A stretch of 64,000 bases of DNA, taken from assembly GCA_018676855.1 (NCBI GenBank), contig JABHDY010000003.1:148136-212135 (forward strand), read 5' to 3'. Below the pieces are notes generated by a model. That model did no database searches. It worked only from the letters and a program-made list of their open reading frames with translations, and was not told where the DNA came from. This DNA comes from Candidatus Woesearchaeota archaeon (GTDB taxonomy: Archaea; Nanobdellota; Nanobdellia; Woesearchaeales; GW2011-AR9). Positions 1-64,000 of the stretch are shown one piece after another. Made by a program: the position numbers and the translations under genes. Numbering within the stretch: the first letter of the stretch is position 1; each line of letters starts with the position of its first letter.

Positions 1-2002
1 TTCTTATTAAAACGAATGGTAAATGTAATTCTCGTGCAAGTACAGAACCGAAGATAAAACCTCGTGAATCAATTCCAGCGATTTTTGTAATGTTTGAGTT
101 CTGATACCTTTCTTTAAATTGTTGAATGACATTATTAAACGCATCTGGGTTTTGTAACAACGTTGTAATATCTCTAAACATAATTCCATCCTTTGGCCAG
201 TTAGGAACTGTTCTGATTGTATTCTTTAAATCGAACTCAGTTTTTTTAATCGGCATTTCATTTCCAACATGTGGAATAACCGTTGTCAATAAAGAAATAA
301 CTTTACTTACATTTTCCTTAAAAACTTGTAATACATCTTCCCATGTAACAGAGGGAACGTCATCAAATAAACAATCATAATCTGTTGACATGGCAACAGC
401 TGCATAAGGAATGCCTGCTTCCATTGCAAGGGCAGCTTCAGGTGCTACACTCATGTTAATAACATCTGCACCCCATGACCTAAACATTGTACTTTCTGCT
501 TTTGTTGAAAATCGTGGACCTTCAATTGTAATAACTGTGCCGTTCGTATGATGTTGTAAATTCAATTCTTGACACGTATTGATTAATATGTTTCGTAACG
601 AATCATTGAACGGTTTTGCCATTGCTGTGTGGATTATGTTTCCATCTTTGAATTCTTCATGAAACGTTACTTTTCTATGTCGTGTAAAGTCAATAAATTG
701 GTCAAGAATAACAAAATCGCCACGACCAATATCTTTTCGTAAGCTGCCACATGCAGTCGTTGCAATTATGTGTGTGCAACCAGCTTCTTTTAATGCATGA
801 ATGTTTGCTCTAAAATTAATTTGTGTTGGTGGAATGCTATGGTTACGCCCATGTCGTGCTAATAGAACAACATTAATATCATTTATTGTTCCAACTTTTA
901 ATGATGATTTTCCATACGGCGTTTGTACGTCAATATCTTGTGCATTTTGAAGAATTTCTGGATCGTCTAATCCTGATCCGCCAATGATTCCAATTTTAAT
1001 TTTCTTGTCAGAAAGGTTTTCAGTAGAAATAGTGTCTTTTAATTTATCTTTATCTAATCCTTTCAAACCGACACCTTTCTGTTCAACAACTTTTGATGCA
1101 AATAATGATCCTAAATCTCCAGATTTCTTAGTGTCCCAATTATTACAGTATCCATATAAGAACCCTGCTGCGAATGTATCGCCTGCACCAGTTGTATCAA
1201 TAGCATTTGCTTGAACTGAATTAATTCGAGTAATTGTTTCACCGTCATGAATTAACGAACCTTTCTCTCCTAATTTAACAACAGCTATCTTGACATATTG
1301 TGCAACGTCTTTTAATGCCTCTTCTTCTTCAAGACCAGTAAATTCTTTTGCTTCTTTTTCGTTCATGAAAATAATGTCAATAGAATCTTTTACTAATTCT
1401 GTAAATAATTCTTTATTCCGTCTGATGAGTGCAGGATCCGCAAGATCTATTGACACTAAAGTATTATGTTTCTTCGCCAATTCAATTGCATGTAATACAG
1501 TTTCCTTTGTTTTCCCCTCTAACTGATATGCTTCAATATGAAGAACTTTACTGTTTTGAATATCTTCTTCAAGAATGTCTTCTATATACAATTCTAATGC
1601 TGCACCTAGATGTACAGAAAATGTTCTTTCAGTATCTGGCGTTATGAACGTTACAGCATGTGCCGTTGTTAATGGATGTTTGCCAATCCTACTTGTCATG
1701 CCAAACTTTTCCATCTCTTGAATGTACTGTTCTCCATGTTTGTCTTCTCCTACTTTACCACACATGATAGTTTTTCCACCTAAGAAAGATATTCCCTTAA
1801 TTGTATTTGCTGAAGAACCGCCAGGTACAGTTTCTACGTTAAGATTTTGTACTTTAGAAAGTACTTCTTGTGCTTTAATCTCATCTACTAAATGCATCTC
1901 ACCTTTCTTAAGATTAAACGACGCTAAAGTAGTATCATCAACTTCAATTAAGAAATCCATCATTGTATTTCCCAATCCAATAACGTCGTTTGTTTTGTGC
2001 AT
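1..2002 (-). CDS. Tri-domain fusion: PfkB-family (adenosine/ribo)kinase + MTA/purine-nucleoside phosphorylase + adenine phosphoribosyltransferase; C-terminus runs off the left edge
   Basis: Absent from the ORF track because there is no stop inside the window. Hand translation of the minus strand from ATG 2002-2000 stays open to base 1 (about 667 codons). Motifs in order: 'AIDTTGAGDTFAAGFLYG' (PfkB signature); 'KIGIIGGSGLDD..LLARHGRNH..TIEGPRFSTKAES..INMSVAPE' (MTAP/PNP, about nt 1003-260); 'IRTVPNWPKDGIMFRDIT..IAGIDSRGFIFG' (APRT, about nt 240-1). Confidence 0.8.
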   Translation of the reverse strand, partial: MHKTNDVIGLGNTMMDFLIEVDDTTLASFNLKKGEMHLVDEIKAQEVLSKVQNLNVETVPGGSSANTIKGISFLGGKTIMCGKVGEDKHGEQYIQEMEKFGMTSRIGKHPLTTAHAVTFITPDTERTFSVHLGAALELYIEDILEEDIQNSKVLHIEAYQLEGKTKETVLHAIELAKKHNTLVSIDLADPALIRRNKELFTELVKDSIDIIFMNEKEAKEFTGLEEEEALKDVAQYVKIAVVKLGEKGSLIHDGETITRINSVQANAIDTTGAGDTFAAGFLYGYCNNWDTKKSGDLGSLFASKVVEQKGVGLKGLDKDKLKDTISTENLSDKKIKIGIIGGSGLDDPEILQNAQDIDVQTPYGKSSLKVGTINDINVVLLARHGRNHSIPPTQINFRANIHALKEAGCTHIIATTACGSLRKDIGRGDFVILDQFIDFTRHRKVTFHEEFKDGNIIHTAMAKPFNDSLRNILINTCQELNLQHHTNGTVITIEGPRFSTKAESTMFRSWGADVINMSVAPEAALAMEAGIPYAAVAMSTDYDCLFDDVPSVTWEDVLQVFKENVSKVISLLTTVIPHVGNEMPIKKTEFDLKNTIRTVPNWPKDGIMFRDITTLLQNPDAFNNVIQQFKERYQNSNITKIAGIDSRGFIFGSVLARELHLPFVLIR

Positions 2003-2009
2003 TCTTTTT

Positions 2010-3416
2010 TTAATACCGATAATGCTCAGCTTTATACGGTCCTTCTTTTGGAATTCCTAAGTATGCAGCTTGTTCATCTGTCATTATATCTATATCAACA
2101 TCTAATTTCTTCAGATGTAAACGAGCAACTTCTTCATCTAACTTTTTAGGAAGCATGTAGACACCAATTTCATACGTTTTAGTCCAGAGGTCAATCTGTG
2201 CCAAAACTTGATTCGTAAATGATGCACTCATCACAAACGATGGATGACCCGTTGCACAGCCTAAATTAACTAATCTACCCTCAGCAAGAACATAGATTTC
2301 CCTACCGTCAGGAAACGTATATTTATCATACTGTGGTTTGATATTCATTCTAGTAGCACCAGACTTAGTATCTAACCATGCCATATCAATTTCATTATCA
2401 AAATGTCCAATGTTAGACACTATTGCTTGATCTTTCATTGCCATAAAATGTCTATCTGCAATAATTTTAAAGTTACCAGTTGTCGTGACAAAGATATCTC
2501 CTTCCTTCACAGCATCATCCATTTTCTTCACTTCATATCCTTCCATTGCTGCTTGTAATGCATTTATTGGATCAATTTCAGTAACTATTACTCGACAACC
2601 ATACCCTTTCAAAGATTGTGCACATCCCTTACCTACATCACCATAACCAGCGACTACCGCTACCTTACCAGCTAACATAACATCGGATGCTCTCTTAATA
2701 CCGTCAACTAAAGATTCTCGACAACCATACAAATTGTCAAACTTAGATTTTGTAACAGAATCGTTCACGTTAATTGCTGGAAACAATAATTTACCTTTTT
2801 CTTTCATCTGATATAACCGATGAACGCCAGTTGTTGTTTCTTCAGAAACACCTTTAATCTCTTTAGCAACGTTTGTCCATTTCTGTGAACCTTGTTCATA
2901 TCCAGATTTCAACGATTTCATAAGTTCAACAAAATCTTCGCCTTCAGTACTATAATCTTTATCAAATAATGATGAATCTTTTTCAACATCTACTCCCTTA
3001 AGAACCATCATGGTAGCATCTCCGCCATCATCAACAATTAATTGTGGACCTAAACCATTTCCAAAGTCAAGAGCTTTATTTGTACACCACCAATATTCTG
3101 CAAGAGTTTCTCCTTTCCATGCAAAGACGGGAACTCCTGATTCAGCAATAGCTGCAGCTGCATGATCTTGTGTAGAAAAAATGTTACATGATGCCCATCT
3201 AACTTGTGCACCTAACTGAACTAACGTTTCTATAAGAACAGCTGTTTGTATAGTCATATGTAATGAACCCATGATACGTGCTCCCTGTAATGGTTTAGAA
3301 ACACCATACTTCTCTCTGAGAGCCATCAATCCAGGCATTTCTTTTTCTGCAATAGAAATTTCTTTTCTACCCCATTCTGCTAATGAGATGTCTTTAATTT
3401 TATAATCTTCATTCAT
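2010..3416 (-). CDS. ahcY: S-adenosyl-L-homocysteine hydrolase
   Basis: 468 aa. Full-length family match by eye: '[20 protein letters not shown]', NAD-binding '[10 protein letters not shown]', 'GHFDNEID', C-terminal 'YRY'. Confidence 0.95.
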
Positions 3417-3480
3417 TTTTTATCACCAACCATATAATTGTTATTAATATCACGCAATGTATTCCCATTCGCAATCCACA

Positions 3481-3492
3481 ATATATATAAAG
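3481..3492 (+). promoter_or_regulatory. TATA-box-like element upstream of gatD
   Basis: 'atatatataaag' centred about 29 nt upstream of ATG 3515. No SD, consistent with a leaderless archaeal start. Confidence 0.4.
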
Positions 3493-3514
3493 ATTTAGGA
3501 ATTATTGTTCATTC

Positions 3515-4810
3515 ATGCATACACCTGGAGATATAATAGAAATTAAAACTGAAAAAGAAATTGTAAAAGGTACATTAATGCCATCTTCTGATACAAATGT
3601 TGTTATGGTAAAGTTAGATAATGGATACAATATGGGTTTTGAAAAAAAACAGGTAAAAGATATTGTAGTAGTTGAAAAAAGGAAAGAAAAGGAAAAGAAA
3701 GACGTAAAAGATATTTCTAAAAATAAAGACTTACCAACACTTTCAATTCTACATACGGGCGGAACTATCGCTTCTAAAGTTGATTATAGAACTGGCGGTG
3801 TTGTTGCAGATTTCAGTCCAGAAGAACTCGTTAACTTATTTCCTGAATTGAAAAGCATTGCTAATATTGAATCTGAATTGATTAGCCAAATGTGGAGTGA
3901 TGACTTACGATTTGCACATTTTTCAATAATTGCAAAGAAAATTGAGGAACATGTTAAGAATGGCGTGAATGGAATAATAATAGGAATTGGAACGGATAAT
4001 TTAGCAGTTGCAGCTTCAGCAGTTTCATTCATGATTGAAAAAACGTCAATCCCAATAATCTTTGTTGGTGCACAACGATCTTCTGATAGAGGAAGTAGTG
4101 ATGCAGCAATGAACCTTATCTGTGCAGCAGAATTCATAACAAAAACTGATTTTGCAGGTGTTGCCATTTGTATGCACGGTGCAGTTGAAGACGATTTTTG
4201 TAATATTTTATCTGCAAATAAAACATATAAATTACATTCATCAAGGAGAGATGCATTTCAAACTGTTAATGATGAACCAATTGCACGTGTTGGATATAAA
4301 GATAGAAAAGTTGTATTCTTGAAAGATGAATACAGAAAAGCAGACGATAAATTAGAAATAAAACCAAAAATGGAAGATAAAGTTGGTTTACTTAAAATAC
4401 ATGTTAATATGTTTCCAGAACAGTTTGAGTTCTATAAAGGGTATAAGGGTCTTGTTATTGAAGGAACTGGTTTAGGTCACACGCCAGGTCAATCTCCTAA
4501 CAAAGAAACGGACATTCATAAAAAGATATATCCTGCACTGAAAAGTTTAATAGATTCAGGATGTGTTGTTGTTATGACAACACAATGTTTATTTGGTAGT
4601 GTTAACATGAATGTGTATGATAAAGGTCGTGACTTACAAAATGTGGGAATTATTTCTGGTAAAGATATGCTTGCCAATACTGCACTTGTAAAGTTGTCAT
4701 GGTTATTAGGTAATTATTCAGTTGACGAAACAAAACGGATGATTGGTGAAGATCTTCGAGGAGAGATTAATGAACAATTAAAATACGAAAAGGAGTTTGT
4801 ACAAAAATGA
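3515..4810 (+). CDS. gatD: Glu-tRNA(Gln) amidotransferase subunit D (asparaginase-like)
   Basis: 431 aa. Asparaginase motif 'LHTGGTIAS', 'GIGTDNL', archaeal GatD length and N-terminal extension. Confidence 0.9.
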   Translation: MHTPGDIIEIKTEKEIVKGTLMPSSDTNVVMVKLDNGYNMGFEKKQVKDIVVVEKRKEKEKKDVKDISKNKDLPTLSILHTGGTIASKVDYRTGGVVADFSPEELVNLFPELKSIANIESELISQMWSDDLRFAHFSIIAKKIEEHVKNGVNGIIIGIGTDNLAVAASAVSFMIEKTSIPIIFVGAQRSSDRGSSDAAMNLICAAEFITKTDFAGVAICMHGAVEDDFCNILSANKTYKLHSSRRDAFQTVNDEPIARVGYKDRKVVFLKDEYRKADDKLEIKPKMEDKVGLLKIHVNMFPEQFEFYKGYKGLVIEGTGLGHTPGQSPNKETDIHKKIYPALKSLIDSGCVVVMTTQCLFGSVNMNVYDKGRDLQNVGIISGKDMLANTALVKLSWLLGNYSVDETKRMIGEDLRGEINEQLKYEKEFVQK

Positions 4811-5058
4811 AATTACAAATCATGATTTTAATAGTATGTCTTTTTATCGTTGCATGTGTTCCTGCAGAGAAACAATGTTCAACTGATACTGATTGTGTTA
4901 AAGCAACATGTTGTCATGCAAGTTCTTCTGTGAATAAAGAGTTTGCGCCTGAATGTCAAGGACAAATATGTACATTGGAATGTGTTGAAGGAACAACTGA
5001 CTGTGGTTATGGTGATATTAAATGTATTTCTGGTTCATGTGAAGTAGTGTTGAAGTAA
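4807..5058 (+). CDS. Small Cys-rich secreted/lipoprotein-like protein
   Basis: 83 aa. Hydrophobic N-terminus ending 'FIVAC' (lipobox-like), then 13 further Cys ('CSTDTDC..CC..C..C..C..C..C..C'). ATGA overlap with the gatD stop. Confidence 0.5.
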   Translation: MKLQIMILIVCLFIVACVPAEKQCSTDTDCVKATCCHASSSVNKEFAPECQGQICTLECVEGTTDCGYGDIKCISGSCEVVLK

Positions 5059-5066
5059 TGTGTCAC

Positions 5067-5090
5067 TTTTATTGTTTTTTTTGATTTTTT
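5067..5090 (+). terminator. Oligo-T terminator candidate
   Basis: T4, T8 and T6 runs immediately after the stop at 5058, the usual form of archaeal intrinsic termination. Confidence 0.4.
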
Positions 5091-5130
5091 GTCATAAGGT
5101 TTAAATATAATCTCTAGTTGTTACTTACTA

Positions 5131-5370
5131 ATGGGAATTACTGATGTAATTGGACACGGACGTGAAATTAGAATAAGCAATAATCTTTTAGATAAAGCAC
5201 GCAGAGATATGCCTGAAACAGAAATCCATCCCGAGATTGTTAATCCACAACCAGAATATGGTCAACATAACGCAGTGTATATTGAAATTCGACATCCCTC
5301 AGACTTTGATATTGAAAGGAATGAACCTCCAAAATTAGAGTATGAATCAAGAATAATTGATATGAATTAA
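5131..5370 (+). CDS. Hypothetical protein
   Basis: 79-aa ORF with 'tttaaatata' about 25 nt upstream. No recognisable motif. Confidence 0.35.
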   Translation: MGITDVIGHGREIRISNNLLDKARRDMPETEIHPEIVNPQPEYGQHNAVYIEIRHPSDFDIERNEPPKLEYESRIIDMN

Positions 5371-5421
5371 TCTTATTTCTCGGTAGTTTTTTAAATTAGA
5401 AGCAAATTCTGTACTTTGTAT

Positions 5422-5505
5422 GCGGGGGTGGGAGAGTGGTCAAATCCGCTAGCTTGAGGGGCTAGTCCCTTAGTGGGTACGCGTGTTCAAGTCACGTCCC
5501 TCGCA
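5422..5505 (+). tRNA. tRNA-Leu (anticodon GAG), type II with long variable arm
   Basis: Acceptor GCGGGGG/CCCTCGC+A. Anticodon arm CTAGC-TTGAGGG-GCTAG. Variable stem CCC/GGG. T-loop TTCAAGT. No encoded CCA. TATA-like 'ttttttaaatt' about 28 nt upstream. Confidence 0.85.
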
Positions 5506-5507
5506 CA

Positions 5508-5915
5508 TTATTTTTCTTTGAAACTAAAAACGGGAGCGATAGAAAGTCGTGTACATGTTTTCTCAAGTGATCGTAAACTTGTTTGTATAACTGAATCTCT
5601 TGAAGTTGGAAAATAGAACTGATCAGAACCATGAATTGAATACATAACAATAACATCTCCAATATGAGCCAATCCGGGAGGAATGATTTGTGGTGTTGAA
5701 TCAAGTCGAAGATCATCTAATCGTTGAATTTGTACATTTGAATCATACGATAAAAGCTCAACAAAATTAACAGTTGTTAAACCAATATTTCCAGATTCTG
5801 GTCGTTTTCTATGTTCGCGCAGGTATCGTCGTGCAGTACCTTCTGATATGAAAAATGCATGTCCATCAACAGGAGGTTTAAGGTGCCATAGATACCCAAT
5901 TTTGTGTAATTCCAT
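5508..5915 (-). CDS. Hypothetical protein (start moved to the 'MELHKIGY' Met)
   Basis: The track ORF 5508-6002 runs through its own TATA region. ATG 5915 lies just downstream of 'ttataaat'. No motif recognised. Confidence 0.45.
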   Translation of the reverse strand: MELHKIGYLWHLKPPVDGHAFFISEGTARRYLREHRKRPESGNIGLTTVNFVELLSYDSNVQIQRLDDLRLDSTPQIIPPGLAHIGDVIVMYSIHGSDQFYFPTSRDSVIQTSLRSLEKTCTRLSIAPVFSFKEK

Positions 5916-6020
5916 AGTATTTATAATTCGTCTGTTTACTATTCTTAAGTGAAATATATAAATTTTTCTTTTATTAATCAAACCCAAACTTATATAAACC
6001 ATAATTATTTTGTTTATTTC

Positions 6021-6818
6021 ATGGATTCACACTGGGAAATTACACCTGAAAAGATAAAAATGCCAAAATTAAACAATCCGTTGTTTATAGAAGGTCTTCC
6101 AGGTATTGGTAATGTTGGCAAGATTGCTGTAGATTTTCTTATTGAAGAGTTTAAAGCTAAGAAGGTATGTTCATTCTTTTCATACAAATTTCCTCATTCA
6201 GTTTTTGTTAATGAAGATAATTTAATAGAAATGCCAAAGATTGAATTGTATTATAAGAAATTTAATGGTAAAAAGAGAGATTTACTTTTACTTACTGGAG
6301 ATATTCAACCCATTGATGAAGAAAGTTGTTACACATTCTGTGAAGAAATTCTTACACTTATGAAAAAAAATGGTAGTAAAGAAGTTATTACTACTGGTGG
6401 TATTGGATTACAAGAAATGCCTGAAAGTCCTAAAGTGTATTGTACAGGTAATGATACAAATCTTGTGAGAGAATATATGAAAAAGATTGGTATTAAAGAA
6501 GATATCTTCGGTGTTGTTGGACCAATAATTGGCGTTTCAGGAATTCTTTTAGGATTAGGAAAAAAACGAAACGTTAAGGGAGTATCATTACTTGCAGAAA
6601 CGTTTGCACATCCAATGTTTGTTGGTATAAAAGGTGCAAAGGAATTGTTAAAAGCATTAGAAAAGAAATTTACGTTTGGAATAAACATTCAAAAAATGAG
6701 TAAAGAAATTGTTGAATTGGAAAAAGAACTTCTGAAAAAAACTAAAGAGTGGGCATCCGAATCAAAAGGAATGATAGGTGCTCAACCAAAAAAGAAAGAA
6801 GTAAGTTATATTGGATAG
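6021..6818 (+). CDS. PAC2-family proteasome assembly chaperone-like protein
   Basis: 'PLFIEGLPGIGNVGKIAVDFLIEE' near the N-terminus and about 265 aa length are typical of the archaeal PAC2/COG1938 family. Start taken at 'MDSHWEI'. Confidence 0.7.
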   Translation: MDSHWEITPEKIKMPKLNNPLFIEGLPGIGNVGKIAVDFLIEEFKAKKVCSFFSYKFPHSVFVNEDNLIEMPKIELYYKKFNGKKRDLLLLTGDIQPIDEESCYTFCEEILTLMKKNGSKEVITTGGIGLQEMPESPKVYCTGNDTNLVREYMKKIGIKEDIFGVVGPIIGVSGILLGLGKKRNVKGVSLLAETFAHPMFVGIKGAKELLKALEKKFTFGINIQKMSKEIVELEKELLKKTKEWASESKGMIGAQPKKKEVSYIG

Positions 6819-6889
6819 AGATTCTTATCACTTTTACCGTCTATAAGCTAAACACAACCTTTATAAACAAATATACTATCCTTCAAGTC

Positions 6890-8875
6890 ATGTACAAAAA
6901 GAGGTTTAGGTTAGATAAAAGTAGTGCTATTTCTAGTTTGTTTAGGCAAAAGAATGGCCAGATTACATTATTCATAATAGTGGGGATTTTACTTATACTT
7001 GCACTTGTACTTGTCATATCATTAAAAACAGAAGTTTTAGTGTTTAAACCTGAAGAATTAATCGTAACAGAAAAAACAAGAATTGAAAATCTTATTACTG
7101 CATGTATTCAACAAATAGGTGAAGATGCTCTTAACCAAATAGGAATTCAGGGTGGATACATTAACGTTCCACCAACAATAGAACAAGATGCATCACTTCA
7201 TTTACGCGTATCTCCAATGCATGTTGTACCATATTGGGCATACGGTAAAGAAACAAACATCCCATCATTACAACAAATTAAAGAACGAACCGACCTTTAT
7301 ATTGAAAATAATTTAAGAACGTGTGTCCTGGCTGAAGAACCATTCCAAGAAACGTACGATATAACTGAAAGAAGCGACATCGTAGCAAACACAGAAATTG
7401 TTGAAAATCAAGTAATATTTAACGTTGAATGGAACCTTGACGTTCAAAACAAACAGGGCGAAACAGTTATTGAAGTTATTAGGCACGTAACTGAATCACC
7501 AATTAAACTTAAACGTCTTCATGCAATGGCAGAAAAGATTATTGAAAGAGAAATGACAGATCTTAAACTGGAAGATATCACACAAGACCTTATTTCTTTA
7601 GAACATCCGGACGTTCCCGTTGCAGGTACAGAAGTACGATGTTCACAAAAAGAATGGAACGTGCAAGAAGTTAAAAATGGATTGAAACAATTACTTCGTT
7701 ATAATGTAAACAAATTACGTGTTCAGGGAACAGAATTTGTTGAATACCCAGAAGATTTCCCATATTATCAAAATCATTACGTCTGGAATTTGGGTGATGA
7801 GTTTATTAATCCTGACGTTGGTGTTGTGTTTAAGTTTGAAGACACGTATCCATTTTCATTTCAAGTTACTCCAACACAGGGCGGTACAATGAGATCAAGT
7901 TCGTTAGGAGGAACAGACATTCTTTCATTTCTTTGTTTACAAAACTGGAAATTTACATACGACGTATCATATCCTGTCCTTGTACAAGTACATGACGAAA
8001 CGACTGGATATGTTTTCAATACGGCGTTTACTGTACATCTTGTCAGGAACATGCCAGATAGAGAAAGTGCACAAGTTGCACGAGGATCAGCAACAACAAC
8101 GTTCGTTGATGATGATAAGTACTGTTCACAACGACGAATACCTATGACAGTTACAACATGGGACCTTGTTGATAATGGTATTGTGTACGATCAACAACCG
8201 TTAGATAATACTGATGTAAGTTTTACATGCATAAAATTTACGTGTCCTCTTGGAAAAACTGTCTTTGACTTTGAACAGCGTGGATATCAAGCATCAAACA
8301 CATGGAACTTCCCGTACTGTGTTGGTGGTATTGTAAGAGGAACAAAAGATGGATATAAAGAAGATTGGCAACGTGTAGTAACAACGTCTGGTGAGAATGT
8401 TGAGTTAAACTTAATTCCAACAGTTACAATTCCTTTATCAAAAATTAATGTTTTAAAACATAGATTGCAAGAAGATATGGAAAATTCTATTGGAACAGAA
8501 ATTGATGATGATGAAATTGTGTCTATCCAAATACGATATGATAAAGAGGACCATAAATTAGTAGAAAATCAACCATTCCATAGCAGTAATGTTGTTCTTT
8601 CTTCAGAAATCGATGAAGAGATACTTAATGAACAATCTATTGAATTTCTTGCTGGTGCAGATTTTACGTATAATGTTCAAGTAAGTATTTTCAATAATGA
8701 ACAACTTGTTGGCGGATATAACCAAAACTGGACTGTACCTTGGGATTTGTTAGTTGATGCAGAAGGAATTACGTTTAATACAATTACAAGTAGTGATACA
8801 AGTGATATGGGATTATTTACATTCATGGCAGAACTGCCAATACATAGCGAGAAAATTTCGCCAGTAATAGAATAG
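6890..8875 (+). CDS. Membrane-anchored extracellular protein, unknown function (first gene of the surface operon)
   Basis: 661 aa from 'MYKKRFRL'. Single TM 'ITLFIIVGILLILALVLVISL'. TATA-like 'tttataaa' at 6860-6867, about 26 nt upstream. The track's 6749 start overlaps the PAC2 gene. Confidence 0.6.
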   Translation: MYKKRFRLDKSSAISSLFRQKNGQITLFIIVGILLILALVLVISLKTEVLVFKPEELIVTEKTRIENLITACIQQIGEDALNQIGIQGGYINVPPTIEQDASLHLRVSPMHVVPYWAYGKETNIPSLQQIKERTDLYIENNLRTCVLAEEPFQETYDITERSDIVANTEIVENQVIFNVEWNLDVQNKQGETVIEVIRHVTESPIKLKRLHAMAEKIIEREMTDLKLEDITQDLISLEHPDVPVAGTEVRCSQKEWNVQEVKNGLKQLLRYNVNKLRVQGTEFVEYPEDFPYYQNHYVWNLGDEFINPDVGVVFKFEDTYPFSFQVTPTQGGTMRSSSLGGTDILSFLCLQNWKFTYDVSYPVLVQVHDETTGYVFNTAFTVHLVRNMPDRESAQVARGSATTTFVDDDKYCSQRRIPMTVTTWDLVDNGIVYDQQPLDNTDVSFTCIKFTCPLGKTVFDFEQRGYQASNTWNFPYCVGGIVRGTKDGYKEDWQRVVTTSGENVELNLIPTVTIPLSKINVLKHRLQEDMENSIGTEIDDDEIVSIQIRYDKEDHKLVENQPFHSSNVVLSSEIDEEILNEQSIEFLAGADFTYNVQVSIFNNEQLVGGYNQNWTVPWDLLVDAEGITFNTITSSDTSDMGLFTFMAELPIHSEKISPVIE

Positions 8876-8880
8876 AAAAA

Positions 8881-11800
8881 ATGAAAAGAATACATGGGCA
8901 CAAAGTTTTAGTAATCTTAGTCTTACTTCTATTTATTAACCTTCCATTCGTAAGTGCATTAGAAATTTCAAACGTACGTGCAGAAGATGTTACGGATACA
9001 AGTGCACGAATTCTATGGGACACTGACGATACTGGTGACAGTTTTGTTGATTATGGTTTAGATACTGAAAATCTTAGAACTGTTGGTGATGCAGCTAAAG
9101 TTACTGAACATTCAATTCAACTTTCTGAATTACAACCAGAAACGGAATATGTTTTTAGTGTTGAAAGTAATGAAATTGTGAATGATAATGATGGAAATTT
9201 ATATTCGTTCATGACATTTGCTCCTGACACTGACGCACCTATGATTGATACCACATTACCAGAATTTGTTTCTGGAGATACTGTTGACATTAATGGTACT
9301 GCAGAATCAGGTTCAACAGTAAAAGTGTATGTTAATGATAATATTGCTGGTGAGATTGTATCTTCTGATGGAACGTTTATGTTTGAAAATGTTAAATTGC
9401 TTCATAATCAACAAAATATAATACGTATTAATGCTGAAGATACTGCTGGTAATATAGGAACATTTGATACAGTTATTTTTGCAGATACAAAAAAGCCTGT
9501 CATTACTATTGAAGACATTGATGAATTGGTTGAAGAAAGTACAGTTACGATTAAGGGTAGTGTTTCTGAGAATAGCACAATTGAATTTACTGTTAATAAT
9601 AGGTCTGTTGGAAATGCTGACGGAGTAACTTTTGAAGAAGAGGTTAATGTTGACGAAGGAGAAAATATTATTATTATTTCTGCAACTGATAAAGCAGGTT
9701 GGACAACAACTGTTGAGAAAACTGTAACTGCTGATACTCGTGCACCAACTGTACGGTTTGATCTTACAGGTGGAACGGAATATTATGAAGGTGTTTCAGT
9801 TACACTTGAAGGAGTTAAACAACGTGCACAGACAAATATTAACGGAGAAACTGAACCAGGTGCAAAGGTATTCTTGTACATTTATAGAGAACGTGGTGAT
9901 GAGTATAGGGCAGACTTTAAACGTGCAATTGCAAGTACGACTGCAGGCGAAGACGGTAACTTTTCGTTTGATGGCATATCTTTCCCACCATCAGCATTTC
10001 CAAGCATTCAAGATCTTTCACCAAGGGAAGTTCCGTCCGGATTGCAAGAAATTTTAATACCTAACTTGCCGTCAATCGGTGAAGAACAAAGAAAAACGTT
10101 TCATGTTTATATCATTGCAGAAGATCAAACGGGTAAGACAGGATATTCACAAAAAAACGTCCATGTAAATTCATGTTATTCAGGTAGTTTTGATCTTGAC
10201 ATTCAACCAATTACCAAATTTCAAGCACCGTTCCGTCTTGATCCAACATTAATGGAAGATGGGAGGGCAACCATTCAAGCAGTGTTTAACATATCATATA
10301 GGGGTACTGCTCTTGGCGAAACTAATCCAGCCACGTTAGAAGTTGAAGAAGGGTACAGGATTCAAAGTGCAACGTTTAGAAAAGCATGTACTCGACAAAT
10401 TAGTGAAGAAGACGATTATGCAACAGGATGTAAGTTATTACCAAATACTCTCTCTGCACAACCTAACGGTGATAATACTGCATATTATGTTACAGCAACA
10501 TTAAATCGTGCAGATGAATTTAGTGAGAGGGAAGATGATTTATGGGATGATTTTAATAGTAAACGGCAATTAAAAATGCCTATTAAGATTTTAGTAAATT
10601 ATCAAGAAAAAGAAGCTAATGGTCAATGGGGAGAACGAAAAACGCAAGTTATGTGTCACGACTTAGGATATTTTGTTGACATTCCAATTGACAGTTCTGA
10701 ACTTGTACCCGACTTCTTAGCAGATGAAGGTGTCGCTGCACTTAACTGGACAATTAACCAGATAGAAAATGTTAAACCGTATTTACGAACTGCAATGCTT
10801 GTAACAGGTATTGGATGTATCGGTTCGTTCTTAACAAAAATGGTTGTACGATACTATAGAGTATTTATGTCATATTTTGAACCGTGGACAACACGATTAG
10901 CTGGAGATGATAAGAAATGTCCTGGAGGAAGTGGACAGCAAAAATTGTATCTTGACAGTACGATTGAACATTGGCAAGAATTGGGGAGGGACGTTCCTCT
11001 TGATCTTACCAAAGAAGAACATTCGCTTGACACTAAATGTCCTTCAACCGCAGGCGCATGGGAATTTGAAAGTTATGTTGATCAGTTGTATAGGTGGACA
11101 TGTGATAGGTTCTTATGCCGTGCAGTTCCTGCAGCATGGACGTCAACAAAAGAAGAGCATGAAGTTGAAGAAGTTATATTGAAACAAAAAATGTGCAGTG
11201 TAACTGGCAATTGTGCATTAATGTATAAAGTCGAGAATTGTCAAGATAAGATTAAATTAAATCCAGCATACGGTAAATTCATTGAAAGAAAAGAACAGGA
11301 GGGACCATGGTCTTGTTGGCGTGATGCAGAAGGCACACATTATTATAGGTGTGTAGGAAGAAATAATGAACCCTCTTTGTGTGGTACGCAAGAAGATATT
11401 ATAAAATTACAAGAGAAAGATATATGGCGTCTTGCACCTGTAGAAAAATTAGGTGATGTTATACCAGAAGCGAAACTTGTCCTTAACCCAGAAAATACTG
11501 ACCAAGTCTGTGCAGCTGTTGATAAGTCATGTGCAACACAATGTAAAAAGAAGTCTGGATATGTAGCTGTTGATGATGGGTTTACTGTTGGTAAGAAAGA
11601 TAATGTCGCTGTTGTAAGTGAAGAAGATAGGAATGCTCAGTCACCAAAAAATGTTGTTAAATCTAAAGGAGCTTGCTACTTAGAAGATTCAGATGGTAAC
11701 CTTAAAGGTGCAGGAAGTGCACGTGTTGACGGTACTAAGTTTGCATCTGGATATACTAAAGATTGTTTTATTGATGAAAACACAGGAGATAAATATCAAT

Positions 11801-14577
11801 GTGTCTGTGAAGAAGATGAAAGTAAAACAAAAGGAGATTATAAGGGAGACAACCTTAGAACAGCAGTTAAAGAAGAAAATGGTCAGGCAGAAGAGTGGCA
11901 ATATAGACAAGCGCGTGTCTTTGCAGAGTCTGGAAAAACTATTGGAACGTACTATCCAGAATGGCGGTATTATAGTGGACGAGACGTATCGGGAGCGTTC
12001 GGCCAGAATTATGCACTTGATGCACTTACACCGAGCGGTTCAGCAAACGAATATTCAACAACACAAGTTAATCCCCGAACACAAATGTTAGGCGCGTTCC
12101 AATCAATGTGTTTAACACAAATTAATGCGCATTTAGAATCTCTTCAAAGCATGCTTATTGGACTACAACAATGTATCATACAAGCGAAACATACAGGGTT
12201 CCATGATGCAGGTATGTGTAAGACAATGTTTACACAGCAAGTGTGCGGCCTTATTTACAAAAGTATTGCGTACCTTGCAAGTGATTGTTCACCATTATCA
12301 ATGAAAGACGTTGATAAAGGTGGTTCAGATGAAGAAGGTATAGCTGATGGTGCAGTTGCATTCTTTGATTCTGGATTTAAAGCAATTCCTGACGCTATGG
12401 ACGCATCTATCCAAGAAGTGAGAGAAGATTATGCAAATTCTCACATGGAACAGTTCTTCGCTGCAGGTTCACAAGGATTCTCTGAATCGTTATGTTTAGC
12501 TGCGTTCGGGTACGATTTTCCAATGGGTATGGACTTTATCATGGACGCTGCAAATGCAGTACCGTCAAAAACTAAGGTCTTTATGCCCGTTACTGAAAGA
12601 GAATTGACAACGTTCAATCCTATTGATGGAACAGCAATACATAATTATCATATTGCAGGAACGTTCATTCCAGGATGTAGCATCCGTGGATATAGAACAA
12701 CGTTAAAATGTGTTGGTTTAGATGATTTGGGCCATCCTAATGTTGAAAAAGGTGGCGATTGTTTACAAGCATCTAATTTACAGTCACCCTACACAGATCA
12801 AAGAACCCACCTTATTGATGGAGGAACAGGTTTCGGCGGTGTAACACGTCGACAAATGTTTGATTTACCAATAGAATCTCCACAACCTATCAGTAGCCAG
12901 TATAGGTATGATCACGTTGTCTTTGAACTTTTCTTAGATCAGGGAGAAAGTCCAGAAGCATGTTTTGATGAAGGGTACAGAACATCTAACGGTGGCATTT
13001 GGTATTTCCCAATAACAGATATTAGTCAAACATTACAAGCAGAATGTTACGCAGATTTAAGTTCAGGACGGTACATCTGTCCTGAGGTTAGTGGATTTTT
13101 TACAGGCGGACAGACATTCTTTGAACATCCGTTCATGGAATGTTATAATAAAGATACTGAAGAATTTACTGACTGCCAGAGTCCCAACTTGTTCATTAAA
13201 AATGATCCAATCGTAATTAAACCGTACATGTACCTTGGAAATGAAAAATCATGTTTAAAAATTACTGATACAAAGGGACAAATAGAACGTGTTATTGAAC
13301 TTCCTGAAAATATTGCCGGACCATACGCACCACGAATACAACTTGCAACTGTTTCAGAGAGTATGCTCAGTGGTAGCGGTATTGCAACAATAATTAATGT
13401 TGACCAAACAGTAACCGGTTGTGGTGGAAATGGTAAAGATGTATACATAAGCGGAAGACCGGGTACGCATAGTAGTCCACGCCGGTTTAGTGTTACAGTA
13501 ACACCAACACAAAATAATATGTTTCAGTTAGATGTTGATCCTAATGTTCAGGTACATTCGCCAACGGGTGGATTGACGTATGGTAAATCTGGTAACACCG
13601 TGGTCGTTATAACTGGAACCACATCACGACAAGAACTTACACGTGACGAAATATTTAACGCACAATTTACTGTTGACGGTTTTACGTTTAGTCAAGTATT
13701 TGATAAAACAACTGCATTATCAACGCCTGCACAATGTTCTTTTCAAACATTACCAACTGACACAACCACACAATCAGTTGGAACAATGAGTGCACTACGA
13801 ATATCTGCACAACTGTTACAGCCAGGTTCAGGTGGAAGTTGTTTCACTGCAGTAACGCCAATGCCTAAGAGTAGTCAAGGAAAAACAAGTCATACACAAA
13901 CAATCCGTGTTCAGTCTCAACGTGTTGAAGAATCTATTGCAAGTGATATGTATGAAGATTTTAAAGCAGGAAATTATCAACTTGTAATTGAAAAAGCAAA
14001 AGATATTGTACAACAGAACATGCAACGTGGCGAAAGTTCATTAACAGACGTACAAGCAACATATTATTGGATTGCAAGTTATGTCATGTTAGGAAGTTCA
14101 CGGTGGAAACAAGATTATGGGTCTGAGATACGAAGTTTGTTAGATCTCTTCTTTTTACGAAATTATGTTGGTCAAACAATTACATCATATCCAAGTGATG
14201 TTAAAAGTACTGGTGAATATCAAAAAGTTGAGAAGTATTTTTGTTGTGTTGCTAAGGAGTTAAATGTTGAAAATCAATATTCTGCATGTCAAGGAAGTGG
14301 TTCTTGCGATGGAATATCTTTAGATGGCGATTTACAAGCAGAACTTGTTTGTAATGCACCAACTACAAAATATAAAGTTATTGTTAGTGATGGAACAGGT
14401 CTTGAAATAAACAAAAAACCACAAGCAGGTTTACAAGGAAATAGTAAAGAAAACATGCCAGATAACGCAGAGTTTGATGTTTGTAATAATCCTAAGCAAG
14501 GAACATGGGCAGTAGTAAGTTTTAACAATATTGTTGGATGGTCAAATATTGCTGCTCAATATGCAAAGAAAAAATGA
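8881..14577 (+). CDS. Giant (1898 aa) secreted surface protein: signal peptide, Fn3-like domain, three Ig-like repeats, internal hydrophobic segment, Cys-rich body, SH3-like C-terminus
   Basis: Signal 'VLVILVLLLFINLPFVSA'. 'ARILWDTDD..VDYGLD..HSIQLSELQPETEYVF' (Fn3/PAP-N-like). Repeats ending 'PDTDAP', 'ADTKKP', 'ADTRAP'. Hydrophobic 'TAMLVTGIGCIGSFLTKMVV' at about aa 637-657. C-terminal 'YKVIVSDGTGLEINKKP..GTWAVVSFNNIVGWSNI'. Confidence 0.8.
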   Translation: MKRIHGHKVLVILVLLLFINLPFVSALEISNVRAEDVTDTSARILWDTDDTGDSFVDYGLDTENLRTVGDAAKVTEHSIQLSELQPETEYVFSVESNEIVNDNDGNLYSFMTFAPDTDAPMIDTTLPEFVSGDTVDINGTAESGSTVKVYVNDNIAGEIVSSDGTFMFENVKLLHNQQNIIRINAEDTAGNIGTFDTVIFADTKKPVITIEDIDELVEESTVTIKGSVSENSTIEFTVNNRSVGNADGVTFEEEVNVDEGENIIIISATDKAGWTTTVEKTVTADTRAPTVRFDLTGGTEYYEGVSVTLEGVKQRAQTNINGETEPGAKVFLYIYRERGDEYRADFKRAIASTTAGEDGNFSFDGISFPPSAFPSIQDLSPREVPSGLQEILIPNLPSIGEEQRKTFHVYIIAEDQTGKTGYSQKNVHVNSCYSGSFDLDIQPITKFQAPFRLDPTLMEDGRATIQAVFNISYRGTALGETNPATLEVEEGYRIQSATFRKACTRQISEEDDYATGCKLLPNTLSAQPNGDNTAYYVTATLNRADEFSEREDDLWDDFNSKRQLKMPIKILVNYQEKEANGQWGERKTQVMCHDLGYFVDIPIDSSELVPDFLADEGVAALNWTINQIENVKPYLRTAMLVTGIGCIGSFLTKMVVRYYRVFMSYFEPWTTRLAGDDKKCPGGSGQQKLYLDSTIEHWQELGRDVPLDLTKEEHSLDTKCPSTAGAWEFESYVDQLYRWTCDRFLCRAVPAAWTSTKEEHEVEEVILKQKMCSVTGNCALMYKVENCQDKIKLNPAYGKFIERKEQEGPWSCWRDAEGTHYYRCVGRNNEPSLCGTQEDIIKLQEKDIWRLAPVEKLGDVIPEAKLVLNPENTDQVCAAVDKSCATQCKKKSGYVAVDDGFTVGKKDNVAVVSEEDRNAQSPKNVVKSKGACYLEDSDGNLKGAGSARVDGTKFASGYTKDCFIDENTGDKYQCVCEEDESKTKGDYKGDNLRTAVKEENGQAEEWQYRQARVFAESGKTIGTYYPEWRYYSGRDVSGAFGQNYALDALTPSGSANEYSTTQVNPRTQMLGAFQSMCLTQINAHLESLQSMLIGLQQCIIQAKHTGFHDAGMCKTMFTQQVCGLIYKSIAYLASDCSPLSMKDVDKGGSDEEGIADGAVAFFDSGFKAIPDAMDASIQEVREDYANSHMEQFFAAGSQGFSESLCLAAFGYDFPMGMDFIMDAANAVPSKTKVFMPVTERELTTFNPIDGTAIHNYHIAGTFIPGCSIRGYRTTLKCVGLDDLGHPNVEKGGDCLQASNLQSPYTDQRTHLIDGGTGFGGVTRRQMFDLPIESPQPISSQYRYDHVVFELFLDQGESPEACFDEGYRTSNGGIWYFPITDISQTLQAECYADLSSGRYICPEVSGFFTGGQTFFEHPFMECYNKDTEEFTDCQSPNLFIKNDPIVIKPYMYLGNEKSCLKITDTKGQIERVIELPENIAGPYAPRIQLATVSESMLSGSGIATIINVDQTVTGCGGNGKDVYISGRPGTHSSPRRFSVTVTPTQNNMFQLDVDPNVQVHSPTGGLTYGKSGNTVVVITGTTSRQELTRDEIFNAQFTVDGFTFSQVFDKTTALSTPAQCSFQTLPTDTTTQSVGTMSALRISAQLLQPGSGGSCFTAVTPMPKSSQGKTSHTQTIRVQSQRVEESIASDMYEDFKAGNYQLVIEKAKDIVQQNMQRGESSLTDVQATYYWIASYVMLGSSRWKQDYGSEIRSLLDLFFLRNYVGQTITSYPSDVKSTGEYQKVEKYFCCVAKELNVENQYSACQGSGSCDGISLDGDLQAELVCNAPTTKYKVIVSDGTGLEINKKPQAGLQGNSKENMPDNAEFDVCNNPKQGTWAVVSFNNIVGWSNIAAQYAKKK

Positions 14578-15185
14578 ATAAAAAAGCAATATCAACAATA
14601 ATGGGAATTATGATTTTCTTAGTAGTAGTAGTTTTTACAAGTTCAATAATTTTAGTTTTAGTTAAATCAAATGTTATTGAAGTTAATAACGAGCCAAGTG
14701 AGGACGTCTTAAACACAAACTTCTTGCCAATTAGTCGTGGTGGTGAATTGGGAATAAAAGAGTTTGTATTTTGTAGTTATGTTGACACAGATTTTAGTTG
14801 TCTTTATCCCTCAGATACTTTTTACCTTAACACTGATGTTCACTTCTTTCTTATTCTTGAAACTACACCGTATAATGGTAAAGTTATGTTAATTGAGAAT
14901 TATATTATAAGAAATCCTTCTGGAGAAATTATTTTCGATACTGGTAAGAAATACAATTACCATTTTGAGACTTCTTCAGATAATATTAAAGAGTTAATTT
15001 ACTTGAGAGATAATTTTAATATTGGTAAAGAATTTGAAACAGGAGATTATTCTTTTGAGTTAATAATTAACAATCCATTATTAGGAATAGAAGAAAGCTC
15101 AACATACAATTTTAAGATGGTTGAAGACCCTTTTGGTTATGAAGAACCCGAACCTTTTAGTGTGGAGGACTTTGAATTACGATGA
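14574..15185 (+). CDS. Pilin-like protein with archaeal class III (prepilin-type) signal peptide
   Basis: 'MNKKA/ISTIMGIMIFLVVVVF' resembles the KG/KA cleavage context of archaeal type IV pilins. ATGA overlap with the giant gene stop (14574-14577). Confidence 0.55.
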   Translation: MNKKAISTIMGIMIFLVVVVFTSSIILVLVKSNVIEVNNEPSEDVLNTNFLPISRGGELGIKEFVFCSYVDTDFSCLYPSDTFYLNTDVHFFLILETTPYNGKVMLIENYIIRNPSGEIIFDTGKKYNYHFETSSDNIKELIYLRDNFNIGKEFETGDYSFELIINNPLLGIEESSTYNFKMVEDPFGYEEPEPFSVEDFELR

Positions 15186-16696
15186 AAAATAGAACAATAG
15201 TATTGTTACTTGTACCTTTAATCTTATTATTACTACCGATACTTCAAGCTGAGACTACTAGTGGTGACACATATAGATGTAGAAATCCTAACGCATGTAA
15301 GGAGATTGATGATGTTTGGAAACAAATTGCACCACTTATTGTTGATAATCCTAACATGATTTGGGACCCTCAAACAGGAAAGTGGCGAGAATACGAGGAG
15401 TTTTATCCTTCAGTAAAAACTTCAGATACGCAAGCAACTATCACAGAAGAAGAAAAAACAGAACAAGATCTTCCTGTTATTGGAACACCCCCAGTTACAG
15501 TACGAGGAAAAGAATGGAAAGCATATCAAGAAAGTATTAAGGCAACACAAGATGCTTTCGGTCCAGAAAATGTTGAAAGGTTTCCAACATTGAGACCTAA
15601 AACAGTAACAGTTGAAAAACCTGATTATAATGGAAATCTTGCTGGGGGTTCATACACCATCGCACTTAACCCAGGAACTACATGTCCGAACGGTATTTGT
15701 TATAATGATATCCATTTGAAACAAAGACGAATTAAAGATAACAAACAAGGGATTTTAATTCATGCAACCGAAGGAAATACATATCTCGGTACTGCAAAAA
15801 GTTGGAATGATCGATATAGTGCAAAAGCAAGTGACCCTATAATTACAAAATGTAAAGAGAAATACTCTGAGAAATATTGTTTTGGCCATATTAGTTTTAC
15901 CCATTATATTTTAGGACGAGAAGGTAAATATATTCAACATGCATCAGAATTTGCTGCCACGTACCATAGTTCTACAAGTAGTAAAAGTAAACAAGTTCCT
16001 GCTGCTCAGTGGGATTATAACACTGTTGCCATTGAAGTTTCTAATGGTGTTACAAAATGTACTGGAATTTGTAATTCTGGTTCTAAAACATATAAAGGAG
16101 TTACTGCAACTGATTGTGATAGAGATGCCGTATGTAGAACTGCGACAAGTATATGGGGTACGAGAGATAATTATAAACCCCAATCTGATTTGGAACCAGG
16201 TAGGTATTCTTCACAATTCTCAGATTCAGTAAAGCTGGAGAAATATTCTGATAATCAAATGAAAGCATTAATCAAATTGACAGCCGAGATTATGATTCGT
16301 CATAATATTCATATTGATAATGTGGCACGACACGCAGACCATACTTGGAGGAAAACAAATGCAGGCCACACAGATCCAGGATCAGCATTTGATTGGATGG
16401 GATTTAAGAAATCATTATGTCTAGCAGTGAACGGATATTATGGACGATCAGTGTATCCTAACTGTAACACATTAGCTATTGTTGGTAGCTCCGCTACGAG
16501 TACAGATTATGGAGGGAGTGATTATGTTGATCCAGAGTATGTTGCGGCGGCTGAATCTGGAATTAGTGATGCACTTGGATTAAAAGAACCTGAAGACGAT
16601 GCTCCAACAGGACCTTATGCGACGGTTAAATCTGCATATGCTGCGGTTGAATCTACCATTGGTGGATTATTTGGATCAACAGAATCTGATGAATAA
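15182..16696 (+). CDS. Exported N-acetylmuramoyl-L-alanine amidase-like protein (Amidase_2/PGRP fold)
   Basis: Signal 'IVLLLVPLILLLLPILQA'. 'GILIHATEGN', 'FTHYILGREGKYIQH', 'YNTVAIEVSNG', 'MKALIKLTAEIMIRHNIHIDNVARHADH..GHTDPGSAFDW'. ATGA overlap with the upstream gene. Confidence 0.7.
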   Translation: MKNRTIVLLLVPLILLLLPILQAETTSGDTYRCRNPNACKEIDDVWKQIAPLIVDNPNMIWDPQTGKWREYEEFYPSVKTSDTQATITEEEKTEQDLPVIGTPPVTVRGKEWKAYQESIKATQDAFGPENVERFPTLRPKTVTVEKPDYNGNLAGGSYTIALNPGTTCPNGICYNDIHLKQRRIKDNKQGILIHATEGNTYLGTAKSWNDRYSAKASDPIITKCKEKYSEKYCFGHISFTHYILGREGKYIQHASEFAATYHSSTSSKSKQVPAAQWDYNTVAIEVSNGVTKCTGICNSGSKTYKGVTATDCDRDAVCRTATSIWGTRDNYKPQSDLEPGRYSSQFSDSVKLEKYSDNQMKALIKLTAEIMIRHNIHIDNVARHADHTWRKTNAGHTDPGSAFDWMGFKKSLCLAVNGYYGRSVYPNCNTLAIVGSSATSTDYGGSDYVDPEYVAAAESGISDALGLKEPEDDAPTGPYATVKSAYAAVESTIGGLFGSTESDE

Positions 16697-16711
16697 ACCA
16701 ACTTTAGAATT

Positions 16712-17191
16712 CTATTCCTTCTTATGCCTTTGAATCAATTCTTCGATAACTTTCATGATTCTGTGAGGATCTTCAATATCTTTAATTTCAAACGTTTTAC
16801 CTTTACCTGCCTCAACGTCTATAGTTCCATAGCCAAGAATTCGTTGAAGATGACCCTGTTTAATATTAATATCGGGAACAAAACCTAAAGGATGAAAATA
16901 AACATTTTTTCTGTTGTGTTTAATAAGTCCGTGAGAAATAATTATTTTTTCGTTCGTTATTTTGTACCTGTACATGTATCGTGAGATTTCTGTGTATCCA
17001 AGAAGAACAATACCTAACCCTAAAACAAAAAATCTGATACTATTAGAAAAGTTTGTAATCCAAATTGCTGAAAATAATACAAGAACGATAAGAAGGCCAC
17101 CACATACATACTCAATAAGGAACGCCTTCCGTGTTTTACGAAATGAGTATAATATACGATCATCATCCATCCACTTCACTTTCTTACGCAT
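16712..17191 (-). CDS. Membrane protein with bacterial PH-like (bPH_2/DUF304, YdbT-like) domain
   Basis: Start moved to 'MRKKVKW' (ATG 17191). Two TM helices, then 'YKITNEKIIISHGLI..INIKQGHLQRILGYGTIDVEAG..IEDP'. Confidence 0.55.
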   Translation of the reverse strand: MRKKVKWMDDDRILYSFRKTRKAFLIEYVCGGLLIVLVLFSAIWITNFSNSIRFFVLGLGIVLLGYTEISRYMYRYKITNEKIIISHGLIKHNRKNVYFHPLGFVPDINIKQGHLQRILGYGTIDVEAGKGKTFEIKDIEDPHRIMKVIEELIQRHKKE

Positions 17192-17212
17192 ACAGCAACA
17201 ATATACTAAAAC

Positions 17213-17221
17213 TTTATATAT
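17213..17221. promoter_or_regulatory. Shared near-palindromic TATA element between divergent leaderless genes
   Basis: 'tttatatat' centred about 26 nt from ATG 17191 (minus) and about 31 nt from ATG 17248 (plus). Confidence 0.35.
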
Positions 17222-17247
17222 CTTGTGGGATACAAGAAATAATAGGA

Positions 17248-17496
17248 ATGTTACGAAGAGTCTTAAAGAAGTTGCATAAAAAGAAAGTAAAAAAAGAATA
17301 TCCAAACAGATTTCTCGCATTTTATTATCGTCATAAGAAACGATTGAACAAAGAACGCCGTTCAACATATACAAAAAGAAAAAAGAAAGGTGTGTGTGTT
17401 CGATGTACAAATAACGTTGTTCCTGGAATTATTTTCTGTTCATATCATCAAAAGAAACAGAAACAGTATAATAAGAATGCACGGAAAAAATCATAA
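17248..17496 (+). CDS. Small highly basic protein with CxxC..CxxH motif
   Basis: 82 aa from 'MLRRVLKK'. Contains 'CVRCTNNVVPGIIFCSYH'. The earlier part of track ORF 17131-17496 overlaps the divergent gene. Confidence 0.3.
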   Translation: MLRRVLKKLHKKKVKKEYPNRFLAFYYRHKKRLNKERRSTYTKRKKKGVCVRCTNNVVPGIIFCSYHQKKQKQYNKNARKKS

Positions 17497-18186
17497 ATTT
17501 TTGATTTTGCCAAAATTAAATACTTCATTATTACTAATAACAAATACTGTAAAGTTCTTAATATCTGTAAGAAATGGACTTAATAATGTATCTTGTAAAA
17601 CGTTTGTTCCTTCTACTAACGGATTAAAACTAGGCATTACAATAAGTTTTTGACGTTTCCACGATCCACGAAGAAAACATTTATACTTTTCATACTTACT
17701 TTTCTCACGTAATGTAATTGCAGGATGTTCATGACCAATGATAATAGTTTTTGCACTTGTTTCAATGAGAGCATCACCATGAGTTATACATATATCTCTA
17801 ACCCCATACTTTTTGACAACAGTTATATTTCTCTTTTTTGTTATTGGCGTTACAAGTGGATCATGATTTCCTTGAATAATTATTAATTCTGTACAATTTT
17901 TCAACAAGAAATCAATAATTGTAAGAACATCTGACCACTCATCCTGAAGTATTCGTCCAAACTCATGTTTTAAATCACCATTAATAACGATAATTTTTGG
18001 TTTTACTTGTGTAAATATTTGTTTCAGCTGAGATAGTATCGTTTTTAGCTGCGTTTTAGGTAATAAAACGCCTCTATGATGTAACGCTTCCTCATATCCT
18101 ATATGTAAATCGCTGAGAATAAGGACATCTTCTGGCCGTATAAATAGGGCTGTATTGACAATCTCAAGTCCTTTAGATATTTCCAT
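17491..18186 (-). CDS. Calcineurin-like metallophosphoesterase (COG1407-like)
   Basis: 'LILSDLHIGYEE', 'INGDLKHEF', 'IIQGNHD', 'ITHGD', 'IIGHEHP'. Start at 'MEISKG' (18186), because ATG 18219 lies beyond the TATA box. Confidence 0.75.
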   Translation of the reverse strand: MEISKGLEIVNTALFIRPEDVLILSDLHIGYEEALHHRGVLLPKTQLKTILSQLKQIFTQVKPKIIVINGDLKHEFGRILQDEWSDVLTIIDFLLKNCTELIIIQGNHDPLVTPITKKRNITVVKKYGVRDICITHGDALIETSAKTIIIGHEHPAITLREKSKYEKYKCFLRGSWKRQKLIVMPSFNPLVEGTNVLQDTLLSPFLTDIKNFTVFVISNNEVFNFGKIKNL

Positions 18187-18206
18187 AGTAGTTTTGGAGC
18201 AGAAAT

Positions 18207-18216
18207 ATTTATAAAT
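18207..18216. promoter_or_regulatory. Perfectly palindromic TATA box shared by divergent units
   Basis: 'atttataaat' equals its own reverse complement. Its centre is about 26 nt from ATG 18186 (minus) and about 28 nt from the tRNA-Asn 5' end at 18240. Confidence 0.4.
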
Positions 18217-18239
18217 CATTTGGCGTAATGCTAGATTGT

Positions 18240-18333
18240 GCCCCAGTGGCTTAGTGGTTTAGAGCATGTGGCTGTTATCCTTCATTGGAAAGATACCACA
18301 GGGTCGCAGGTTCAACTCCTGCCTGGGGCGCCA
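18240..18333 (+). tRNA. tRNA-Asn (anticodon GTT) with an intron of about 17 nt at the canonical 37/38 position; CCA encoded
   Basis: Acceptor GCCCCAG/CTGGGGC, discriminator G, then CCA. Anticodon stem TGTGG..CCACA is interrupted after 'CTGTTA' by 'TCCTTCATTGGAAAGAT'. T-arm GCAGG-TTCAACT-CCTGC. Confidence 0.8.
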
Positions 18334-18420
18334 TTTTTAATTTAGGGTATTTCTTCTAAAAACAAACATATTTTTCCAAAAGATTTATATGTTGTTACTC
18401 GCAGGGAGGTATATTCAACA

Positions 18421-19416
18421 ATGGTTGCAACTAATATGGCAAATGATGTGGTTTTGACACAAAGTGATGATGAGTTGATACTTCGTTTAGGATTTCCTAT
18501 TCTTCCAGGAATACGAAATACTTTATTTCCAGATAATTATCTTCTTCCAAATAATATGGTTCTTGAAGACATTCTTGCAGACAGATTTGATGACTCAGAA
18601 CTTAGAGGGATGACATTAGAATTACATTATCAAACACTTAGCGATTTTAATGAGTTAAGTATGGCAGAAAAAATTATAATAAGGAAAGATGTTGAAAAAC
18701 TTAGAGTAAAAGGGTACAATTTTATGATACATCACCCATTCCTTCACCAGAGAGGTTCAGAGAGATATGATATGAACTTCGTTTTACATACCATACCATC
18801 TGAATTTGATTTAGGAAGTATTGGTGCACAAGAATTTGAAGATGGTTTCAGTGAAAAGTTTTTAAAATATTGTGCTTTCTTAGAGATACAAAATGTTACT
18901 ATTCATGCAACAAAACCACGTTTATCTTTTGATAAAAGAGAGTTTGAGGATTACAGTTCTAAAATTGGAAAGGTTGCAGACATAGCAAGAAGATTAGGGG
19001 TTACAATTGCTATTGAAACTGGCGGAATTACGCGTGAACAACTAGTAAGTCTGCATAGTACTCATGGAACATACATTAACTTGGATACTGCCCACTTATT
19101 CCTTGATCTTGACACGTCAAGCCCAGGAGAGTTTTACCAGGAAAATAGACAAGCAGTTGTAGACTTTTTTAGAAACCGGAGAAAAATTATTCCACAACTT
19201 CATTTAACTGAAACACATGAAGAGGACCAGCATTTACCAATCTATGAAAGAGGAATATTGGGTCAGTGTAACAGAGGAATTTTGCAGATTATGAATGAGG
19301 ATTTACATTTAAAAGACCATAAAAGATATCTTGCAATGGTTGAATCAAGATATGTTCCAGAAGATGCAGAATATGTTAAAGAAGCTCTCAGTAGACCAAG
19401 AGTTATTTCCTTATAG
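18421..19416 (+). CDS. Xylose-isomerase-like TIM-barrel (sugar-phosphate isomerase/epimerase or AP-endonuclease-2 family) protein
   Basis: 'NVTIHATKP', 'VTIAIETGG', 'INLDTAHLF', 'LHLTETHEEDQHLP' match the spaced metal-ligand pattern of that fold. Assignment is tentative. Confidence 0.5.
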   Translation: MVATNMANDVVLTQSDDELILRLGFPILPGIRNTLFPDNYLLPNNMVLEDILADRFDDSELRGMTLELHYQTLSDFNELSMAEKIIIRKDVEKLRVKGYNFMIHHPFLHQRGSERYDMNFVLHTIPSEFDLGSIGAQEFEDGFSEKFLKYCAFLEIQNVTIHATKPRLSFDKREFEDYSSKIGKVADIARRLGVTIAIETGGITREQLVSLHSTHGTYINLDTAHLFLDLDTSSPGEFYQENRQAVVDFFRNRRKIIPQLHLTETHEEDQHLPIYERGILGQCNRGILQIMNEDLHLKDHKRYLAMVESRYVPEDAEYVKEALSRPRVISL

Positions 19417-19421
19417 TTTTT

Positions 19422-19685
19422 TTATTTCTTTAACCCAACACCATACACTTTCTTAACAATACTTTCCATGAGAGCAGTATCATTACATTTCTTAAATAAT
19501 AACTCACCATGACCATGAACAACAATTTCTATTCCCTGTTCTTTTATGACAAGAAGGATAGGCGTTTCAAGAATAACAGTAAACTTTTCTTTAATCTTTT
19601 GTAAGTTTAATTTTTTTGGAGATTTCAGTTTAGCAGAATATGCTGCTTTCGTTTTACATTTTGCAAGTACGAAATCTGTTGTCAT
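19422..19685 (-). CDS. Hypothetical protein
   Basis: 87-aa ORF filling the gap between convergent and divergent neighbours. No motif recognised. Confidence 0.35.
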   Translation of the reverse strand: MTTDFVLAKCKTKAAYSAKLKSPKKLNLQKIKEKFTVILETPILLVIKEQGIEIVVHGHGELLFKKCNDTALMESIVKKVYGVGLKK

Positions 19686-19801
19686 AGCACAAATAAGACA
19701 TATTTCTTTTATAAAACCTACCCCATAAATAAAAAAGAAATAACCGAATAATTTATATACTTATTTTATTTCATTCATAGTATCATTAAGAGGTGATATT
19801 C

Positions 19802-20197
19802 ATGGCAAAAAAGAAACGTGCTTCACGTTCAACGAAGAAAGTCGTTACAAAAAAAACAACTATTGAGTTACATCGTATTGCTCATTACACATTCTTTGTT
19901 GGTTTATTGGTAGCGATAGTCGCAGGATTGTTTAGAAGTCTTATTGGACCAGAAGTTCTTGTAACAACATTAGTTATTCTTGGTTTCATTGTTGGTCTGT
20001 TCAATTTAACAGCAAAGGAAACAATGCCGTTCTTAGTAGCATCAATTGCATTAATGCTTGCAGGAATTGTTAATCTTGGACTAATTCCTGGCGTGGGATT
20101 ATATCTACGATCAATCTTAAGTAACATCGTTGTTTTTGTTGTTCCAGGAGCAATCATCATGGGACTAAAAACCATCTGGAAGTTAGCTTCAGATTAA
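19802..20197 (+). CDS. Small polytopic membrane protein
   Basis: 'MAKKKRASRSTKK', then three or four hydrophobic helices. SD-like 'GAGGTGAT' ends 4 nt upstream of ATG 19802. Confidence 0.5.
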   Translation: MAKKKRASRSTKKVVTKKTTIELHRIAHYTFFVGLLVAIVAGLFRSLIGPEVLVTTLVILGFIVGLFNLTAKETMPFLVASIALMLAGIVNLGLIPGVGLYLRSILSNIVVFVVPGAIIMGLKTIWKLASD

Positions 20198-20246
20198 ATT
20201 TTTATTTTTTTATATTTATTTTATTTTTCTTCAGACCCTCGTAACA

Positions 20247-20255
20247 TTTATATAA
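20247..20255 (+). promoter_or_regulatory. TATA box upstream of the zinc-ribbon mini-ORF
   Basis: 'tttatataa' centred 28 nt upstream of GTG 20279. Confidence 0.4.
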
Positions 20256-20278
20256 GAAAATATTGTTTTCGTCAATAG

Positions 20279-20402
20279 GTGAAGATACATTCCAAAAAAA
20301 AACGTTGACTGTCCATATTGTAAGAAAAAGTACATCTCTCTTCTGTTCTCAGGATTAAAGGGTGTTTGTTGTCCATACTGTAAGAATTGCATAAAGTTTT
20401 AA
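20279..20402 (+). pseudogene. Zinc-ribbon mini-ORF (CPYC-x16-CCPYC) out of frame with its only plausible start across an A9 run
   Basis: Reading frame 20283-20402 encodes '..NVDCPYCKKKYISLLFSGLKGVCCPYCKNCIKF*' but has no in-frame ATG/GTG/TTG. GTG 20279 is in the neighbouring frame and stops at 20306-20308. The two frames are separated by A9 at 20294-20302. Confidence 0.3.
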
Positions 20403-20426
20403 AACGAGTAACATGTTTCTCCATAT

Positions 20427-21284
20427 ATGCAAGAAAAGAAACACCCAATTATAACCCATCTCTTAATCTTCCTACGAGGACTATTTATGGGCATTGCAGA
20501 CGTCATTCCAGGCGTCTCTGGTGGAACAATAGCATTCATTACAGGCATTTATCCCAGACTGATACATTCTTTAGGAACGTTTAACTTTTCATTCATATTA
20601 TTATTGTTCAAAGGTAAGTTCACACAATCATGGAAATCAATTAAAAAGAATGATTTTGCATTATTTATTCCTTTAATAACAGGAATAGGAATTGCCATTT
20701 TTATTATTTCAAGATTAATGGTGTTTCTATTAGAAACATATTCTGGTACAACGTTTGCATTCTTTTTTGGATTAATCCTTGCATCTGCACTCTTTGTATT
20801 ACGAAAAGCTGGCAAATTGTCTCTTGAGAAAGCAATCTTTGTTGTGCTCGGTTTTATAGGCGCGTACGTTCTTGCAGGGTTATCAGCAATTTCTGTTAAT
20901 CATTCACTTCCAATAATTTTTGTTTCGGGAGCAGTTGCTATCTGCGCAATGATTCTTCCAGGAATATCTGGCGCGTTTATTTTACTTTTATTAAACCAGT
21001 ACCAATACATTATCAAAGCATTGCACACATACCAATGGACAGTTATTATCACATTTATCATTGGCGCAGCTACAGGATTAATAGGTTTTTCAAAGTTAGT
21101 AGATTATGTTCTCAGAAAATTTAAATCACTAACATTATCATTTTTAGTTGGTGTTATGTTAGGATCGTTACGTATTCCTATAGAAGAAATTTCTGTTGCT
21201 GGAACAAACTGGCATGTCCTCGTATTTGGTTTACTTGGATTTATTATTGTATTTGTATTAGAGGGCGTGTTTGGAAGAAAATAA
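20427..21284 (+). CDS. DUF368-family membrane protein (family recently linked to undecaprenyl-phosphate recycling)
   Basis: Duplicated signature 'GIADVIPGVSGGTIAFITGIY' and 'MILPGISGAFILLLL'. About 8 TM helices. Confidence 0.8.
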   Translation: MQEKKHPIITHLLIFLRGLFMGIADVIPGVSGGTIAFITGIYPRLIHSLGTFNFSFILLLFKGKFTQSWKSIKKNDFALFIPLITGIGIAIFIISRLMVFLLETYSGTTFAFFFGLILASALFVLRKAGKLSLEKAIFVVLGFIGAYVLAGLSAISVNHSLPIIFVSGAVAICAMILPGISGAFILLLLNQYQYIIKALHTYQWTVIITFIIGAATGLIGFSKLVDYVLRKFKSLTLSFLVGVMLGSLRIPIEEISVAGTNWHVLVFGLLGFIIVFVLEGVFGRK

Positions 21285-21291
21285 GTAAGCA

Positions 21292-22527
21292 TTATCGTTT
21301 TAATAATTCTTCAATTTGTAACAATCGGTTATACTTTGCAGTTCTCTCGCCTCTACATGGTGCACCCGCTTTTATTTGGCCGCAGCCAAGTCCAACTGCT
21401 AAATCTGCAATAAACGTATCTTCAGTCTCTCCACTTCTATGAGATACCATAACCTTCCAGCCAGCATCTAAGGCCATTTGTGCAGCATCTAACGCTTCCG
21501 TTAGTGTTCCAATCTGATTAACTTTAAGTAATAAACATGTACAACTCTTTTCTTTAATTGCAGCTTCTATTCGTTCAGTGTTTGTTACAGTTAAATCATC
21601 ACCAACAATTTGTATTTTTGATCGTTCCCTCAGCTTTGCAAAACTGTCAAAATCTTCCTGATGAAACGGATCTTCAATAGAAATTATTGGATATCGTTTT
21701 ATTAACGTACAATAATAATCTAACAATTGTTCCTTTGTTAACTTTTTACTATCAACAGTATATTTATTGTTACTAAAGAACTCTGACGCGGCACAGTCAA
21801 TCGCAATGTCAACTTTATTCTTGTACCCAGCATCACGAATAGCCTTTGTTAATATTTTAAGTGCATCTGTTGCTTTGTGTAACTTATCTGGTGCGAAACC
21901 GCCCTCGTCACCAACGTTCGTTGTACCTTTCCCATACGTCTTATGTAACTCTTTCTTCAGTAGATGATAAATCTCACTCGCTGCTTGAAGATTCTGTTTA
22001 ATTGATCGTAATTTTGGCACAATCATAAATTCTTGAAAACTTAATCTATTATCTGCATGTTTCCCACCATTAATAACGTTAAAAAATACTTTTGGGATTG
22101 TACTATCTTTTTGTACTTGTGGAAATGTGTTAATATATTCAAATAATTGAATTCCTTGAGATTCTGATGCTGCTTTGGCACATGCTAACGAGACGCCCAG
22201 AATAGCATTTGCTCCCAATCGACGTTTATTATCAGTAGCATCCCGTTCAATCATCATTGAATCGCACTCTCTTTGTTTAGAACAATCTATCCCTTTCAAA
22301 AGTGGTGTTATCTTCTGTTTGACATTTCTCACTGCTTTCTGAACACCCATGCCCATATAACGTTTTCCACCATCGCGCAACTCTAACGCTTCATGATCGC
22401 CAGTACTTGCTCCAGATGGTACGGATGCCGTACCAGAAACGTCACCAGTGTACACTGTAACTTCTATAGTAGGATTACCTCGAGAGTCAAGAATTTCTCG
22501 AGCAGTAATATCTTTAATAGCTGGCAT
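21292..22527 (-). CDS. eno: Enolase
   Basis: 411 aa. 'REILDSRGNPTIEV', 'SGASTGDHEALELRD', 'IVGDDLTVTN', 'SHRSGETED'. Confidence 0.95.
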   Translation of the reverse strand: MPAIKDITAREILDSRGNPTIEVTVYTGDVSGTASVPSGASTGDHEALELRDGGKRYMGMGVQKAVRNVKQKITPLLKGIDCSKQRECDSMMIERDATDNKRRLGANAILGVSLACAKAASESQGIQLFEYINTFPQVQKDSTIPKVFFNVINGGKHADNRLSFQEFMIVPKLRSIKQNLQAASEIYHLLKKELHKTYGKGTTNVGDEGGFAPDKLHKATDALKILTKAIRDAGYKNKVDIAIDCAASEFFSNNKYTVDSKKLTKEQLLDYYCTLIKRYPIISIEDPFHQEDFDSFAKLRERSKIQIVGDDLTVTNTERIEAAIKEKSCTCLLLKVNQIGTLTEALDAAQMALDAGWKVMVSHRSGETEDTFIADLAVGLGCGQIKAGAPCRGERTAKYNRLLQIEELLKR

Positions 22528-22584
22528 TACAAAGAAAAAGATATGTATGCTTATATAGTTTTGTGAGTACGAAGTGATAGAGAA

Positions 22585-22974
22585 TTATTCTGTAAAATGA
22601 TAGACTATTCCTGCATCAACATGAGACTGTTGAACAGTATAATGTTTCTCTGGCCCACAACACCTTGGTAATTTGTGTCTACTTGAAACATTTATCCCAC
22701 AATCTTGTTGAGGTCCATGCAAATTAAATTCTTTATATTCTCCTTTATGAACTGTTGTATGACCACCATTTTGTTCAAATTCTTGTATTGTAACAACATC
22801 AACACACCCATACAAGCCTCTTGGAGTAGTCATTCGTACAAGAAACGTTACACCTTCACATAATTCATCAAGACTATTGGTTTTTTTAACACCATCAACT
22901 TTAGAAGCGTCCCATTGAGAATAGTTAAGCGCACGAATTTGTGTAAAAGTCTGTAATTCATCCATAACAACCAT
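22585..22974 (-). CDS. Hypothetical protein
   Basis: 129-aa ORF. No recognisable motif. Confidence 0.4.
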   Translation of the reverse strand: MVVMDELQTFTQIRALNYSQWDASKVDGVKKTNSLDELCEGVTFLVRMTTPRGLYGCVDVVTIQEFEQNGGHTTVHKGEYKEFNLHGPQQDCGINVSSRHKLPRCCGPEKHYTVQQSHVDAGIVYHFTE

Positions 22975-23086
22975 TCTTAAAATAAAATGATTTATAATGA
23001 TTTATATTTAAGAGAACAACTGGAGACCCTACTTACAAGTAACAATTATAGAAAGCTTTAAAAAAAGAATACAAGAATAATGATAT

Positions 23087-24019
23087 ATGTCACAAAATAT
23101 TTGTTACAATACTGGAAAAACAAAAGGAACTGAAGTAGTTTTTGAAAAATATGAACCAAAAGAAGTAACATCAAACGTTCCAACAGTTATTCTTGCAGGA
23201 ATGAATGTTCCGCTTATTAGACAAAGAAATGGATATAAAACAACAGACGACCTCATAAGAAGTAATTATTTTGGTGCCGTACCAGCAGAACTTGCAGTTG
23301 AGACTGGAGCTCCAGTATTTGTTGTTGCACAGCCAGGAATGTCTGGTAAACCGCATAAAAGTAGACTTTATTCACCAGAGACTCAACAAAAACAATTTGA
23401 AACTGCACTTGAACTTGCCGAAGATAGAAATCTTTACATGATTCTACACAGTCTTTCTACAACAACATATCCACAACTAATATCGCACAATATAGAAACT
23501 AATCCATCTAAGATTGTAGGAACAACAATGTCTTCAACAGTTACAACTACACGGGATGCTTTAGAGGGAAGAAATGGATGGTTAGCGTTATTTAACATTG
23601 CTCAATATTTCGATATTCCTCCCGTTCCACTGTATCCTCTCCATGATCAAAAATGGCACGACGGAAACGAAGATGAAACACGTAATCCGAACTGGAAAGC
23701 TGACAGATGGATAAATCCTAAAAGTGCAAAATGGTTACTAGGACTTGATACTAAAAGATCCATTACTGATTTAAAATGGAAATACTGTAGAGACATATTT
23801 TCTAATCTTCCAACACTTTTTGTTATACCTGATGCAGATAAAGTATTTGATCCTGAGAAACAATTAAGAATTGCAGATTTATTATTTAAAGAAGAGAAAT
23901 ATGTAGCAGAAAATGCTGGCCATCGTTGGTTCACTTCAGATAGATGGAGAGAAACAACAGCGAGAATTATAGAACATAGAGATAAATCAGTTCAACGTTT
24001 AGAAAGACTAGTAGAATAA
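23087..24019 (+). CDS. Hypothetical protein, possibly alpha/beta-hydrolase fold
   Basis: Order 'MILHSLSTT' (nucleophile-elbow-like), 'IPDADKVF', 'NAGHRWF' resembles a Ser-Asp-His arrangement. Weak. Confidence 0.35.
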   Translation: MSQNICYNTGKTKGTEVVFEKYEPKEVTSNVPTVILAGMNVPLIRQRNGYKTTDDLIRSNYFGAVPAELAVETGAPVFVVAQPGMSGKPHKSRLYSPETQQKQFETALELAEDRNLYMILHSLSTTTYPQLISHNIETNPSKIVGTTMSSTVTTTRDALEGRNGWLALFNIAQYFDIPPVPLYPLHDQKWHDGNEDETRNPNWKADRWINPKSAKWLLGLDTKRSITDLKWKYCRDIFSNLPTLFVIPDADKVFDPEKQLRIADLLFKEEKYVAENAGHRWFTSDRWRETTARIIEHRDKSVQRLERLVE

Positions 24020-24074
24020 ATACATTTCTCTAACACAATAATCCTTATATAGCCTATCTTTCAAAGATGATTGT

Positions 24075-26483
24075 ATGATTCTGAAACAGATTACCCTGCA
24101 AAATATCCGATCATACCAAGATGAAACTATCACATTTCCAGAGGGATCAACAGTTCTTTCTGGTGATATTGGATGTGGAAAATCATCAATTCTTTTGGCC
24201 ATAGAATTTGCATTGTTTGGAACTGCACGGCCAGACCTTCCCGGTGAAGCATTATTAAAAAAGGGAACAGTTTCAGGATTTGTAGAATTATCATTTTCAA
24301 TAGAAAATAAAGAGATCATAATACAAAGAAACCTTACAAAAACAAAAGATACAATTAAACAGGGTGCAGGTTATATCATTATCAATTCTGTGAAGAAAGA
24401 ACTAACACCTGTCGAACTGAAAGCTGAGATTGTACAATTGTTAGGATATCCGGACGAGTTCATTACCAAGAATAAAAATTATATTTTTAGGTATACCGTG
24501 TATACGCCACAGGAAGAAATGAAATTTATACTGCAAGAAAATCAAGATGTACGATTAGATGTTTTACGAAAAATATTCAATATTGATAAATATAAGAATA
24601 TTCGTGAAAATGTACAATTGTATCTTAAAAAAATACGAACACGTATTGCTATTCTAAAAACAAAAACTGAACCTCTTGAAGATGAAAAGACAAAGTGTGA
24701 TGGATATAAAACGGAAAAAGAACGGTTGCTGAAAGAGTTGAAAAGTATTGTTCCACAACTTCAATCTGTCCAAGAGAACATTACAAAAAATAATGAACAA
24801 AAAGAGGTTCTTGAGAATGAACAGAAAAAGTATGTAACACTTACACAAGAAAGAAATTTGAAGAACGGTATTTTAAAAGAGAAAAAATTACAATATGAAA
24901 CGTTGCAACAAAAAGAACAGCAATTGAAAAGTACAGTATCATCATTTGTATTTTCTCAAGAGTGTGTTAAAGAAACTATTCAGCAAGAAATTGATAAGAT
25001 GGAACATCAAAAAAGTACAATTTTGCAACAAAAAGCGTCATTACAGGAAAAGATTGTATATATTCAGCAAACAATACAAGATCAACAAAGTGAACTAAAA
25101 ATGTACAAAGAAGAAACATCTGTTCTTGATGATAAACATGTACAACATAAAGAAATGCAAGATCAATTAGAGAAGAAGGAGGAATATCAAACAAAAAAGA
25201 TACAATTGCAAGAATTGTTTGAGAAGACAAATGAAGTTATTACAAAAAATAAAACTCTGTTATCTCATTCACAAGATGTTCATCATAAAATTGGATCATT
25301 AGATTCATGTCCGACATGTCTTCAAGAAGTATCGGCTGAACATAAAATAAAAACGCAAGAAAAAGAAAAAGATAAAATTGAGAAAGCAGAAACGTTACTG
25401 TTTGAACTGAACAAAAAGAAGTCAGAAATTGTAACAGAAAGTGTATTAGTTAACGAAAAAATTGAAAAACTTATCCATACAGAGAATTTGGTAACACGTC
25501 TTTCGTTAGAGATTGAACATCTTCAGAAGAAAAAAGAAAAGATTGAAGACATACAAAAAAGTGTTGTGATACATGTCAAAGAGAACAACGAATTGATGCA
25601 ACAAATGGAAAAAGTAACAAAACAACATTCTATTGAGAACATTAATGAAAAGATTGAAAAGAAACGAGTATTGATACAACAATTAACAGAGAAACATCTT
25701 TTAGAACAACAAATTAATAATGTTATTGAACAGAAATCAATAATTGAAAAAGACATTCGTGATATTGAAGAAATACTGATAAAAATTCAGGAACAGCAAA
25801 AAACTGTACAAGACGTTACTGAAAAAGTTGAACAATCTACAAAAGAACATACAATTCTTGTTCAGCAAGAAAAAGAGTTCGCTATTCAAAAAGCAGAATT
25901 AGACATACAGAATAATCATATTATGCAACGTATACAAGAAAGTGAGACGATTATTACTGAACTAACAGGAATGAAAAACAAGCTTGTTATAATGAAAGAA
26001 CGATATGCATGGCTTGACAGATACTTTATTGCTCTAACACTTACGATTGAAAAACACGTTTTGGTTCACATTCATCAACTATTTAACCAACTATTTCAAG
26101 AGTGGTTTTCCATTTTGATGGATGACGATCAAATGTACGCACGTATTGACGATTCTTTCTCCCCAGTAATTGAACAGAACGGGTATGAGATTGATTTCAA
26201 TAATTTAAGTGGTGGTGAAAGGACATCAGCATCTCTTGCATATAGGTTAGCGTTAAATAAAGTTATTAATGACATCATTCATCAGATCAATACAAAAGAT
26301 TTGATTATTCTTGACGAACCTACTGACGGCTTTAGTTCAGAACAGTTAGATAAAGTTCGAGACGTTCTTGAGGGATTGAATTTGAAGCAGACGATAATTG
26401 TATCTCACGAGTCTAAGATTGAAAGTTTTGTTCAGAACGTTATTCATGTGCAGAAAGAAGAAGGAAGAAGTGTTGTTAGTTAA
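24075..26483 (+). CDS. rad50: Rad50-type SMC-like ATPase
   Basis: Walker A 'GDIGCGKSS', long coiled coil with zinc hook 'CPTC', signature 'LSGGERTSASLA', Walker B 'LIILDEPTDG', 'VSHE'. Confidence 0.85.
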   Translation: MILKQITLQNIRSYQDETITFPEGSTVLSGDIGCGKSSILLAIEFALFGTARPDLPGEALLKKGTVSGFVELSFSIENKEIIIQRNLTKTKDTIKQGAGYIIINSVKKELTPVELKAEIVQLLGYPDEFITKNKNYIFRYTVYTPQEEMKFILQENQDVRLDVLRKIFNIDKYKNIRENVQLYLKKIRTRIAILKTKTEPLEDEKTKCDGYKTEKERLLKELKSIVPQLQSVQENITKNNEQKEVLENEQKKYVTLTQERNLKNGILKEKKLQYETLQQKEQQLKSTVSSFVFSQECVKETIQQEIDKMEHQKSTILQQKASLQEKIVYIQQTIQDQQSELKMYKEETSVLDDKHVQHKEMQDQLEKKEEYQTKKIQLQELFEKTNEVITKNKTLLSHSQDVHHKIGSLDSCPTCLQEVSAEHKIKTQEKEKDKIEKAETLLFELNKKKSEIVTESVLVNEKIEKLIHTENLVTRLSLEIEHLQKKKEKIEDIQKSVVIHVKENNELMQQMEKVTKQHSIENINEKIEKKRVLIQQLTEKHLLEQQINNVIEQKSIIEKDIRDIEEILIKIQEQQKTVQDVTEKVEQSTKEHTILVQQEKEFAIQKAELDIQNNHIMQRIQESETIITELTGMKNKLVIMKERYAWLDRYFIALTLTIEKHVLVHIHQLFNQLFQEWFSILMDDDQMYARIDDSFSPVIEQNGYEIDFNNLSGGERTSASLAYRLALNKVINDIIHQINTKDLIILDEPTDGFSSEQLDKVRDVLEGLNLKQTIIVSHESKIESFVQNVIHVQKEEGRSVVS

Positions 26484-26571
26484 TACAAAATACGTTTTCT
26501 AAAACCTATGTTGTACTATCATTGTTTAAGGAGCGAAATCGTTTTATAAATAGTATTAACAACTATATAAA

Positions 26572-27117
26572 ATGCCAAGACGTGATCATTCTAGAATCAG
26601 AAGAACTTCTTCTACAATCAGTGAAATTGTTACACGATTAGAAAATCCAGAAGTACGATTACCAGATAATAGTGAATATAAAGTTGATGAAGAAACATTA
26701 GGGAGATTATATACACATACAGTATTGGTAGTAGCACCAGAAAGATCTGCTGTCAAAAATTATGGTCGTGTTGGCGGGAAAGCTGAATTAATGCAAAGAA
26801 CAGTACAATCAATGACTCGAAGTACTCTGTACTCATTTCTTGGAGAATTAGAACTTAGAAGAAAGAACAGAAGTGATTTGTTAGAAGAAGTTGAAGAAAG
26901 TTTAGTTGGTGTTGTTGAACCAAGAAGATTTTCTGAAGGAACGATTGCTAGAGAAGTATCAGAATTAGCATTAGAAGGACGTTTTAGAGACATTGGCATT
27001 GCATTAAAACAAGGAGCACGAGCGTATGCCGAGTTAGAACCAGTAAAAAGGGGTATGAGAAATTATCGTTTTGCTGCTGAATATAAAGCAATATTAAGTT
27101 CATTAAAGGGAGTTTAG
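26572..27117 (+). CDS. Arg-rich hypothetical protein preceding the PIN/PhoH pair
   Basis: 181 aa, about 24 Arg versus about 8 Lys by my count (unlike the Lys-rich neighbours). 'ttttataaata' about 20-25 nt upstream. 9-nt gap to the next gene. Confidence 0.5.
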   Translation: MPRRDHSRIRRTSSTISEIVTRLENPEVRLPDNSEYKVDEETLGRLYTHTVLVVAPERSAVKNYGRVGGKAELMQRTVQSMTRSTLYSFLGELELRRKNRSDLLEEVEESLVGVVEPRRFSEGTIAREVSELALEGRFRDIGIALKQGARAYAELEPVKRGMRNYRFAAEYKAILSSLKGV

Positions 27118-27126
27118 TTCTTATAT

Positions 27127-27867
27127 ATGGAACCAGAAATTGGAGATAAATTGAATGGAAAAAGAGTACGATATGTATTAGACACGAGTGTGTTAGTTCA
27201 CAGACCAGATGCATATTTAACATTTGAAGATAATACTGTTGTTCTTCCATCAACTGCTGTTAGGGAATTAGAAAAACACAAACACAGAGAAGGAGAATTG
27301 GGAAGAAATGCAAGAGAAGCTATTAGACAATTGGATAGTTTAACACGTTCTAACGAAAAATATGGCGCACCGGCCAAGTTACTTAGAGATGGAGTTCCTC
27401 TTGAGAGCGGAGGAAAATTAGTTTTTGCTCCTGAACCTTCATATTTCTTACCTTCAAATCTCCCAGTATTGAATGGAGTGATGGAATATTTTAAACCATT
27501 AGCACGAGTAATTGTTTCTAAATTAGGATACGGAGATGACCATATTTTGGATATGTTACGAGAGGAAGCAAAACGACATCCTGACGAAATGCCAGTTTTA
27601 ATAACAAGAGATATTAGTTTTCGAATACAAGCACGACTTGCAGGCTTACCTGCAGCAGATTATTTACATAGTAAAGCTGAGATTGATTTAACTGCTGTCC
27701 TTGCCCATGAATATGATTTTGTTGTTGGAGATAGTTTTATTGGTGAGATATATACTAAAAGAAGAAGAGATGAACAAATACTTCCCCCAGATAATTTAGC
27801 AAAAGTTCTTCAACCAAATCAACATTTAATTTTGCGCGAACAGAAGATGGAAAAGAGCACAAAATGA
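27127..27867 (+). CDS. PIN-domain half of a PhoH2-like (PIN+PhoH) protein
   Basis: 'VRYVLDTSVLVHRPDAYLTFEDNTVVLPSTAVRELEKHK', 'GRNAREAIRQLDSL', 'LITRDISFRIQARLAGLPAADY' match the N-terminal PIN of YlaK/PhoH2-type proteins. Confidence 0.8.
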   Translation: MEPEIGDKLNGKRVRYVLDTSVLVHRPDAYLTFEDNTVVLPSTAVRELEKHKHREGELGRNAREAIRQLDSLTRSNEKYGAPAKLLRDGVPLESGGKLVFAPEPSYFLPSNLPVLNGVMEYFKPLARVIVSKLGYGDDHILDMLREEAKRHPDEMPVLITRDISFRIQARLAGLPAADYLHSKAEIDLTAVLAHEYDFVVGDSFIGEIYTKRRRDEQILPPDNLAKVLQPNQHLILREQKMEKSTK

Positions 27868-28562
27868 TATATCAGCACGGTGAACTCCATTTTATGAAGA
27901 AAAAATCTGATGGAGTAGAGGGAATTACGCCAAGAAATTTTGAACAAGAAGCATTACTTGAAACATTATTAGATGAAGATATAAGAATTGTAGGAGCATT
28001 AGGAAGAGCCGGTACTGGTAAGACGTTACTTTCTCTTGCAGCAGGATTACGTTTAGTGTCTAAAGGAGATTATCATAACGTTACTGTTATTAGACCTACA
28101 ACAGTTAGTGGAGAAGATGTAGGGTATCTTCCAGGAGATATAGGTGATAAGATTGGCCCTCACTTTGGCGCTATTGAAGATGTTCTTCTTTGTATTCTTG
28201 GTGATGCAGCTAAAGATGAAGCAGTAAATGGTGGAGAAGTTGATTATTTAACAATCACACATATACGGGGAAGAACGTTAACTAATTCGTTTGTAATTGT
28301 CGATGATGCACAAAACTTACGTGATAGTGATTTGAAACTTATTGGAACAAGAATAGGCACTGGTTCAAAATTGGTTTTAGCAGGAGATCCGTTCCAATCA
28401 GACCTACCAGAAATATCTGATGAAAGAGATATCGCATTAACAAAAGCTGTTGATCGTCAAAGAAGAATTACTGATTCAAGAAAACGTGATGTGTTCAATT
28501 ATGTCCTATTAAAAGATGTAGAACGTGGCCTCATTGCAGAAATATTCAGCGAGATATTTTAA
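27864..28562 (+). CDS. PhoH-like ATPase half of a PhoH2-like protein
   Basis: 'GITPRNFEQEALLETLLD', Walker A 'GRAGTGKTLLSLAAG', 'VGYLPGDIGDKIGPHF', 'IRGRTLTNSFVIVDDAQN', 'LAGDPFQSD'. ATGA overlap with the PIN ORF. Confidence 0.85.
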   Translation: MIYQHGELHFMKKKSDGVEGITPRNFEQEALLETLLDEDIRIVGALGRAGTGKTLLSLAAGLRLVSKGDYHNVTVIRPTTVSGEDVGYLPGDIGDKIGPHFGAIEDVLLCILGDAAKDEAVNGGEVDYLTITHIRGRTLTNSFVIVDDAQNLRDSDLKLIGTRIGTGSKLVLAGDPFQSDLPEISDERDIALTKAVDRQRRITDSRKRDVFNYVLLKDVERGLIAEIFSEIF

Positions 28563-28579
28563 AATTATTCTTATTTTCT

Positions 28580-29422
28580 TTATTCCAAAACACCTTTCAG
28601 AGCAGCAATACCAACTTCTACCTGTTTATCTGTAGGTTCTTTAGTCGTAATACGTTGCAACCATAAACCAGGTGCAATAATAATTTTAACTAGAGGATTT
28701 GTAGAAAACCTTCCACTTAACTTAATAAGTTCATAACTTATACCCGCAATAACTGGCATTAAAACAATTCTCCCAACCAACTTTACCCATAGTGGACCGT
28801 TCAATAACGAAAACATAAATATTGAAATAAGTAACACAACGAAAAGAAATGACGTACCACACCGCGGATGAAACCGTGAATATTGTTTAACATTTTCTAG
28901 TGTTAACGTTTTCTTTGCTTCATAACATGCAATCGCTTTATGTTCAGATCCATGGTACCTGAACAATATTTTAACATCGCTCATAAACGAAATGCCAATA
29001 AGATATCCTAAAAATAATAGTACTCTAAAGATTCCATCAAGAATGTCAAACCATGCACCCTCAGAATGAATAAAATGTGCTGCAAAGAATGGTAATCCTA
29101 CAAAAAAGACAATTGCAAATAATAATGACATAAACACCATACTAATAGTTTCTTTCTTTGTTAATTTTTCATCAGTACCTAACTGTTGATTACTGCTCCA
29201 TATCAACGCTCGAATACCATCATATAATGTGTATGCTAAACCAACAATACCACGAACAAAGAAAATGTTAAACATTTTTGGAAATCGTGAACTTTTTTCT
29301 TTTTTAACGTTAATTGAACCATCTTTCATACGCACAGCTACAGCAAATTTATCCTTGTTACGCATCATAACTCCTTCTATAACCGCTTGACCACCAACGT
29401 TCATACTATAAACATCACGCAT
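28580..29422 (-). CDS. DUF1385-family membrane protein
   Basis: 'GGQAVIEGVMMR', 'YHGSEHKAI', 'HPRCGTSF'. Polytopic. Confidence 0.8.
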   Translation of the reverse strand: MRDVYSMNVGGQAVIEGVMMRNKDKFAVAVRMKDGSINVKKEKSSRFPKMFNIFFVRGIVGLAYTLYDGIRALIWSSNQQLGTDEKLTKKETISMVFMSLLFAIVFFVGLPFFAAHFIHSEGAWFDILDGIFRVLLFLGYLIGISFMSDVKILFRYHGSEHKAIACYEAKKTLTLENVKQYSRFHPRCGTSFLFVVLLISIFMFSLLNGPLWVKLVGRIVLMPVIAGISYELIKLSGRFSTNPLVKIIIAPGLWLQRITTKEPTDKQVEVGIAALKGVLE

Positions 29423-29440
29423 GTACTATTTAAATTTTCT

Positions 29441-31897
29441 CTAAAAAAAATTTCCTAACCCAGTTTGCTTTCCTTTCCCTAGCAAATCATCTTCAGAATA
29501 GCCTAAAACAGAAAAGATGCTTGAAACTGCTGGCAGTAACTGATTATTAAGATAATAATGTATATCATACTCACCTTTCTTAACATCAGACGGTATGCGT
29601 GCTCTCTCCCGAACCAATCCAGATCCTTGAACAATAATGTATTCTACAACCGTTCCAGGAACAATCTTTTCTCCCCGATCTTGCAATTTTTTTGCAATAA
29701 TAACGTGCGGACCGAATGATGTATACTGTGACAACTCTCTTGTTATTTGCGTTTTCAAAATAAGCTTTTCAGGAGAAATAGTTCCATTTTTTAACTTTAC
29801 AATAATATCTTTAACATACTGAACTGCTTCTTCTCCCTTATCTTGTAATACTAAACGAAGAACATCTTCTTGAACTTCCTTTGCCAATAAAGACCAGTTA
29901 CGTCGTACAGTTTCAAAGCCCGTAATCTTAATACTATCATCGTCTCGCATCAATGCATACTTTTTCTTTGCACCTTTATCACTTCCTTTCACAGCTACAA
30001 AAATGCCTCGTGGAAAGAAACCTTCGTATTCAAGTTCCATATGACCAGGTAAGTCAAAATTAATTTCGTTCATGAATTCCATTGCTTTGTCAAGAAGGTT
30101 ATCTTCCAAAACAAGAAAACAAGAATCAGTATCAGCATACACAACTTTGAACCCTTTTGTCTCAGCTTTTTGTATTGTACTTTGAATATAATGGCGAGCG
30201 TACGCCGTAGTTGACGCTGCACATTCAAGACAGTACCAGCGTGCATTAAAAAAACCAAGGTACCCATAAAACGAATTTGCTAAGATTTTTAATGCGTACG
30301 ATCTTGAGTCCAATATTCGCGTATCTTCATTCTTATTTCGTGCATCTTTAATGAGCCGTTTTAGATCAACACGACGAAGAACAAGTTGTTCAAGTACAGT
30401 TGGAATAAATTTTCGATCTTGAGAACAAAACCAGTACTGTTCTCGTCCAGGAACTTTGTTAGCCTTACAACAATCGCATTGTAAGGATTCAGGACCAATA
30501 TTATGTGCAGTAATTATTGTTGGATATAATGAACGAAAATCAAACACAACAATGTTTTCATAAATGCCTGGCGTTGGTTCATACACAAACGCTCCCTGGA
30601 TAGATTCTTCCATACGTTCTTTCATCTCAGATCCAATCGGTTTATTGGGAGCAATAACATTATATTCAATCGCTCTTTTCAAAATATAATTCTCTACAAG
30701 TTTACTGAACCTCATCCGAATAACATTATGTGATGGTAAACCAACAATTTTTGTAAATTCAAGAATGTCAAACAATAATTTTTTACATAATTGATATGTT
30801 AAATGTGCATCATGAAGATTATATTTACAAAAATCTTCAAGTTTATCATGATCGTGGTCCCATACATGCGCCAAATTATTAATATCAACGTCGTGTTTTT
30901 TTGAATCAAGAAGTTCATGAGAAACAGCATTTAATGAATAGGAATCTGTTTTGAGGTTCTTACCAAAAATGTTACGAATAAATTGTAACATGTCTAAATG
31001 TAACATTCCAGTTATTCGTGCTTCACTTGACCTAAAACCAGCCTTCTTACGAATGTCAAGTTGTGAATAATCGGCTCCAATATCAAATACAACTCCATGC
31101 TTATCTGCCCTCGTTTTAATGTATGGGAAGTCAAATCCGTCAGAAAAGTAGCCAGTAACAATATCTGGTTGATAGTCAATAAGTATTTCTTTGACACGTT
31201 TTAAAAGTTCAACTTCATCAGAAACAACTTCTAAATAATTAAGTTTTGTGTTAAATTTCCTCCATGTTATAACTTTTCTAAACACAACATCGTTCTCATC
31301 AACACCATAAAAAGCCACCATTAATATAGGATTCTTATGAGGATTAATTTCTTTCTTAACGGCATACGTTTCAATGTCAAGTGCACATATTTTCCAACTT
31401 TTATGTGTTTCTTTACTCACACTTTCAACCGTGGACGCTTCAAACAGTGGAACGCGTAAACCACCCTTTGATGAAAAATCGCCCGTTGCTTGTATCATAG
31501 TCATTGGCGTGATTCCATTATCTCTGACATATCTATCAATAAAAATAATTTTAGTTTCATAACATTGTATTCCGCGTTCTGCTAAATCTTTTGCAATGAG
31601 AGGAACAGCTTTTGGATAGTTTACCGTTATTTTAACAAAAAATTTTGTTTTGCCAAGAAGTTCTTTCTTGATAGATTCAACGCGAACAATTCGTGCTATA
31701 TTTCCTTTATCATCAAGTGTAAAATCTTTCAAAAGCGTTATTGTACGTTCATCAGATATATCTGCGTAGAAGTACGGTGCATACTCATGCATAACACATA
31801 CTTTCGTTCCATCTTCTAGCTTACTGTAGAGATAGACATATGTCTTCTCATTTTGTACTTTATACTTAAAATCGTATGGAGAGAAACGAAGTTCCAT
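29441..31897 (-). CDS. polB: Family-B DNA polymerase
   Basis: 818 aa. Exo I 'ALDIETY', 'YNLHDAHLTY', motif A 'DFRSLYPTIITAHNI', 'KILANSFYGY', motif C 'VVYADTDS', 'KKKYA'. Confidence 0.95.
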   Translation of the reverse strand: MELRFSPYDFKYKVQNEKTYVYLYSKLEDGTKVCVMHEYAPYFYADISDERTITLLKDFTLDDKGNIARIVRVESIKKELLGKTKFFVKITVNYPKAVPLIAKDLAERGIQCYETKIIFIDRYVRDNGITPMTMIQATGDFSSKGGLRVPLFEASTVESVSKETHKSWKICALDIETYAVKKEINPHKNPILMVAFYGVDENDVVFRKVITWRKFNTKLNYLEVVSDEVELLKRVKEILIDYQPDIVTGYFSDGFDFPYIKTRADKHGVVFDIGADYSQLDIRKKAGFRSSEARITGMLHLDMLQFIRNIFGKNLKTDSYSLNAVSHELLDSKKHDVDINNLAHVWDHDHDKLEDFCKYNLHDAHLTYQLCKKLLFDILEFTKIVGLPSHNVIRMRFSKLVENYILKRAIEYNVIAPNKPIGSEMKERMEESIQGAFVYEPTPGIYENIVVFDFRSLYPTIITAHNIGPESLQCDCCKANKVPGREQYWFCSQDRKFIPTVLEQLVLRRVDLKRLIKDARNKNEDTRILDSRSYALKILANSFYGYLGFFNARWYCLECAASTTAYARHYIQSTIQKAETKGFKVVYADTDSCFLVLEDNLLDKAMEFMNEINFDLPGHMELEYEGFFPRGIFVAVKGSDKGAKKKYALMRDDDSIKITGFETVRRNWSLLAKEVQEDVLRLVLQDKGEEAVQYVKDIIVKLKNGTISPEKLILKTQITRELSQYTSFGPHVIIAKKLQDRGEKIVPGTVVEYIIVQGSGLVRERARIPSDVKKGEYDIHYYLNNQLLPAVSSIFSVLGYSEDDLLGKGKQTGLGNFF

Positions 31898-31969
31898 AGA
31901 ATGTTTCAGAGGCTTGTTTTTATATAAAGTTTCTTACACAAAAAGAGAAAAAGAAAATGAAATAGAGAA

Positions 31970-32581
31970 TCAAGAACATACTTCATTGACACTATGAATA
32001 GTCATTGTAAACGAAACGCTAGCACTTGTTGGATGTGTGATAACACTAGTTGTTTCTCCAGGATGAAGTGTTAATACTTCTTTACTAAGAATTACTCCTC
32101 GATCTTTCTTAATAAGTTCAATGGGAACAATAATTCCATCTCCTTGACAATAATCTGGACCGCTTAACAATTTCCATTCAACTGCGCCTGCACCCGTATA
32201 TCCCCCGCCTCCGCGAGAGCGTGTGTATGAATCTCCACCACTGGTAGACACAACTATACTATCAAAGTTACACGTTGAATCACAATCCATCTTATACAAT
32301 TCTGCAACAGTTCCACACACATTATTTATACATTTTTCTCCAGCAAGACAATCACTACTTACTATGCAACTCGTTTGTACAATGTCTTCCTGAACTGGTT
32401 CTTCAATAACTGGTTCTTGCTCCGCTTGTATATCATTATTAGCAACAGGACTGTCTGCGTTAACGGGTAAATTATTAGTAACAGAAACTATTGTTTCTTT
32501 CACATAAGTATACACAGCTAAAGGACCAAATATTAGAACAGCAATAACCACAATGATAATTATCCAATTTCTCAATTTCAT
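31970..32581 (-). CDS. Membrane-anchored extracellular protein with Cys-rich module
   Basis: N-terminal TM 'WIIIIVVIAVLIFGPLAVY'. 'CIVSSDCLAGEKCINNVCG' resembles the motif of the 4807-5058 protein. Confidence 0.45.
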   Translation of the reverse strand: MKLRNWIIIIVVIAVLIFGPLAVYTYVKETIVSVTNNLPVNADSPVANNDIQAEQEPVIEEPVQEDIVQTSCIVSSDCLAGEKCINNVCGTVAELYKMDCDSTCNFDSIVVSTSGGDSYTRSRGGGGYTGAGAVEWKLLSGPDYCQGDGIIVPIELIKKDRGVILSKEVLTLHPGETTSVITHPTSASVSFTMTIHSVNEVCS

Positions 32582-32613
32582 TTCAATAACCTTATTTTGA
32601 TAATATTTTGATA

Positions 32614-33594
32614 TTATTTCTTATTTTTATATTTCACAAACTCTTTCATACCAAGCCGTTCCCTCGGTGGAATATAACGAAGTCCAAGCTGAGTATAAAT
32701 ATCTTTCTCTGTCTTGCCTGCGACCCATTTCTTTTCTTGGAGTGTATATAACCCATATTCACTTAATGTATATCCTTGACGTAACGCAATCTTTCTCAAT
32801 TCAATGTTATGCTGTTTTCCACCACTGAAGTACAATAATGCAGAACCAAACTCTTTTGTTTTAACAATTCGACAATCTACTTGTAAACCATTTTGTAATC
32901 GTACAGAACCTCGCGTAGGACCCTTCACAATAATATCATCAACATCTTTATAGGAAACGAAATGGTCCATAACATCTTTTGGTCTTGTAGAAACGATAAC
33001 AAAATCTACATCTCCAACTGTTGACTTCTTTCTTCTAAATGAACCTGCTACAGCAACCTGCGTTACTTTTGGATGTTTTGTAAGATATGTTTTTATCTTT
33101 CTAACAACAGGTATAACCGTTTCGTACGGAAAACGTTTCGGTTTAGTTTTAAGCACATGTATTCCTTTCAATAACATCTCCTCTGTCTTTCTACCAAATC
33201 CAGATAATTCGCGTAATTTCTTTTTCCTAAGAGCTTTTGCTAAATCTTTAACATTTTTTATCTTAAGTTTTGCATACAGAACTTTAATTTTCTTTGGTCC
33301 AAGTGACGGAATTTCGTTAAGAGCTTCAATATCAATCTTAGTAGACTTTTTTAATTTTTTATAATACTTCAATTTTCCAGTTTCAACCAACTCTTTAATC
33401 TTCGCAGCAATATGTTTGCCAACACCAGAAATATCTTCTAATTCATTACGTACACAAATATCTTCAATACTTTCCTGAAGAACTTCTATTTCTTGTGCAG
33501 CCCTCCTATACGCTTGTGGTTTGAACTCAACACCCTGCATTTCAAGAATGTCTGCAATATTGTTCAGAACTTTAACCACATATTGATTTTCCAT
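32614..33594 (-). CDS. Family-X DNA polymerase (Pol beta-like core, no PHP domain)
   Basis: HhH 'ISGVGKHIAAKIKE', 'IPSLGPKKI', nucleotidyltransferase 'GSFRRKKSTVGDVDFVI'. 326 aa. Confidence 0.8.
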   Translation of the reverse strand: MENQYVVKVLNNIADILEMQGVEFKPQAYRRAAQEIEVLQESIEDICVRNELEDISGVGKHIAAKIKELVETGKLKYYKKLKKSTKIDIEALNEIPSLGPKKIKVLYAKLKIKNVKDLAKALRKKKLRELSGFGRKTEEMLLKGIHVLKTKPKRFPYETVIPVVRKIKTYLTKHPKVTQVAVAGSFRRKKSTVGDVDFVIVSTRPKDVMDHFVSYKDVDDIIVKGPTRGSVRLQNGLQVDCRIVKTKEFGSALLYFSGGKQHNIELRKIALRQGYTLSEYGLYTLQEKKWVAGKTEKDIYTQLGLRYIPPRERLGMKEFVKYKNKK

Positions 33595-33679
33595 CCCTTA
33601 GAAGAAATGAAAAATGGTTTATAAAAGTTCCCAACTTGTTCCCACAACCTTTAAAAATATCTGTATAAACACCACACAT

Positions 33680-36496
33680 ATGACTTTAGACTGGGAAAAA
33701 ATACAGCCAAAGTGGCAAAAGCAGTGGGAAAAAGCGGAAATAGGAAAGGCGTCTCCAAACAAAAATAAAGATAAGTTCTTTATGATTTTTGCATATCCTG
33801 GCGTGTCAGGTTTCTTACATGTAGGTCATATGCGAGGGTTCTCTTATACAGATGCTATCTGTAGGTATGAACGATTACTAGGAAAAGAAGTATTGTATCC
33901 TGTAGGAACACATGCGTCTGGGAATCAAGCAATAGCATTTGCGCAAAAGGTAAAGAATAATGATGAACAATGGATCAATTATTTGAAAAAGAATGGATGT
34001 CCAGAAAAAACGATTAAGACTTTAACAACTCCAGAGAATGTAATTCAGTATTTTAATGATGTCTATGTTAATGAATACTGGAAGAAGTTTGGCTTTCTAT
34101 GTGATTGGGACAGGTTCTTATGTTCAACACATAAAGATTATGAAAAGTTTATCCAATGGCAATTTAAAAAGTTACAACAAAAAGATTTGTTAACACAGAA
34201 ACCATACTTTGCAACTGCATGTATCAAATGCGGACCCGTTGCTGTTGACCCCTCAGAAACTGACATTTCAAAGGGTGGAAATGCAGAAAAGAACGAATAT
34301 ACCCTTCTTAAATTCAAACATGATGAAGATTATGTAGTTGCCGCTACATTAAGGCCGGAAACTATCTATGGCCAAACAAACTTATGGATAAATCCTGACG
34401 CACAATATGTTCGTGTTGACGTTGAAGGTGAGAATTGGATCATGAGTAAAGATGCAGCAGAAAAGTTAAGTTATCAAAAAGATGACGTTATCTTGAAGGA
34501 AGATGTTGATCCAAGAAAACTTATTGGGAAGAAAGTTATTGCTCCCGGTATTGAAAAAGAAATTATTATTCTTCCTGCACCGTTTTGTAACCCTACTATT
34601 GGCAGTGGAATTGTAACGTGTGTTCCAAGCGATGCACCCTATGATTACGTTGCCCTTCGAGACTTACAAAAAAATACGGAAGAATGTGAAAAGTATAATT
34701 TAAACGTTGAAGAGATACAAAATATTGCTGTTATTCCAATAATAAAAACAAAGGGCTTTGGAAATATCCCTGCACAGGAAATTGTACAAAAGTTACAGAT
34801 AAAAAATCAAGACGACCCAAAACTTGAAGATGCAACAAAAGACATCTATAAAGCAGGATTTCATACAGGCGTTATGTTAGAAACGTGTGGTAAGTATGCT
34901 GGTAAGAAAGTTGAAGAAGCAAAAGAGTTGATGAAAGCTGAACTTCTTGAACTAGGAAAAGCAGATACATTTTATGATTTAAGTGAAGAAGTTATTTGTC
35001 GGTGTGGTGGTAAAGTTGTCATTAAACGTATTGATGACCAATGGTTCATTACATATTCTGATCCTGAACTTACAGAACGAAGTAAAGAACAAGTACAAGA
35101 AATGAAAATATTTCCGCAAGAATATGCTGAACACCTTCCAGGAATATTAGATTGGTTCGCTGATAGGGCATGTGCACGACTTGGAAATTGGTCAGGGAGT
35201 ACATTTCCGTTTGATGACCAATGGACAGTTGAACCAATAAGTGACTCAACATTATATCCAGCATATTATATTGTTTCAAAATTTATCAATAATAATACCA
35301 TTAAAGTAAAAGACCTTACAGAAGAATTTTTTGATTATATTTTCCTTGGAGAGGGTGACGGAAACGACACGTGGAACAAAATCAAAGAAGAGTTCGATTA
35401 TTTTTATCCTTTAGACATTAATCTTGGTGGCAAAGAGCATAAAACTGTTCATTTTCCAGTATTCTTGATGAACCATGTTGCTATTCTTCCTGAACACAAA
35501 TGGCCAAAAGGAATTTTTGTTAATTGGTGGGTTACAGGGAAGGGAAGTAAAATATCTAAAAGTAAGGGTGGTGCCGTTCCAATTCCTGAAGCTGTTGCTA
35601 CGTACGGTGTCGATGCTATGCGATTATATTATGCACATGTTGGAAGTCCTCATACAGATGTTGTCTGGACAGAAGATATTGTTATGAATTATAAAAATGC
35701 ACTTGAACGTGTTTACGGTCTTGTTGATGAGTTGAAGAAAAAGACAGGTTCAAAAAGAATTATTGATAATTGGTTATTGTCACGAGTTCATCAACATCTG
35801 AAAGAAACAAAAAAGATTATGAAGACGTATGACTTAAGAGAGTTAGCATCAGTCGTCTACTTTACATTTTATGATGATCTTCGATGGTACGTACGACGTG
35901 GTGGAAACAATAAAAAAGTTATCACTGACGTTATAAGTATTTGGTGTAAGTTAATGAATCCGATTACGCCACATATGAGCGAAGAATGTAATATGACAAA
36001 AGGTCTTATTTCTACATCATCATGGCCAGAATATGATGAAACAATGATACAGAGAGTATCTCATGCTGGTGAAGAATTGATTAAGAAAGCAATGGAAGGT
36101 ATGAGAAACGTTATCAAACTTGCAAAAATAGAAACGCCAACAAAATGTACGTTGTTTATAGCAGAACCATGGTTGTATAATGTCTTTACGATTATATCTC
36201 ATGAAATTAAAGTTACACGAAATGTTGGAGAAATCATCAGAAGAGTTCTTGAAGAAGAAAAGTTACGAATAAAGGGAAAAGAAATTAGTAAAATTGTTGG
36301 ATCTGTTCTCAAGGATGTTTCTAAACTTCCATCAATGGTAACCTCACAAGAAGATGAACATACAGTAATGAAAGATGCACAGGAATTTTTAGAGAAAGAA
36401 TTTGGTTGTTCTATAGAGATTATCCTTGCTAATGAAAGCGATCATGAAAAAGCAAAGTCAGCAATGCCTGGAAAAGTTGGCATTGTTATAGAATAA
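33680..36496 (+). CDS. leuS: Leucyl-tRNA synthetase, archaeal type
   Basis: 'YPGVSGFLHVGHMRG' (HIGH), 'KISKSKG' (KMSKS), editing-domain insertion. Start at 'MTLDWEKI', 25 nt downstream of 'tttaaaaatat'. Confidence 0.95.
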   Translation: MTLDWEKIQPKWQKQWEKAEIGKASPNKNKDKFFMIFAYPGVSGFLHVGHMRGFSYTDAICRYERLLGKEVLYPVGTHASGNQAIAFAQKVKNNDEQWINYLKKNGCPEKTIKTLTTPENVIQYFNDVYVNEYWKKFGFLCDWDRFLCSTHKDYEKFIQWQFKKLQQKDLLTQKPYFATACIKCGPVAVDPSETDISKGGNAEKNEYTLLKFKHDEDYVVAATLRPETIYGQTNLWINPDAQYVRVDVEGENWIMSKDAAEKLSYQKDDVILKEDVDPRKLIGKKVIAPGIEKEIIILPAPFCNPTIGSGIVTCVPSDAPYDYVALRDLQKNTEECEKYNLNVEEIQNIAVIPIIKTKGFGNIPAQEIVQKLQIKNQDDPKLEDATKDIYKAGFHTGVMLETCGKYAGKKVEEAKELMKAELLELGKADTFYDLSEEVICRCGGKVVIKRIDDQWFITYSDPELTERSKEQVQEMKIFPQEYAEHLPGILDWFADRACARLGNWSGSTFPFDDQWTVEPISDSTLYPAYYIVSKFINNNTIKVKDLTEEFFDYIFLGEGDGNDTWNKIKEEFDYFYPLDINLGGKEHKTVHFPVFLMNHVAILPEHKWPKGIFVNWWVTGKGSKISKSKGGAVPIPEAVATYGVDAMRLYYAHVGSPHTDVVWTEDIVMNYKNALERVYGLVDELKKKTGSKRIIDNWLLSRVHQHLKETKKIMKTYDLRELASVVYFTFYDDLRWYVRRGGNNKKVITDVISIWCKLMNPITPHMSEECNMTKGLISTSSWPEYDETMIQRVSHAGEELIKKAMEGMRNVIKLAKIETPTKCTLFIAEPWLYNVFTIISHEIKVTRNVGEIIRRVLEEEKLRIKGKEISKIVGSVLKDVSKLPSMVTSQEDEHTVMKDAQEFLEKEFGCSIEIILANESDHEKAKSAMPGKVGIVIE

Positions 36497-37870
<1,374 letters not shown>

Positions 37871-37971
37871 ATGCAGTATATGCTTTGCCCCCGTTTTTTT
37901 TATAAAGCTTTCTATTTATCACCAGGATCAGTAAAGAAACATTTATTAGGCAATCTTAGGTCTTTAATACA

Positions 37972-38310
37972 ATGATTAAGAACATAACAACAAACACAAT
38001 TATTTCTCAAAAAGAGATTATGTGTAAGAATGCTTTTTCTCAAGCACGAGGTTTAATGTTCAGAAAGAAACGGAATTGTGTTATGGAATTTGGTAATGAA
38101 AAGAAAATATCTTTACACAACTTCTTTGTATTTTATCCAATTGATATCTTAGTTATTGATAAAGATATGACAATTGTTGAAATTAAAAAAAACTTCAAAC
38201 CTTTTACGTTCTGGAAGTCTTCTACTAAAGGTAAGTATGTTATTGAACTGGGAAAGAATGAATCTAAAGGAAAAGTTTGGGTAAAAGAAAAAATTAAAAT
38301 AAGAATTTAA
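37972..38310 (+). CDS. DUF192-family protein
   Basis: 112 aa. 'AFSQARGLMFRKK', 'FFVFYPIDILVIDKDMTIVEI' fit the DUF192/COG1430 pattern. Confidence 0.65.
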   Translation: MIKNITTNTIISQKEIMCKNAFSQARGLMFRKKRNCVMEFGNEKKISLHNFFVFYPIDILVIDKDMTIVEIKKNFKPFTFWKSSTKGKYVIELGKNESKGKVWVKEKIKIRI

Positions 38311-38315
38311 AAAAA

Positions 38316-40511
38316 CTACGCTCCTAAAGAACCTTGAGATAATCCTTTTCGCTGAATAATCTGATTCTTTATTTTCTCTTGCAATTCCCCAGGAAGTCTT
38401 TCAAATGTTTGATCAACTAATGAAGAACTACCACGTCCACCCGTCGCAGATCGTAAATCATTCGACCAACCGAACAATTCACCAACGGGCATCTTAGCTT
38501 TAACAATTGTAATGTCTCCCTCTTGAGTCATGTCCAATAACTGACCACGTTTTGAAGATACAATTTTTGAAACTTCTCCAACATAATCTGTAGGTGCTTC
38601 AATTCTCATAACTTGTAACGGTTCATACAATACTGGACCAGCTTGCATTATTGCTCCCCTGATACCTTCTCTAATAGCAGGATACATTTGTGCAGGGCCA
38701 CGATGAATTGCATCTTCATGTAATGTACAGTCCATGAGACTAACTTTCATGTTTAGACATGGCTCTTTAGCAAGAGAACCTGAACCCATAACATCTTCAA
38801 ACATGTCAAGTACCATTTCCATGATTTCGTTAATGTACACAATTCCACGAGTTTTATCAAGGAAAATATTGCCATTCCTTTCACCACGAACGTTCTGTGC
38901 CATTTTTGTATCCCATCCAATTTCTCGTAAAGGACCAATAACATTTTCATCTTTCTTCTTGTATCGTCCTGTAGGTAATTTACCTTCTTTAATTAGATCT
39001 ATTACGTCTTGTTCAAGAGGTTCAACTTTAAAGTACAGTTTGTTATGTTTATTAGGAGACTTTCCTTCAACTTCTGGACTTTCTTTTGTAACAGTTTCAC
39101 GATACACAACAATTGGCGGTGACGTTTTAACTTCAACACCTTTTTCTTTAATGATTCGATGTTCAATAACTTCTAAGTGAAGTTCGCCCATACCATGCAT
39201 TAAATGTTCGCCAGTTTCTTCGTTAATTTCGATTGTAATTGTTGGATCTTCTTTCTGTACTTGACGAAGAACATCAATAAGTTTAGGCAAATCGCTCGGT
39301 TTTTTCGCTTCAATAGCTTTCGTTACAACAGGATCAAAAATGTGTGTTATTTTTTCAAACGGTTCTGCTTTTCCACCGGTTGTGACAGTTTCACCAGGCA
39401 TACCTGCTTTAAGACCGCCTACACCGATAATGTTACCGGAAGGAACGTGGTCAACAATCTCTCGTTTTGCTCCGTTGTACACATAAACTTGCTGAACTCG
39501 TCCAGCAGAATTTGCCATGTTAAGGAAAACCTCATCTCCTTTATTCATTGTACCTGAAAATAATCTACCTGCAGCAATCTCACCAGCTTGAGGATCAACA
39601 ACAACTTTTGTTATAATAAAGAATAACCTTCCTTTAGGGTCACATGAAATTAAACTTTTACCATCAGTACTTTCTAAATCTCCATGCCACAATTTTGGAA
39701 TTCTATATTTCTGAGCTTCAACAGGATCAGGATGATGTTCAGTTACAATATCAAGAACAACTTCATGAATTGGCGCTTTTTTTGCTAACGCTTTCACTTG
39801 TTCTTTAATCTCTTCATCAGTACCAGTATACGAATCAATAATATCTTTGAAACTGACACCTTTTTTCTGCATGTACGGAAGACTAATGCCCCAGTTATGG
39901 AACGCAGAACCAAATGCAACAGTTCCTTTTTCAATACTTACCTGCCATGCTTCTTTGTATTCTTCAGGTGCAATACCGCGAATGATTTTGTTTACATCAG
40001 CAATTTGTTTTACAAACCGTTGTTGCATTTCTTCTGGTGTTAATTGTAATTCTTTGATTAATCGATCAACTTTGTTAATGAATAAGATTGGTCGTACACG
40101 TTCACGTAATGCTTGCCGTAAAACAGTTTCTGTCTGTGGCATTGCTCCTTCAGATGCACAAATTAAGACAATTGCACCATCAACAGCTCTCATCGCTCTC
40201 GTTACATCACCGCCAAAGTCTACGTGACCAGGCGTATCGATAAGATTGATAAGAAATTCTTTGTCTTCAACAGTATGTACCATAGATACTGCTGCAGAAT
40301 CAATTGTTATTCCTCGTTCCTGTTCATCTTCATGAAAATCTAACTTACGTGCTTCTCCAGCATCTTGTTCAGACATCATTCCTGCACCTGCTAAAAGGTT
40401 ATCAGAAAATGTTGTTTTTCCGTGATCAATATGTGCGCAAACACCGATATTTCTAACTTGAGTCGGTTCTTTCATTAACCGCGTTACTTTTTCAACCATC
40501 TTCTCTGCCAT
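38316..40511 (-). CDS. fusA: Translation elongation factor 2 (aEF-2)
   Basis: 731 aa. 'NIGVCAHIDHGKTT', 'DTPGHVDF', 'NKVDR', diphthamide-region 'HEDAIHRGPAQ'. SD 'GAGGT' upstream. Confidence 0.95.
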   Translation of the reverse strand: MAEKMVEKVTRLMKEPTQVRNIGVCAHIDHGKTTFSDNLLAGAGMMSEQDAGEARKLDFHEDEQERGITIDSAAVSMVHTVEDKEFLINLIDTPGHVDFGGDVTRAMRAVDGAIVLICASEGAMPQTETVLRQALRERVRPILFINKVDRLIKELQLTPEEMQQRFVKQIADVNKIIRGIAPEEYKEAWQVSIEKGTVAFGSAFHNWGISLPYMQKKGVSFKDIIDSYTGTDEEIKEQVKALAKKAPIHEVVLDIVTEHHPDPVEAQKYRIPKLWHGDLESTDGKSLISCDPKGRLFFIITKVVVDPQAGEIAAGRLFSGTMNKGDEVFLNMANSAGRVQQVYVYNGAKREIVDHVPSGNIIGVGGLKAGMPGETVTTGGKAEPFEKITHIFDPVVTKAIEAKKPSDLPKLIDVLRQVQKEDPTITIEINEETGEHLMHGMGELHLEVIEHRIIKEKGVEVKTSPPIVVYRETVTKESPEVEGKSPNKHNKLYFKVEPLEQDVIDLIKEGKLPTGRYKKKDENVIGPLREIGWDTKMAQNVRGERNGNIFLDKTRGIVYINEIMEMVLDMFEDVMGSGSLAKEPCLNMKVSLMDCTLHEDAIHRGPAQMYPAIREGIRGAIMQAGPVLYEPLQVMRIEAPTDYVGEVSKIVSSKRGQLLDMTQEGDITIVKAKMPVGELFGWSNDLRSATGGRGSSSLVDQTFERLPGELQEKIKNQIIQRKGLSQGSLGA

Positions 40512-40541
40512 TGTTAATATACCTCACTGAATATAATGTTT

Positions 40542-41186
40542 TTATTTCTCATCAATTACCTTAAATATTCTATTCATAATTTCTTCTTTATGTGTTCCAA
40601 AATCTTCGTTCACTGTAACCTCTCTCAGTAAACCCTTCTCTGTGTAAAAACCAATTAATGGTGATGTTTGTTCTTCGTACACAACTAACCGTTTTTCGAT
40701 CGCTTCTGGTTTATCATCGTCCCGTTCATAGAGTTCGCCACCACACGTATCACAAATACCATCCTGTTTTGGAGGAATGTTTTGTTTGTGAAATATTTGG
40801 CCACATTTCCGACAAATAATTCTACCACCTAAACGGCCAAGAATAACATCCTTATCAGCTTTAAAATTGATAACCATATCAATAGGAGTTATATCGGTAA
40901 GAGCTTCTGCTTGTGCAATTGTTCGAGGAAAACCATCAAGGACAAAATTATCGTTCGCATCGTCTCTTGATAATCTTTCTTTGACCATACCAATCGTTAC
41001 TTCATCTGGAACAAGTTGACCAGCATCCATAAAGGATTTTGCTTGTACTCCCAATTCTGTTTCGCTCTTCAGATTTTCACGAAACAAATCTCCTGTTGAA
41101 ATGTGTAAAAGATTATATTTCTGTACCAATTCCTGTGTGTACGTTCCTTTTCCCACACCCGGAGACCCCAATACGACAAGTTTCAT
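40542..41186 (-). CDS. adk: Adenylate kinase, long (bacterial-like) form with Zn-lid
   Basis: 'GSPGVGKGT', 'ISTGDLFR', lid 'CRKCG..CDTCGG', 'RDDD'. Confidence 0.9.
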   Translation of the reverse strand: MKLVVLGSPGVGKGTYTQELVQKYNLLHISTGDLFRENLKSETELGVQAKSFMDAGQLVPDEVTIGMVKERLSRDDANDNFVLDGFPRTIAQAEALTDITPIDMVINFKADKDVILGRLGGRIICRKCGQIFHKQNIPPKQDGICDTCGGELYERDDDKPEAIEKRLVVYEEQTSPLIGFYTEKGLLREVTVNEDFGTHKEEIMNRIFKVIDEK

Positions 41187-41216
41187 TTTTTAGTATACCT
41201 CTCTCAACTCTCTTTT

Positions 41217-41795
41217 TTATTGATCAAATGAATGGAACATTTTAAAGTCCCGTTTTGTATAATCAAACAATTCATCATCTTTGAACCATACTTTAATTTC
41301 TCTTTCTGCTTCATGTTGTTTTCCTGCAGCGTGAACAAGATTAATCAATGGCCGTTTATAAAAGTCCGCTAGATCATATGATTCAACTGATAAATCGCCA
41401 CGAATCGTTCCTGGAAGTGCTTGCCTTGGTTCTGTATGACCAACAATTTTTCTCCCAACTTCAACTGCATGATATCCTTCAAAACACATAGCAATAACAG
41501 GATGACCTGTAAGAGAATTAATGTTCCAGTCACGAATTCTTTTTCCTACTTGAAGAGGCGTTTCGTCAGTCTCTCGCCCTTTCTCTTTCCATGTTTCAAT
41601 TGTTCTTTCACCAGTTATTGTCCACATAGCATCATCGTCAGGATAATGTCGACCAACCATATCTGCTGTAGGAATAACAAGTTTTAAACCAACAAGTTTC
41701 ATACCTTTTTGTTCAAATCTTCGTATAATCTCGCCGACAAGTCCCCGATGAATGGAATCTTGCTTTGCAAGTATAAGTGTTTGTTCTGTTTTCAT
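41217..41795 (-). CDS. ndk: Divergent nucleoside-diphosphate kinase homologue with internal insertion
   Basis: 'EQTLILAKQDSIHRGLVGEIIRRFEQKGMKLVGLKL', 'GTIRGD', 'NLVHAAG'. Occupies the conserved position after rpl24e. 192 aa versus the usual ~150. Confidence 0.75.
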   Translation of the reverse strand: MKTEQTLILAKQDSIHRGLVGEIIRRFEQKGMKLVGLKLVIPTADMVGRHYPDDDAMWTITGERTIETWKEKGRETDETPLQVGKRIRDWNINSLTGHPVIAMCFEGYHAVEVGRKIVGHTEPRQALPGTIRGDLSVESYDLADFYKRPLINLVHAAGKQHEAEREIKVWFKDDELFDYTKRDFKMFHSFDQ

Positions 41796-41821
41796 GTGTC
41801 ATCACCAACAATAGTTATAGT

Positions 41822-42025
41822 TTATACTTTCGTATCTTTCGTATCTTTCTTATGTTCCTTTCGGAAATGTTCAGTCCACCGAACAGTAAGAGGTTTACGT
41901 TTAAGTTTCAGTAAGTTTTTTTCGCACCTGTTAGAACAGAAATATGCTATCTTACCACTTACATAGGCAAACATTTTTCCTGTTCCTTTCTTGATTGAAT
42001 TTCCGCAAAATGTACATTTAGGCAT
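41822..42025 (-). CDS. rpl24e: Ribosomal protein L24e
   Basis: 'CTFCGNSIKKGTGKMF..FCSNRC' zinc ribbon. 67 aa. Confidence 0.9.
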   Translation of the reverse strand: MPKCTFCGNSIKKGTGKMFAYVSGKIAYFCSNRCEKNLLKLKRKPLTVRWTEHFRKEHKKDTKDTKV

Positions 42026-42038
42026 TTTATATTATCTC

Positions 42039-42320
42039 CTATTTCCTGCCGCGTCGACCGCCGCCAAGACGTTGTGCTTCAATTTCTGTTTCAAGTAACA
42101 TTAATATGTCGCCAACCTGAACAGGTCCTTTAACATTTCGTCTGATAGCTTTAGTTTTATCACGACCATCCAAGATTTGGCACATAACTTGTGTCAGTTC
42201 TCCTCGACTTCCTGCTCGTGCAACTATTTCTTTAACTTCAGCTGGAATTCCTGGTGAAAATCGAATTTCTCCTTCTACTCGAGATTCATCAGCACCTTTC
42301 TTGAATGTTTTTTTTATCAT
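42039..42320 (-). CDS. rps28e: Ribosomal protein S28e
   Basis: '[26 protein letters not shown]'. Confidence 0.9.
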
Positions 42321-42331
42321 TTTTGTGTCAC

Positions 42332-42655
42332 CTATTCTTCCGTCATAGGAAGTGATTCAAGAGCAGACTTTGCGTCTCCTTCCTTAACAATAGCAACAGA
42401 TGCGGTTGCGACAGGCAAGCCTGCAGCTGCTCCCAAGTCATCCTTCTTTGAAACTTTCACGCAACGAATTTCTTTCTCTTTACAGAGTAATGGTAAGTGC
42501 ATAACAACTTCTTTAGGAGTAACGTCATCTGCATAGACAACAAGTTTTGCATTGCCTTTTTCGACAGCTTTTGTTGTTTCATTAGCGCCCTTTCTAATCT
42601 TTCCAGTAGTACGAGCGATTTCTACTATTTCCAATACTTTTGCTTCATCAGCCAT
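42332..42655 (-). CDS. rpl7ae: Ribosomal protein L7Ae (K-turn binding)
   Basis: '[28 protein letters not shown]'. Start taken at 'MADEAK' (42655), preceded by SD 'GAGGT'. The upstream ATG 42682 sits in a hairpin loop. Confidence 0.9.
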
Positions 42656-42671
42656 TTTGTTTAACCTCTGC

Positions 42672-42695
42672 GTAACAATCATAAGAAATTGTTAC
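42672..42695 (-). promoter_or_regulatory. Perfect 8-bp hairpin in the rpl7ae leader
   Basis: gtaacaat / attgttac with an 8-nt loop, between the TATA-like box (about 42740-42754) and ATG 42655. Confidence 0.3.
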
Positions 42696-42907
42696 CTTTG
42701 TCATTCCGACTTCATCGGTAATATATACTTCAAAACGAAGTTTATTTAAAAAGGTTATTGAAAAAATACCTGTTTTTTTCTAGAACCCCCAGAAAAGTAG
42801 ATTTTTCTGGGTGGATTATGGTAAAAGTACAGATATAATACAAATTACCCATCCTTATTCAAAATTCATAACATTCTTAAACTAAAATTGAAATGTATAC
42901 TTAAAAA

Positions 42908-44635
42908 ATGTGTGGTATTATTGGGTATGTTGGAGCGAAAAGTGCAAATGATATTCTTATTGCAGGATTAGAACGGTTAGAATATAGAGGGTACGATTCT
43001 GCAGGAATAGCTGTCACTCATGATAATCTTATTTCTATTAACAAGTCTGAAGGACGAGTCCATAACTTAAAAACCAAAAAACTTGATGGAACAAGAGGTA
43101 TTGGTCATACACGATGGGCAACTCATGGATCTCCATCAGACAGAAACGCACATCCATTTACTTGTAATGAAAACAAGTTTGTCGTTGTCCATAATGGTAT
43201 TATTGAAAACTATTTAGAATTGCGATCAGGATTGATTCATGCTGGAATTTCCTGTACTTCTGATACAGATTCTGAAGTTATTGTTCATTTAATCTCACAA
43301 GCATACAATGGAAATCTTAAGGATGCGGTATGTAAAGTTATTAAACACCTTCAGGGAAGTTATGCGTTATGTGTCATGCATAAAGACACACACGAACTGA
43401 TAGGGGCAAGAAACGGAAGTCCACTTTTAATTGGTTTGGGAAATGAAGAAAATTTTCTGGCATCAGACGCATCTGCAATTATTGATCATACAAAAGACGT
43501 TATTTACATGAATGATTTTCAAGTAGCAGAGATTAGTAAAGATTATGTGAAGGTGTTTGATTTTGATGGTATTGAACAACAGCACGAGATTAAAAAGATT
43601 GATTGGAATCTTGAACAGGCACAGAAAGGCGGATATACACATTTCATGCTCAAAGAAATATTTGAACAGCCAGCAGTTGCCCAAGAATCGTTAAACGTTA
43701 ATTTCATTCTGGCAAAAGATTTTTCTCGTATCATTATTGTTGCGTGTGGCACTGCAAGTTATGCTGGCCTTGTAGGAAAGTACGTTCTTGAAAAAGTTGC
43801 AAAGATTCCTGTTGTAAACGAAATAGCGTCCGAGTTTAGATATAAAGAATGTTTAATTTCTGAAAGAGATTTAGTCATCGCCATATCACAAAGTGGTGAG
43901 ACAGCAGATACACTTGCTGCTGTACGATTGGCACACCAAAAAGGTGCACGAACGTTAGGATTGATCAACGTTGTTGATAGTACAATCGCACGTGAAGTTG
44001 ATTCTGTTGTGTATACACGAGCAGGTCCAGAAATAGGTGTTGCATCAACAAAAGCGTTTATCTCACAATTAATAACGTTGTACAAATTAGCATTTCATTT
44101 TACAGATAATGAAATGAATCACAGTATTGTTGACAAAATTGCGGAAACATTACAGTTAAGTGATTCTATACGAAAACTTGCAGAACAATATTATGAATGT
44201 CAAAATTTTCTATACATTGGAAGAAATCTTAGTTTTCCATTAGCGTTAGAGGGTGCATTAAAATTAAAAGAAATCTCGTACATTCATGCAGAGGCGTACC
44301 CTGCTGGAGAACTTAAACATGGCCCCATAGCATTAGTATGTACAGAAATGCCAACCATTGCCATCTGTCCACAAGATACCGTGTATGAGAAAACATATTC
44401 TAACATTGAAGAAGTAAAAGCAAGAAAGGGAAGGGTAATTACAATTGCAACGGAAGGTGATGAGAGAATTAAGAATGTTAGTAATAATGTTATATATGTC
44501 CCTAAAGTGAACAATATATTGTATCCATTTGTTATTGCAGTTGTGTTACAATTATTTGCGTACCATGTTGCTGATCTACGTGATTGTGATGTTGATAAAC
44601 CACGGAATTTGGCAAAAAGTGTAACGGTTGAATAA
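42908..44635 (+). CDS. glmS: Glutamine--fructose-6-phosphate aminotransferase
   Basis: 'MCGIIGY', 'HTRWATHG', two SIS domains, C-terminal 'NLAKSVTVE'. Confidence 0.95.
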   Translation: MCGIIGYVGAKSANDILIAGLERLEYRGYDSAGIAVTHDNLISINKSEGRVHNLKTKKLDGTRGIGHTRWATHGSPSDRNAHPFTCNENKFVVVHNGIIENYLELRSGLIHAGISCTSDTDSEVIVHLISQAYNGNLKDAVCKVIKHLQGSYALCVMHKDTHELIGARNGSPLLIGLGNEENFLASDASAIIDHTKDVIYMNDFQVAEISKDYVKVFDFDGIEQQHEIKKIDWNLEQAQKGGYTHFMLKEIFEQPAVAQESLNVNFILAKDFSRIIIVACGTASYAGLVGKYVLEKVAKIPVVNEIASEFRYKECLISERDLVIAISQSGETADTLAAVRLAHQKGARTLGLINVVDSTIAREVDSVVYTRAGPEIGVASTKAFISQLITLYKLAFHFTDNEMNHSIVDKIAETLQLSDSIRKLAEQYYECQNFLYIGRNLSFPLALEGALKLKEISYIHAEAYPAGELKHGPIALVCTEMPTIAICPQDTVYEKTYSNIEEVKARKGRVITIATEGDERIKNVSNNVIYVPKVNNILYPFVIAVVLQLFAYHVADLRDCDVDKPRNLAKSVTVE

Positions 44636-44686
44636 ACGTAGTTCACTACAACAATAAATATAAACTCATTTCATTCTACAACATCT

Positions 44687-45904
44687 ATGAAATATGCTCA
44701 TCTTGCTGATTTACATTTAGGTGCATGGCGTGAAGAAAAGATGCGAACGGTATCTACACACGCGTTTCTATCAGCAATTGATAATTGTATAGAACAACGC
44801 GTAGATTTTATTCTATTTGCAGGAGATTTGTTTAACACGTCCCTTCCAAGTTTAGATACTCTTAAGATAGTTACAAAGAAACTAAAAGAAGTACAAGATA
44901 AAAAAATTCCTGTTTATATTGTTGCAGGATCGCACGACTTTTCACCGTCAGGAAAAACGATGCTTGATGTCCTTGAACATGCAGGCCTTCTTATTAACGT
45001 ATGTAAAGGGAATGTACAAGATAATGAACTACATCTTTCTTTTACCACTGATCCTAAGACAGGAGCTAAGATTACAGGAATCATCGGAAGGAGAGGACTT
45101 CTTGACAAAACATATTATACAACGTTGCACAGAGAATCGTTAGAACGGGAACAAGGATATAAGATATTTATGTTTCATACGGCAGTAACAGAATTAATGC
45201 CACAAGAATTAGCGATGGTTGAATCTTTACCATTATCATTCTTTCCGAAAGGATTCAATTATTACGCTGGTGGACATATTCATAACAAAAAAAGAATTGA
45301 TCAGCCAGAATATGGAACTGTAACATATCCAGGAGCATTATTTCCGCACAACTTTCAAGAGATGGAAAAATTTCAGGAAGGAAATTATCAGATAATTACT
45401 GTTAATGAAGACACACAAACAGTAGAAGACATTCCTGTCCAGGTTAAACAATGTGAATCGTTAATACTAGATTGTAATAAAAAGTCGCCAGATGTTATTA
45501 CGTTTGAAATATTGAACCATTTTCAAGAGAAGGATATCACTGATATGATTATTACTATCAAATTAAAAGGAATGATTGAAAATGGAAGAGTATCCGACAT
45601 TAATTTCACGGAAATTTTTAAACAGTTATATGAAAAATGTGCATATTTCGTTATGCGAAATATGAACAAACTTAATTCTGAAGATTTTGAAGAAGTTAAA
45701 ATTGCACAGTCAAACCCAGAGATGGTTGAAGAAGAAATTATTGCTGAACATCTTCAACAGATGAAAACGTTTGATAAAGAAACTGAGTTACATACAATAC
45801 GTTCACTGATGACCGTCCTTAATACGACTAAAAAAGAAGGTGAAACCGTTACGGACTTTCACACTAGAACAGAATCTGATATTGATAAATTGTTACAGAT
45901 GTAA
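44687..45904 (+). CDS. mre11: Mre11-like DSB-repair nuclease (metallophosphoesterase)
   Basis: 'YAHLADLHLG', 'AGDLFN', 'VAGSHD', 'MFHTAV', 'GGHIHN'. 405 aa. Confidence 0.75.
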   Translation: MKYAHLADLHLGAWREEKMRTVSTHAFLSAIDNCIEQRVDFILFAGDLFNTSLPSLDTLKIVTKKLKEVQDKKIPVYIVAGSHDFSPSGKTMLDVLEHAGLLINVCKGNVQDNELHLSFTTDPKTGAKITGIIGRRGLLDKTYYTTLHRESLEREQGYKIFMFHTAVTELMPQELAMVESLPLSFFPKGFNYYAGGHIHNKKRIDQPEYGTVTYPGALFPHNFQEMEKFQEGNYQIITVNEDTQTVEDIPVQVKQCESLILDCNKKSPDVITFEILNHFQEKDITDMIITIKLKGMIENGRVSDINFTEIFKQLYEKCAYFVMRNMNKLNSEDFEEVKIAQSNPEMVEEEIIAEHLQQMKTFDKETELHTIRSLMTVLNTTKKEGETVTDFHTRTESDIDKLLQM

Positions 45905-45941
45905 AAAAACATTTATATACACTACATAACTTCATTTGTAT

Positions 45942-47144
45942 ATGAAGAGGTTCTCACTCGCAACCTTTCCTTTGGAAGGAAAGACAGTTTTTCTCCGAGT
46001 AGATTACAATGTTCCATTTGAAAAGGGTAAGATTGTTGACAATAGTAAAATTAAATTATCTTTAAAAACAATAAATTATTTGTTGCATAAGAATTGTAAG
46101 ATAATTATTGCTACTCATTTTGGAAGGCCAAAAGGAAAGTTTGTTAAGGAGTTAACGGTTAGCCCGTTATTAAAAGAACTAAAGACATTATTACCAAAAG
46201 AAAAAATTGTAAAATTATCAGATTGTATTGGAAAAGATATTCAGCACAAAATTCAAAAAGCAAAACCAAAACAAATTTTTCTTCTTGAGAATTTACGATT
46301 TTATAAACAGGAAGAACAAAACGATCCTGCGTTTGCACATTCACTGGCAGATTTAGCAGACGTATACATTAATGAGGCATTTGGTGTTAGTCATAGAAAA
46401 CATGCATCTGTTGATGCAATCACACATTTTATTCCTAGTATTGCAGGTATTACGCTCGAAACAGAAATTCAGGAATTAACAAAAGCGTTACGGCCACGAA
46501 AACCGTCAGTGTGGATTATGGGTGGTGCGAAACTTGATAAAGTAAAGTTGTTGGAAAGTGCATTACAAAAATCTAAGTACGTTTTAATTGGAGGAGCATT
46601 ACCGTTTGCATTCCTAAAATCAAAAGGAATATCTGTTGGCATGTCAAAAGTTGATGGTACGTCTGTACGTGCTGCACAAAAATTGTTACGAAAGCGAATT
46701 TCTACAAAAATAATTTTACCAATAGATTTTGTTGTTGCAGATTCATTTTCATTAAGAGCGAAGACGCGAGTTGCTAAATATAACGATATTAAAAGGGATG
46801 AATTTGCGTTAGATATTGGACCTGCAACTGTAAAGTTGTTTAAACAGTACTTACGGAAAGCACATACAATTGTATGGAACGGCCCATTAGGATATTATGA
46901 ATGGGTACCGTTTTCGTCAGGTACAAAAGATATCGGCAGATATATTGTTACATTAACAGCAGAGACTATTTGTGGTGGCGGTGAAACTGTTGATGCTATT
47001 AAAAAATTTTATTTGGAACATAAAATGACACATATATCGTCAGGTGGTGGTGCCTCCCTTACATTTTTGGCTGGGAATAAGATTGTTGGTATTACTGCGT
47101 TGGAAAAGAATTATAGTAAGTTCAAGAAGAGAATCAAAAAGTAA
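45942..47144 (+). CDS. pgk: Phosphoglycerate kinase
   Basis: 'VFLRVDYNVP', 'ATHFGRPKG', 'LENLRFY', 'ISSGGGASL'. Confidence 0.9.
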   Translation: MKRFSLATFPLEGKTVFLRVDYNVPFEKGKIVDNSKIKLSLKTINYLLHKNCKIIIATHFGRPKGKFVKELTVSPLLKELKTLLPKEKIVKLSDCIGKDIQHKIQKAKPKQIFLLENLRFYKQEEQNDPAFAHSLADLADVYINEAFGVSHRKHASVDAITHFIPSIAGITLETEIQELTKALRPRKPSVWIMGGAKLDKVKLLESALQKSKYVLIGGALPFAFLKSKGISVGMSKVDGTSVRAAQKLLRKRISTKIILPIDFVVADSFSLRAKTRVAKYNDIKRDEFALDIGPATVKLFKQYLRKAHTIVWNGPLGYYEWVPFSSGTKDIGRYIVTLTAETICGGGETVDAIKKFYLEHKMTHISSGGGASLTFLAGNKIVGITALEKNYSKFKKRIKK

Positions 47145-47145
47145 T

Positions 47146-48345
47146 TTATCGTCCAGCAACTATCTCTACAACATCTCTATGTTGTAACAAATGTTCTTTA
47201 CCGACAGTTCTTTTTGTACGAACATCAATTGCCCGGATAAAATTCTTCCCAAAATCACTGTGTAACTTGTATGCAAAGTCAAGCGCAGTCGTATTTGGTG
47301 GCATCATGAAACAATCTGGAAGGCACCGCCCTTCAGAATCTTCTAACTTAGTAACGCCACCAGGAAAAATTGCCATATATTCTAACAATTCAAACACTGC
47401 TTTATCAATAACATCTTGCACACCTGTTGATTGATATTGTGTTAAGATTGTTTCTTTAATGAATGTTAACGCGTGTGTCTGTTTTTCGTTTAATTTAGAT
47501 TGATCAAGAATACTAAAATTATTATCACCAGGAACATAATCTATAACATCATGTTTCGCTGCTTCTTTTAACGCTAACTCTGATTCAGAGGAACAAGCAA
47601 CAAAGATATAGTTTGGAAATTCTTGTTGTAATCTTTTTAGGTTTGCATCTGCTCCAGGAACGTCAATTTTGTTACATGCAATAATCATAGGTTTTGTTTT
47701 TTGTCGTAATGCTGTTGCCAGTCCTTTCATTTCATCTTCTGTCCAATATTGAGGTTTCTCTTTGTTAAGAGATAATTCCTTAATTGCATTATCTACCATT
47801 ACTTCATCAACGTGAAGTCCAGACAATTGTGTCCCTAACGCAAGATGTATTTCTTTCCTTTCTTGAACAACTGTTCGAGAAAACTTTTGCCATCCTTTCA
47901 TAAGTATTCCAAGATACCACATGTCTAATTCCACTTCTAAAAACTTAACGTCCTCTGCTGGATCATACTCTCCCGGTTGAACCTGTTCACCTTTTTCATT
48001 TGTTGAACCCGAAATGTCAATAACGTGTATAAGAACGTCTGCTTGTCTCAAATCATCAAGAAATTGGTTTCCCATACCCTTACCTTCATGTGCACCTGGA
48101 ACAAGACCGGCAACGTCAATCATTTTTACGGGAACAAAACGCCACCCGTGCATATAATATCCCTCTCGTGGATTAGGTTCTTTACCAAAATCTTTTGCAG
48201 CAGATTTAATCTTAACATAGCCAACACCCTCGTTAGGTTTAATCGTTGCAAATGGATAATTAGCTATTTCTGCGTCTGCAAGCGTTGCCGCTTTAAAGAA
48301 CGTACTTTTTCCCACGTTTGGTTTTCCCACAATTCCTATAAGCAT
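47146..48345 (-). CDS. Obg-family P-loop NTPase (YchF/OLA1-like) with C-terminal TGS-like domain
   Basis: 'GIVGKPNVGKSTFF', 'DVAGLVPGAHEGKGMGNQFLDDLRQADVLIHVID', 'ACNKID'. Confidence 0.8.
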   Translation of the reverse strand: MLIGIVGKPNVGKSTFFKAATLADAEIANYPFATIKPNEGVGYVKIKSAAKDFGKEPNPREGYYMHGWRFVPVKMIDVAGLVPGAHEGKGMGNQFLDDLRQADVLIHVIDISGSTNEKGEQVQPGEYDPAEDVKFLEVELDMWYLGILMKGWQKFSRTVVQERKEIHLALGTQLSGLHVDEVMVDNAIKELSLNKEKPQYWTEDEMKGLATALRQKTKPMIIACNKIDVPGADANLKRLQQEFPNYIFVACSSESELALKEAAKHDVIDYVPGDNNFSILDQSKLNEKQTHALTFIKETILTQYQSTGVQDVIDKAVFELLEYMAIFPGGVTKLEDSEGRCLPDCFMMPPNTTALDFAYKLHSDFGKNFIRAIDVRTKRTVGKEHLLQHRDVVEIVAGR

Positions 48346-48417
48346 TTAATATTTGATTTATCGTACGTTTATTAGTTTTATGGTTAGAATTCATATATTA
48401 AGTAAAATTTATAAAAA

Positions 48418-48561
48418 ATGAAGGTCGTTTTTGTCAAAACAATGGAAAATATGTATTACTCAAGAATAGAAATTCAAGAACCAGTAATAAGATATGATAG
48501 ACTTATTGTTGAATACCAAAAAAAATGTGATTATGTTATTGAGCCTGTTCCTTCTCCTTAA
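48418..48561 (+). CDS. Possible small protein (47 aa), below the track cut-off
   Basis: Reads ATG..TAA 'MKVVFVKTMENMYYSRIEIQEPVIRYDRLIVEYQKKCDYVIEPVPSP'. 'catatatta' lies about 20-25 nt upstream. No other support. Confidence 0.25.
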   Translation: MKVVFVKTMENMYYSRIEIQEPVIRYDRLIVEYQKKCDYVIEPVPSP

Positions 48562-48605
48562 ACTATCCAAAAAGTATATAAATACCACTTAAAAGTAGTT
48601 TCTTA

Positions 48606-49334
48606 ATGGACAGAGAAACGTTACAAGCAATGGTAAACTCTTATGATTTAGTTCTCGTAGATACAAGTTTCTTTGGACGGGAAGAAGAAGCACGATCACT
48701 TTCTGAAATACTATACGATGTAAAAGATGCAGCAGCATTAGAGAATGTAGCTAGAGATATTGAAGCAGAAAATATTGCATTTCAATTGCAAGTTAGAGTA
48801 CTTGCTACAAGAGACAATGTTTTTACAATTCCTGAACTGTATAAAGAATTGGCACCTTATCTTCAAGCTTTAGAAAAATCGTATGAGTGGCATAATCAAA
48901 AGAGAATGGGAGAAAAAAAAGAACCTCAAAGTAGAAGCAAAGATGGAAGAAAAAATAAAAGACGAACTAACCGAATTAATAAGGTTAAAGTAAAAAGAGA
49001 AATGAGAATGGACGACTTTGATGAAAGATATTTAGATTATACGTCACCTCTTGCACGTAATGCATTAGGAAACATAAATAGTTTAATTAAAAGAGTTAAA
49101 GAAGCAATGAGAATTCCAGTGTATAATGGTTCACGTTTCCGTTTACCTCGTATGGTTGAAGATGTTTCTGAAAAAGTGTACAAAGTGGTTGAAGCAGCTA
49201 TTGGATACACTCGTGCAAACCCAGAACATTCAGTACGAATCCTTACACAGGATCCAAGTATAGATAGAGTTATGGCGTCATATTTGCTCCCACAAATTGT
49301 ACGTGTACTAGAACGAGTTCCATCAAATATTTAA
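48606..49334 (+). CDS. Hypothetical protein, possibly PIN-like with a basic insertion
   Basis: 'YDLVLVDTSFF' at the N-terminus and 'RILTQDPSIDRV' near the C-terminus resemble first and last PIN motifs. The central 'KDGRKNKRRTNRINKVKVKR' stretch is basic. Weak. Confidence 0.4.
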   Translation: MDRETLQAMVNSYDLVLVDTSFFGREEEARSLSEILYDVKDAAALENVARDIEAENIAFQLQVRVLATRDNVFTIPELYKELAPYLQALEKSYEWHNQKRMGEKKEPQSRSKDGRKNKRRTNRINKVKVKREMRMDDFDERYLDYTSPLARNALGNINSLIKRVKEAMRIPVYNGSRFRLPRMVEDVSEKVYKVVEAAIGYTRANPEHSVRILTQDPSIDRVMASYLLPQIVRVLERVPSNI

Positions 49335-49357
49335 ACCCCAACTTTTTGTTATGAACA

Positions 49358-49876
49358 ATGCCGTTTGCATTTGGACATTTAATAGGAGCATGGATTGCTG
49401 GAAAAGCGTACGAACGCATTACAAAGAAAAAGATTAAGCATTATACATGGTTCTTCCTTCTTTTTGGTAGTATTCTCCCAGACATTGATTTTCTTATAGA
49501 CTGGACATTAGGAACAGAAGTTCATAGAACATTTTCTCATAGTTTACTTTTCATTGTTGGTATTTCATTTTTGGTATATATTGTCTTTAGATATTTAAAA
49601 AATAAAGATGCACAACAGTTTGCTATTGCTCTTGGTGCAGGTATTTTTATCCATATTGCACTTGATATGATAAGTACATTAGGTGTACCACTTTTCTGGC
49701 CAAACCTTGCACACATTTCATATACTTCTATTCAATATATTAATCCTGCAGATGTTTCAATGTTTATTGGAGAAAAAGATATTCTTATCAAAGAAATTAA
49801 GTCAGCAGTTTTTGATATGGGCCTTGGAACTGTATGGATATTCTACCTTTGGTTCAAAAAGAAAATAACGTTTTAG
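49358..49876 (+). CDS. DUF457/YdjM-like membrane-bound metal-dependent hydrolase family protein
   Basis: 'FAFGHLIGAWIAG', 'LPDIDFLID', 'HRTFSHSLLF', 'HIALDM'. 4-5 TM helices. Confidence 0.65.
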   Translation: MPFAFGHLIGAWIAGKAYERITKKKIKHYTWFFLLFGSILPDIDFLIDWTLGTEVHRTFSHSLLFIVGISFLVYIVFRYLKNKDAQQFAIALGAGIFIHIALDMISTLGVPLFWPNLAHISYTSIQYINPADVSMFIGEKDILIKEIKSAVFDMGLGTVWIFYLWFKKKITF

Positions 49877-49921
49877 AAAAAGCCTAAACCTTTAAATATC
49901 TTTAAAATCTCTCTTTCTATA

Positions 49922-50578
49922 ATGCCATTACAGGACCCTAAAAAAAAAGAGACAGAGATGATTTCGCTTTTTCCAGAATTTAGTCCAATGAGAGTAAAGT
50001 ATAAAGACATTTTTGACCTTAAAGCGTTTTATGAATCACTTCGTGAATGGCTTCTTGAGAATGATTGGGGAGATGCACAGGGAGACCTTGATCGTTGGGA
50101 AACGTATTATGGAGAAAGGATAGCGCAAAATGGTATGCGAGAAATTTGGATTAATTGGCGAGTAAAAAAAACTCCACAAGATATTGCAACGTGGGAGGGT
50201 GGAAAGAAACCTGCACTATTGTACTATTTAGATTTTGATTGGCATTGTGTTGCCGTTACAAATACTGAAGTTATTAAGGAAGGACACAAACTTAAAGTTA
50301 ATAAAGGAGAAGTCGAGCTTGTTATGAAAGCGTTCATTGATCCAGTTTATAAAAAAGAATTTTCAAGCAGTTCTATTTTAAAACAATTTCAAAAAGTCTT
50401 TACAAAAAGAATTTATCGGAAAGAACTTGAACAACGGAAAAAAGAGTTGTATCAAGAAACGTATTCAATGCAGAACTTTATCAAACAATGGTTTAAACTG
50501 AAAAGATATTTACCATACGAAGAAAAGAAGAGTTTCTTCCGCAGTTATGCATGGCCATCTCATAAGAAAGAAGAGTAA
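49922..50578 (+). CDS. Hypothetical protein
   Basis: 218-aa ORF. No motif recognised. Confidence 0.5.
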   Translation: MPLQDPKKKETEMISLFPEFSPMRVKYKDIFDLKAFYESLREWLLENDWGDAQGDLDRWETYYGERIAQNGMREIWINWRVKKTPQDIATWEGGKKPALLYYLDFDWHCVAVTNTEVIKEGHKLKVNKGEVELVMKAFIDPVYKKEFSSSSILKQFQKVFTKRIYRKELEQRKKELYQETYSMQNFIKQWFKLKRYLPYEEKKSFFRSYAWPSHKKEE

Positions 50579-50580
50579 AG

Positions 50581-50588
50581 TTAATAAA
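50581..50588 (+). promoter_or_regulatory. TATA-like element upstream of the tRNA-like element / tRNA-Thr pair
   Basis: 'ttaataaa' centred about 29 nt upstream of 50614. No comparable AT box lies 25-30 nt upstream of tRNA-Thr itself. Confidence 0.35.
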
Positions 50589-50613
50589 GAAGTAGAAAGA
50601 ATTTGTTCTTATT

Positions 50614-50686
50614 GCCCCAGTGGCTTAGGTGCTCTTCGCAGCCAATTTCGATTTGGCGTTCGAGGTGTCATCTTCGTACTGGCGTA
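50614..50686 (+). ncRNA. Degenerate tRNA-like element with TCG (Arg) anticodon hairpin
   Basis: 73 nt. The first 15 nt match the 5' ends of tRNA-Thr and tRNA-Asn. Perfect anticodon arm GCCAA-TTTCGAT-TTGGC. Weak D-arm. T-position stem CGAGG/CTTCG with a 6-nt loop lacking TTCRA. Acceptor pairs 6/7 (one C-C, one G-T). Confidence 0.35.
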
Positions 50687-50704
50687 CTCGACAACACACA
50701 TATC

Positions 50705-50777
50705 GCCCCAGTGGCTTAGTGGCTATAGCACCTGACTTGTAATCAGGAGGTCGGGGGTTCAACTCCCCCCTGGGGCT
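50705..50777 (+). tRNA. tRNA-Thr (anticodon TGT)
   Basis: GCCCCAG-TG-GCTT-AGTGGCTA-TAGC-A-CCTGA-CTTGTAA-TCAGG-AGGTC-GGGGG-TTCAACT-CCCCC-CTGGGGC-T, followed by a T-run. No encoded CCA. Confidence 0.9.
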
Positions 50778-50809
50778 TTTTTCTTTTATTTTCTTACTTA
50801 TAAGACAAT

Positions 50810-51262
50810 TTAGACAAGAATCTGATTTTCATATAAAGGATGAACTCTTTGAATTATAAAACCTGCACGTTGATTTTCAAATGGATGCATAGGAAAACTT
50901 GAAACGTCTAAAGGTAATCCGTAACAATGAAATTTTGTTTGTAATACATTTCCTATTCTCCATTCCATATTATAATTTCTATCTTTTTTAGTGTGAGGAT
51001 TTTTTTGCCAAAAGTAAATATCAATATCATCTTGGTCACGCCAGTGAGACTCTTTGCCATGTAATCGTAAAATTGAACCAAAAAGATACACACCATGTAC
51101 ACCATAATCACCCTCATGAATATCTAATTCGTCAATAGTTTCTTTTATAGATTCTGTAAGTTGTTTTTCATCAACCAATTTTGAATAATCAGCACCTGTC
51201 CAAAATCTATTTGGTTTAAATCCAATACTGGTTTTTAGGGCATCAAATATTTCTTTTTTCAT
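50810..51262 (-). CDS. Pol-beta-superfamily nucleotidyltransferase-like protein
   Basis: 'VYLFGSILRLHGKESHWRDQDDIDIYF' fits the GS..DxD minimal NTase signature. ATGA overlap with nfi. Confidence 0.5.
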   Translation of the reverse strand: MKKEIFDALKTSIGFKPNRFWTGADYSKLVDEKQLTESIKETIDELDIHEGDYGVHGVYLFGSILRLHGKESHWRDQDDIDIYFWQKNPHTKKDRNYNMEWRIGNVLQTKFHCYGLPLDVSSFPMHPFENQRAGFIIQRVHPLYENQILV

Positions 51263-51882
51263 TGTGTTACTCCTTTCGCAAACTTCTTTGCAACTTTCCG
51301 AGCAATATGAAGTGGTTCAGGCATCTTATGTGGAGAAATGATTGTTGATTGCATAATTGTAAGTACGGACCCTAAAGAAATTAAGTTTCCTGGAGATACG
51401 TATAAAGGCTTAGCGTGTTCACGCGTTGTAATTTCAAAGCCAACAACATCACCCTCTAACAAAACATTTCCTTTCTCAACATTTCCGAGCAATAATTTTT
51501 CAGAAATGCCAATAGTTGATTTATTTAATATTAACCCAACATGAGACGCAATACCAATTTTGCGTGGATGAAGTATCCCGTTCCCTTTAATTATGAGAAT
51601 ATCTGGTTCTTCTTCTAGCATGTTAAACGCTTCAACAATTGCTGGCATTTCACGATATGCTTCAAACCAAAGTCTATGAGGTAAAGGATTATGTAATGTA
51701 TACACTTTTTGTTCTTTTAATTTCATAGAAGGATATTCACACACAACAACACATGCAATTATATTATCTCCAGACTGAACACATTCTACTCCGCCGATAG
51801 TTCTAACAGTAGTAAAGTCGTCCCGTAGCACAATCTTTTGTGCAAGTTTCCATTGCTCCTTTTTTAATTCTTCTAGATCCAT
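51259..51882 (-). CDS. nfi: Endonuclease V
   Basis: 'IGGVECV', 'IIKGNGILHPRKIGIASHVGL', 'KPLYVSPGN'. Confidence 0.85.
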   Translation of the reverse strand: MDLEELKKEQWKLAQKIVLRDDFTTVRTIGGVECVQSGDNIIACVVVCEYPSMKLKEQKVYTLHNPLPHRLWFEAYREMPAIVEAFNMLEEEPDILIIKGNGILHPRKIGIASHVGLILNKSTIGISEKLLLGNVEKGNVLLEGDVVGFEITTREHAKPLYVSPGNLISLGSVLTIMQSTIISPHKMPEPLHIARKVAKKFAKGVTQ

Positions 51883-52006
51883 TGTACTTCACCGGCTTTA
51901 TTGTTATGGACAATGATTTATTTATAAACCTTTCCAATTTCACTACTTTGTAAAGACAACTTATCTAAAGAATATTTATATACATCTAAGACATTCTGTA
52001 AATAGA

Positions 52007-52465
52007 ATGAACAAAAGAGGAATATCACCTATTATTGCAACATTACTATTAATCTCGTTTGCTGTTGCATTAGGAGTCGTGATAATGAGTTTTGGACGAG
52101 CACAAGTAGAATTGGAAGCACAATGTCCAATAAATGTTGGATTAAAGTTAGCGGTTGTTGGTGGAGTCGAAGAAGTATGTTATAACGCAGCAAAAAAAGA
52201 TTTTTCGTTTACTATAGAAAATGGTGTTAATATTAAAGTAGAAGGTCTTATTGTAAATATTATAGGAACACAAAAGGCAGAGACATTTGAATTAAATGAT
52301 GCGAAGATAGCAAAAGCTGGAACATATATTGGCCACGTTACGTACAATTCGGCCATCTCAGGTACGATACGACAAGTAAAAATTTCTCCAAAAGTTGTGA
52401 TGTACGATGAAGAACAAATTTGTATTGAAAAAGCGTTAATTCTTGAAAGTGTTAAAGGTTGTTAA
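52007..52465 (+). CDS. Archaeal type IV pilin-like protein (class III signal peptide)
   Basis: Canonical 'MNKRG/ISPIIATLLLISFAVALGVV'. Confidence 0.7.
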   Translation: MNKRGISPIIATLLLISFAVALGVVIMSFGRAQVELEAQCPINVGLKLAVVGGVEEVCYNAAKKDFSFTIENGVNIKVEGLIVNIIGTQKAETFELNDAKIAKAGTYIGHVTYNSAISGTIRQVKISPKVVMYDEEQICIEKALILESVKGC

Positions 52466-52500
52466 GAAAGTTTTAATAGAGTAAGCATTTTCTTATTCGT

Positions 52501-53280
52501 ATGCAAATAGAAATCGATTTAACAAAATCTGTAGATGAGAATGCAGGAACATATTTTAACCTTGCAAAGAAAGCAAAGAAGAAAGTTGAAGGAGCAGCAA
52601 AAGCACTCAAGGAAAGTAAAGAGAAACTTGAAAAATTACAGAAACAGGAAGAAAAGTTTCAGGAACAAGAGGAAAAGAAACAAGCTAAAAGAAATCGTAA
52701 ACGTGAATGGTACGAAAAGTTTCATTGGTTTACATCATCAGAAGGATTTTTGTGTATAGGAGGTAAGGATGCTACTTCTAACGAAATTGTCATTAAGAAA
52801 CATACAGATAAAGAAGACATTGTATTACATACAGACATGGCTGGTTCACCGTTCTTTGTTGTAAAGAACGGTCAAGACGCAACTGATAAAACAATTCAAG
52901 AAGCTGCGCAAGCAGTTGCTGCCAATTCACGAGCATGGAAACTTGGCCATACAACAGCTGACGTTTTTTATGTTAAGCCTGAACAAGTAACGAAAGAAGC
53001 TAAAGCAGGAGAAAATATTGCAAAAGGAAGTTTTATGGTGTATGGAAAGACAAAATATTTTCATCCAAAATTAGAATATGCAATTGGTGTTGTTGACGAG
53101 GATGTTATTGGTGGACCAATTGATGCTATAAAATCAAAAACAAAACTGTTTGTTACTGTCATTCCAGGACGTGAAAAGAAAAGTGCTCTGGCAAAGAAAA
53201 TTAGATCCAAACTTAAAGGCGGCGATTTAGATGATATTATCAAATTCCTGCCTGCAGGTGGTGGAGAGGTTAAGAAATGA
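52501..53280 (+). CDS. Stand-alone coiled-coil + NFACT-R (DUF814) protein, equivalent to the C-terminal half of Rqc2/NEMF/FbpA-like proteins
   Basis: K/E-rich coiled coil, then 'WYEKFHWFTSSEGFLCIGGKDATSNEIVIKKH..DIVLHTDMAGSPFFVVK'. Confidence 0.7.
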   Translation: MQIEIDLTKSVDENAGTYFNLAKKAKKKVEGAAKALKESKEKLEKLQKQEEKFQEQEEKKQAKRNRKREWYEKFHWFTSSEGFLCIGGKDATSNEIVIKKHTDKEDIVLHTDMAGSPFFVVKNGQDATDKTIQEAAQAVAANSRAWKLGHTTADVFYVKPEQVTKEAKAGENIAKGSFMVYGKTKYFHPKLEYAIGVVDEDVIGGPIDAIKSKTKLFVTVIPGREKKSALAKKIRSKLKGGDLDDIIKFLPAGGGEVKK

Positions 53281-53303
53281 ATAGAGATTGTTTCGAACGG
53301 TAT

Positions 53304-54044
53304 TTATGTTTTATATACTTCTTTTAGTGCATCTGCAATTAGTTTAGCAACAGATTTTATATTATTTGGCTTTCTCAATAATGAAGAAATCTCAAGTTGC
53401 ATTGAATGATCTTTTGTTCCTGCATGATATTGTATCCCATCTTGTCTTGACCAAGCAGCATAATGTTTTCCAATTCCTGCTTTAAGTCCATTATCTACTA
53501 AAAGTTTTTCTTCCAATGTATCTTTAAGTTCTTCCATATGGACTCTTTTTGCCCTGACAAGTCCTGTATTTCTTCCCGCATTAGGATGTTTATCTCTTCG
53601 GCCTTGTGTGCCTTTAAGTCTTCCTTGGTGATACTTTGCACCGAACCCGATATCAATTCCAATTTGTTCAGGATTGTCAGCCATTCCATGAACATATACA
53701 ACAATTGCTTTTCCAGCACCATATTGTCTTGCTTCTTCTGCAAATTCTTTTATATGATCATAAAACTCTTTCATATGTGGATTCTTTCTTTGCCATAAAT
53801 ATTTTTGATTTGTACTTGACCAAGATAATTTATTAAAATCCTCCACCCTGTTAGGATTTGAAGATGCTCTAGAGTTTGATGGTTTTATATATCTCTCATT
53901 TATGACAAGAGCAGAATTTAAATGTCGTGAGATTTCTTCAGCTATTTCTTTTGTCCTTATGTCATCTCCCGCTGCATGTGGAGCTACTATAACAAACTTT
54001 GAAGAACCTTTTTTCTTTGATCCATAATTAGTGTTACTCATCAT
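53304..54044 (-). CDS. Hypothetical hydrolase, tentatively N-formylglutamate-amidohydrolase / PghP (DUF867)-like fold
   Basis: 'FVIVAPHAAGDDIRTKEIAEEI' and 'AIVVYVHGM' resemble the metal-binding strands of those families. Recognition from memory only. Confidence 0.4.
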   Translation of the reverse strand: MMSNTNYGSKKKGSSKFVIVAPHAAGDDIRTKEIAEEISRHLNSALVINERYIKPSNSRASSNPNRVEDFNKLSWSSTNQKYLWQRKNPHMKEFYDHIKEFAEEARQYGAGKAIVVYVHGMADNPEQIGIDIGFGAKYHQGRLKGTQGRRDKHPNAGRNTGLVRAKRVHMEELKDTLEEKLLVDNGLKAGIGKHYAAWSRQDGIQYHAGTKDHSMQLEISSLLRKPNNIKSVAKLIADALKEVYKT

Positions 54045-54136
54045 ATATTAATATAATCAACAAGTATATAAAAATGATGGAAAATGTTTATTACATATTT
54101 GTAAACATAATAACCAAGTCCTAGAGAGATTAAGAA

Positions 54137-54152
54137 GGGGGCCTAAGCCCCC
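54137..54152 (-). terminator. GC hairpin downstream of the two-gene cassette
   Basis: GGGGGC-ctaa-GCCCCC, 6-bp all-G:C stem. On the minus strand it begins 23 nt after the stop at 54175 and is followed by 'ttcttaatct'. Confidence 0.5.
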
Positions 54153-54174
54153 AGATGGTTTCTTTTGTTCTGTT

Positions 54175-54612
54175 TTATCTCAACAGGTTTTCCACGATTC
54201 TTCCCAAGGTTCGATCACCGCCGCACTCTGACCAGGTGATACTTGCACCCAGATCTCTTGCTTTTTGTTTTTTCATTTGGTAACCGCAGTCGCAAGCTAC
54301 CATTTTTATGTTTTGCTGTACTGGCTCTGGTAGTGCTTCTACAGCTTCCAAGCTGGCGATTGAACCTCTTGCTCCGAAGTACACTATTACTTCATCGATT
54401 CTTTGCATGAAGTCTCCTACCATTGGTTTTCCTTCTTGGTATACCCTTCTAGCTACATCTACTGGTACGGTATTGAAACCACCTTCAGATTCTGGTGAGA
54501 TTATGTTACCCGTTACCAGTACATCTCTTTTAGTTCCTTCGTAGATTCCTTTAGGGAAACCATTTACTCCCCTGTACGTCATTACGCATGTTACTGGTTT
54601 TTGTTCATCCAT
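54175..54612 (-). CDS. Hypothetical protein (cassette gene 2)
   Basis: 145 aa. Strong SD GGAGGT 8 nt upstream. G+C visibly higher than the flanks. 'EVIVYFGARGS', 'IKMVACDCG', 'SECGG' suggest an alpha/beta fold. No family recognised. Confidence 0.6.
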   Translation of the reverse strand: MDEQKPVTCVMTYRGVNGFPKGIYEGTKRDVLVTGNIISPESEGGFNTVPVDVARRVYQEGKPMVGDFMQRIDEVIVYFGARGSIASLEAVEALPEPVQQNIKMVACDCGYQMKKQKARDLGASITWSECGGDRTLGRIVENLLR

Positions 54613-54617
54613 TGTCG

Positions 54618-54630
54618 TTTACCTCCCCTT
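54618..54630 (-). promoter_or_regulatory. RBS motif AAGGGGAGGTAAA (copy 1)
   Basis: Plus strand 'tttacctcccctt'. The GGAGGT core lies 8 nt upstream of ATG 54612. Confidence 0.6.
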
Positions 54631-54678
54631 CTCAGGTTGTTGCATCATTGCGTCGTGCTTGTTGAGTCTGATTCTTTT

Positions 54679-54990
54679 TTATCCTTGTAGTAGTTTCTTT
54701 TCGTCTGCGTATGGCAGGTAGTGTATTGGTACTTCGTAGCATGTTGTTTGCCGTTGCACCCATTCTTTTTCTGTTTCTTCGCCGTTTCTTCGTATTCGTA
54801 CTGTCATTCTTTCTTCCAGAGTTTGTTCTATTCTTACCGTTGGTTGAGTTAGGGGTTCTGTAGTTCTGGTTATTAGTGATGGCCTCTTGACCGTTCTCGC
54901 TTCAGAGTTTCCGTAGTATTTCGTTAGGCTTCCAGGTGGCACCCCTAGTCTTTCTTCTCTGGTTTCCATGTCTTTTAGGTATTGTTTCAT
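54679..54990 (-). CDS. Hypothetical Arg/Glu/Thr-rich protein (cassette gene 1)
   Basis: 103 aa. The same 13-nt RBS motif lies upstream. No family recognised. Confidence 0.55.
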   Translation of the reverse strand: MKQYLKDMETREERLGVPPGSLTKYYGNSEARTVKRPSLITRTTEPLTQPTVRIEQTLEERMTVRIRRNGEETEKEWVQRQTTCYEVPIHYLPYADEKKLLQG

Positions 54991-54994
54991 TCGT

Positions 54995-55007
54995 TTTACC
55001 TCCCCTT
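54995..55007 (-). promoter_or_regulatory. RBS motif AAGGGGAGGTAAA (copy 2)
   Basis: Identical 13-mer. The GGAGGT core lies 7 nt upstream of ATG 54990. Confidence 0.6.
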
Positions 55008-55061
55008 GCAGGCCTTTTTTCTCCCTACACTACTTAGAGATAACAACAGTTCTTTAATGTT

Positions 55062-55083
55062 TGTTGTAGAAACATCTACAACA
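55062..55083. promoter_or_regulatory. Perfect 9-bp inverted repeat, candidate TrmB operator
   Basis: TGTTGTAGA-aaca-TCTACAACA. Ends 7 nt before the trmB TATA-like box (55091-55097), in the divergent intergenic region. Confidence 0.4.
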
Positions 55084-55119
55084 GAAAGCAATATAAAGAA
55101 TAAGACAATACCAACCACT

Positions 55120-55836
55120 ATGAACAAGATTCAGACAACACTAGAGAATTTAGGATTTAGTCCTAACGAAATTAAAGTGTACTTAGCTCTTAATGACCAT
55201 GGATCAAGTAAAGCAGGAAAAATTGCTAAAGTTTCAAAGATTGACCGTAGCAGTTGTTACAATTCAATAAAACACTTAATTGAGAAAGGTCTTGTAAGTT
55301 ATGTTTCTATTGGAAAGATTAAATGGTTTCAAGCAACAGGACCAAAAAAATTGTTAGATTATATTAAAGAACAACAAAAAGATGTTGAAGAAATTCTTCC
55401 TGAATTGCATGCACGACATAAAATGAGTAAAATATCTGGCCAAGTACGAATGTTTAAAGGAACGAAGGGTGTACGAACAATATTGCAAGACATTCTAAGA
55501 ACAAAGAAAGAAAATTTGATGTTTGGAAACGAGAATCAATTAGAAGAGAAAATGCCTACATATCAAAAACAGTTCGTTCGGCAACTTAAAGAAAATAAAA
55601 TGACTGTTCGAGAAATTGTACGAGAAGATCGTGCAACAAAAACGTCTAACCCGTTACAAACACGATATGTACCTAAATCAGTAATATCTCCCGTCGTCAC
55701 AAATATTTATGATGAAAAGATTGCATTGATAATATGGACAGATGAACCCGAAGGAATTATTATTGAAAATCCTGCAGCAGCAAAAGCGTATAGAAGTTAC
55801 TTTGAATTTATGTGGGAACATGCAAAAAAGAAATAA
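55120..55836 (+). CDS. TrmB-family transcriptional regulator
   Basis: Start at 'MNKIQTTLENLGFSPNEIKVYLALNDHGSSKAGKIAKVSKIDRSSCYNSIKHLIEKGLVSYV' (wHTH). 'atataaa' lies 26 nt upstream. The track's 54982 start overlaps the divergent gene. Confidence 0.8.
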   Translation: MNKIQTTLENLGFSPNEIKVYLALNDHGSSKAGKIAKVSKIDRSSCYNSIKHLIEKGLVSYVSIGKIKWFQATGPKKLLDYIKEQQKDVEEILPELHARHKMSKISGQVRMFKGTKGVRTILQDILRTKKENLMFGNENQLEEKMPTYQKQFVRQLKENKMTVREIVREDRATKTSNPLQTRYVPKSVISPVVTNIYDEKIALIIWTDEPEGIIIENPAAAKAYRSYFEFMWEHAKKK

Positions 55837-55842
55837 TAAAAA

Positions 55843-56349
55843 TTATTTTTTAAATTTCTTATATCCTATCCAGATAAGTATGGCTAACACAACGCCAAGA
55901 ACTGCAAATCGCAAATACTTTGCCATATCTCCCCAATATCTAATAGTTCCATAGATTAAAGTTAGTGCACCACCAGACATAATTCCTGAACTAACACTTT
56001 CTAACTTTAATACAACACCACCAAGAATAACAGCAAGTATTCCAACAATTAATGTTATGATAAACACGTTCTTATTGTACACTTCATTTGCTTGATTAAA
56101 TCCAGCTTCACATTCAAATTGTACGTTACACCACCCACTTCTTTCATCGACAGGTTTTGGACCAACATACTCGTCCCATTGCCCGCCTGCTTCTGTACAT
56201 TGTTCAAACGTGTTTATAAAAACTGGTTTTTCATCACAAAAGTCGTTATATTCAGGATTAGTATAAAACGTATCAATACCGTACCCGACAAACAATGCTA
56301 ACACTATTGCTATACTTATTGCAAGAATTGTTCGTTTAACTTTTGACAT
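55843..56349 (-). CDS. Membrane protein, unknown function
   Basis: 168 aa. N-terminal TM, Cys-containing loop, three C-terminal TM helices. Confidence 0.5.
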   Translation of the reverse strand: MSKVKRTILAISIAIVLALFVGYGIDTFYTNPEYNDFCDEKPVFINTFEQCTEAGGQWDEYVGPKPVDERSGWCNVQFECEAGFNQANEVYNKNVFIITLIVGILAVILGGVVLKLESVSSGIMSGGALTLIYGTIRYWGDMAKYLRFAVLGVVLAILIWIGYKKFKK

Positions 56350-56394
56350 GCCATTGAAAAATTAATAAGATATATAAATTATTCTTTTTTTGTT

Positions 56395-56769
56395 ATGAAC
56401 ATGCGTTTCAAAGCAAAAAAAGTGTATGGGCAATATAAAAGAATTCCGTGTCCGTTCTGTGAGAGAACAGCAACTCAAAAGAATGAACAGGGTCTTGATG
56501 TCTGCCATAAACATACAAATCAAAATCTTGATGAAATTAAATGTACGTGCGGTTCTTGGTTAGAATTGCGGAATGGAAAGTTTGGCCCATATTTTAACTG
56601 TATCAATTGTGGAAATTTTAATTATACAAAAGCCATGGAAATTAAAGCTATTACACACAAAGAAGTTGCAAAAGACGTCATTGTTGATAAACCGAAACCT
56701 GTTGAACAAATAACTGAAACTAAAAAAGAAATTACCATTAGTAGTAATGATGTAGAATATTTTGATTAA
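56395..56769 (+). CDS. Topoisomerase-type C4 zinc-finger protein
   Basis: 'CPFCERTA..CHKH' and 'CTCGSWLELRNGKFGPYFNCINCG' resemble zf-C4_Topoisom modules. Confidence 0.55.
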   Translation: MNMRFKAKKVYGQYKRIPCPFCERTATQKNEQGLDVCHKHTNQNLDEIKCTCGSWLELRNGKFGPYFNCINCGNFNYTKAMEIKAITHKEVAKDVIVDKPKPVEQITETKKEITISSNDVEYFD

Positions 56770-57170
56770 CGTTTCTTTTTAGTTTTTCTTTTAGTATGTA
56801 ATTTCTTTGTACTTTTCTTTCTTATTGATTTTTTCTTAAGCGTTTTCCTTTTTACAGTTTTCTTTTTTACTACTTTTCGTTTCACCAATTTCTTTACTTT
56901 TTTTTTCTTTACAACGTTCTTCACTGGTCTTCGTAACTTCCGTCCCCACCTTTCTTTAGCAATCTTATTCTTCTTAATTTTAGTTACTAACTCTTTAAAA
57001 GAAACATATTTTCCTTTTCGTACGGGTTCAGGCTTCTCTGGAGGAGGAGCAGTAAACACAGACTGTTTTCGTTTAGAAACGATCTTGAGAAATTTGGTAA
57101 AAGAAACGTATTCCTCTTTTGACTTACGACGTTTTACCTTTATTTTTGTATGAACAGTACGTTTACGCAT
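56766..57170 (-). CDS. Extremely Lys/Arg-rich protein with internal repeat (candidate nucleic-acid-binding protein)
   Basis: 134 aa. 'EEYVSFTKFLKIVSKRK' and 'GKYVSFKELVTKIKKNK' repeat, then a K/R tail of about 60 aa. Stop overlaps the convergent gene's stop in 'ttaa'. Confidence 0.6.
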   Translation of the reverse strand: MRKRTVHTKIKVKRRKSKEEYVSFTKFLKIVSKRKQSVFTAPPPEKPEPVRKGKYVSFKELVTKIKKNKIAKERWGRKLRRPVKNVVKKKKVKKLVKRKVVKKKTVKRKTLKKKSIRKKSTKKLHTKRKTKKKR

Positions 57171-57201
57171 AGGCTAAGGAATATGTACTGGAATATAAAG
57201 A

Positions 57202-57339
57202 TTACCTTGCAGGTATTATGGGTAGATCTAACTTTTGCCATGACCGTATTCTTCTTGCATCAGTATCTGGATTATGAAAATCTGGCATTACTAATCCCAC
57301 TAACCGTCCCTTTCTAAACAATTTTACTTTCATTAACAT
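57202..57339 (-). CDS. Possible small protein (45 aa)
   Basis: 'MLMKVKLFRKGRLVGLVMPDFHNPDTDARRIRSWQKLDLPIIPAR'. 'GAGGTG' abuts the ATG. 'ggtatataag' TATA-like box upstream. No other support. Confidence 0.3.
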   Translation of the reverse strand: MLMKVKLFRKGRLVGLVMPDFHNPDTDARRIRSWQKLDLPIIPAR

Positions 57340-57502
57340 CACCTCTATCCGTTTTAAGAAGAAACAAACTTATATACCCTACGCGTGGTTGTCCAGTGGG
57401 TTGTGGGTACATTTTTTATGTGTAAATAGGGGTAAAAGTAATGTGTCCAGTGGGACAGAAAAGTATAGAATGATTTAAGTATGAATAACTAATTATGGTA
57501 CT

Positions 57503-58060
57503 ATGCACCATCCAAAAGAATTGTTTGATAATATTGAAGAAGAACCAAAGGAAGAACCAGAAAGAAAACCAATATTCAAAAGAATTTTTATTATTACAAT
57601 AAGTTTATTTCTTATTATTCTGATTACATCATTTGTTATTGTTCAATATCCATTAAATGATATTCTACAAGGTAAGATTGAATCAGACTTATTAAAAAAT
57701 AATATGCTTGAAACTGACGATGTTACAATAATGTTTGAAGAAGTTGTTGCAGATACTCTACGATCATGGTACTTTGGAGAACAGCGAACAGAATTTGCGG
57801 TATGTATGGATGGAATAAAAGAAAATGATGTATACTACATAACATCATTAGAACAACCAACAATGTACGAACAAGCGTTTAATCATGTTTCATTTGCTCC
57901 CTGTTCAGAAGAATCGTTAATATTGCTACATACACACCCGTACAAGAAATGTATAGCATCTGAGACAGACATAAATACGTTACGAGAAATGCAACAACGT
58001 AATGCAGATGTTCTTATGGTAGTGATGTGTGAACCAGATAGGTTTAGTGTGTATTCTTAG
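57503..58060 (+). CDS. Membrane-anchored JAB/MPN (JAMM) metalloprotease-like protein
   Basis: TM 'IFIITISLFLIILITSFVIV'. 'EFAVCMDG' (Glu) and 'LLHTHPYKKCIASETD' fit HxHx7Sx2D. Confidence 0.6.
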   Translation: MHHPKELFDNIEEEPKEEPERKPIFKRIFIITISLFLIILITSFVIVQYPLNDILQGKIESDLLKNNMLETDDVTIMFEEVVADTLRSWYFGEQRTEFAVCMDGIKENDVYYITSLEQPTMYEQAFNHVSFAPCSEESLILLHTHPYKKCIASETDINTLREMQQRNADVLMVVMCEPDRFSVYS

Positions 58061-58098
58061 ACAAACTTTTTTAAACCCCTTTCAATTAAACATAAAAC

Positions 58099-59916
58099 AT
58101 GTCGTATGAGAAACTTGGATTGAAGTGTGGGATAGAAATTCATCAACAGTTAGATGGCCGTAAGTTGTTCTGTACATGTCCTACACAAATACGAGATGAT
58201 CAACCACACTTTACAATTAAACGTAAGTTAAGAGCATCTGCGGGCGAGTCAGGAAAGGTTGACATTGCTGCACAACAAGAACAGTTACGTGACAAAACGT
58301 TCATCTATGAAGGATATAAAGATACAACATGTTTAGTAGAAACTGATAGTGAACCTCCTCACAAGATTAATAATGATGCTCTCTTCACAGTATTACAATT
58401 TTGTAAAGTAACGGAAGCAGACGTATCTCCTATTGTACAAGTAATGCGGAAAACTGTTGTTGACGGTTCTAACACTACAGGTTTTCAAAGAACTGCACTT
58501 GTTGCAAGGAATGGTAGTGTTGAAACGAGTGAAGGAATTGTAAGGTTTCAAAACATTTCTCTTGAAGAAGATGCATGTAAAATCATAAATGAAACAGCAG
58601 ATGAAAAAACGTACAGGTTAGACCGTCTTGGCATCCCATTAATTGAAATTGGCACTATGCCAGACATTAAAACTCCTGAACAATGCCAAGAGACAGCAAA
58701 AAAGATTGGAATGATTCTTCGATCACTTCCCAACATAAAAAGAGGGTTGGGAACTATTAGACAAGATGTTAATGTTTCTATCAAAGGTGGTACACGAATA
58801 GAGGTTAAGGGTGCACAAGATTTACGGCAAGTACCATTACTTGTTGAATTGGAAGTAAAAAGACAAGCAGAATTACTAAAAATTAAAGACGAATTACGTC
58901 ATCATCGATTAAACGATTTTTCAGTTATTGATTTAACTGTTCTGTTACAAGATGCAGATTCAAAAATTGTAAAGAAAACTATTGAAACTGATGGTAAAAT
59001 ACTTGGAATTAAATTACATGGATTTTCTGGATTAGTTGGAAGAGAATTACAACCTAACTATAGAATTGGATCAGAATTTTCTTGTAGAGCAAAAATTAAA
59101 GCTGGTGTCGGTGGAATATTTCATTCAGATGAGCTTCCTAATTATGGTATTCAAGATAAGGAGATTAAACTTATCAGGAAGAAATTAGCGTGCACACAAC
59201 AAGATGCATTCATTTTAGTTGCTGATGAAGAGAAAAAAGCGCGTATCGCATTAGAAGCAGTATATGAACGAACGAAAGAACTGTTTAATGGCGTTCCTGG
59301 AGAAGTTAGAAAGGCAAAGGCCGATGGAACAACATCATTCCTTCGACCAATACCAGGAGCTGCACGAATGTATCCAGAAACTGATGTGCCATTAATACGG
59401 CCAGATTTGTCTGATATTGAATTGCCTGAATTATTAGATGCAAAGATATTAAGGTATCAAGAAACGTTTGAAATAAGCAGTGATTTGGCACAATCTATTG
59501 CAAAGAATAATCCTACGTTATTTGAAGAACTGGTTGCACAATATCCAACAATAAAACCAGCATTTATTGCTGCAACCCTTACATCAACATTGATAGAAAT
59601 TAAACGAAAGTATAAACTTGATTCTTCAGTGTTGAAGGATGACGATTTCAGATCATTATTTGAATATTTATCGCAAGATAAGATCCATAAGGACATTATC
59701 CTTGATGTATTGATAGATATGATTAAAGGAGAATTTGATATTGCCAAGTATGAAGGATTATCAACAGAAGAAATTCATGACGTAATAAAAGAAATTGTGG
59801 ATAAGAATAAAGGTGCTCCAAGAGGTGCTCTTATGGGTATGTGTATGAAAAAATTGGTTGGAAAAGTGTCTGGCAAAGTTATTTCTGAAGAATTAGACAA
59901 GTTAGTTACTAAGTAG
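58099..59916 (+). CDS. gatE: Glu-tRNA(Gln) amidotransferase subunit E
   Basis: 'GLKCGIEIHQQL', 'LEEDACK', 'DRLGIPLIEI', 'IRQDVNVSI'. 605 aa. Confidence 0.95.
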   Translation: MSYEKLGLKCGIEIHQQLDGRKLFCTCPTQIRDDQPHFTIKRKLRASAGESGKVDIAAQQEQLRDKTFIYEGYKDTTCLVETDSEPPHKINNDALFTVLQFCKVTEADVSPIVQVMRKTVVDGSNTTGFQRTALVARNGSVETSEGIVRFQNISLEEDACKIINETADEKTYRLDRLGIPLIEIGTMPDIKTPEQCQETAKKIGMILRSLPNIKRGLGTIRQDVNVSIKGGTRIEVKGAQDLRQVPLLVELEVKRQAELLKIKDELRHHRLNDFSVIDLTVLLQDADSKIVKKTIETDGKILGIKLHGFSGLVGRELQPNYRIGSEFSCRAKIKAGVGGIFHSDELPNYGIQDKEIKLIRKKLACTQQDAFILVADEEKKARIALEAVYERTKELFNGVPGEVRKAKADGTTSFLRPIPGAARMYPETDVPLIRPDLSDIELPELLDAKILRYQETFEISSDLAQSIAKNNPTLFEELVAQYPTIKPAFIAATLTSTLIEIKRKYKLDSSVLKDDDFRSLFEYLSQDKIHKDIILDVLIDMIKGEFDIAKYEGLSTEEIHDVIKEIVDKNKGAPRGALMGMCMKKLVGKVSGKVISEELDKLVTK

Positions 59917-59966
59917 TAGTTAATTAGAGAAAGATTTATAAAGAGAAATGCTTATATAATAGTTAT

Positions 59967-60494
59967 ATGGCAATCTCACAAATGGATGAAGGATTAGTAG
60001 AATATAAGCAGCGAATTGTACCACGGCGTAAAGAGGGGCTTATAAAACACATTAAAGACCGAGCTATAGGATACACTACAACTTTTATCATTACAGCTAT
60101 ATCAACGTTAGCGATTGCGAACGGTGGAAATGAGCCACGAAGTGCTCTTACAGGTTTAGAGACACAAGTTGGATACGATACTCCTCATTTAGGAAGTGGT
60201 ATTGAGTTACGATCTAAAAAACCTGAAGGATATATTAAAGAATGTGCAGAAGCTGTAGAACAGCATAGAACAAATTTTGAAGGAGCAGTTGATAGTAAAG
60301 TAGACGCATTTGATCCAACAAATGATGATATTCTTATAAGAATCAAAAAAGAAAGGGATGTAGAACTAACTAAAGCAAAATGTGAATTAGGCTGTGAAAC
60401 ATGGGCATATCAACCAAACGAACTTGGACAAAAAGGTGATTATAAGGCTGTATTTCGATTAATTAAAACTTGCGGACCTAAAAAAAGACGGTAA
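59967..60494 (+). CDS. Hypothetical membrane-anchored protein
   Basis: 175 aa. One TM 'TTTFIITAISTLAIA'. No motif recognised. Confidence 0.45.
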   Translation: MAISQMDEGLVEYKQRIVPRRKEGLIKHIKDRAIGYTTTFIITAISTLAIANGGNEPRSALTGLETQVGYDTPHLGSGIELRSKKPEGYIKECAEAVEQHRTNFEGAVDSKVDAFDPTNDDILIRIKKERDVELTKAKCELGCETWAYQPNELGQKGDYKAVFRLIKTCGPKKRR

Positions 60495-60547
60495 TCTTAT
60501 AAAAAACATTAATTTTAAACAAAAAAAACAATGGAGTTACATACAAA

Positions 60548-61093
60548 ATGACTGAAACAATCAAAAAAGGAGACACAGTAAAAGTTGAGTATACAGGAAA
60601 GTTAGAAGACGGTTCTGTTTTTGACACATCTGACGGAAAAGCACCATTAGCGTTTGAAGTTGGATCTAAACAAGTTATTCCTGGCTTTGAAAAGGAAGTT
60701 GAAGGAATGAATGTTGGTGAAGAAAAAACATTTACAATTAAATCAGATGAAGCATACGGTCCTGTTCAAGCAGAAATGACACAGGAAGTTCCACGTGATA
60801 AGCTTCCAAGTGAACCTGCACCTCAAGAGGGTATGATGCTCGTTATGCAAGCACCTAACGGCCAGCAAATACCTGCTAAGATTGTTAGTGTATCAGATGA
60901 TAAAGTAAAAATCGATTTAAACCATCCACTTGCAGGAAAGGATTTAACGTTTACCGTTAAAGTTGTTGGTGTTAATGAACCAGAAGACAAAAAGGACGAA
61001 AAACAAGAAGACAATAAAGAAAAAGAATCTTCAGAAAAGAAAGATGATGAAGAAAATTGCGATTCTTGTGACAGTTGCCCTGGATGCCATTAG
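60548..61093 (+). CDS. FKBP-type peptidyl-prolyl isomerase, SlyD-like with Cys/His tail
   Basis: 'GDTVKVEYTGKLEDGSVFDTS', 'VIPGFEKEVEGM', 'NHPLAGKDLTF', C-terminal 'CDSCDSCPGCH'. Confidence 0.85.
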   Translation: MTETIKKGDTVKVEYTGKLEDGSVFDTSDGKAPLAFEVGSKQVIPGFEKEVEGMNVGEEKTFTIKSDEAYGPVQAEMTQEVPRDKLPSEPAPQEGMMLVMQAPNGQQIPAKIVSVSDDKVKIDLNHPLAGKDLTFTVKVVGVNEPEDKKDEKQEDNKEKESSEKKDDEENCDSCDSCPGCH

Positions 61094-61129
61094 TAACATT
61101 TTTATTCTTATTCTTTTTCTTTAATTTTA

Positions 61130-61705
61130 ATGAACACTAAAAGAACGACCATAATCATATTTTGTTTATTACTTCCATTATTCATAACACTTTTTTCATA
61201 CAAATCAACATTATTTTTTATTGATGGAACACCAGAACAACAAAATACGTTTGATTATCTCAATAATAAAGCATCATTAACACAAGAATATACGGAAAGT
61301 GAAATTTCACATTTAGAAGACGTACAAGTAGTCATGAAGTATAGTGATATTGTTTTCTATCTATTATTACTTGTGCTCACTTTCATTATTACGTTCTATA
61401 GAAAAGATACAAAACAAGTACAAAAATTGGTAAAGTATGGAGGAATAACAACACTTTCTGTTGTAGGAACAGTTTCATTACTATCAATATTTTCATTTAA
61501 TAAAGCATTTACGTTCTTCCATGCAATCTTATTTCCACAAGGAAATTGGCAATTTCCAATAGAATCAGTTCTTATACACACATTTCCCTATACATTCTTT
61601 GTATCATTTGCAATTAAAATGGGTATACAAGCGTTCTGTTGGGGAATAGTTTTTATACTTGTCTTTATTTATGTTCAATATGGTCTTACGAGTACGAAGC
61701 ATTAA
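61130..61705 (+). CDS. Polytopic membrane protein (weak resemblance to TIGR01906/DUF1461)
   Basis: 191 aa, 4-5 TM helices. Family call is from memory only. Confidence 0.4.
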   Translation: MNTKRTTIIIFCLLLPLFITLFSYKSTLFFIDGTPEQQNTFDYLNNKASLTQEYTESEISHLEDVQVVMKYSDIVFYLLLLVLTFIITFYRKDTKQVQKLVKYGGITTLSVVGTVSLLSIFSFNKAFTFFHAILFPQGNWQFPIESVLIHTFPYTFFVSFAIKMGIQAFCWGIVFILVFIYVQYGLTSTKH

Positions 61706-61898
61706 AGCAATGCTGCTTGTTGCAGTTGCACTTACCATCCTTATTGTGTTCTTCATAATCATATTTAGTATTATTTGGTTCATTATTCCATTTGTCATTA
61801 TCCTTATTATTGTGAGTTACCTCTTTAGAATACTCAACAAACTTAAAAAAGAGAAGAGCAACGATATTCTTGACGTAAAGTATAAAGTACGAAAATAG
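61680..61898 (+). CDS. Small membrane protein
   Basis: 'MVLRVRSIKAMLLVAVALTILIVFFIIIF..'. Two TM helices. Overlaps the upstream gene by 26 nt, so uncertain. Confidence 0.3.
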   Translation: MVLRVRSIKAMLLVAVALTILIVFFIIIFSIIWFIIPFVIILIIVSYLFRILNKLKKEKSNDILDVKYKVRK

Positions 61899-61907
61899 GA
61901 GAATAAT

Positions 61908-62564
61908 ATGAAACCATTAATCATACTTAATTATAAATTGTATAAAGAAGCAGTAGGAACAAAAGCGCTTGACATTGCACGAAAAATAAGTAAAATAAAG
62001 AACGATAAGTACGACATTGTTGTTTCACCATCACTTTGTTCAATGAAAGAAATTGCAGAGAAAACAAATGTCACTGTTTTTTCACAACATACTGATCATG
62101 TTCCGTTAGGAGCACATACTGGAAGAATCTCTCCTGAAGAATTGAAAAGGATTAATGTTAAAGGAACCATATTAAACCATTCTGAACGAAAAATACCTCT
62201 TAAATATCTAGCAAGAATAATTGAACAATGTGTAAAGAATAAGTTAAAAACTGTTGTGTGTGCATCAACCTTGTCTGAGATTAAAAAAGTTGCAGAACTT
62301 AATCCGCATTACATTGCATATGAACCAAAAGAACTTATCGGTGGAAATATTTCTGTCACGAAAGCTAATCCAGACATTATTGTAAAGGCTGTTGAGATGG
62401 TTCACAACATTAATCCTAGGATTAAAGTGTTATGTGGTGCAGGCATTCATTCAAAAGAAGATGTTGGTCAAGCATTGTTACTTGGAACACATGGTGTTCT
62501 TATAGGTCATTCTTTTGTAAAAGCAAAGGATCCTAAGAAGTTCTTACAAGATATGTTGTTATAA
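61908..62564 (+). CDS. tpiA: Triosephosphate isomerase, archaeal short form
   Basis: 'LIILNYKLY', 'GTILNHSERK', 'IAYEPKELIG', 'CGAGI'. 218 aa. Confidence 0.9.
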   Translation: MKPLIILNYKLYKEAVGTKALDIARKISKIKNDKYDIVVSPSLCSMKEIAEKTNVTVFSQHTDHVPLGAHTGRISPEELKRINVKGTILNHSERKIPLKYLARIIEQCVKNKLKTVVCASTLSEIKKVAELNPHYIAYEPKELIGGNISVTKANPDIIVKAVEMVHNINPRIKVLCGAGIHSKEDVGQALLLGTHGVLIGHSFVKAKDPKKFLQDMLL

Positions 62565-63122
62565 TTATCGTGCTTCAACATAAAACTTTTGTGAAGGTGG
62601 ATATGGTTGGCCATCTACTAATACATTCGCAGTAAATATGTACGTTCCTTCTGGATAGTCTCGTGGAATAGAAATGAGCACAGGAACGTTCTTATGTTCA
62701 TTTTGGAGAACTTTGAATGTTTCGTGATTATATAATATTGCACTCATTTTCAAATCATTAAGATTTACTGTTTGAGCTTCTTGGCCAGCAACAGAAAGAT
62801 ATCCTGTTGGATCAATATTAACTGAAAAAGATGCACCAGAGTCTATGTTTACATTCAATACCCCTATACCAAAAACCTTCTCTTCTCCATGAGACATAGT
62901 AACTTTATATGGATACACAGCAGTAAGTTTTCCTTGGTCAATTAACAATTGTTTTAACTGACTTTCAGTTTGTTGATCAAGACCTTGCCTAAATTCTTCA
63001 GATTTGTTGATTAGATTGTATAAAAACGAAACGCTCCCAACAAGAATAACGATAGAAATGATAATTATAACTAGAACATTCATTGAAAGGCCAATAGCCC
63101 CTTTAGTAGATAATGGTTTCAT
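62565..63122 (-). CDS. Pilin-like protein with class III signal peptide
   Basis: 'MKPLSTKG/AIGLSMNVLVIIIISIVILV'. Confidence 0.55.
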   Translation of the reverse strand: MKPLSTKGAIGLSMNVLVIIIISIVILVGSVSFLYNLINKSEEFRQGLDQQTESQLKQLLIDQGKLTAVYPYKVTMSHGEEKVFGIGVLNVNIDSGASFSVNIDPTGYLSVAGQEAQTVNLNDLKMSAILYNHETFKVLQNEHKNVPVLISIPRDYPEGTYIFTANVLVDGQPYPPSQKFYVEAR

Positions 63123-63152
63123 GGTAAATAAAAAAGAATAAAATAAAAAAAA

Positions 63153-63383
63153 TTACCGCCAAACTTCATATTCTTTGATAATAATAATCATGAATATGAA
63201 CAATAATACTGCACCAGCAATCATATACCATAGTCCAGGTAAGACCGATGAATCATTAATAGAGGTATACATTCCCCAGCCCATAACGATAAAACCTAAC
63301 CAAAGGAACTTATCTAAAACAAGCTTCATTATCTGAAATTCTTGATCTTCCGTCATCCGTTTTTTTGAATTTTTTCGTGCCAT
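63153..63383 (-). CDS. Small two-TM membrane protein
   Basis: 76 aa, lying between the two pilin-like genes. Confidence 0.4.
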   Translation of the reverse strand: MARKNSKKRMTEDQEFQIMKLVLDKFLWLGFIVMGWGMYTSINDSSVLPGLWYMIAGAVLLFIFMIIIIKEYEVWR

Positions 63384-63393
63384 TATGTATCAC

Positions 63394-63903
63394 CTATGAT
63401 GTTACCCTAAGGAAAAACTGTTTTGTTTGATATGGTGTTGTACAATCAGCCCCATTACAAACTGATAGCGTACAGATGTATGTTCCTGGTTGCAGTCCTT
63501 GCTCTGTCAAGATAACACTAAAACCTGACGCAGTATTACCCGCAAGGTCTTGTGAAACAGATGCCATTAATGGAATTTCTTCTCGAGGCCCTCCTTGCGT
63601 ATCTAAACATTCAGTAACCTGAAAAGTTGCTGCAACTGCAGTATCCGTAATGCTATTGTAGAAACCAATATTCATTGTTTTTTCGTCATTACGCCCAATC
63701 TCAACTGTTTGTGATATTGTAATCGGATTAGCTGATGTTGGTTCTGCTTCAAGCTGCGTAACAGCAAAAGCTTCAGGTAGTTTTCCTTCCGCTCCTTTAA
63801 ATATTGTCCTTGTCAAAGTTAAACTTAATCCCAAGACAACAAATGCTATCACAATTACAACTATTGCTGTAATTGAAAGTGATAATGATCCTTTTTTTCT
63901 CAT
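63394..63903 (-). CDS. Pilin-like protein with class III signal peptide
   Basis: 'MRKKG/SLSLSITAIVVIVIAFVVLGL'. Confidence 0.55.
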   Translation of the reverse strand: MRKKGSLSLSITAIVVIVIAFVVLGLSLTLTRTIFKGAEGKLPEAFAVTQLEAEPTSANPITISQTVEIGRNDEKTMNIGFYNSITDTAVAATFQVTECLDTQGGPREEIPLMASVSQDLAGNTASGFSVILTEQGLQPGTYICTLSVCNGADCTTPYQTKQFFLRVTS

Positions 63904-64000
63904 TGTGACACCTCTTTTTTTTAATTACTTTTGATTATGTGTGTATAAAGGACATTTTCGTTATATATAAATGTTTTTGAAAATGAACAGGTATTATCAC

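Follow-up and report, generated by a model that had tools for sequence, protein, structure and literature searches.

A woesearchaeal locus pairing pilin-like and giant secreted proteins with a variable murein-hydrolase slot suggests an apparatus for attaching to and opening bacterial walls

Organization of the four-gene locus

The window, that is, the whole stretch of 64,000 nucleotides that was analysed, carries four co-directional genes, g1 to g4 (661, 1898, 203, and 504 aa), downstream of one TATA box that sits within the 71-nt gap between a PAC2 gene and g1. A gap of 5 nt separates g1 from g2, while the g2/g3 and g3/g4 pairs overlap by ATGA. This arrangement, described in an earlier note on the same DNA, was confirmed by ORF and promoter analysis. 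The features are as follows.

6860..6867, + strand: TATA-box-like TTTATAAA, read from the sequence, 22 nt before the g1 ATG
6890..8875, + strand: g1, 661-aa conserved surface protein (ORF from ATG)
6947..7024, + strand: g1 aa 20-45, putative prepilin-peptidase site and pilin-type alpha-1 helix (residue pattern)
8881..14577, + strand: g2, 1898-aa secreted giant with Sec signal peptide (ORF, Pfam)
8965..9735, + strand: g2 aa 29-285, fn3 / bacterial Ig-like / Glucodextran_B-like beta-sandwiches (Pfam, NCBIfam)
10558..13260, + strand: g2 aa ~560-1460, most conserved core (homologue alignment, model)
14371..14571, + strand: g2 aa 1831-1897, SH3b-like C-terminal tail (homology to the tail of homologue P0029)
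14574..15185, + strand: g3, 203-aa type-IV-pilin-like protein (ORF, overlaps g2 by ATGA)
15182..16696, + strand: g4, 504-aa secreted enzyme with signal peptide (ORF, ATGA overlap with g3)
15275..15436, + strand: g4 aa 32-85, shared module, directly after the signal peptide
15746..16381, + strand: g4 aa 189-400, Amidase_2 domain (N-acetylmuramoyl-L-alanine amidase / PGRP fold; Pfam E=1e-8)

The TTTATAAA element is likely the promoter of a four-gene transcript, leaderless or with a short leader. The 64-kb window holds 13 copies of this octamer (6.6 expected), none of them inside 6890-16696, and it precedes other genes at a like spacing of 22-25 nt (26543 before 26572; 59935 before 59967). A longer g1 start (GTG, 6749) was rejected, since it would overlap the upstream PAC2 gene and the N-termini of homologues favour the ATG; an alternative g3 ATG at 14538 has no support from homologues.

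Archaeal markers stand on both sides of the operon (those in the window are GatD, GatE, PAC2, family-B polymerase, aEF-2, and Rad50), and an intron-containing tRNA lies at 18240-18333. The G+C content is even along the window (0.30-0.39), and the flanks, PAC2 upstream and bPH plus Metallophos downstream, are common to relatives, so there is no sign of chimerism. The contig is woesearchaeal (DPANN): the markers, the base composition, and synteny with Woesearchaeota MAGs bear out the archaeal origin proposed earlier. The locus is set among core genes, namely PAC2, GatD, enolase, and a RelA-like gene.

Two pilin-like proteins and a giant secreted protein

Homologues of g1 form >270 protein clusters with ~50% identity and a uniform length of ~660 aa. 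Its N-terminus is prepilin-like, resembling a class III signal, and is followed by an alpha/beta domain and several beta-sandwiches. Specifically, residues 20-45 comprise basic residues, G23/Q24, and then a hydrophobic helix of 19-23 residues. Q24, T26, F28, I29, G32, and all 8 Cys are invariant in the homologue alignment, and the motif [KR]x0-1[GA]Q[VI]T[VILF][FY]I occurs in 71/74 distinct homologues, a pattern which suggests processing by prepilin peptidase. The 661-aa protein of the earlier note stands; what was called its TM anchor is, in view of the conserved N-terminal motif, more aptly regarded as a prepilin-like signal. An AlphaFold2 model of g1 (pLDDT 82.6) gave no convincing fold match in the PDB, the fold-level hints being weak, low-TM cohesin matches.

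The g2 protein is comprised of a Sec signal peptide, fn3/Ig-like domains, a long Cys-rich core, and a variable C-terminal tail. ORF, Pfam matches (fn3/Pur_ac_phosph_N, aa 29-98; Big_6/Big_13, 130-198; Glucodextran_B, 215-285), and its 46 Cys, ~35 of them invariant in an alignment of 51 homologues, agree with its earlier description as a secreted, Cys-rich Fn3/Ig protein. We found ~65 full-length homologues with 35-50% identity, all from Woesearchaeota/Nanoarchaeota. The core contains a 60-residue helix (aa 611-670), the moderately hydrophobic centre of which (638-656) is probably not transmembrane, because its mean hydropathy across homologues is 1.54. A model of aa 540-1700 (AlphaFold2, pLDDT 75) was searched against PDB and viral folds and no match to the core was found; the earlier note, too, had matched neither of the two large proteins to a characterised system. 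Compared with the closest relative, L003, aa 29-285 are only 62-79% identical and the core 85-92%, and the N-terminal Ig/fn3 region is the more variable, adhesin-like end.

The C-terminal tail of g2 resembles that of homologue P0029 (42% identity, E=2e-18), which in turn matches SH3_3 (E=1.8e-6, 28.5 bits vs a cut-off of 27); the tail of the window's g2 has no direct Pfam match and is missing from L003. We regard it as a candidate murein-binding module. Tails of other g2 homologues match Peptidase_M74, a murein endopeptidase (E=4e-12), and phage lambda lysozyme (E=7e-9). The giant of the earlier note stands, and it bears in addition a murein-related tail of its own.

The g3 protein starts with a short basic leader with A at -1, followed by a hydrophobic helix. 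A [GA]-x4-[E/Q] motif followed by a hydrophobic stretch is found in 58/74 distinct homologues, 47 of these 58 carrying Glu at +5. This conservation supports the prepilin-type signal proposed earlier, though the match to Pilin_N (Pfam) is below threshold (E=0.083). With 35% identity to the closest relative, against 74-87% for PAC2, g1, bPH, and Metallophos and 80% for the g2 core, g3 diverges fast.

The secreted amidase

Behind its signal peptide, g4 carries the module common to slot proteins and then an Amidase_2 domain that is divergent and holds a Cys-rich insertion (~60 aa, 4 Cys). The Pfam match lies above the cut-off (36 bits vs 26), in line with the Amidase_2/PGRP-type assignment made before, and NCBIfam gives a partial AmpD match. 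Whole-protein matches in the PDB are weak; the alignment with AmiD and AmpDh2 covers the C-terminal half and puts H384 and D398 on the HAD...DPG motif of these enzymes. H194, Y242, E256, H262, H384, and D398 are invariant in an alignment of six slot amidase domains, and the Zn-ligand positions, H194, H384, and D398, are intact, as the earlier reading requires. The five homologues of g4 are 34-46% identical to it. His396 occupies the position of the catalytic Lys (Lys162 of AmpD, Lys128 of T7 lysozyme).

A conserved trio followed by a variable enzyme slot

We compared about 100 related loci, comprising 19 from species-representative genomes and 79 from metagenomes. The g1-g2-g3 order is kept in every locus whose contig is long enough to show it, and the trio with a downstream enzyme slot is seen in about 70 loci. 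The trio is always followed on the same strand by one to four secreted proteins, and ATGA overlaps often couple the trio and slot genes. The full quartet with the same flanks recurs on an independent 65.7-kb contig, the amidase of which is 34% identical. The gene order is thus conserved elsewhere, in keeping with the earlier reading, but it is the trio with a slot of changing content, and not the quartet, that relatives keep.

The genome loci carry Amidase_2, SLT, M15_4, M23, Polysacc_deac_1, GDSL, and weak M74 matches in the slot. Among 65 metagenomic slot proteins, SLT (15) and GDSL (15) are followed by M15_4 (10), DUF2272 (10), M23 (4), Phage_lysozyme2 (4), and Amidase_2, so that the window's Amidase_2 is a rare minority cassette (3/65). 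Many slot enzymes also carry a nuclease or phosphoesterase domain, and 73/78 slot proteins have a signal-peptide-like N-terminus. Judged by these domains, the gene position downstream of g3 serves as a slot in which secreted enzymes of several domains, most of them directed at murein, appear as cassettes. Compared with the closest relative, the g2 tail, g3, and the slot enzyme are 35% or 25% identical or absent, while the flanks are 74-87% identical; together they form a hypervariable island, the kind of pattern seen where an interface keeps pace with a partner organism.

Slot proteins also share a ~55-aa module with the pattern C-x5-C-x-E-I-D-x-V-W ... W-D ... G-x-W ... Y, which has no match in Pfam. 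A regular expression combined with an HMM gave 81 module matches among 1623 ORFs: 78 in slot ORFs, two in slot proteins cut by contig ends, and one in the L002 amidase homologue, which lies on a short contig without upstream genes. The module is present in 65/69 loci and is exclusive to slot proteins among the ORFs scanned. Additionally, a synteny-blind profile search of 1.84 billion proteins recovered 80 with the module, mostly with murein-hydrolase domains (mostly SLT, GDSL, M15, M23, M74, and amidase). Its retention irrespective of the catalytic domain implies that the slot proteins have a partner or an address in common and do not simply diffuse away.

A proposed apparatus for contacting bacterial walls

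We consider it reasonably probable that the locus encodes a cell-surface apparatus that binds and locally digests bacterial murein walls. The earlier note had proposed such an apparatus from the amidase, the adhesin-like giant, and the pilin-like protein, and the conservation of trio, slot, and module supports it; synteny, fusions, and the shared module suggest that the parts are physically coupled. The large g1 and the small g3, both type-IV-pilin-like, would be cut by a prepilin peptidase and would then either stay in the membrane as anchored proteins or assemble into a short stalk resembling a pilus. The Sec-exported, disulfide-rich g2 would associate with g1 and g3 through its conserved core and contact the target through its variable ends, with Ig/fn3 domains at the N-terminus and, at the C-terminus, the candidate murein-binding SH3b-like tail that this genome has. 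The slot enzymes would cut different murein bonds, the one here as an N-acetylmuramoyl-L-alanine amidase, and the ~55-aa module may serve as their tether, with the assembly of g1, g2, and g3 or the wall as its anchor point. Because the archaeon makes no murein, as we assume from the literature, the substrate would be the wall of a bacterium, be it partner or prey. Its local digestion may permit close contact and uptake of cell contents, which fits the fused nuclease and phosphoesterase domains of many slot enzymes. In this view, a tiny archaeon that lacks a bacterial-type wall would attach to bacteria and open them.

Several observations count against this reading. The sub-threshold Pilin_N match of g3 is one, and g1 has zero matches in Pfam and NCBIfam, pilin families included. 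No solved adhesin, pilus-tip, or scaffold structure resembles g1 or the core of g2, and no gene for a prepilin peptidase, pilus ATPase, or platform was found in the window or the examined flanks. Some slot domains lack murein specificity (FGE-sulfatase, Metallophos, DUF218, EEP), and the His in place of the catalytic Lys, together with the large Cys-rich insertion, makes the murein activity of g4 putative. We know of no Woesearchaeota with a demonstrated bacterial host. Methanogen partners have been proposed for Woesearchaeota in work cited within PMC9723730.

The slot proteins might alternatively be freely secreted bacteriolysins or scavenging enzymes for murein, nucleic acids, and esters, encoded beside an unrelated, conserved trio of envelope or pilus genes at a permissive, co-expressed insertion site with no apparatus. 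Their ordinary Sec signal peptides and frequent nuclease or phosphoesterase domains would suit this, and where archaeal murein hydrolases have been characterised, they act as toxins that the cell secretes (PMC12352652). We nevertheless hold it to be rather unlikely, since the association is essentially invariant across loci that share no more than 35-50% identity with the window's g1 and g2, ATGA coupling is frequent, g2 has repeatedly gained murein-cutting or murein-binding tails, and the module is retained regardless of the catalytic domain.

We give less credence still to the trio as a housekeeping envelope structure, such as an S-layer-like coat, pilus, or division/envelope scaffold, that plays no part towards bacteria and whose enzymes remodel the cell's own glycan-containing envelope. 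The identity and fixed length of g1 across its clusters fit housekeeping better than a fast-evolving adhesin, and so does the setting amid core genes; the hypervariable island, however, is unexpected for a coat. Moreover, the slot enzyme families recognise features confined to murein, as established for these families: MurNAc-L-Ala for Amidase_2, D-amino-acid peptide bonds for M15, M23, and M74, and MurNAc-GlcNAc for SLT and lambda-type lysozyme. Our literature search gave no claim of murein in these archaea, and murein hydrolases are called normally absent from Archaea (PMC8204110). An artefact, either a bacterial or chimeric contig or a decayed, horizontally acquired amidase relic without function, is scarcely credible. 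Amidase_2 is typically bacterial or phage-borne and the g4 family is rare and divergent with its weak PDB matches, but archaeal markers and uniform base composition extend over both sides, the quartet and its flanks recur on an independent contig, the trio recurs in many loci, and catalytic and Zn-ligand positions invariant at such low identity imply purifying selection.

Comparison with known systems

Murein hydrolases of DPANN archaea have been published before, and the extracellular ones of Woesearchaeota/Pacearchaeota have been proposed to target bacterial hosts (PMC8204110, PMC9723730, PMC12352652). These reports describe large SLT-domain proteins of both groups as fam00969 (PMC8204110), GH23 in "vampiristic" Woesearchaeota (PMC9723730), and a survey of archaeal peptidoglycan hydrolases (PMC12352652). 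They share with the present locus the organisms, the SLT, amidase, and M15/M23 families, and the inference of a bacterial target, and the published family of large SLT proteins probably includes the multidomain SLT proteins of the slot. In contrast, the published enzymes are listed individually and the type usually cited is SLT, whereas the window's cassette is Amidase_2. Our literature search found no paper on the locus architecture, with its upstream trio and cassette slot, on the shared ~55-aa module, or on murein-directed tails of the giant protein. With the Amidase_2/PGRP zinc amidases (E. coli AmiD/AmpD, Pseudomonas AmpDh2, T7 lysozyme), g4 shares the H...H...D triad positions and the conserved "HY", "HS/HA", and "IE" motifs; unlike them, it is very divergent, comes from an archaeon, and has a novel module fused at its N-terminal end.

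Bacterial type IV pilus tip complexes combine minor pilins with PilY1/PilC adhesins, and modular pilins are known, such as PilB and PilC of Streptococcus sanguinis. The locus likewise places small and large pilin-like proteins beside a large Sec-exported, adhesin-like non-pilin. Saccharibacteria bind their hosts by type IV pili (PMC9894109, PMC11623550), a use like that proposed here, where an ultrasmall symbiont would attach itself to its bacterial host. The differences are that the trio shows homology neither in sequence nor in fold to PilY1, PilC, or any solved pilin, that assembly ATPase, platform, and peptidase genes are not nearby, and that pilus systems have no counterpart of the lytic-enzyme cassette and its shared module.

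In cellulosomes, dockerin-bearing enzymes are mounted on a scaffoldin that has cohesins and a module for binding the substrate. The present system differs in that it has no dockerin or cohesin sequence match, its substrate would be murein rather than cellulose, and binding of the module to a scaffold is putative. In both, however, varied catalytic domains for one polymer carry one short non-catalytic module, and a giant multi-beta-sandwich surface protein with a substrate-binding module, SH3b-like in this case, is encoded alongside.

A conserved surface locus in an archaeal setting

Our data support the reading of the four co-directional genes g1-g4 as a conserved woesearchaeal surface locus, in which genes for pilin-like proteins and for a giant scaffold or adhesin are accompanied by exchangeable murein-degrading enzymes; we infer physical assembly of these parts, the role of a module shared by the enzymes, and enzymatic activity. 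The ORFs match the layout described in the earlier note, in which one TATA-like box precedes four genes joined by a short gap and two overlaps:

6860-6867, TTTATAAA box, 22 nt 5' of the g1 ATG, within the sole intergenic gap
6890-8875, g1, 661 aa
8881-14577, g2, 1898 aa, 5-nt gap after g1
14574-15185, g3, 203 aa, ATGA overlap with g2
15182-16696, g4, 504 aa, ATGA overlap with g3

The gene downstream of g4 is convergent and ends 15 nt past it. The TTTATAAA octamer occurs in the window at twice its frequency in shuffles and is not found inside the operon (6890-16696). Before other genes it recurs at an equal spacing of 22-25 nt, and boxes at 26543, 37899, 48408, 51921, 59935 and other positions lie ~22-30 nt before several start codons on either strand. 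This pattern fits archaeal TATA boxes that would drive leaderless transcripts, and the recurrence of the boxes close to start codons suggests that transcripts of this genome are generally leaderless. A scan for bacterial sigma-70 promoters and intrinsic terminators returned chance-level counts and is inapplicable to an archaeon. A 94-nt tRNA gene at 18240-18333 (+), given a four-base 'anticodon' (gtta) by ARAGORN and 58.8 bits over 91 nt by the Rfam tRNA model, most likely carries an archaeal intron. At 5422-5506 (+) ARAGORN calls a tRNA-Leu(GAG), where Rfam is silent at its gathering threshold.

The trio g1-g2-g3 is followed by a variable slot

The conserved gene order that the earlier note looked for is present on a 65.7-kb contig with a g4 homologue (34% identity), which carries PAC2, genes of 663, 1935 and 207 aa, an Amidase_2 gene and, two genes on, bPH_2. 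Pattern-based scans recovered 19 related loci from species-representative genomes and 79 from metagenomes; the sample includes near-duplicates, and the proteins encoded after g3 (slot proteins) were de-replicated at 90% identity. The trio is intact in every sampled locus whose contig is long enough, and 3' of it lie one to four co-directional, often overlapping genes, beyond which stand either enolase and a RelA-like gene or a convergent bPH_2 gene.

The enolase gene of most relatives (L004, L012, L013, L020, L021 and most of L024-L100) directly follows the slot enzymes on the same strand, in some cases sits between g3 and the slot enzymes, and is usually followed by a bacterial-type RelA/SpoT-like gene (HD_4 + RelA_SpoT + TGS). 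The window enolase lies at 21292-22527 (-), 4.6 kb from the locus on the opposite strand. In bacteria, enolase is known to moonlight at the cell surface. In one marine Woesearchaeota MAG, the canonical cluster is directly preceded by another that has diverged strongly (L018:1701-10001), with a g1-like 763-aa protein (22% identity) and then co-directional genes of 1025, 709 and 271 aa; this second cluster may encode a paralogous form of the apparatus. Some kb downstream of the window locus, at 20427-21284 (+), there is a DUF368/VCA0040-like gene (undecaprenyl-phosphate translocase-like, E=3e-74), as there is on the contig of a distant relative with the same quartet (P0004). Speculatively, this gene product could be a polyprenyl-phosphate flippase for glycosylating surface proteins.

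The genes after g3 in different loci are not mutual orthologues; they encode secreted proteins of 400-1400 aa, with a signal-peptide-like N-terminus in 73 of 78. In the genome loci, their Pfam domains are combined as GDSL + Amidase_2, Metallophos + Peptidase_M15_4, Polysacc_deac_1 + SLT + Exo_endo_phos, GDSL + SLT, Peptidase_M23 + Amidase_2, or SLT alone, together with weak M74, M15 and SleB-type matches. Architectures assigned protein by protein with local jackhmmer, for which Pfam-verified regions served as seeds, are approximate. A metagenomic Pfam census of 65 non-redundant slot proteins, counted per family only and wrongly including a few housekeeping proteins, gave SLT and GDSL (15/65 each), DUF2272 and M15_4 (10 each), FGE-sulfatase (9), Metallophos and DUF218 (8 each), EEP (5), M23 and Phage_lysozyme2 (4 each), Amidase_2 (3), Polysacc_deac_1 (2) and M14 (1). 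By what is established for these families in general, the bonds cut by most of them exist only in murein. The slot is therefore polymorphic, and the window amidase is among its uncommon occupants.

Slot proteins share a ~55-aa module

A segment of ~55 aa with the consensus C-x3-7-C-x-E-I-D-x-V-W ... V-W-D ... G-x-W ... F/Y is common to the slot proteins, and is placed directly after the signal peptide (g4 aa 32-85) or between catalytic domains. It has no direct match in Pfam. An HMM built from regex instances matched 81 of 1623 ORFs across all sources. Slot ORFs account for 78 of these matches, and the remainder consists of two truncated slot ORFs and the amidase homologue encoded by the short contig L002. 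Of the 69 loci with a sizeable slot protein, 65 encode at least one protein with the module.

A synteny-blind search, in which a profile of four module copies was run against 1.84 billion representative proteins, returned 80 proteins. Pfam matches in the 71 that were scanned, again counted per family only, comprise SLT (23/71), GDSL (13), Metallophos (11), FGE-sulfatase (9), M15_4 and DUF218 (5 each), DUF2272 and M23 (4 each), M74 and Amidase_2 (3 each), 3D (2) and Amidase_3 (1). Among ten of these proteins that were looked up, a single one carries an organism name, and it comes from Woesearchaeota. The module-bearing protein P0277 (1728 aa) was tested as a g2 homologue and is not one.

g4 is a predicted N-acetylmuramoyl-L-alanine amidase

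Residues 189-400 of g4 match Amidase_2 (PF01510) over profile positions 6-130 of 131 (E=1e-8, 36 bits vs a gathering cut-off of 26), and NCBIfam gives a partial AmpD match. The g4 family is rare, with five members only among 5.8 billion clusters, all five of which have precomputed PF01510 matches. The zinc triad of Amidase_2 is present as H194 ('IHAT'), H384 ('RHAD') and D398 ('TDPG'), the latter two aligning with the HAD...DPG motif through which AmiD and AmpDh2 bind zinc. Members of the g4 family conserve H194, Y242, E256, H262, H384 and D398; across six slot amidase domains from different loci these residues are invariant, and E285 is kept as an acidic residue. His396 occupies the catalytic-Lys position, two residues before the last ligand, and is invariant in the g4 family; the domain also holds an unusual Cys-rich insertion. 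As judged from this conservation, the catalytic core is under selection, and g4 is a predicted N-acetylmuramoyl-L-alanine amidase, for which the family implies MurNAc-L-Ala cleavage. An acidic low-complexity C-terminal extension of ~75 aa (aa 425-504, window 16453-16693) is absent in all four homologues.

g1 and g3 are pilin-like

Both g1 and g3 show the leader features of type IV pilin-like proteins, namely a short basic leader, Gly/Ala at -1 and a hydrophobic alpha-helix of ~20 residues; such proteins often have Glu at +5. Homologues of g1 form over 270 clusters, which share ~50% identity with it and hardly differ in length, and all 8 Cys are invariant. The g1 N-terminus consists of a basic stretch and Gly/Ala followed by invariant Q24, T26, F28, I29 and G32, and the motif [KR]x0-1[GA]Q[VI]T[VILF][FY]I occurs in 71 of 74 homologues, which is the sequence pattern of a predicted class III (prepilin) signal. 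The AlphaFold2 model of g1 (pLDDT 82.6) contains an N-terminal helix, a linker, an alpha/beta domain and several beta-sandwiches; neither Pfam nor NCBIfam matches the protein. Of 74 g3 homologues, 58 have [GA]-x4-[E/Q] ahead of a hydrophobic helix, and 47 of these have Glu at +5, a signature that is classical for type IV pilins. The window's own g3 has Met at +5, and g3 falls below threshold of the curated Pilin_N profile (E=0.083, 14 bits vs a cut-off of 25). No prepilin peptidase, assembly ATPase or platform protein was found in the 64-kb window or in the flanks of related loci, and the remaining window ORFs, inspected for type IV pilus machinery and murein-synthesis genes, belong to housekeeping families only.

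g2 is a giant protein with variable ends

The ~65 full-length homologues of g2 (35-50% identity) all come from Woesearchaeota/Nanoarchaeota. The protein is composed of a Sec signal, fn3/Ig-like domains, a conserved core with ~35 invariant Cys, and a variable C-terminal tail that begins after a conserved 'EYQKI..YLCE' motif. Searches of the g1 and g2 sequences against the PDB yielded nothing useful. Foldseek returned low-TM beta-sandwich noise and no convincing relative for the g1 model against the PDB, and likewise no match beyond such noise for the g2 core model (AlphaFold2, aa 540-1700, pLDDT 75) against PDB and BFVD, so no fold is assigned to either.

The tails of g2 homologues carry Peptidase_M74 in P0030 (E=4e-12), a phage-lambda-type lysozyme in P0008 (E=7e-9 to 3d3d and 1am7) and SH3_3 in P0029 (PF08239, 28.5 bits vs a cut-off of 27). 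The window tail has no direct Pfam match and is 42% identical to the P0029 tail (E=2e-18); by this transitive match it is probably SH3b-like and a candidate wall-binding domain. In P0042 and P0056, a transglutaminase-core (papain-like) domain is inserted among the N-terminal Ig-like domains at aa ~240-370 (E ~1e-9). Repeats in the tail of another homologue, P0048, weakly match an alpha-galactosyl-binding lectin (LDL, PF21691), with E=9.6e-5 and a score of 22.8 bits, below the 27-bit cut-off. Together, the accessory domains of P0042, P0056 and P0048 indicate that both ends of the giant protein accept such additions.

Within g2, aa 638-656 (window 10792-10848) form a conserved, moderately hydrophobic segment with nearly invariant G643, C646 and S649, in the middle of a predicted 60-residue helix (aa 611-670). 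It was rejected as a confident TM span, given its only moderate hydropathy across homologues and its position within that helix.

A hypervariable island lies between conserved flanks

Comparison of the window with L003, its closest relative, which comes from groundwater, locates the variation.

Identity between the window and L003
PAC2: 87%
g1: 77%
g2 core: 80% overall, up to 92%
g2 tail: absent in L003
g3: 35%
Slot enzyme: 25%, catalytic domain differs
bPH: 74%
Metallophos: 79%

As identity is low or absent only at the g2 tail, g3 and the slot enzyme, these turn over together between conserved flanks.

Interpretation and alternatives

As a mechanism, the locus might encode a 'mureinosome', in which a giant scaffold anchored by pilins (g1, g2, g3) would carry many enzymes in the manner of a cellulosome. 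Through the ~55-aa module, acting as a docking domain, the scaffold would take up interchangeable enzymes that cut murein, remove acetyl groups or degrade nucleic acids, and the bacterial host would be selected by the variable tail (SH3b, lysozyme or M74) together with the Ig-like end. We regard this reading as a whole, with scaffold, docking module and host-selecting ends, as a rather unlikely one. If it were true, Woesearchaeales would have in this locus their main organelle for attacking hosts, and bacteria, not archaea, would be what most of the order, a very abundant one, lives on.

The main alternative to an apparatus at the cell surface is plain secretion of the enzymes, their linkage to g1-g3 being genomic only; the signal-peptide-like N-termini of nearly all slot proteins would fit it, and the module common to the great majority of loci speaks against it. 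The literature search found no claim of murein synthesis in these archaea, and such enzymes have been treated as aimed at bacteria (PMC8204110, PMC12352652). Since these archaea are not known to make murein, and in view of those papers, the likeliest substrate is the wall of a bacterial partner or prey; remodelling of the archaeon's own envelope is less likely. Less likely, too, is a housekeeping coat built of g1-g3: the trio is constant across loci, as a coat might be, while its g2 tails and g3 vary with the slot enzyme. An artefactual contig or gene is likewise a less likely explanation. The possible chimerism raised in the earlier note is countered by the archaeal markers GatD, GatE, PAC2, PolB, aEF-2 and Rad50 in the window and by its uniform composition (G+C 0.30-0.39), and the closest relatives are Woesearchaeota MAGs. 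A polymorphic-toxin reading and a viral or mobile-element origin were both rejected, as an immunity gene is lacking, neither folds nor sequences give a viral signal, and the chromosomal flanks are stable.

Woesearchaeota are among the most widespread uncultivated archaea, with proposed lifestyles that range from methanogen syntrophy to predation on bacteria. The locus, which in all related loci sampled joins pilin-like and giant surface proteins with rotating murein-specific enzymes, gives the bacterial-host hypothesis a concrete molecular handle: a genome marker locus, a defined module and scaffold for binding tests, and cassettes and tails whose variation could be set against the wall chemistry of hosts. 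The locus further opens a large, diverse and untapped set of predicted archaeal enzymes against bacterial walls, of which the window amidase is one; archaeal peptidoglycan hydrolases are of interest as antibacterials (PMC12352652).

Comparison with known systems

The likeness to the cellulosome would be functional only. Cohesin and dockerin have no Pfam match in g1, g2, g4 or the slot proteins, and weak cohesin-like fold matches were obtained for g1 only (TM 0.1 normalised to query). Like polymorphic toxins, the locus combines variable catalytic domains with a constant module; unlike them, it often has the module in an internal position and lacks an adjacent immunity-like gene, which an organism without murein would not need.

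Extracellular murein hydrolases in Woesearchaeota and Pacearchaeota, with the same ecological inference, have been described by Castelle et al. 2021 (PMC8204110), Vigneron et al. 2022 (PMC9723730) and Strock et al. 2025 (PMC12352652). The first of these also reported 51 lineage-specific families, mostly of unknown function, to which g1-g3 plausibly belong. In the literature searched we found no description of the trio-plus-slot architecture, the shared module, murein-directed g2 tails or the hypervariable island. The idea of enzymes directed against bacteria is thus already known, and their organisation in an apparatus-like locus appears to be new.
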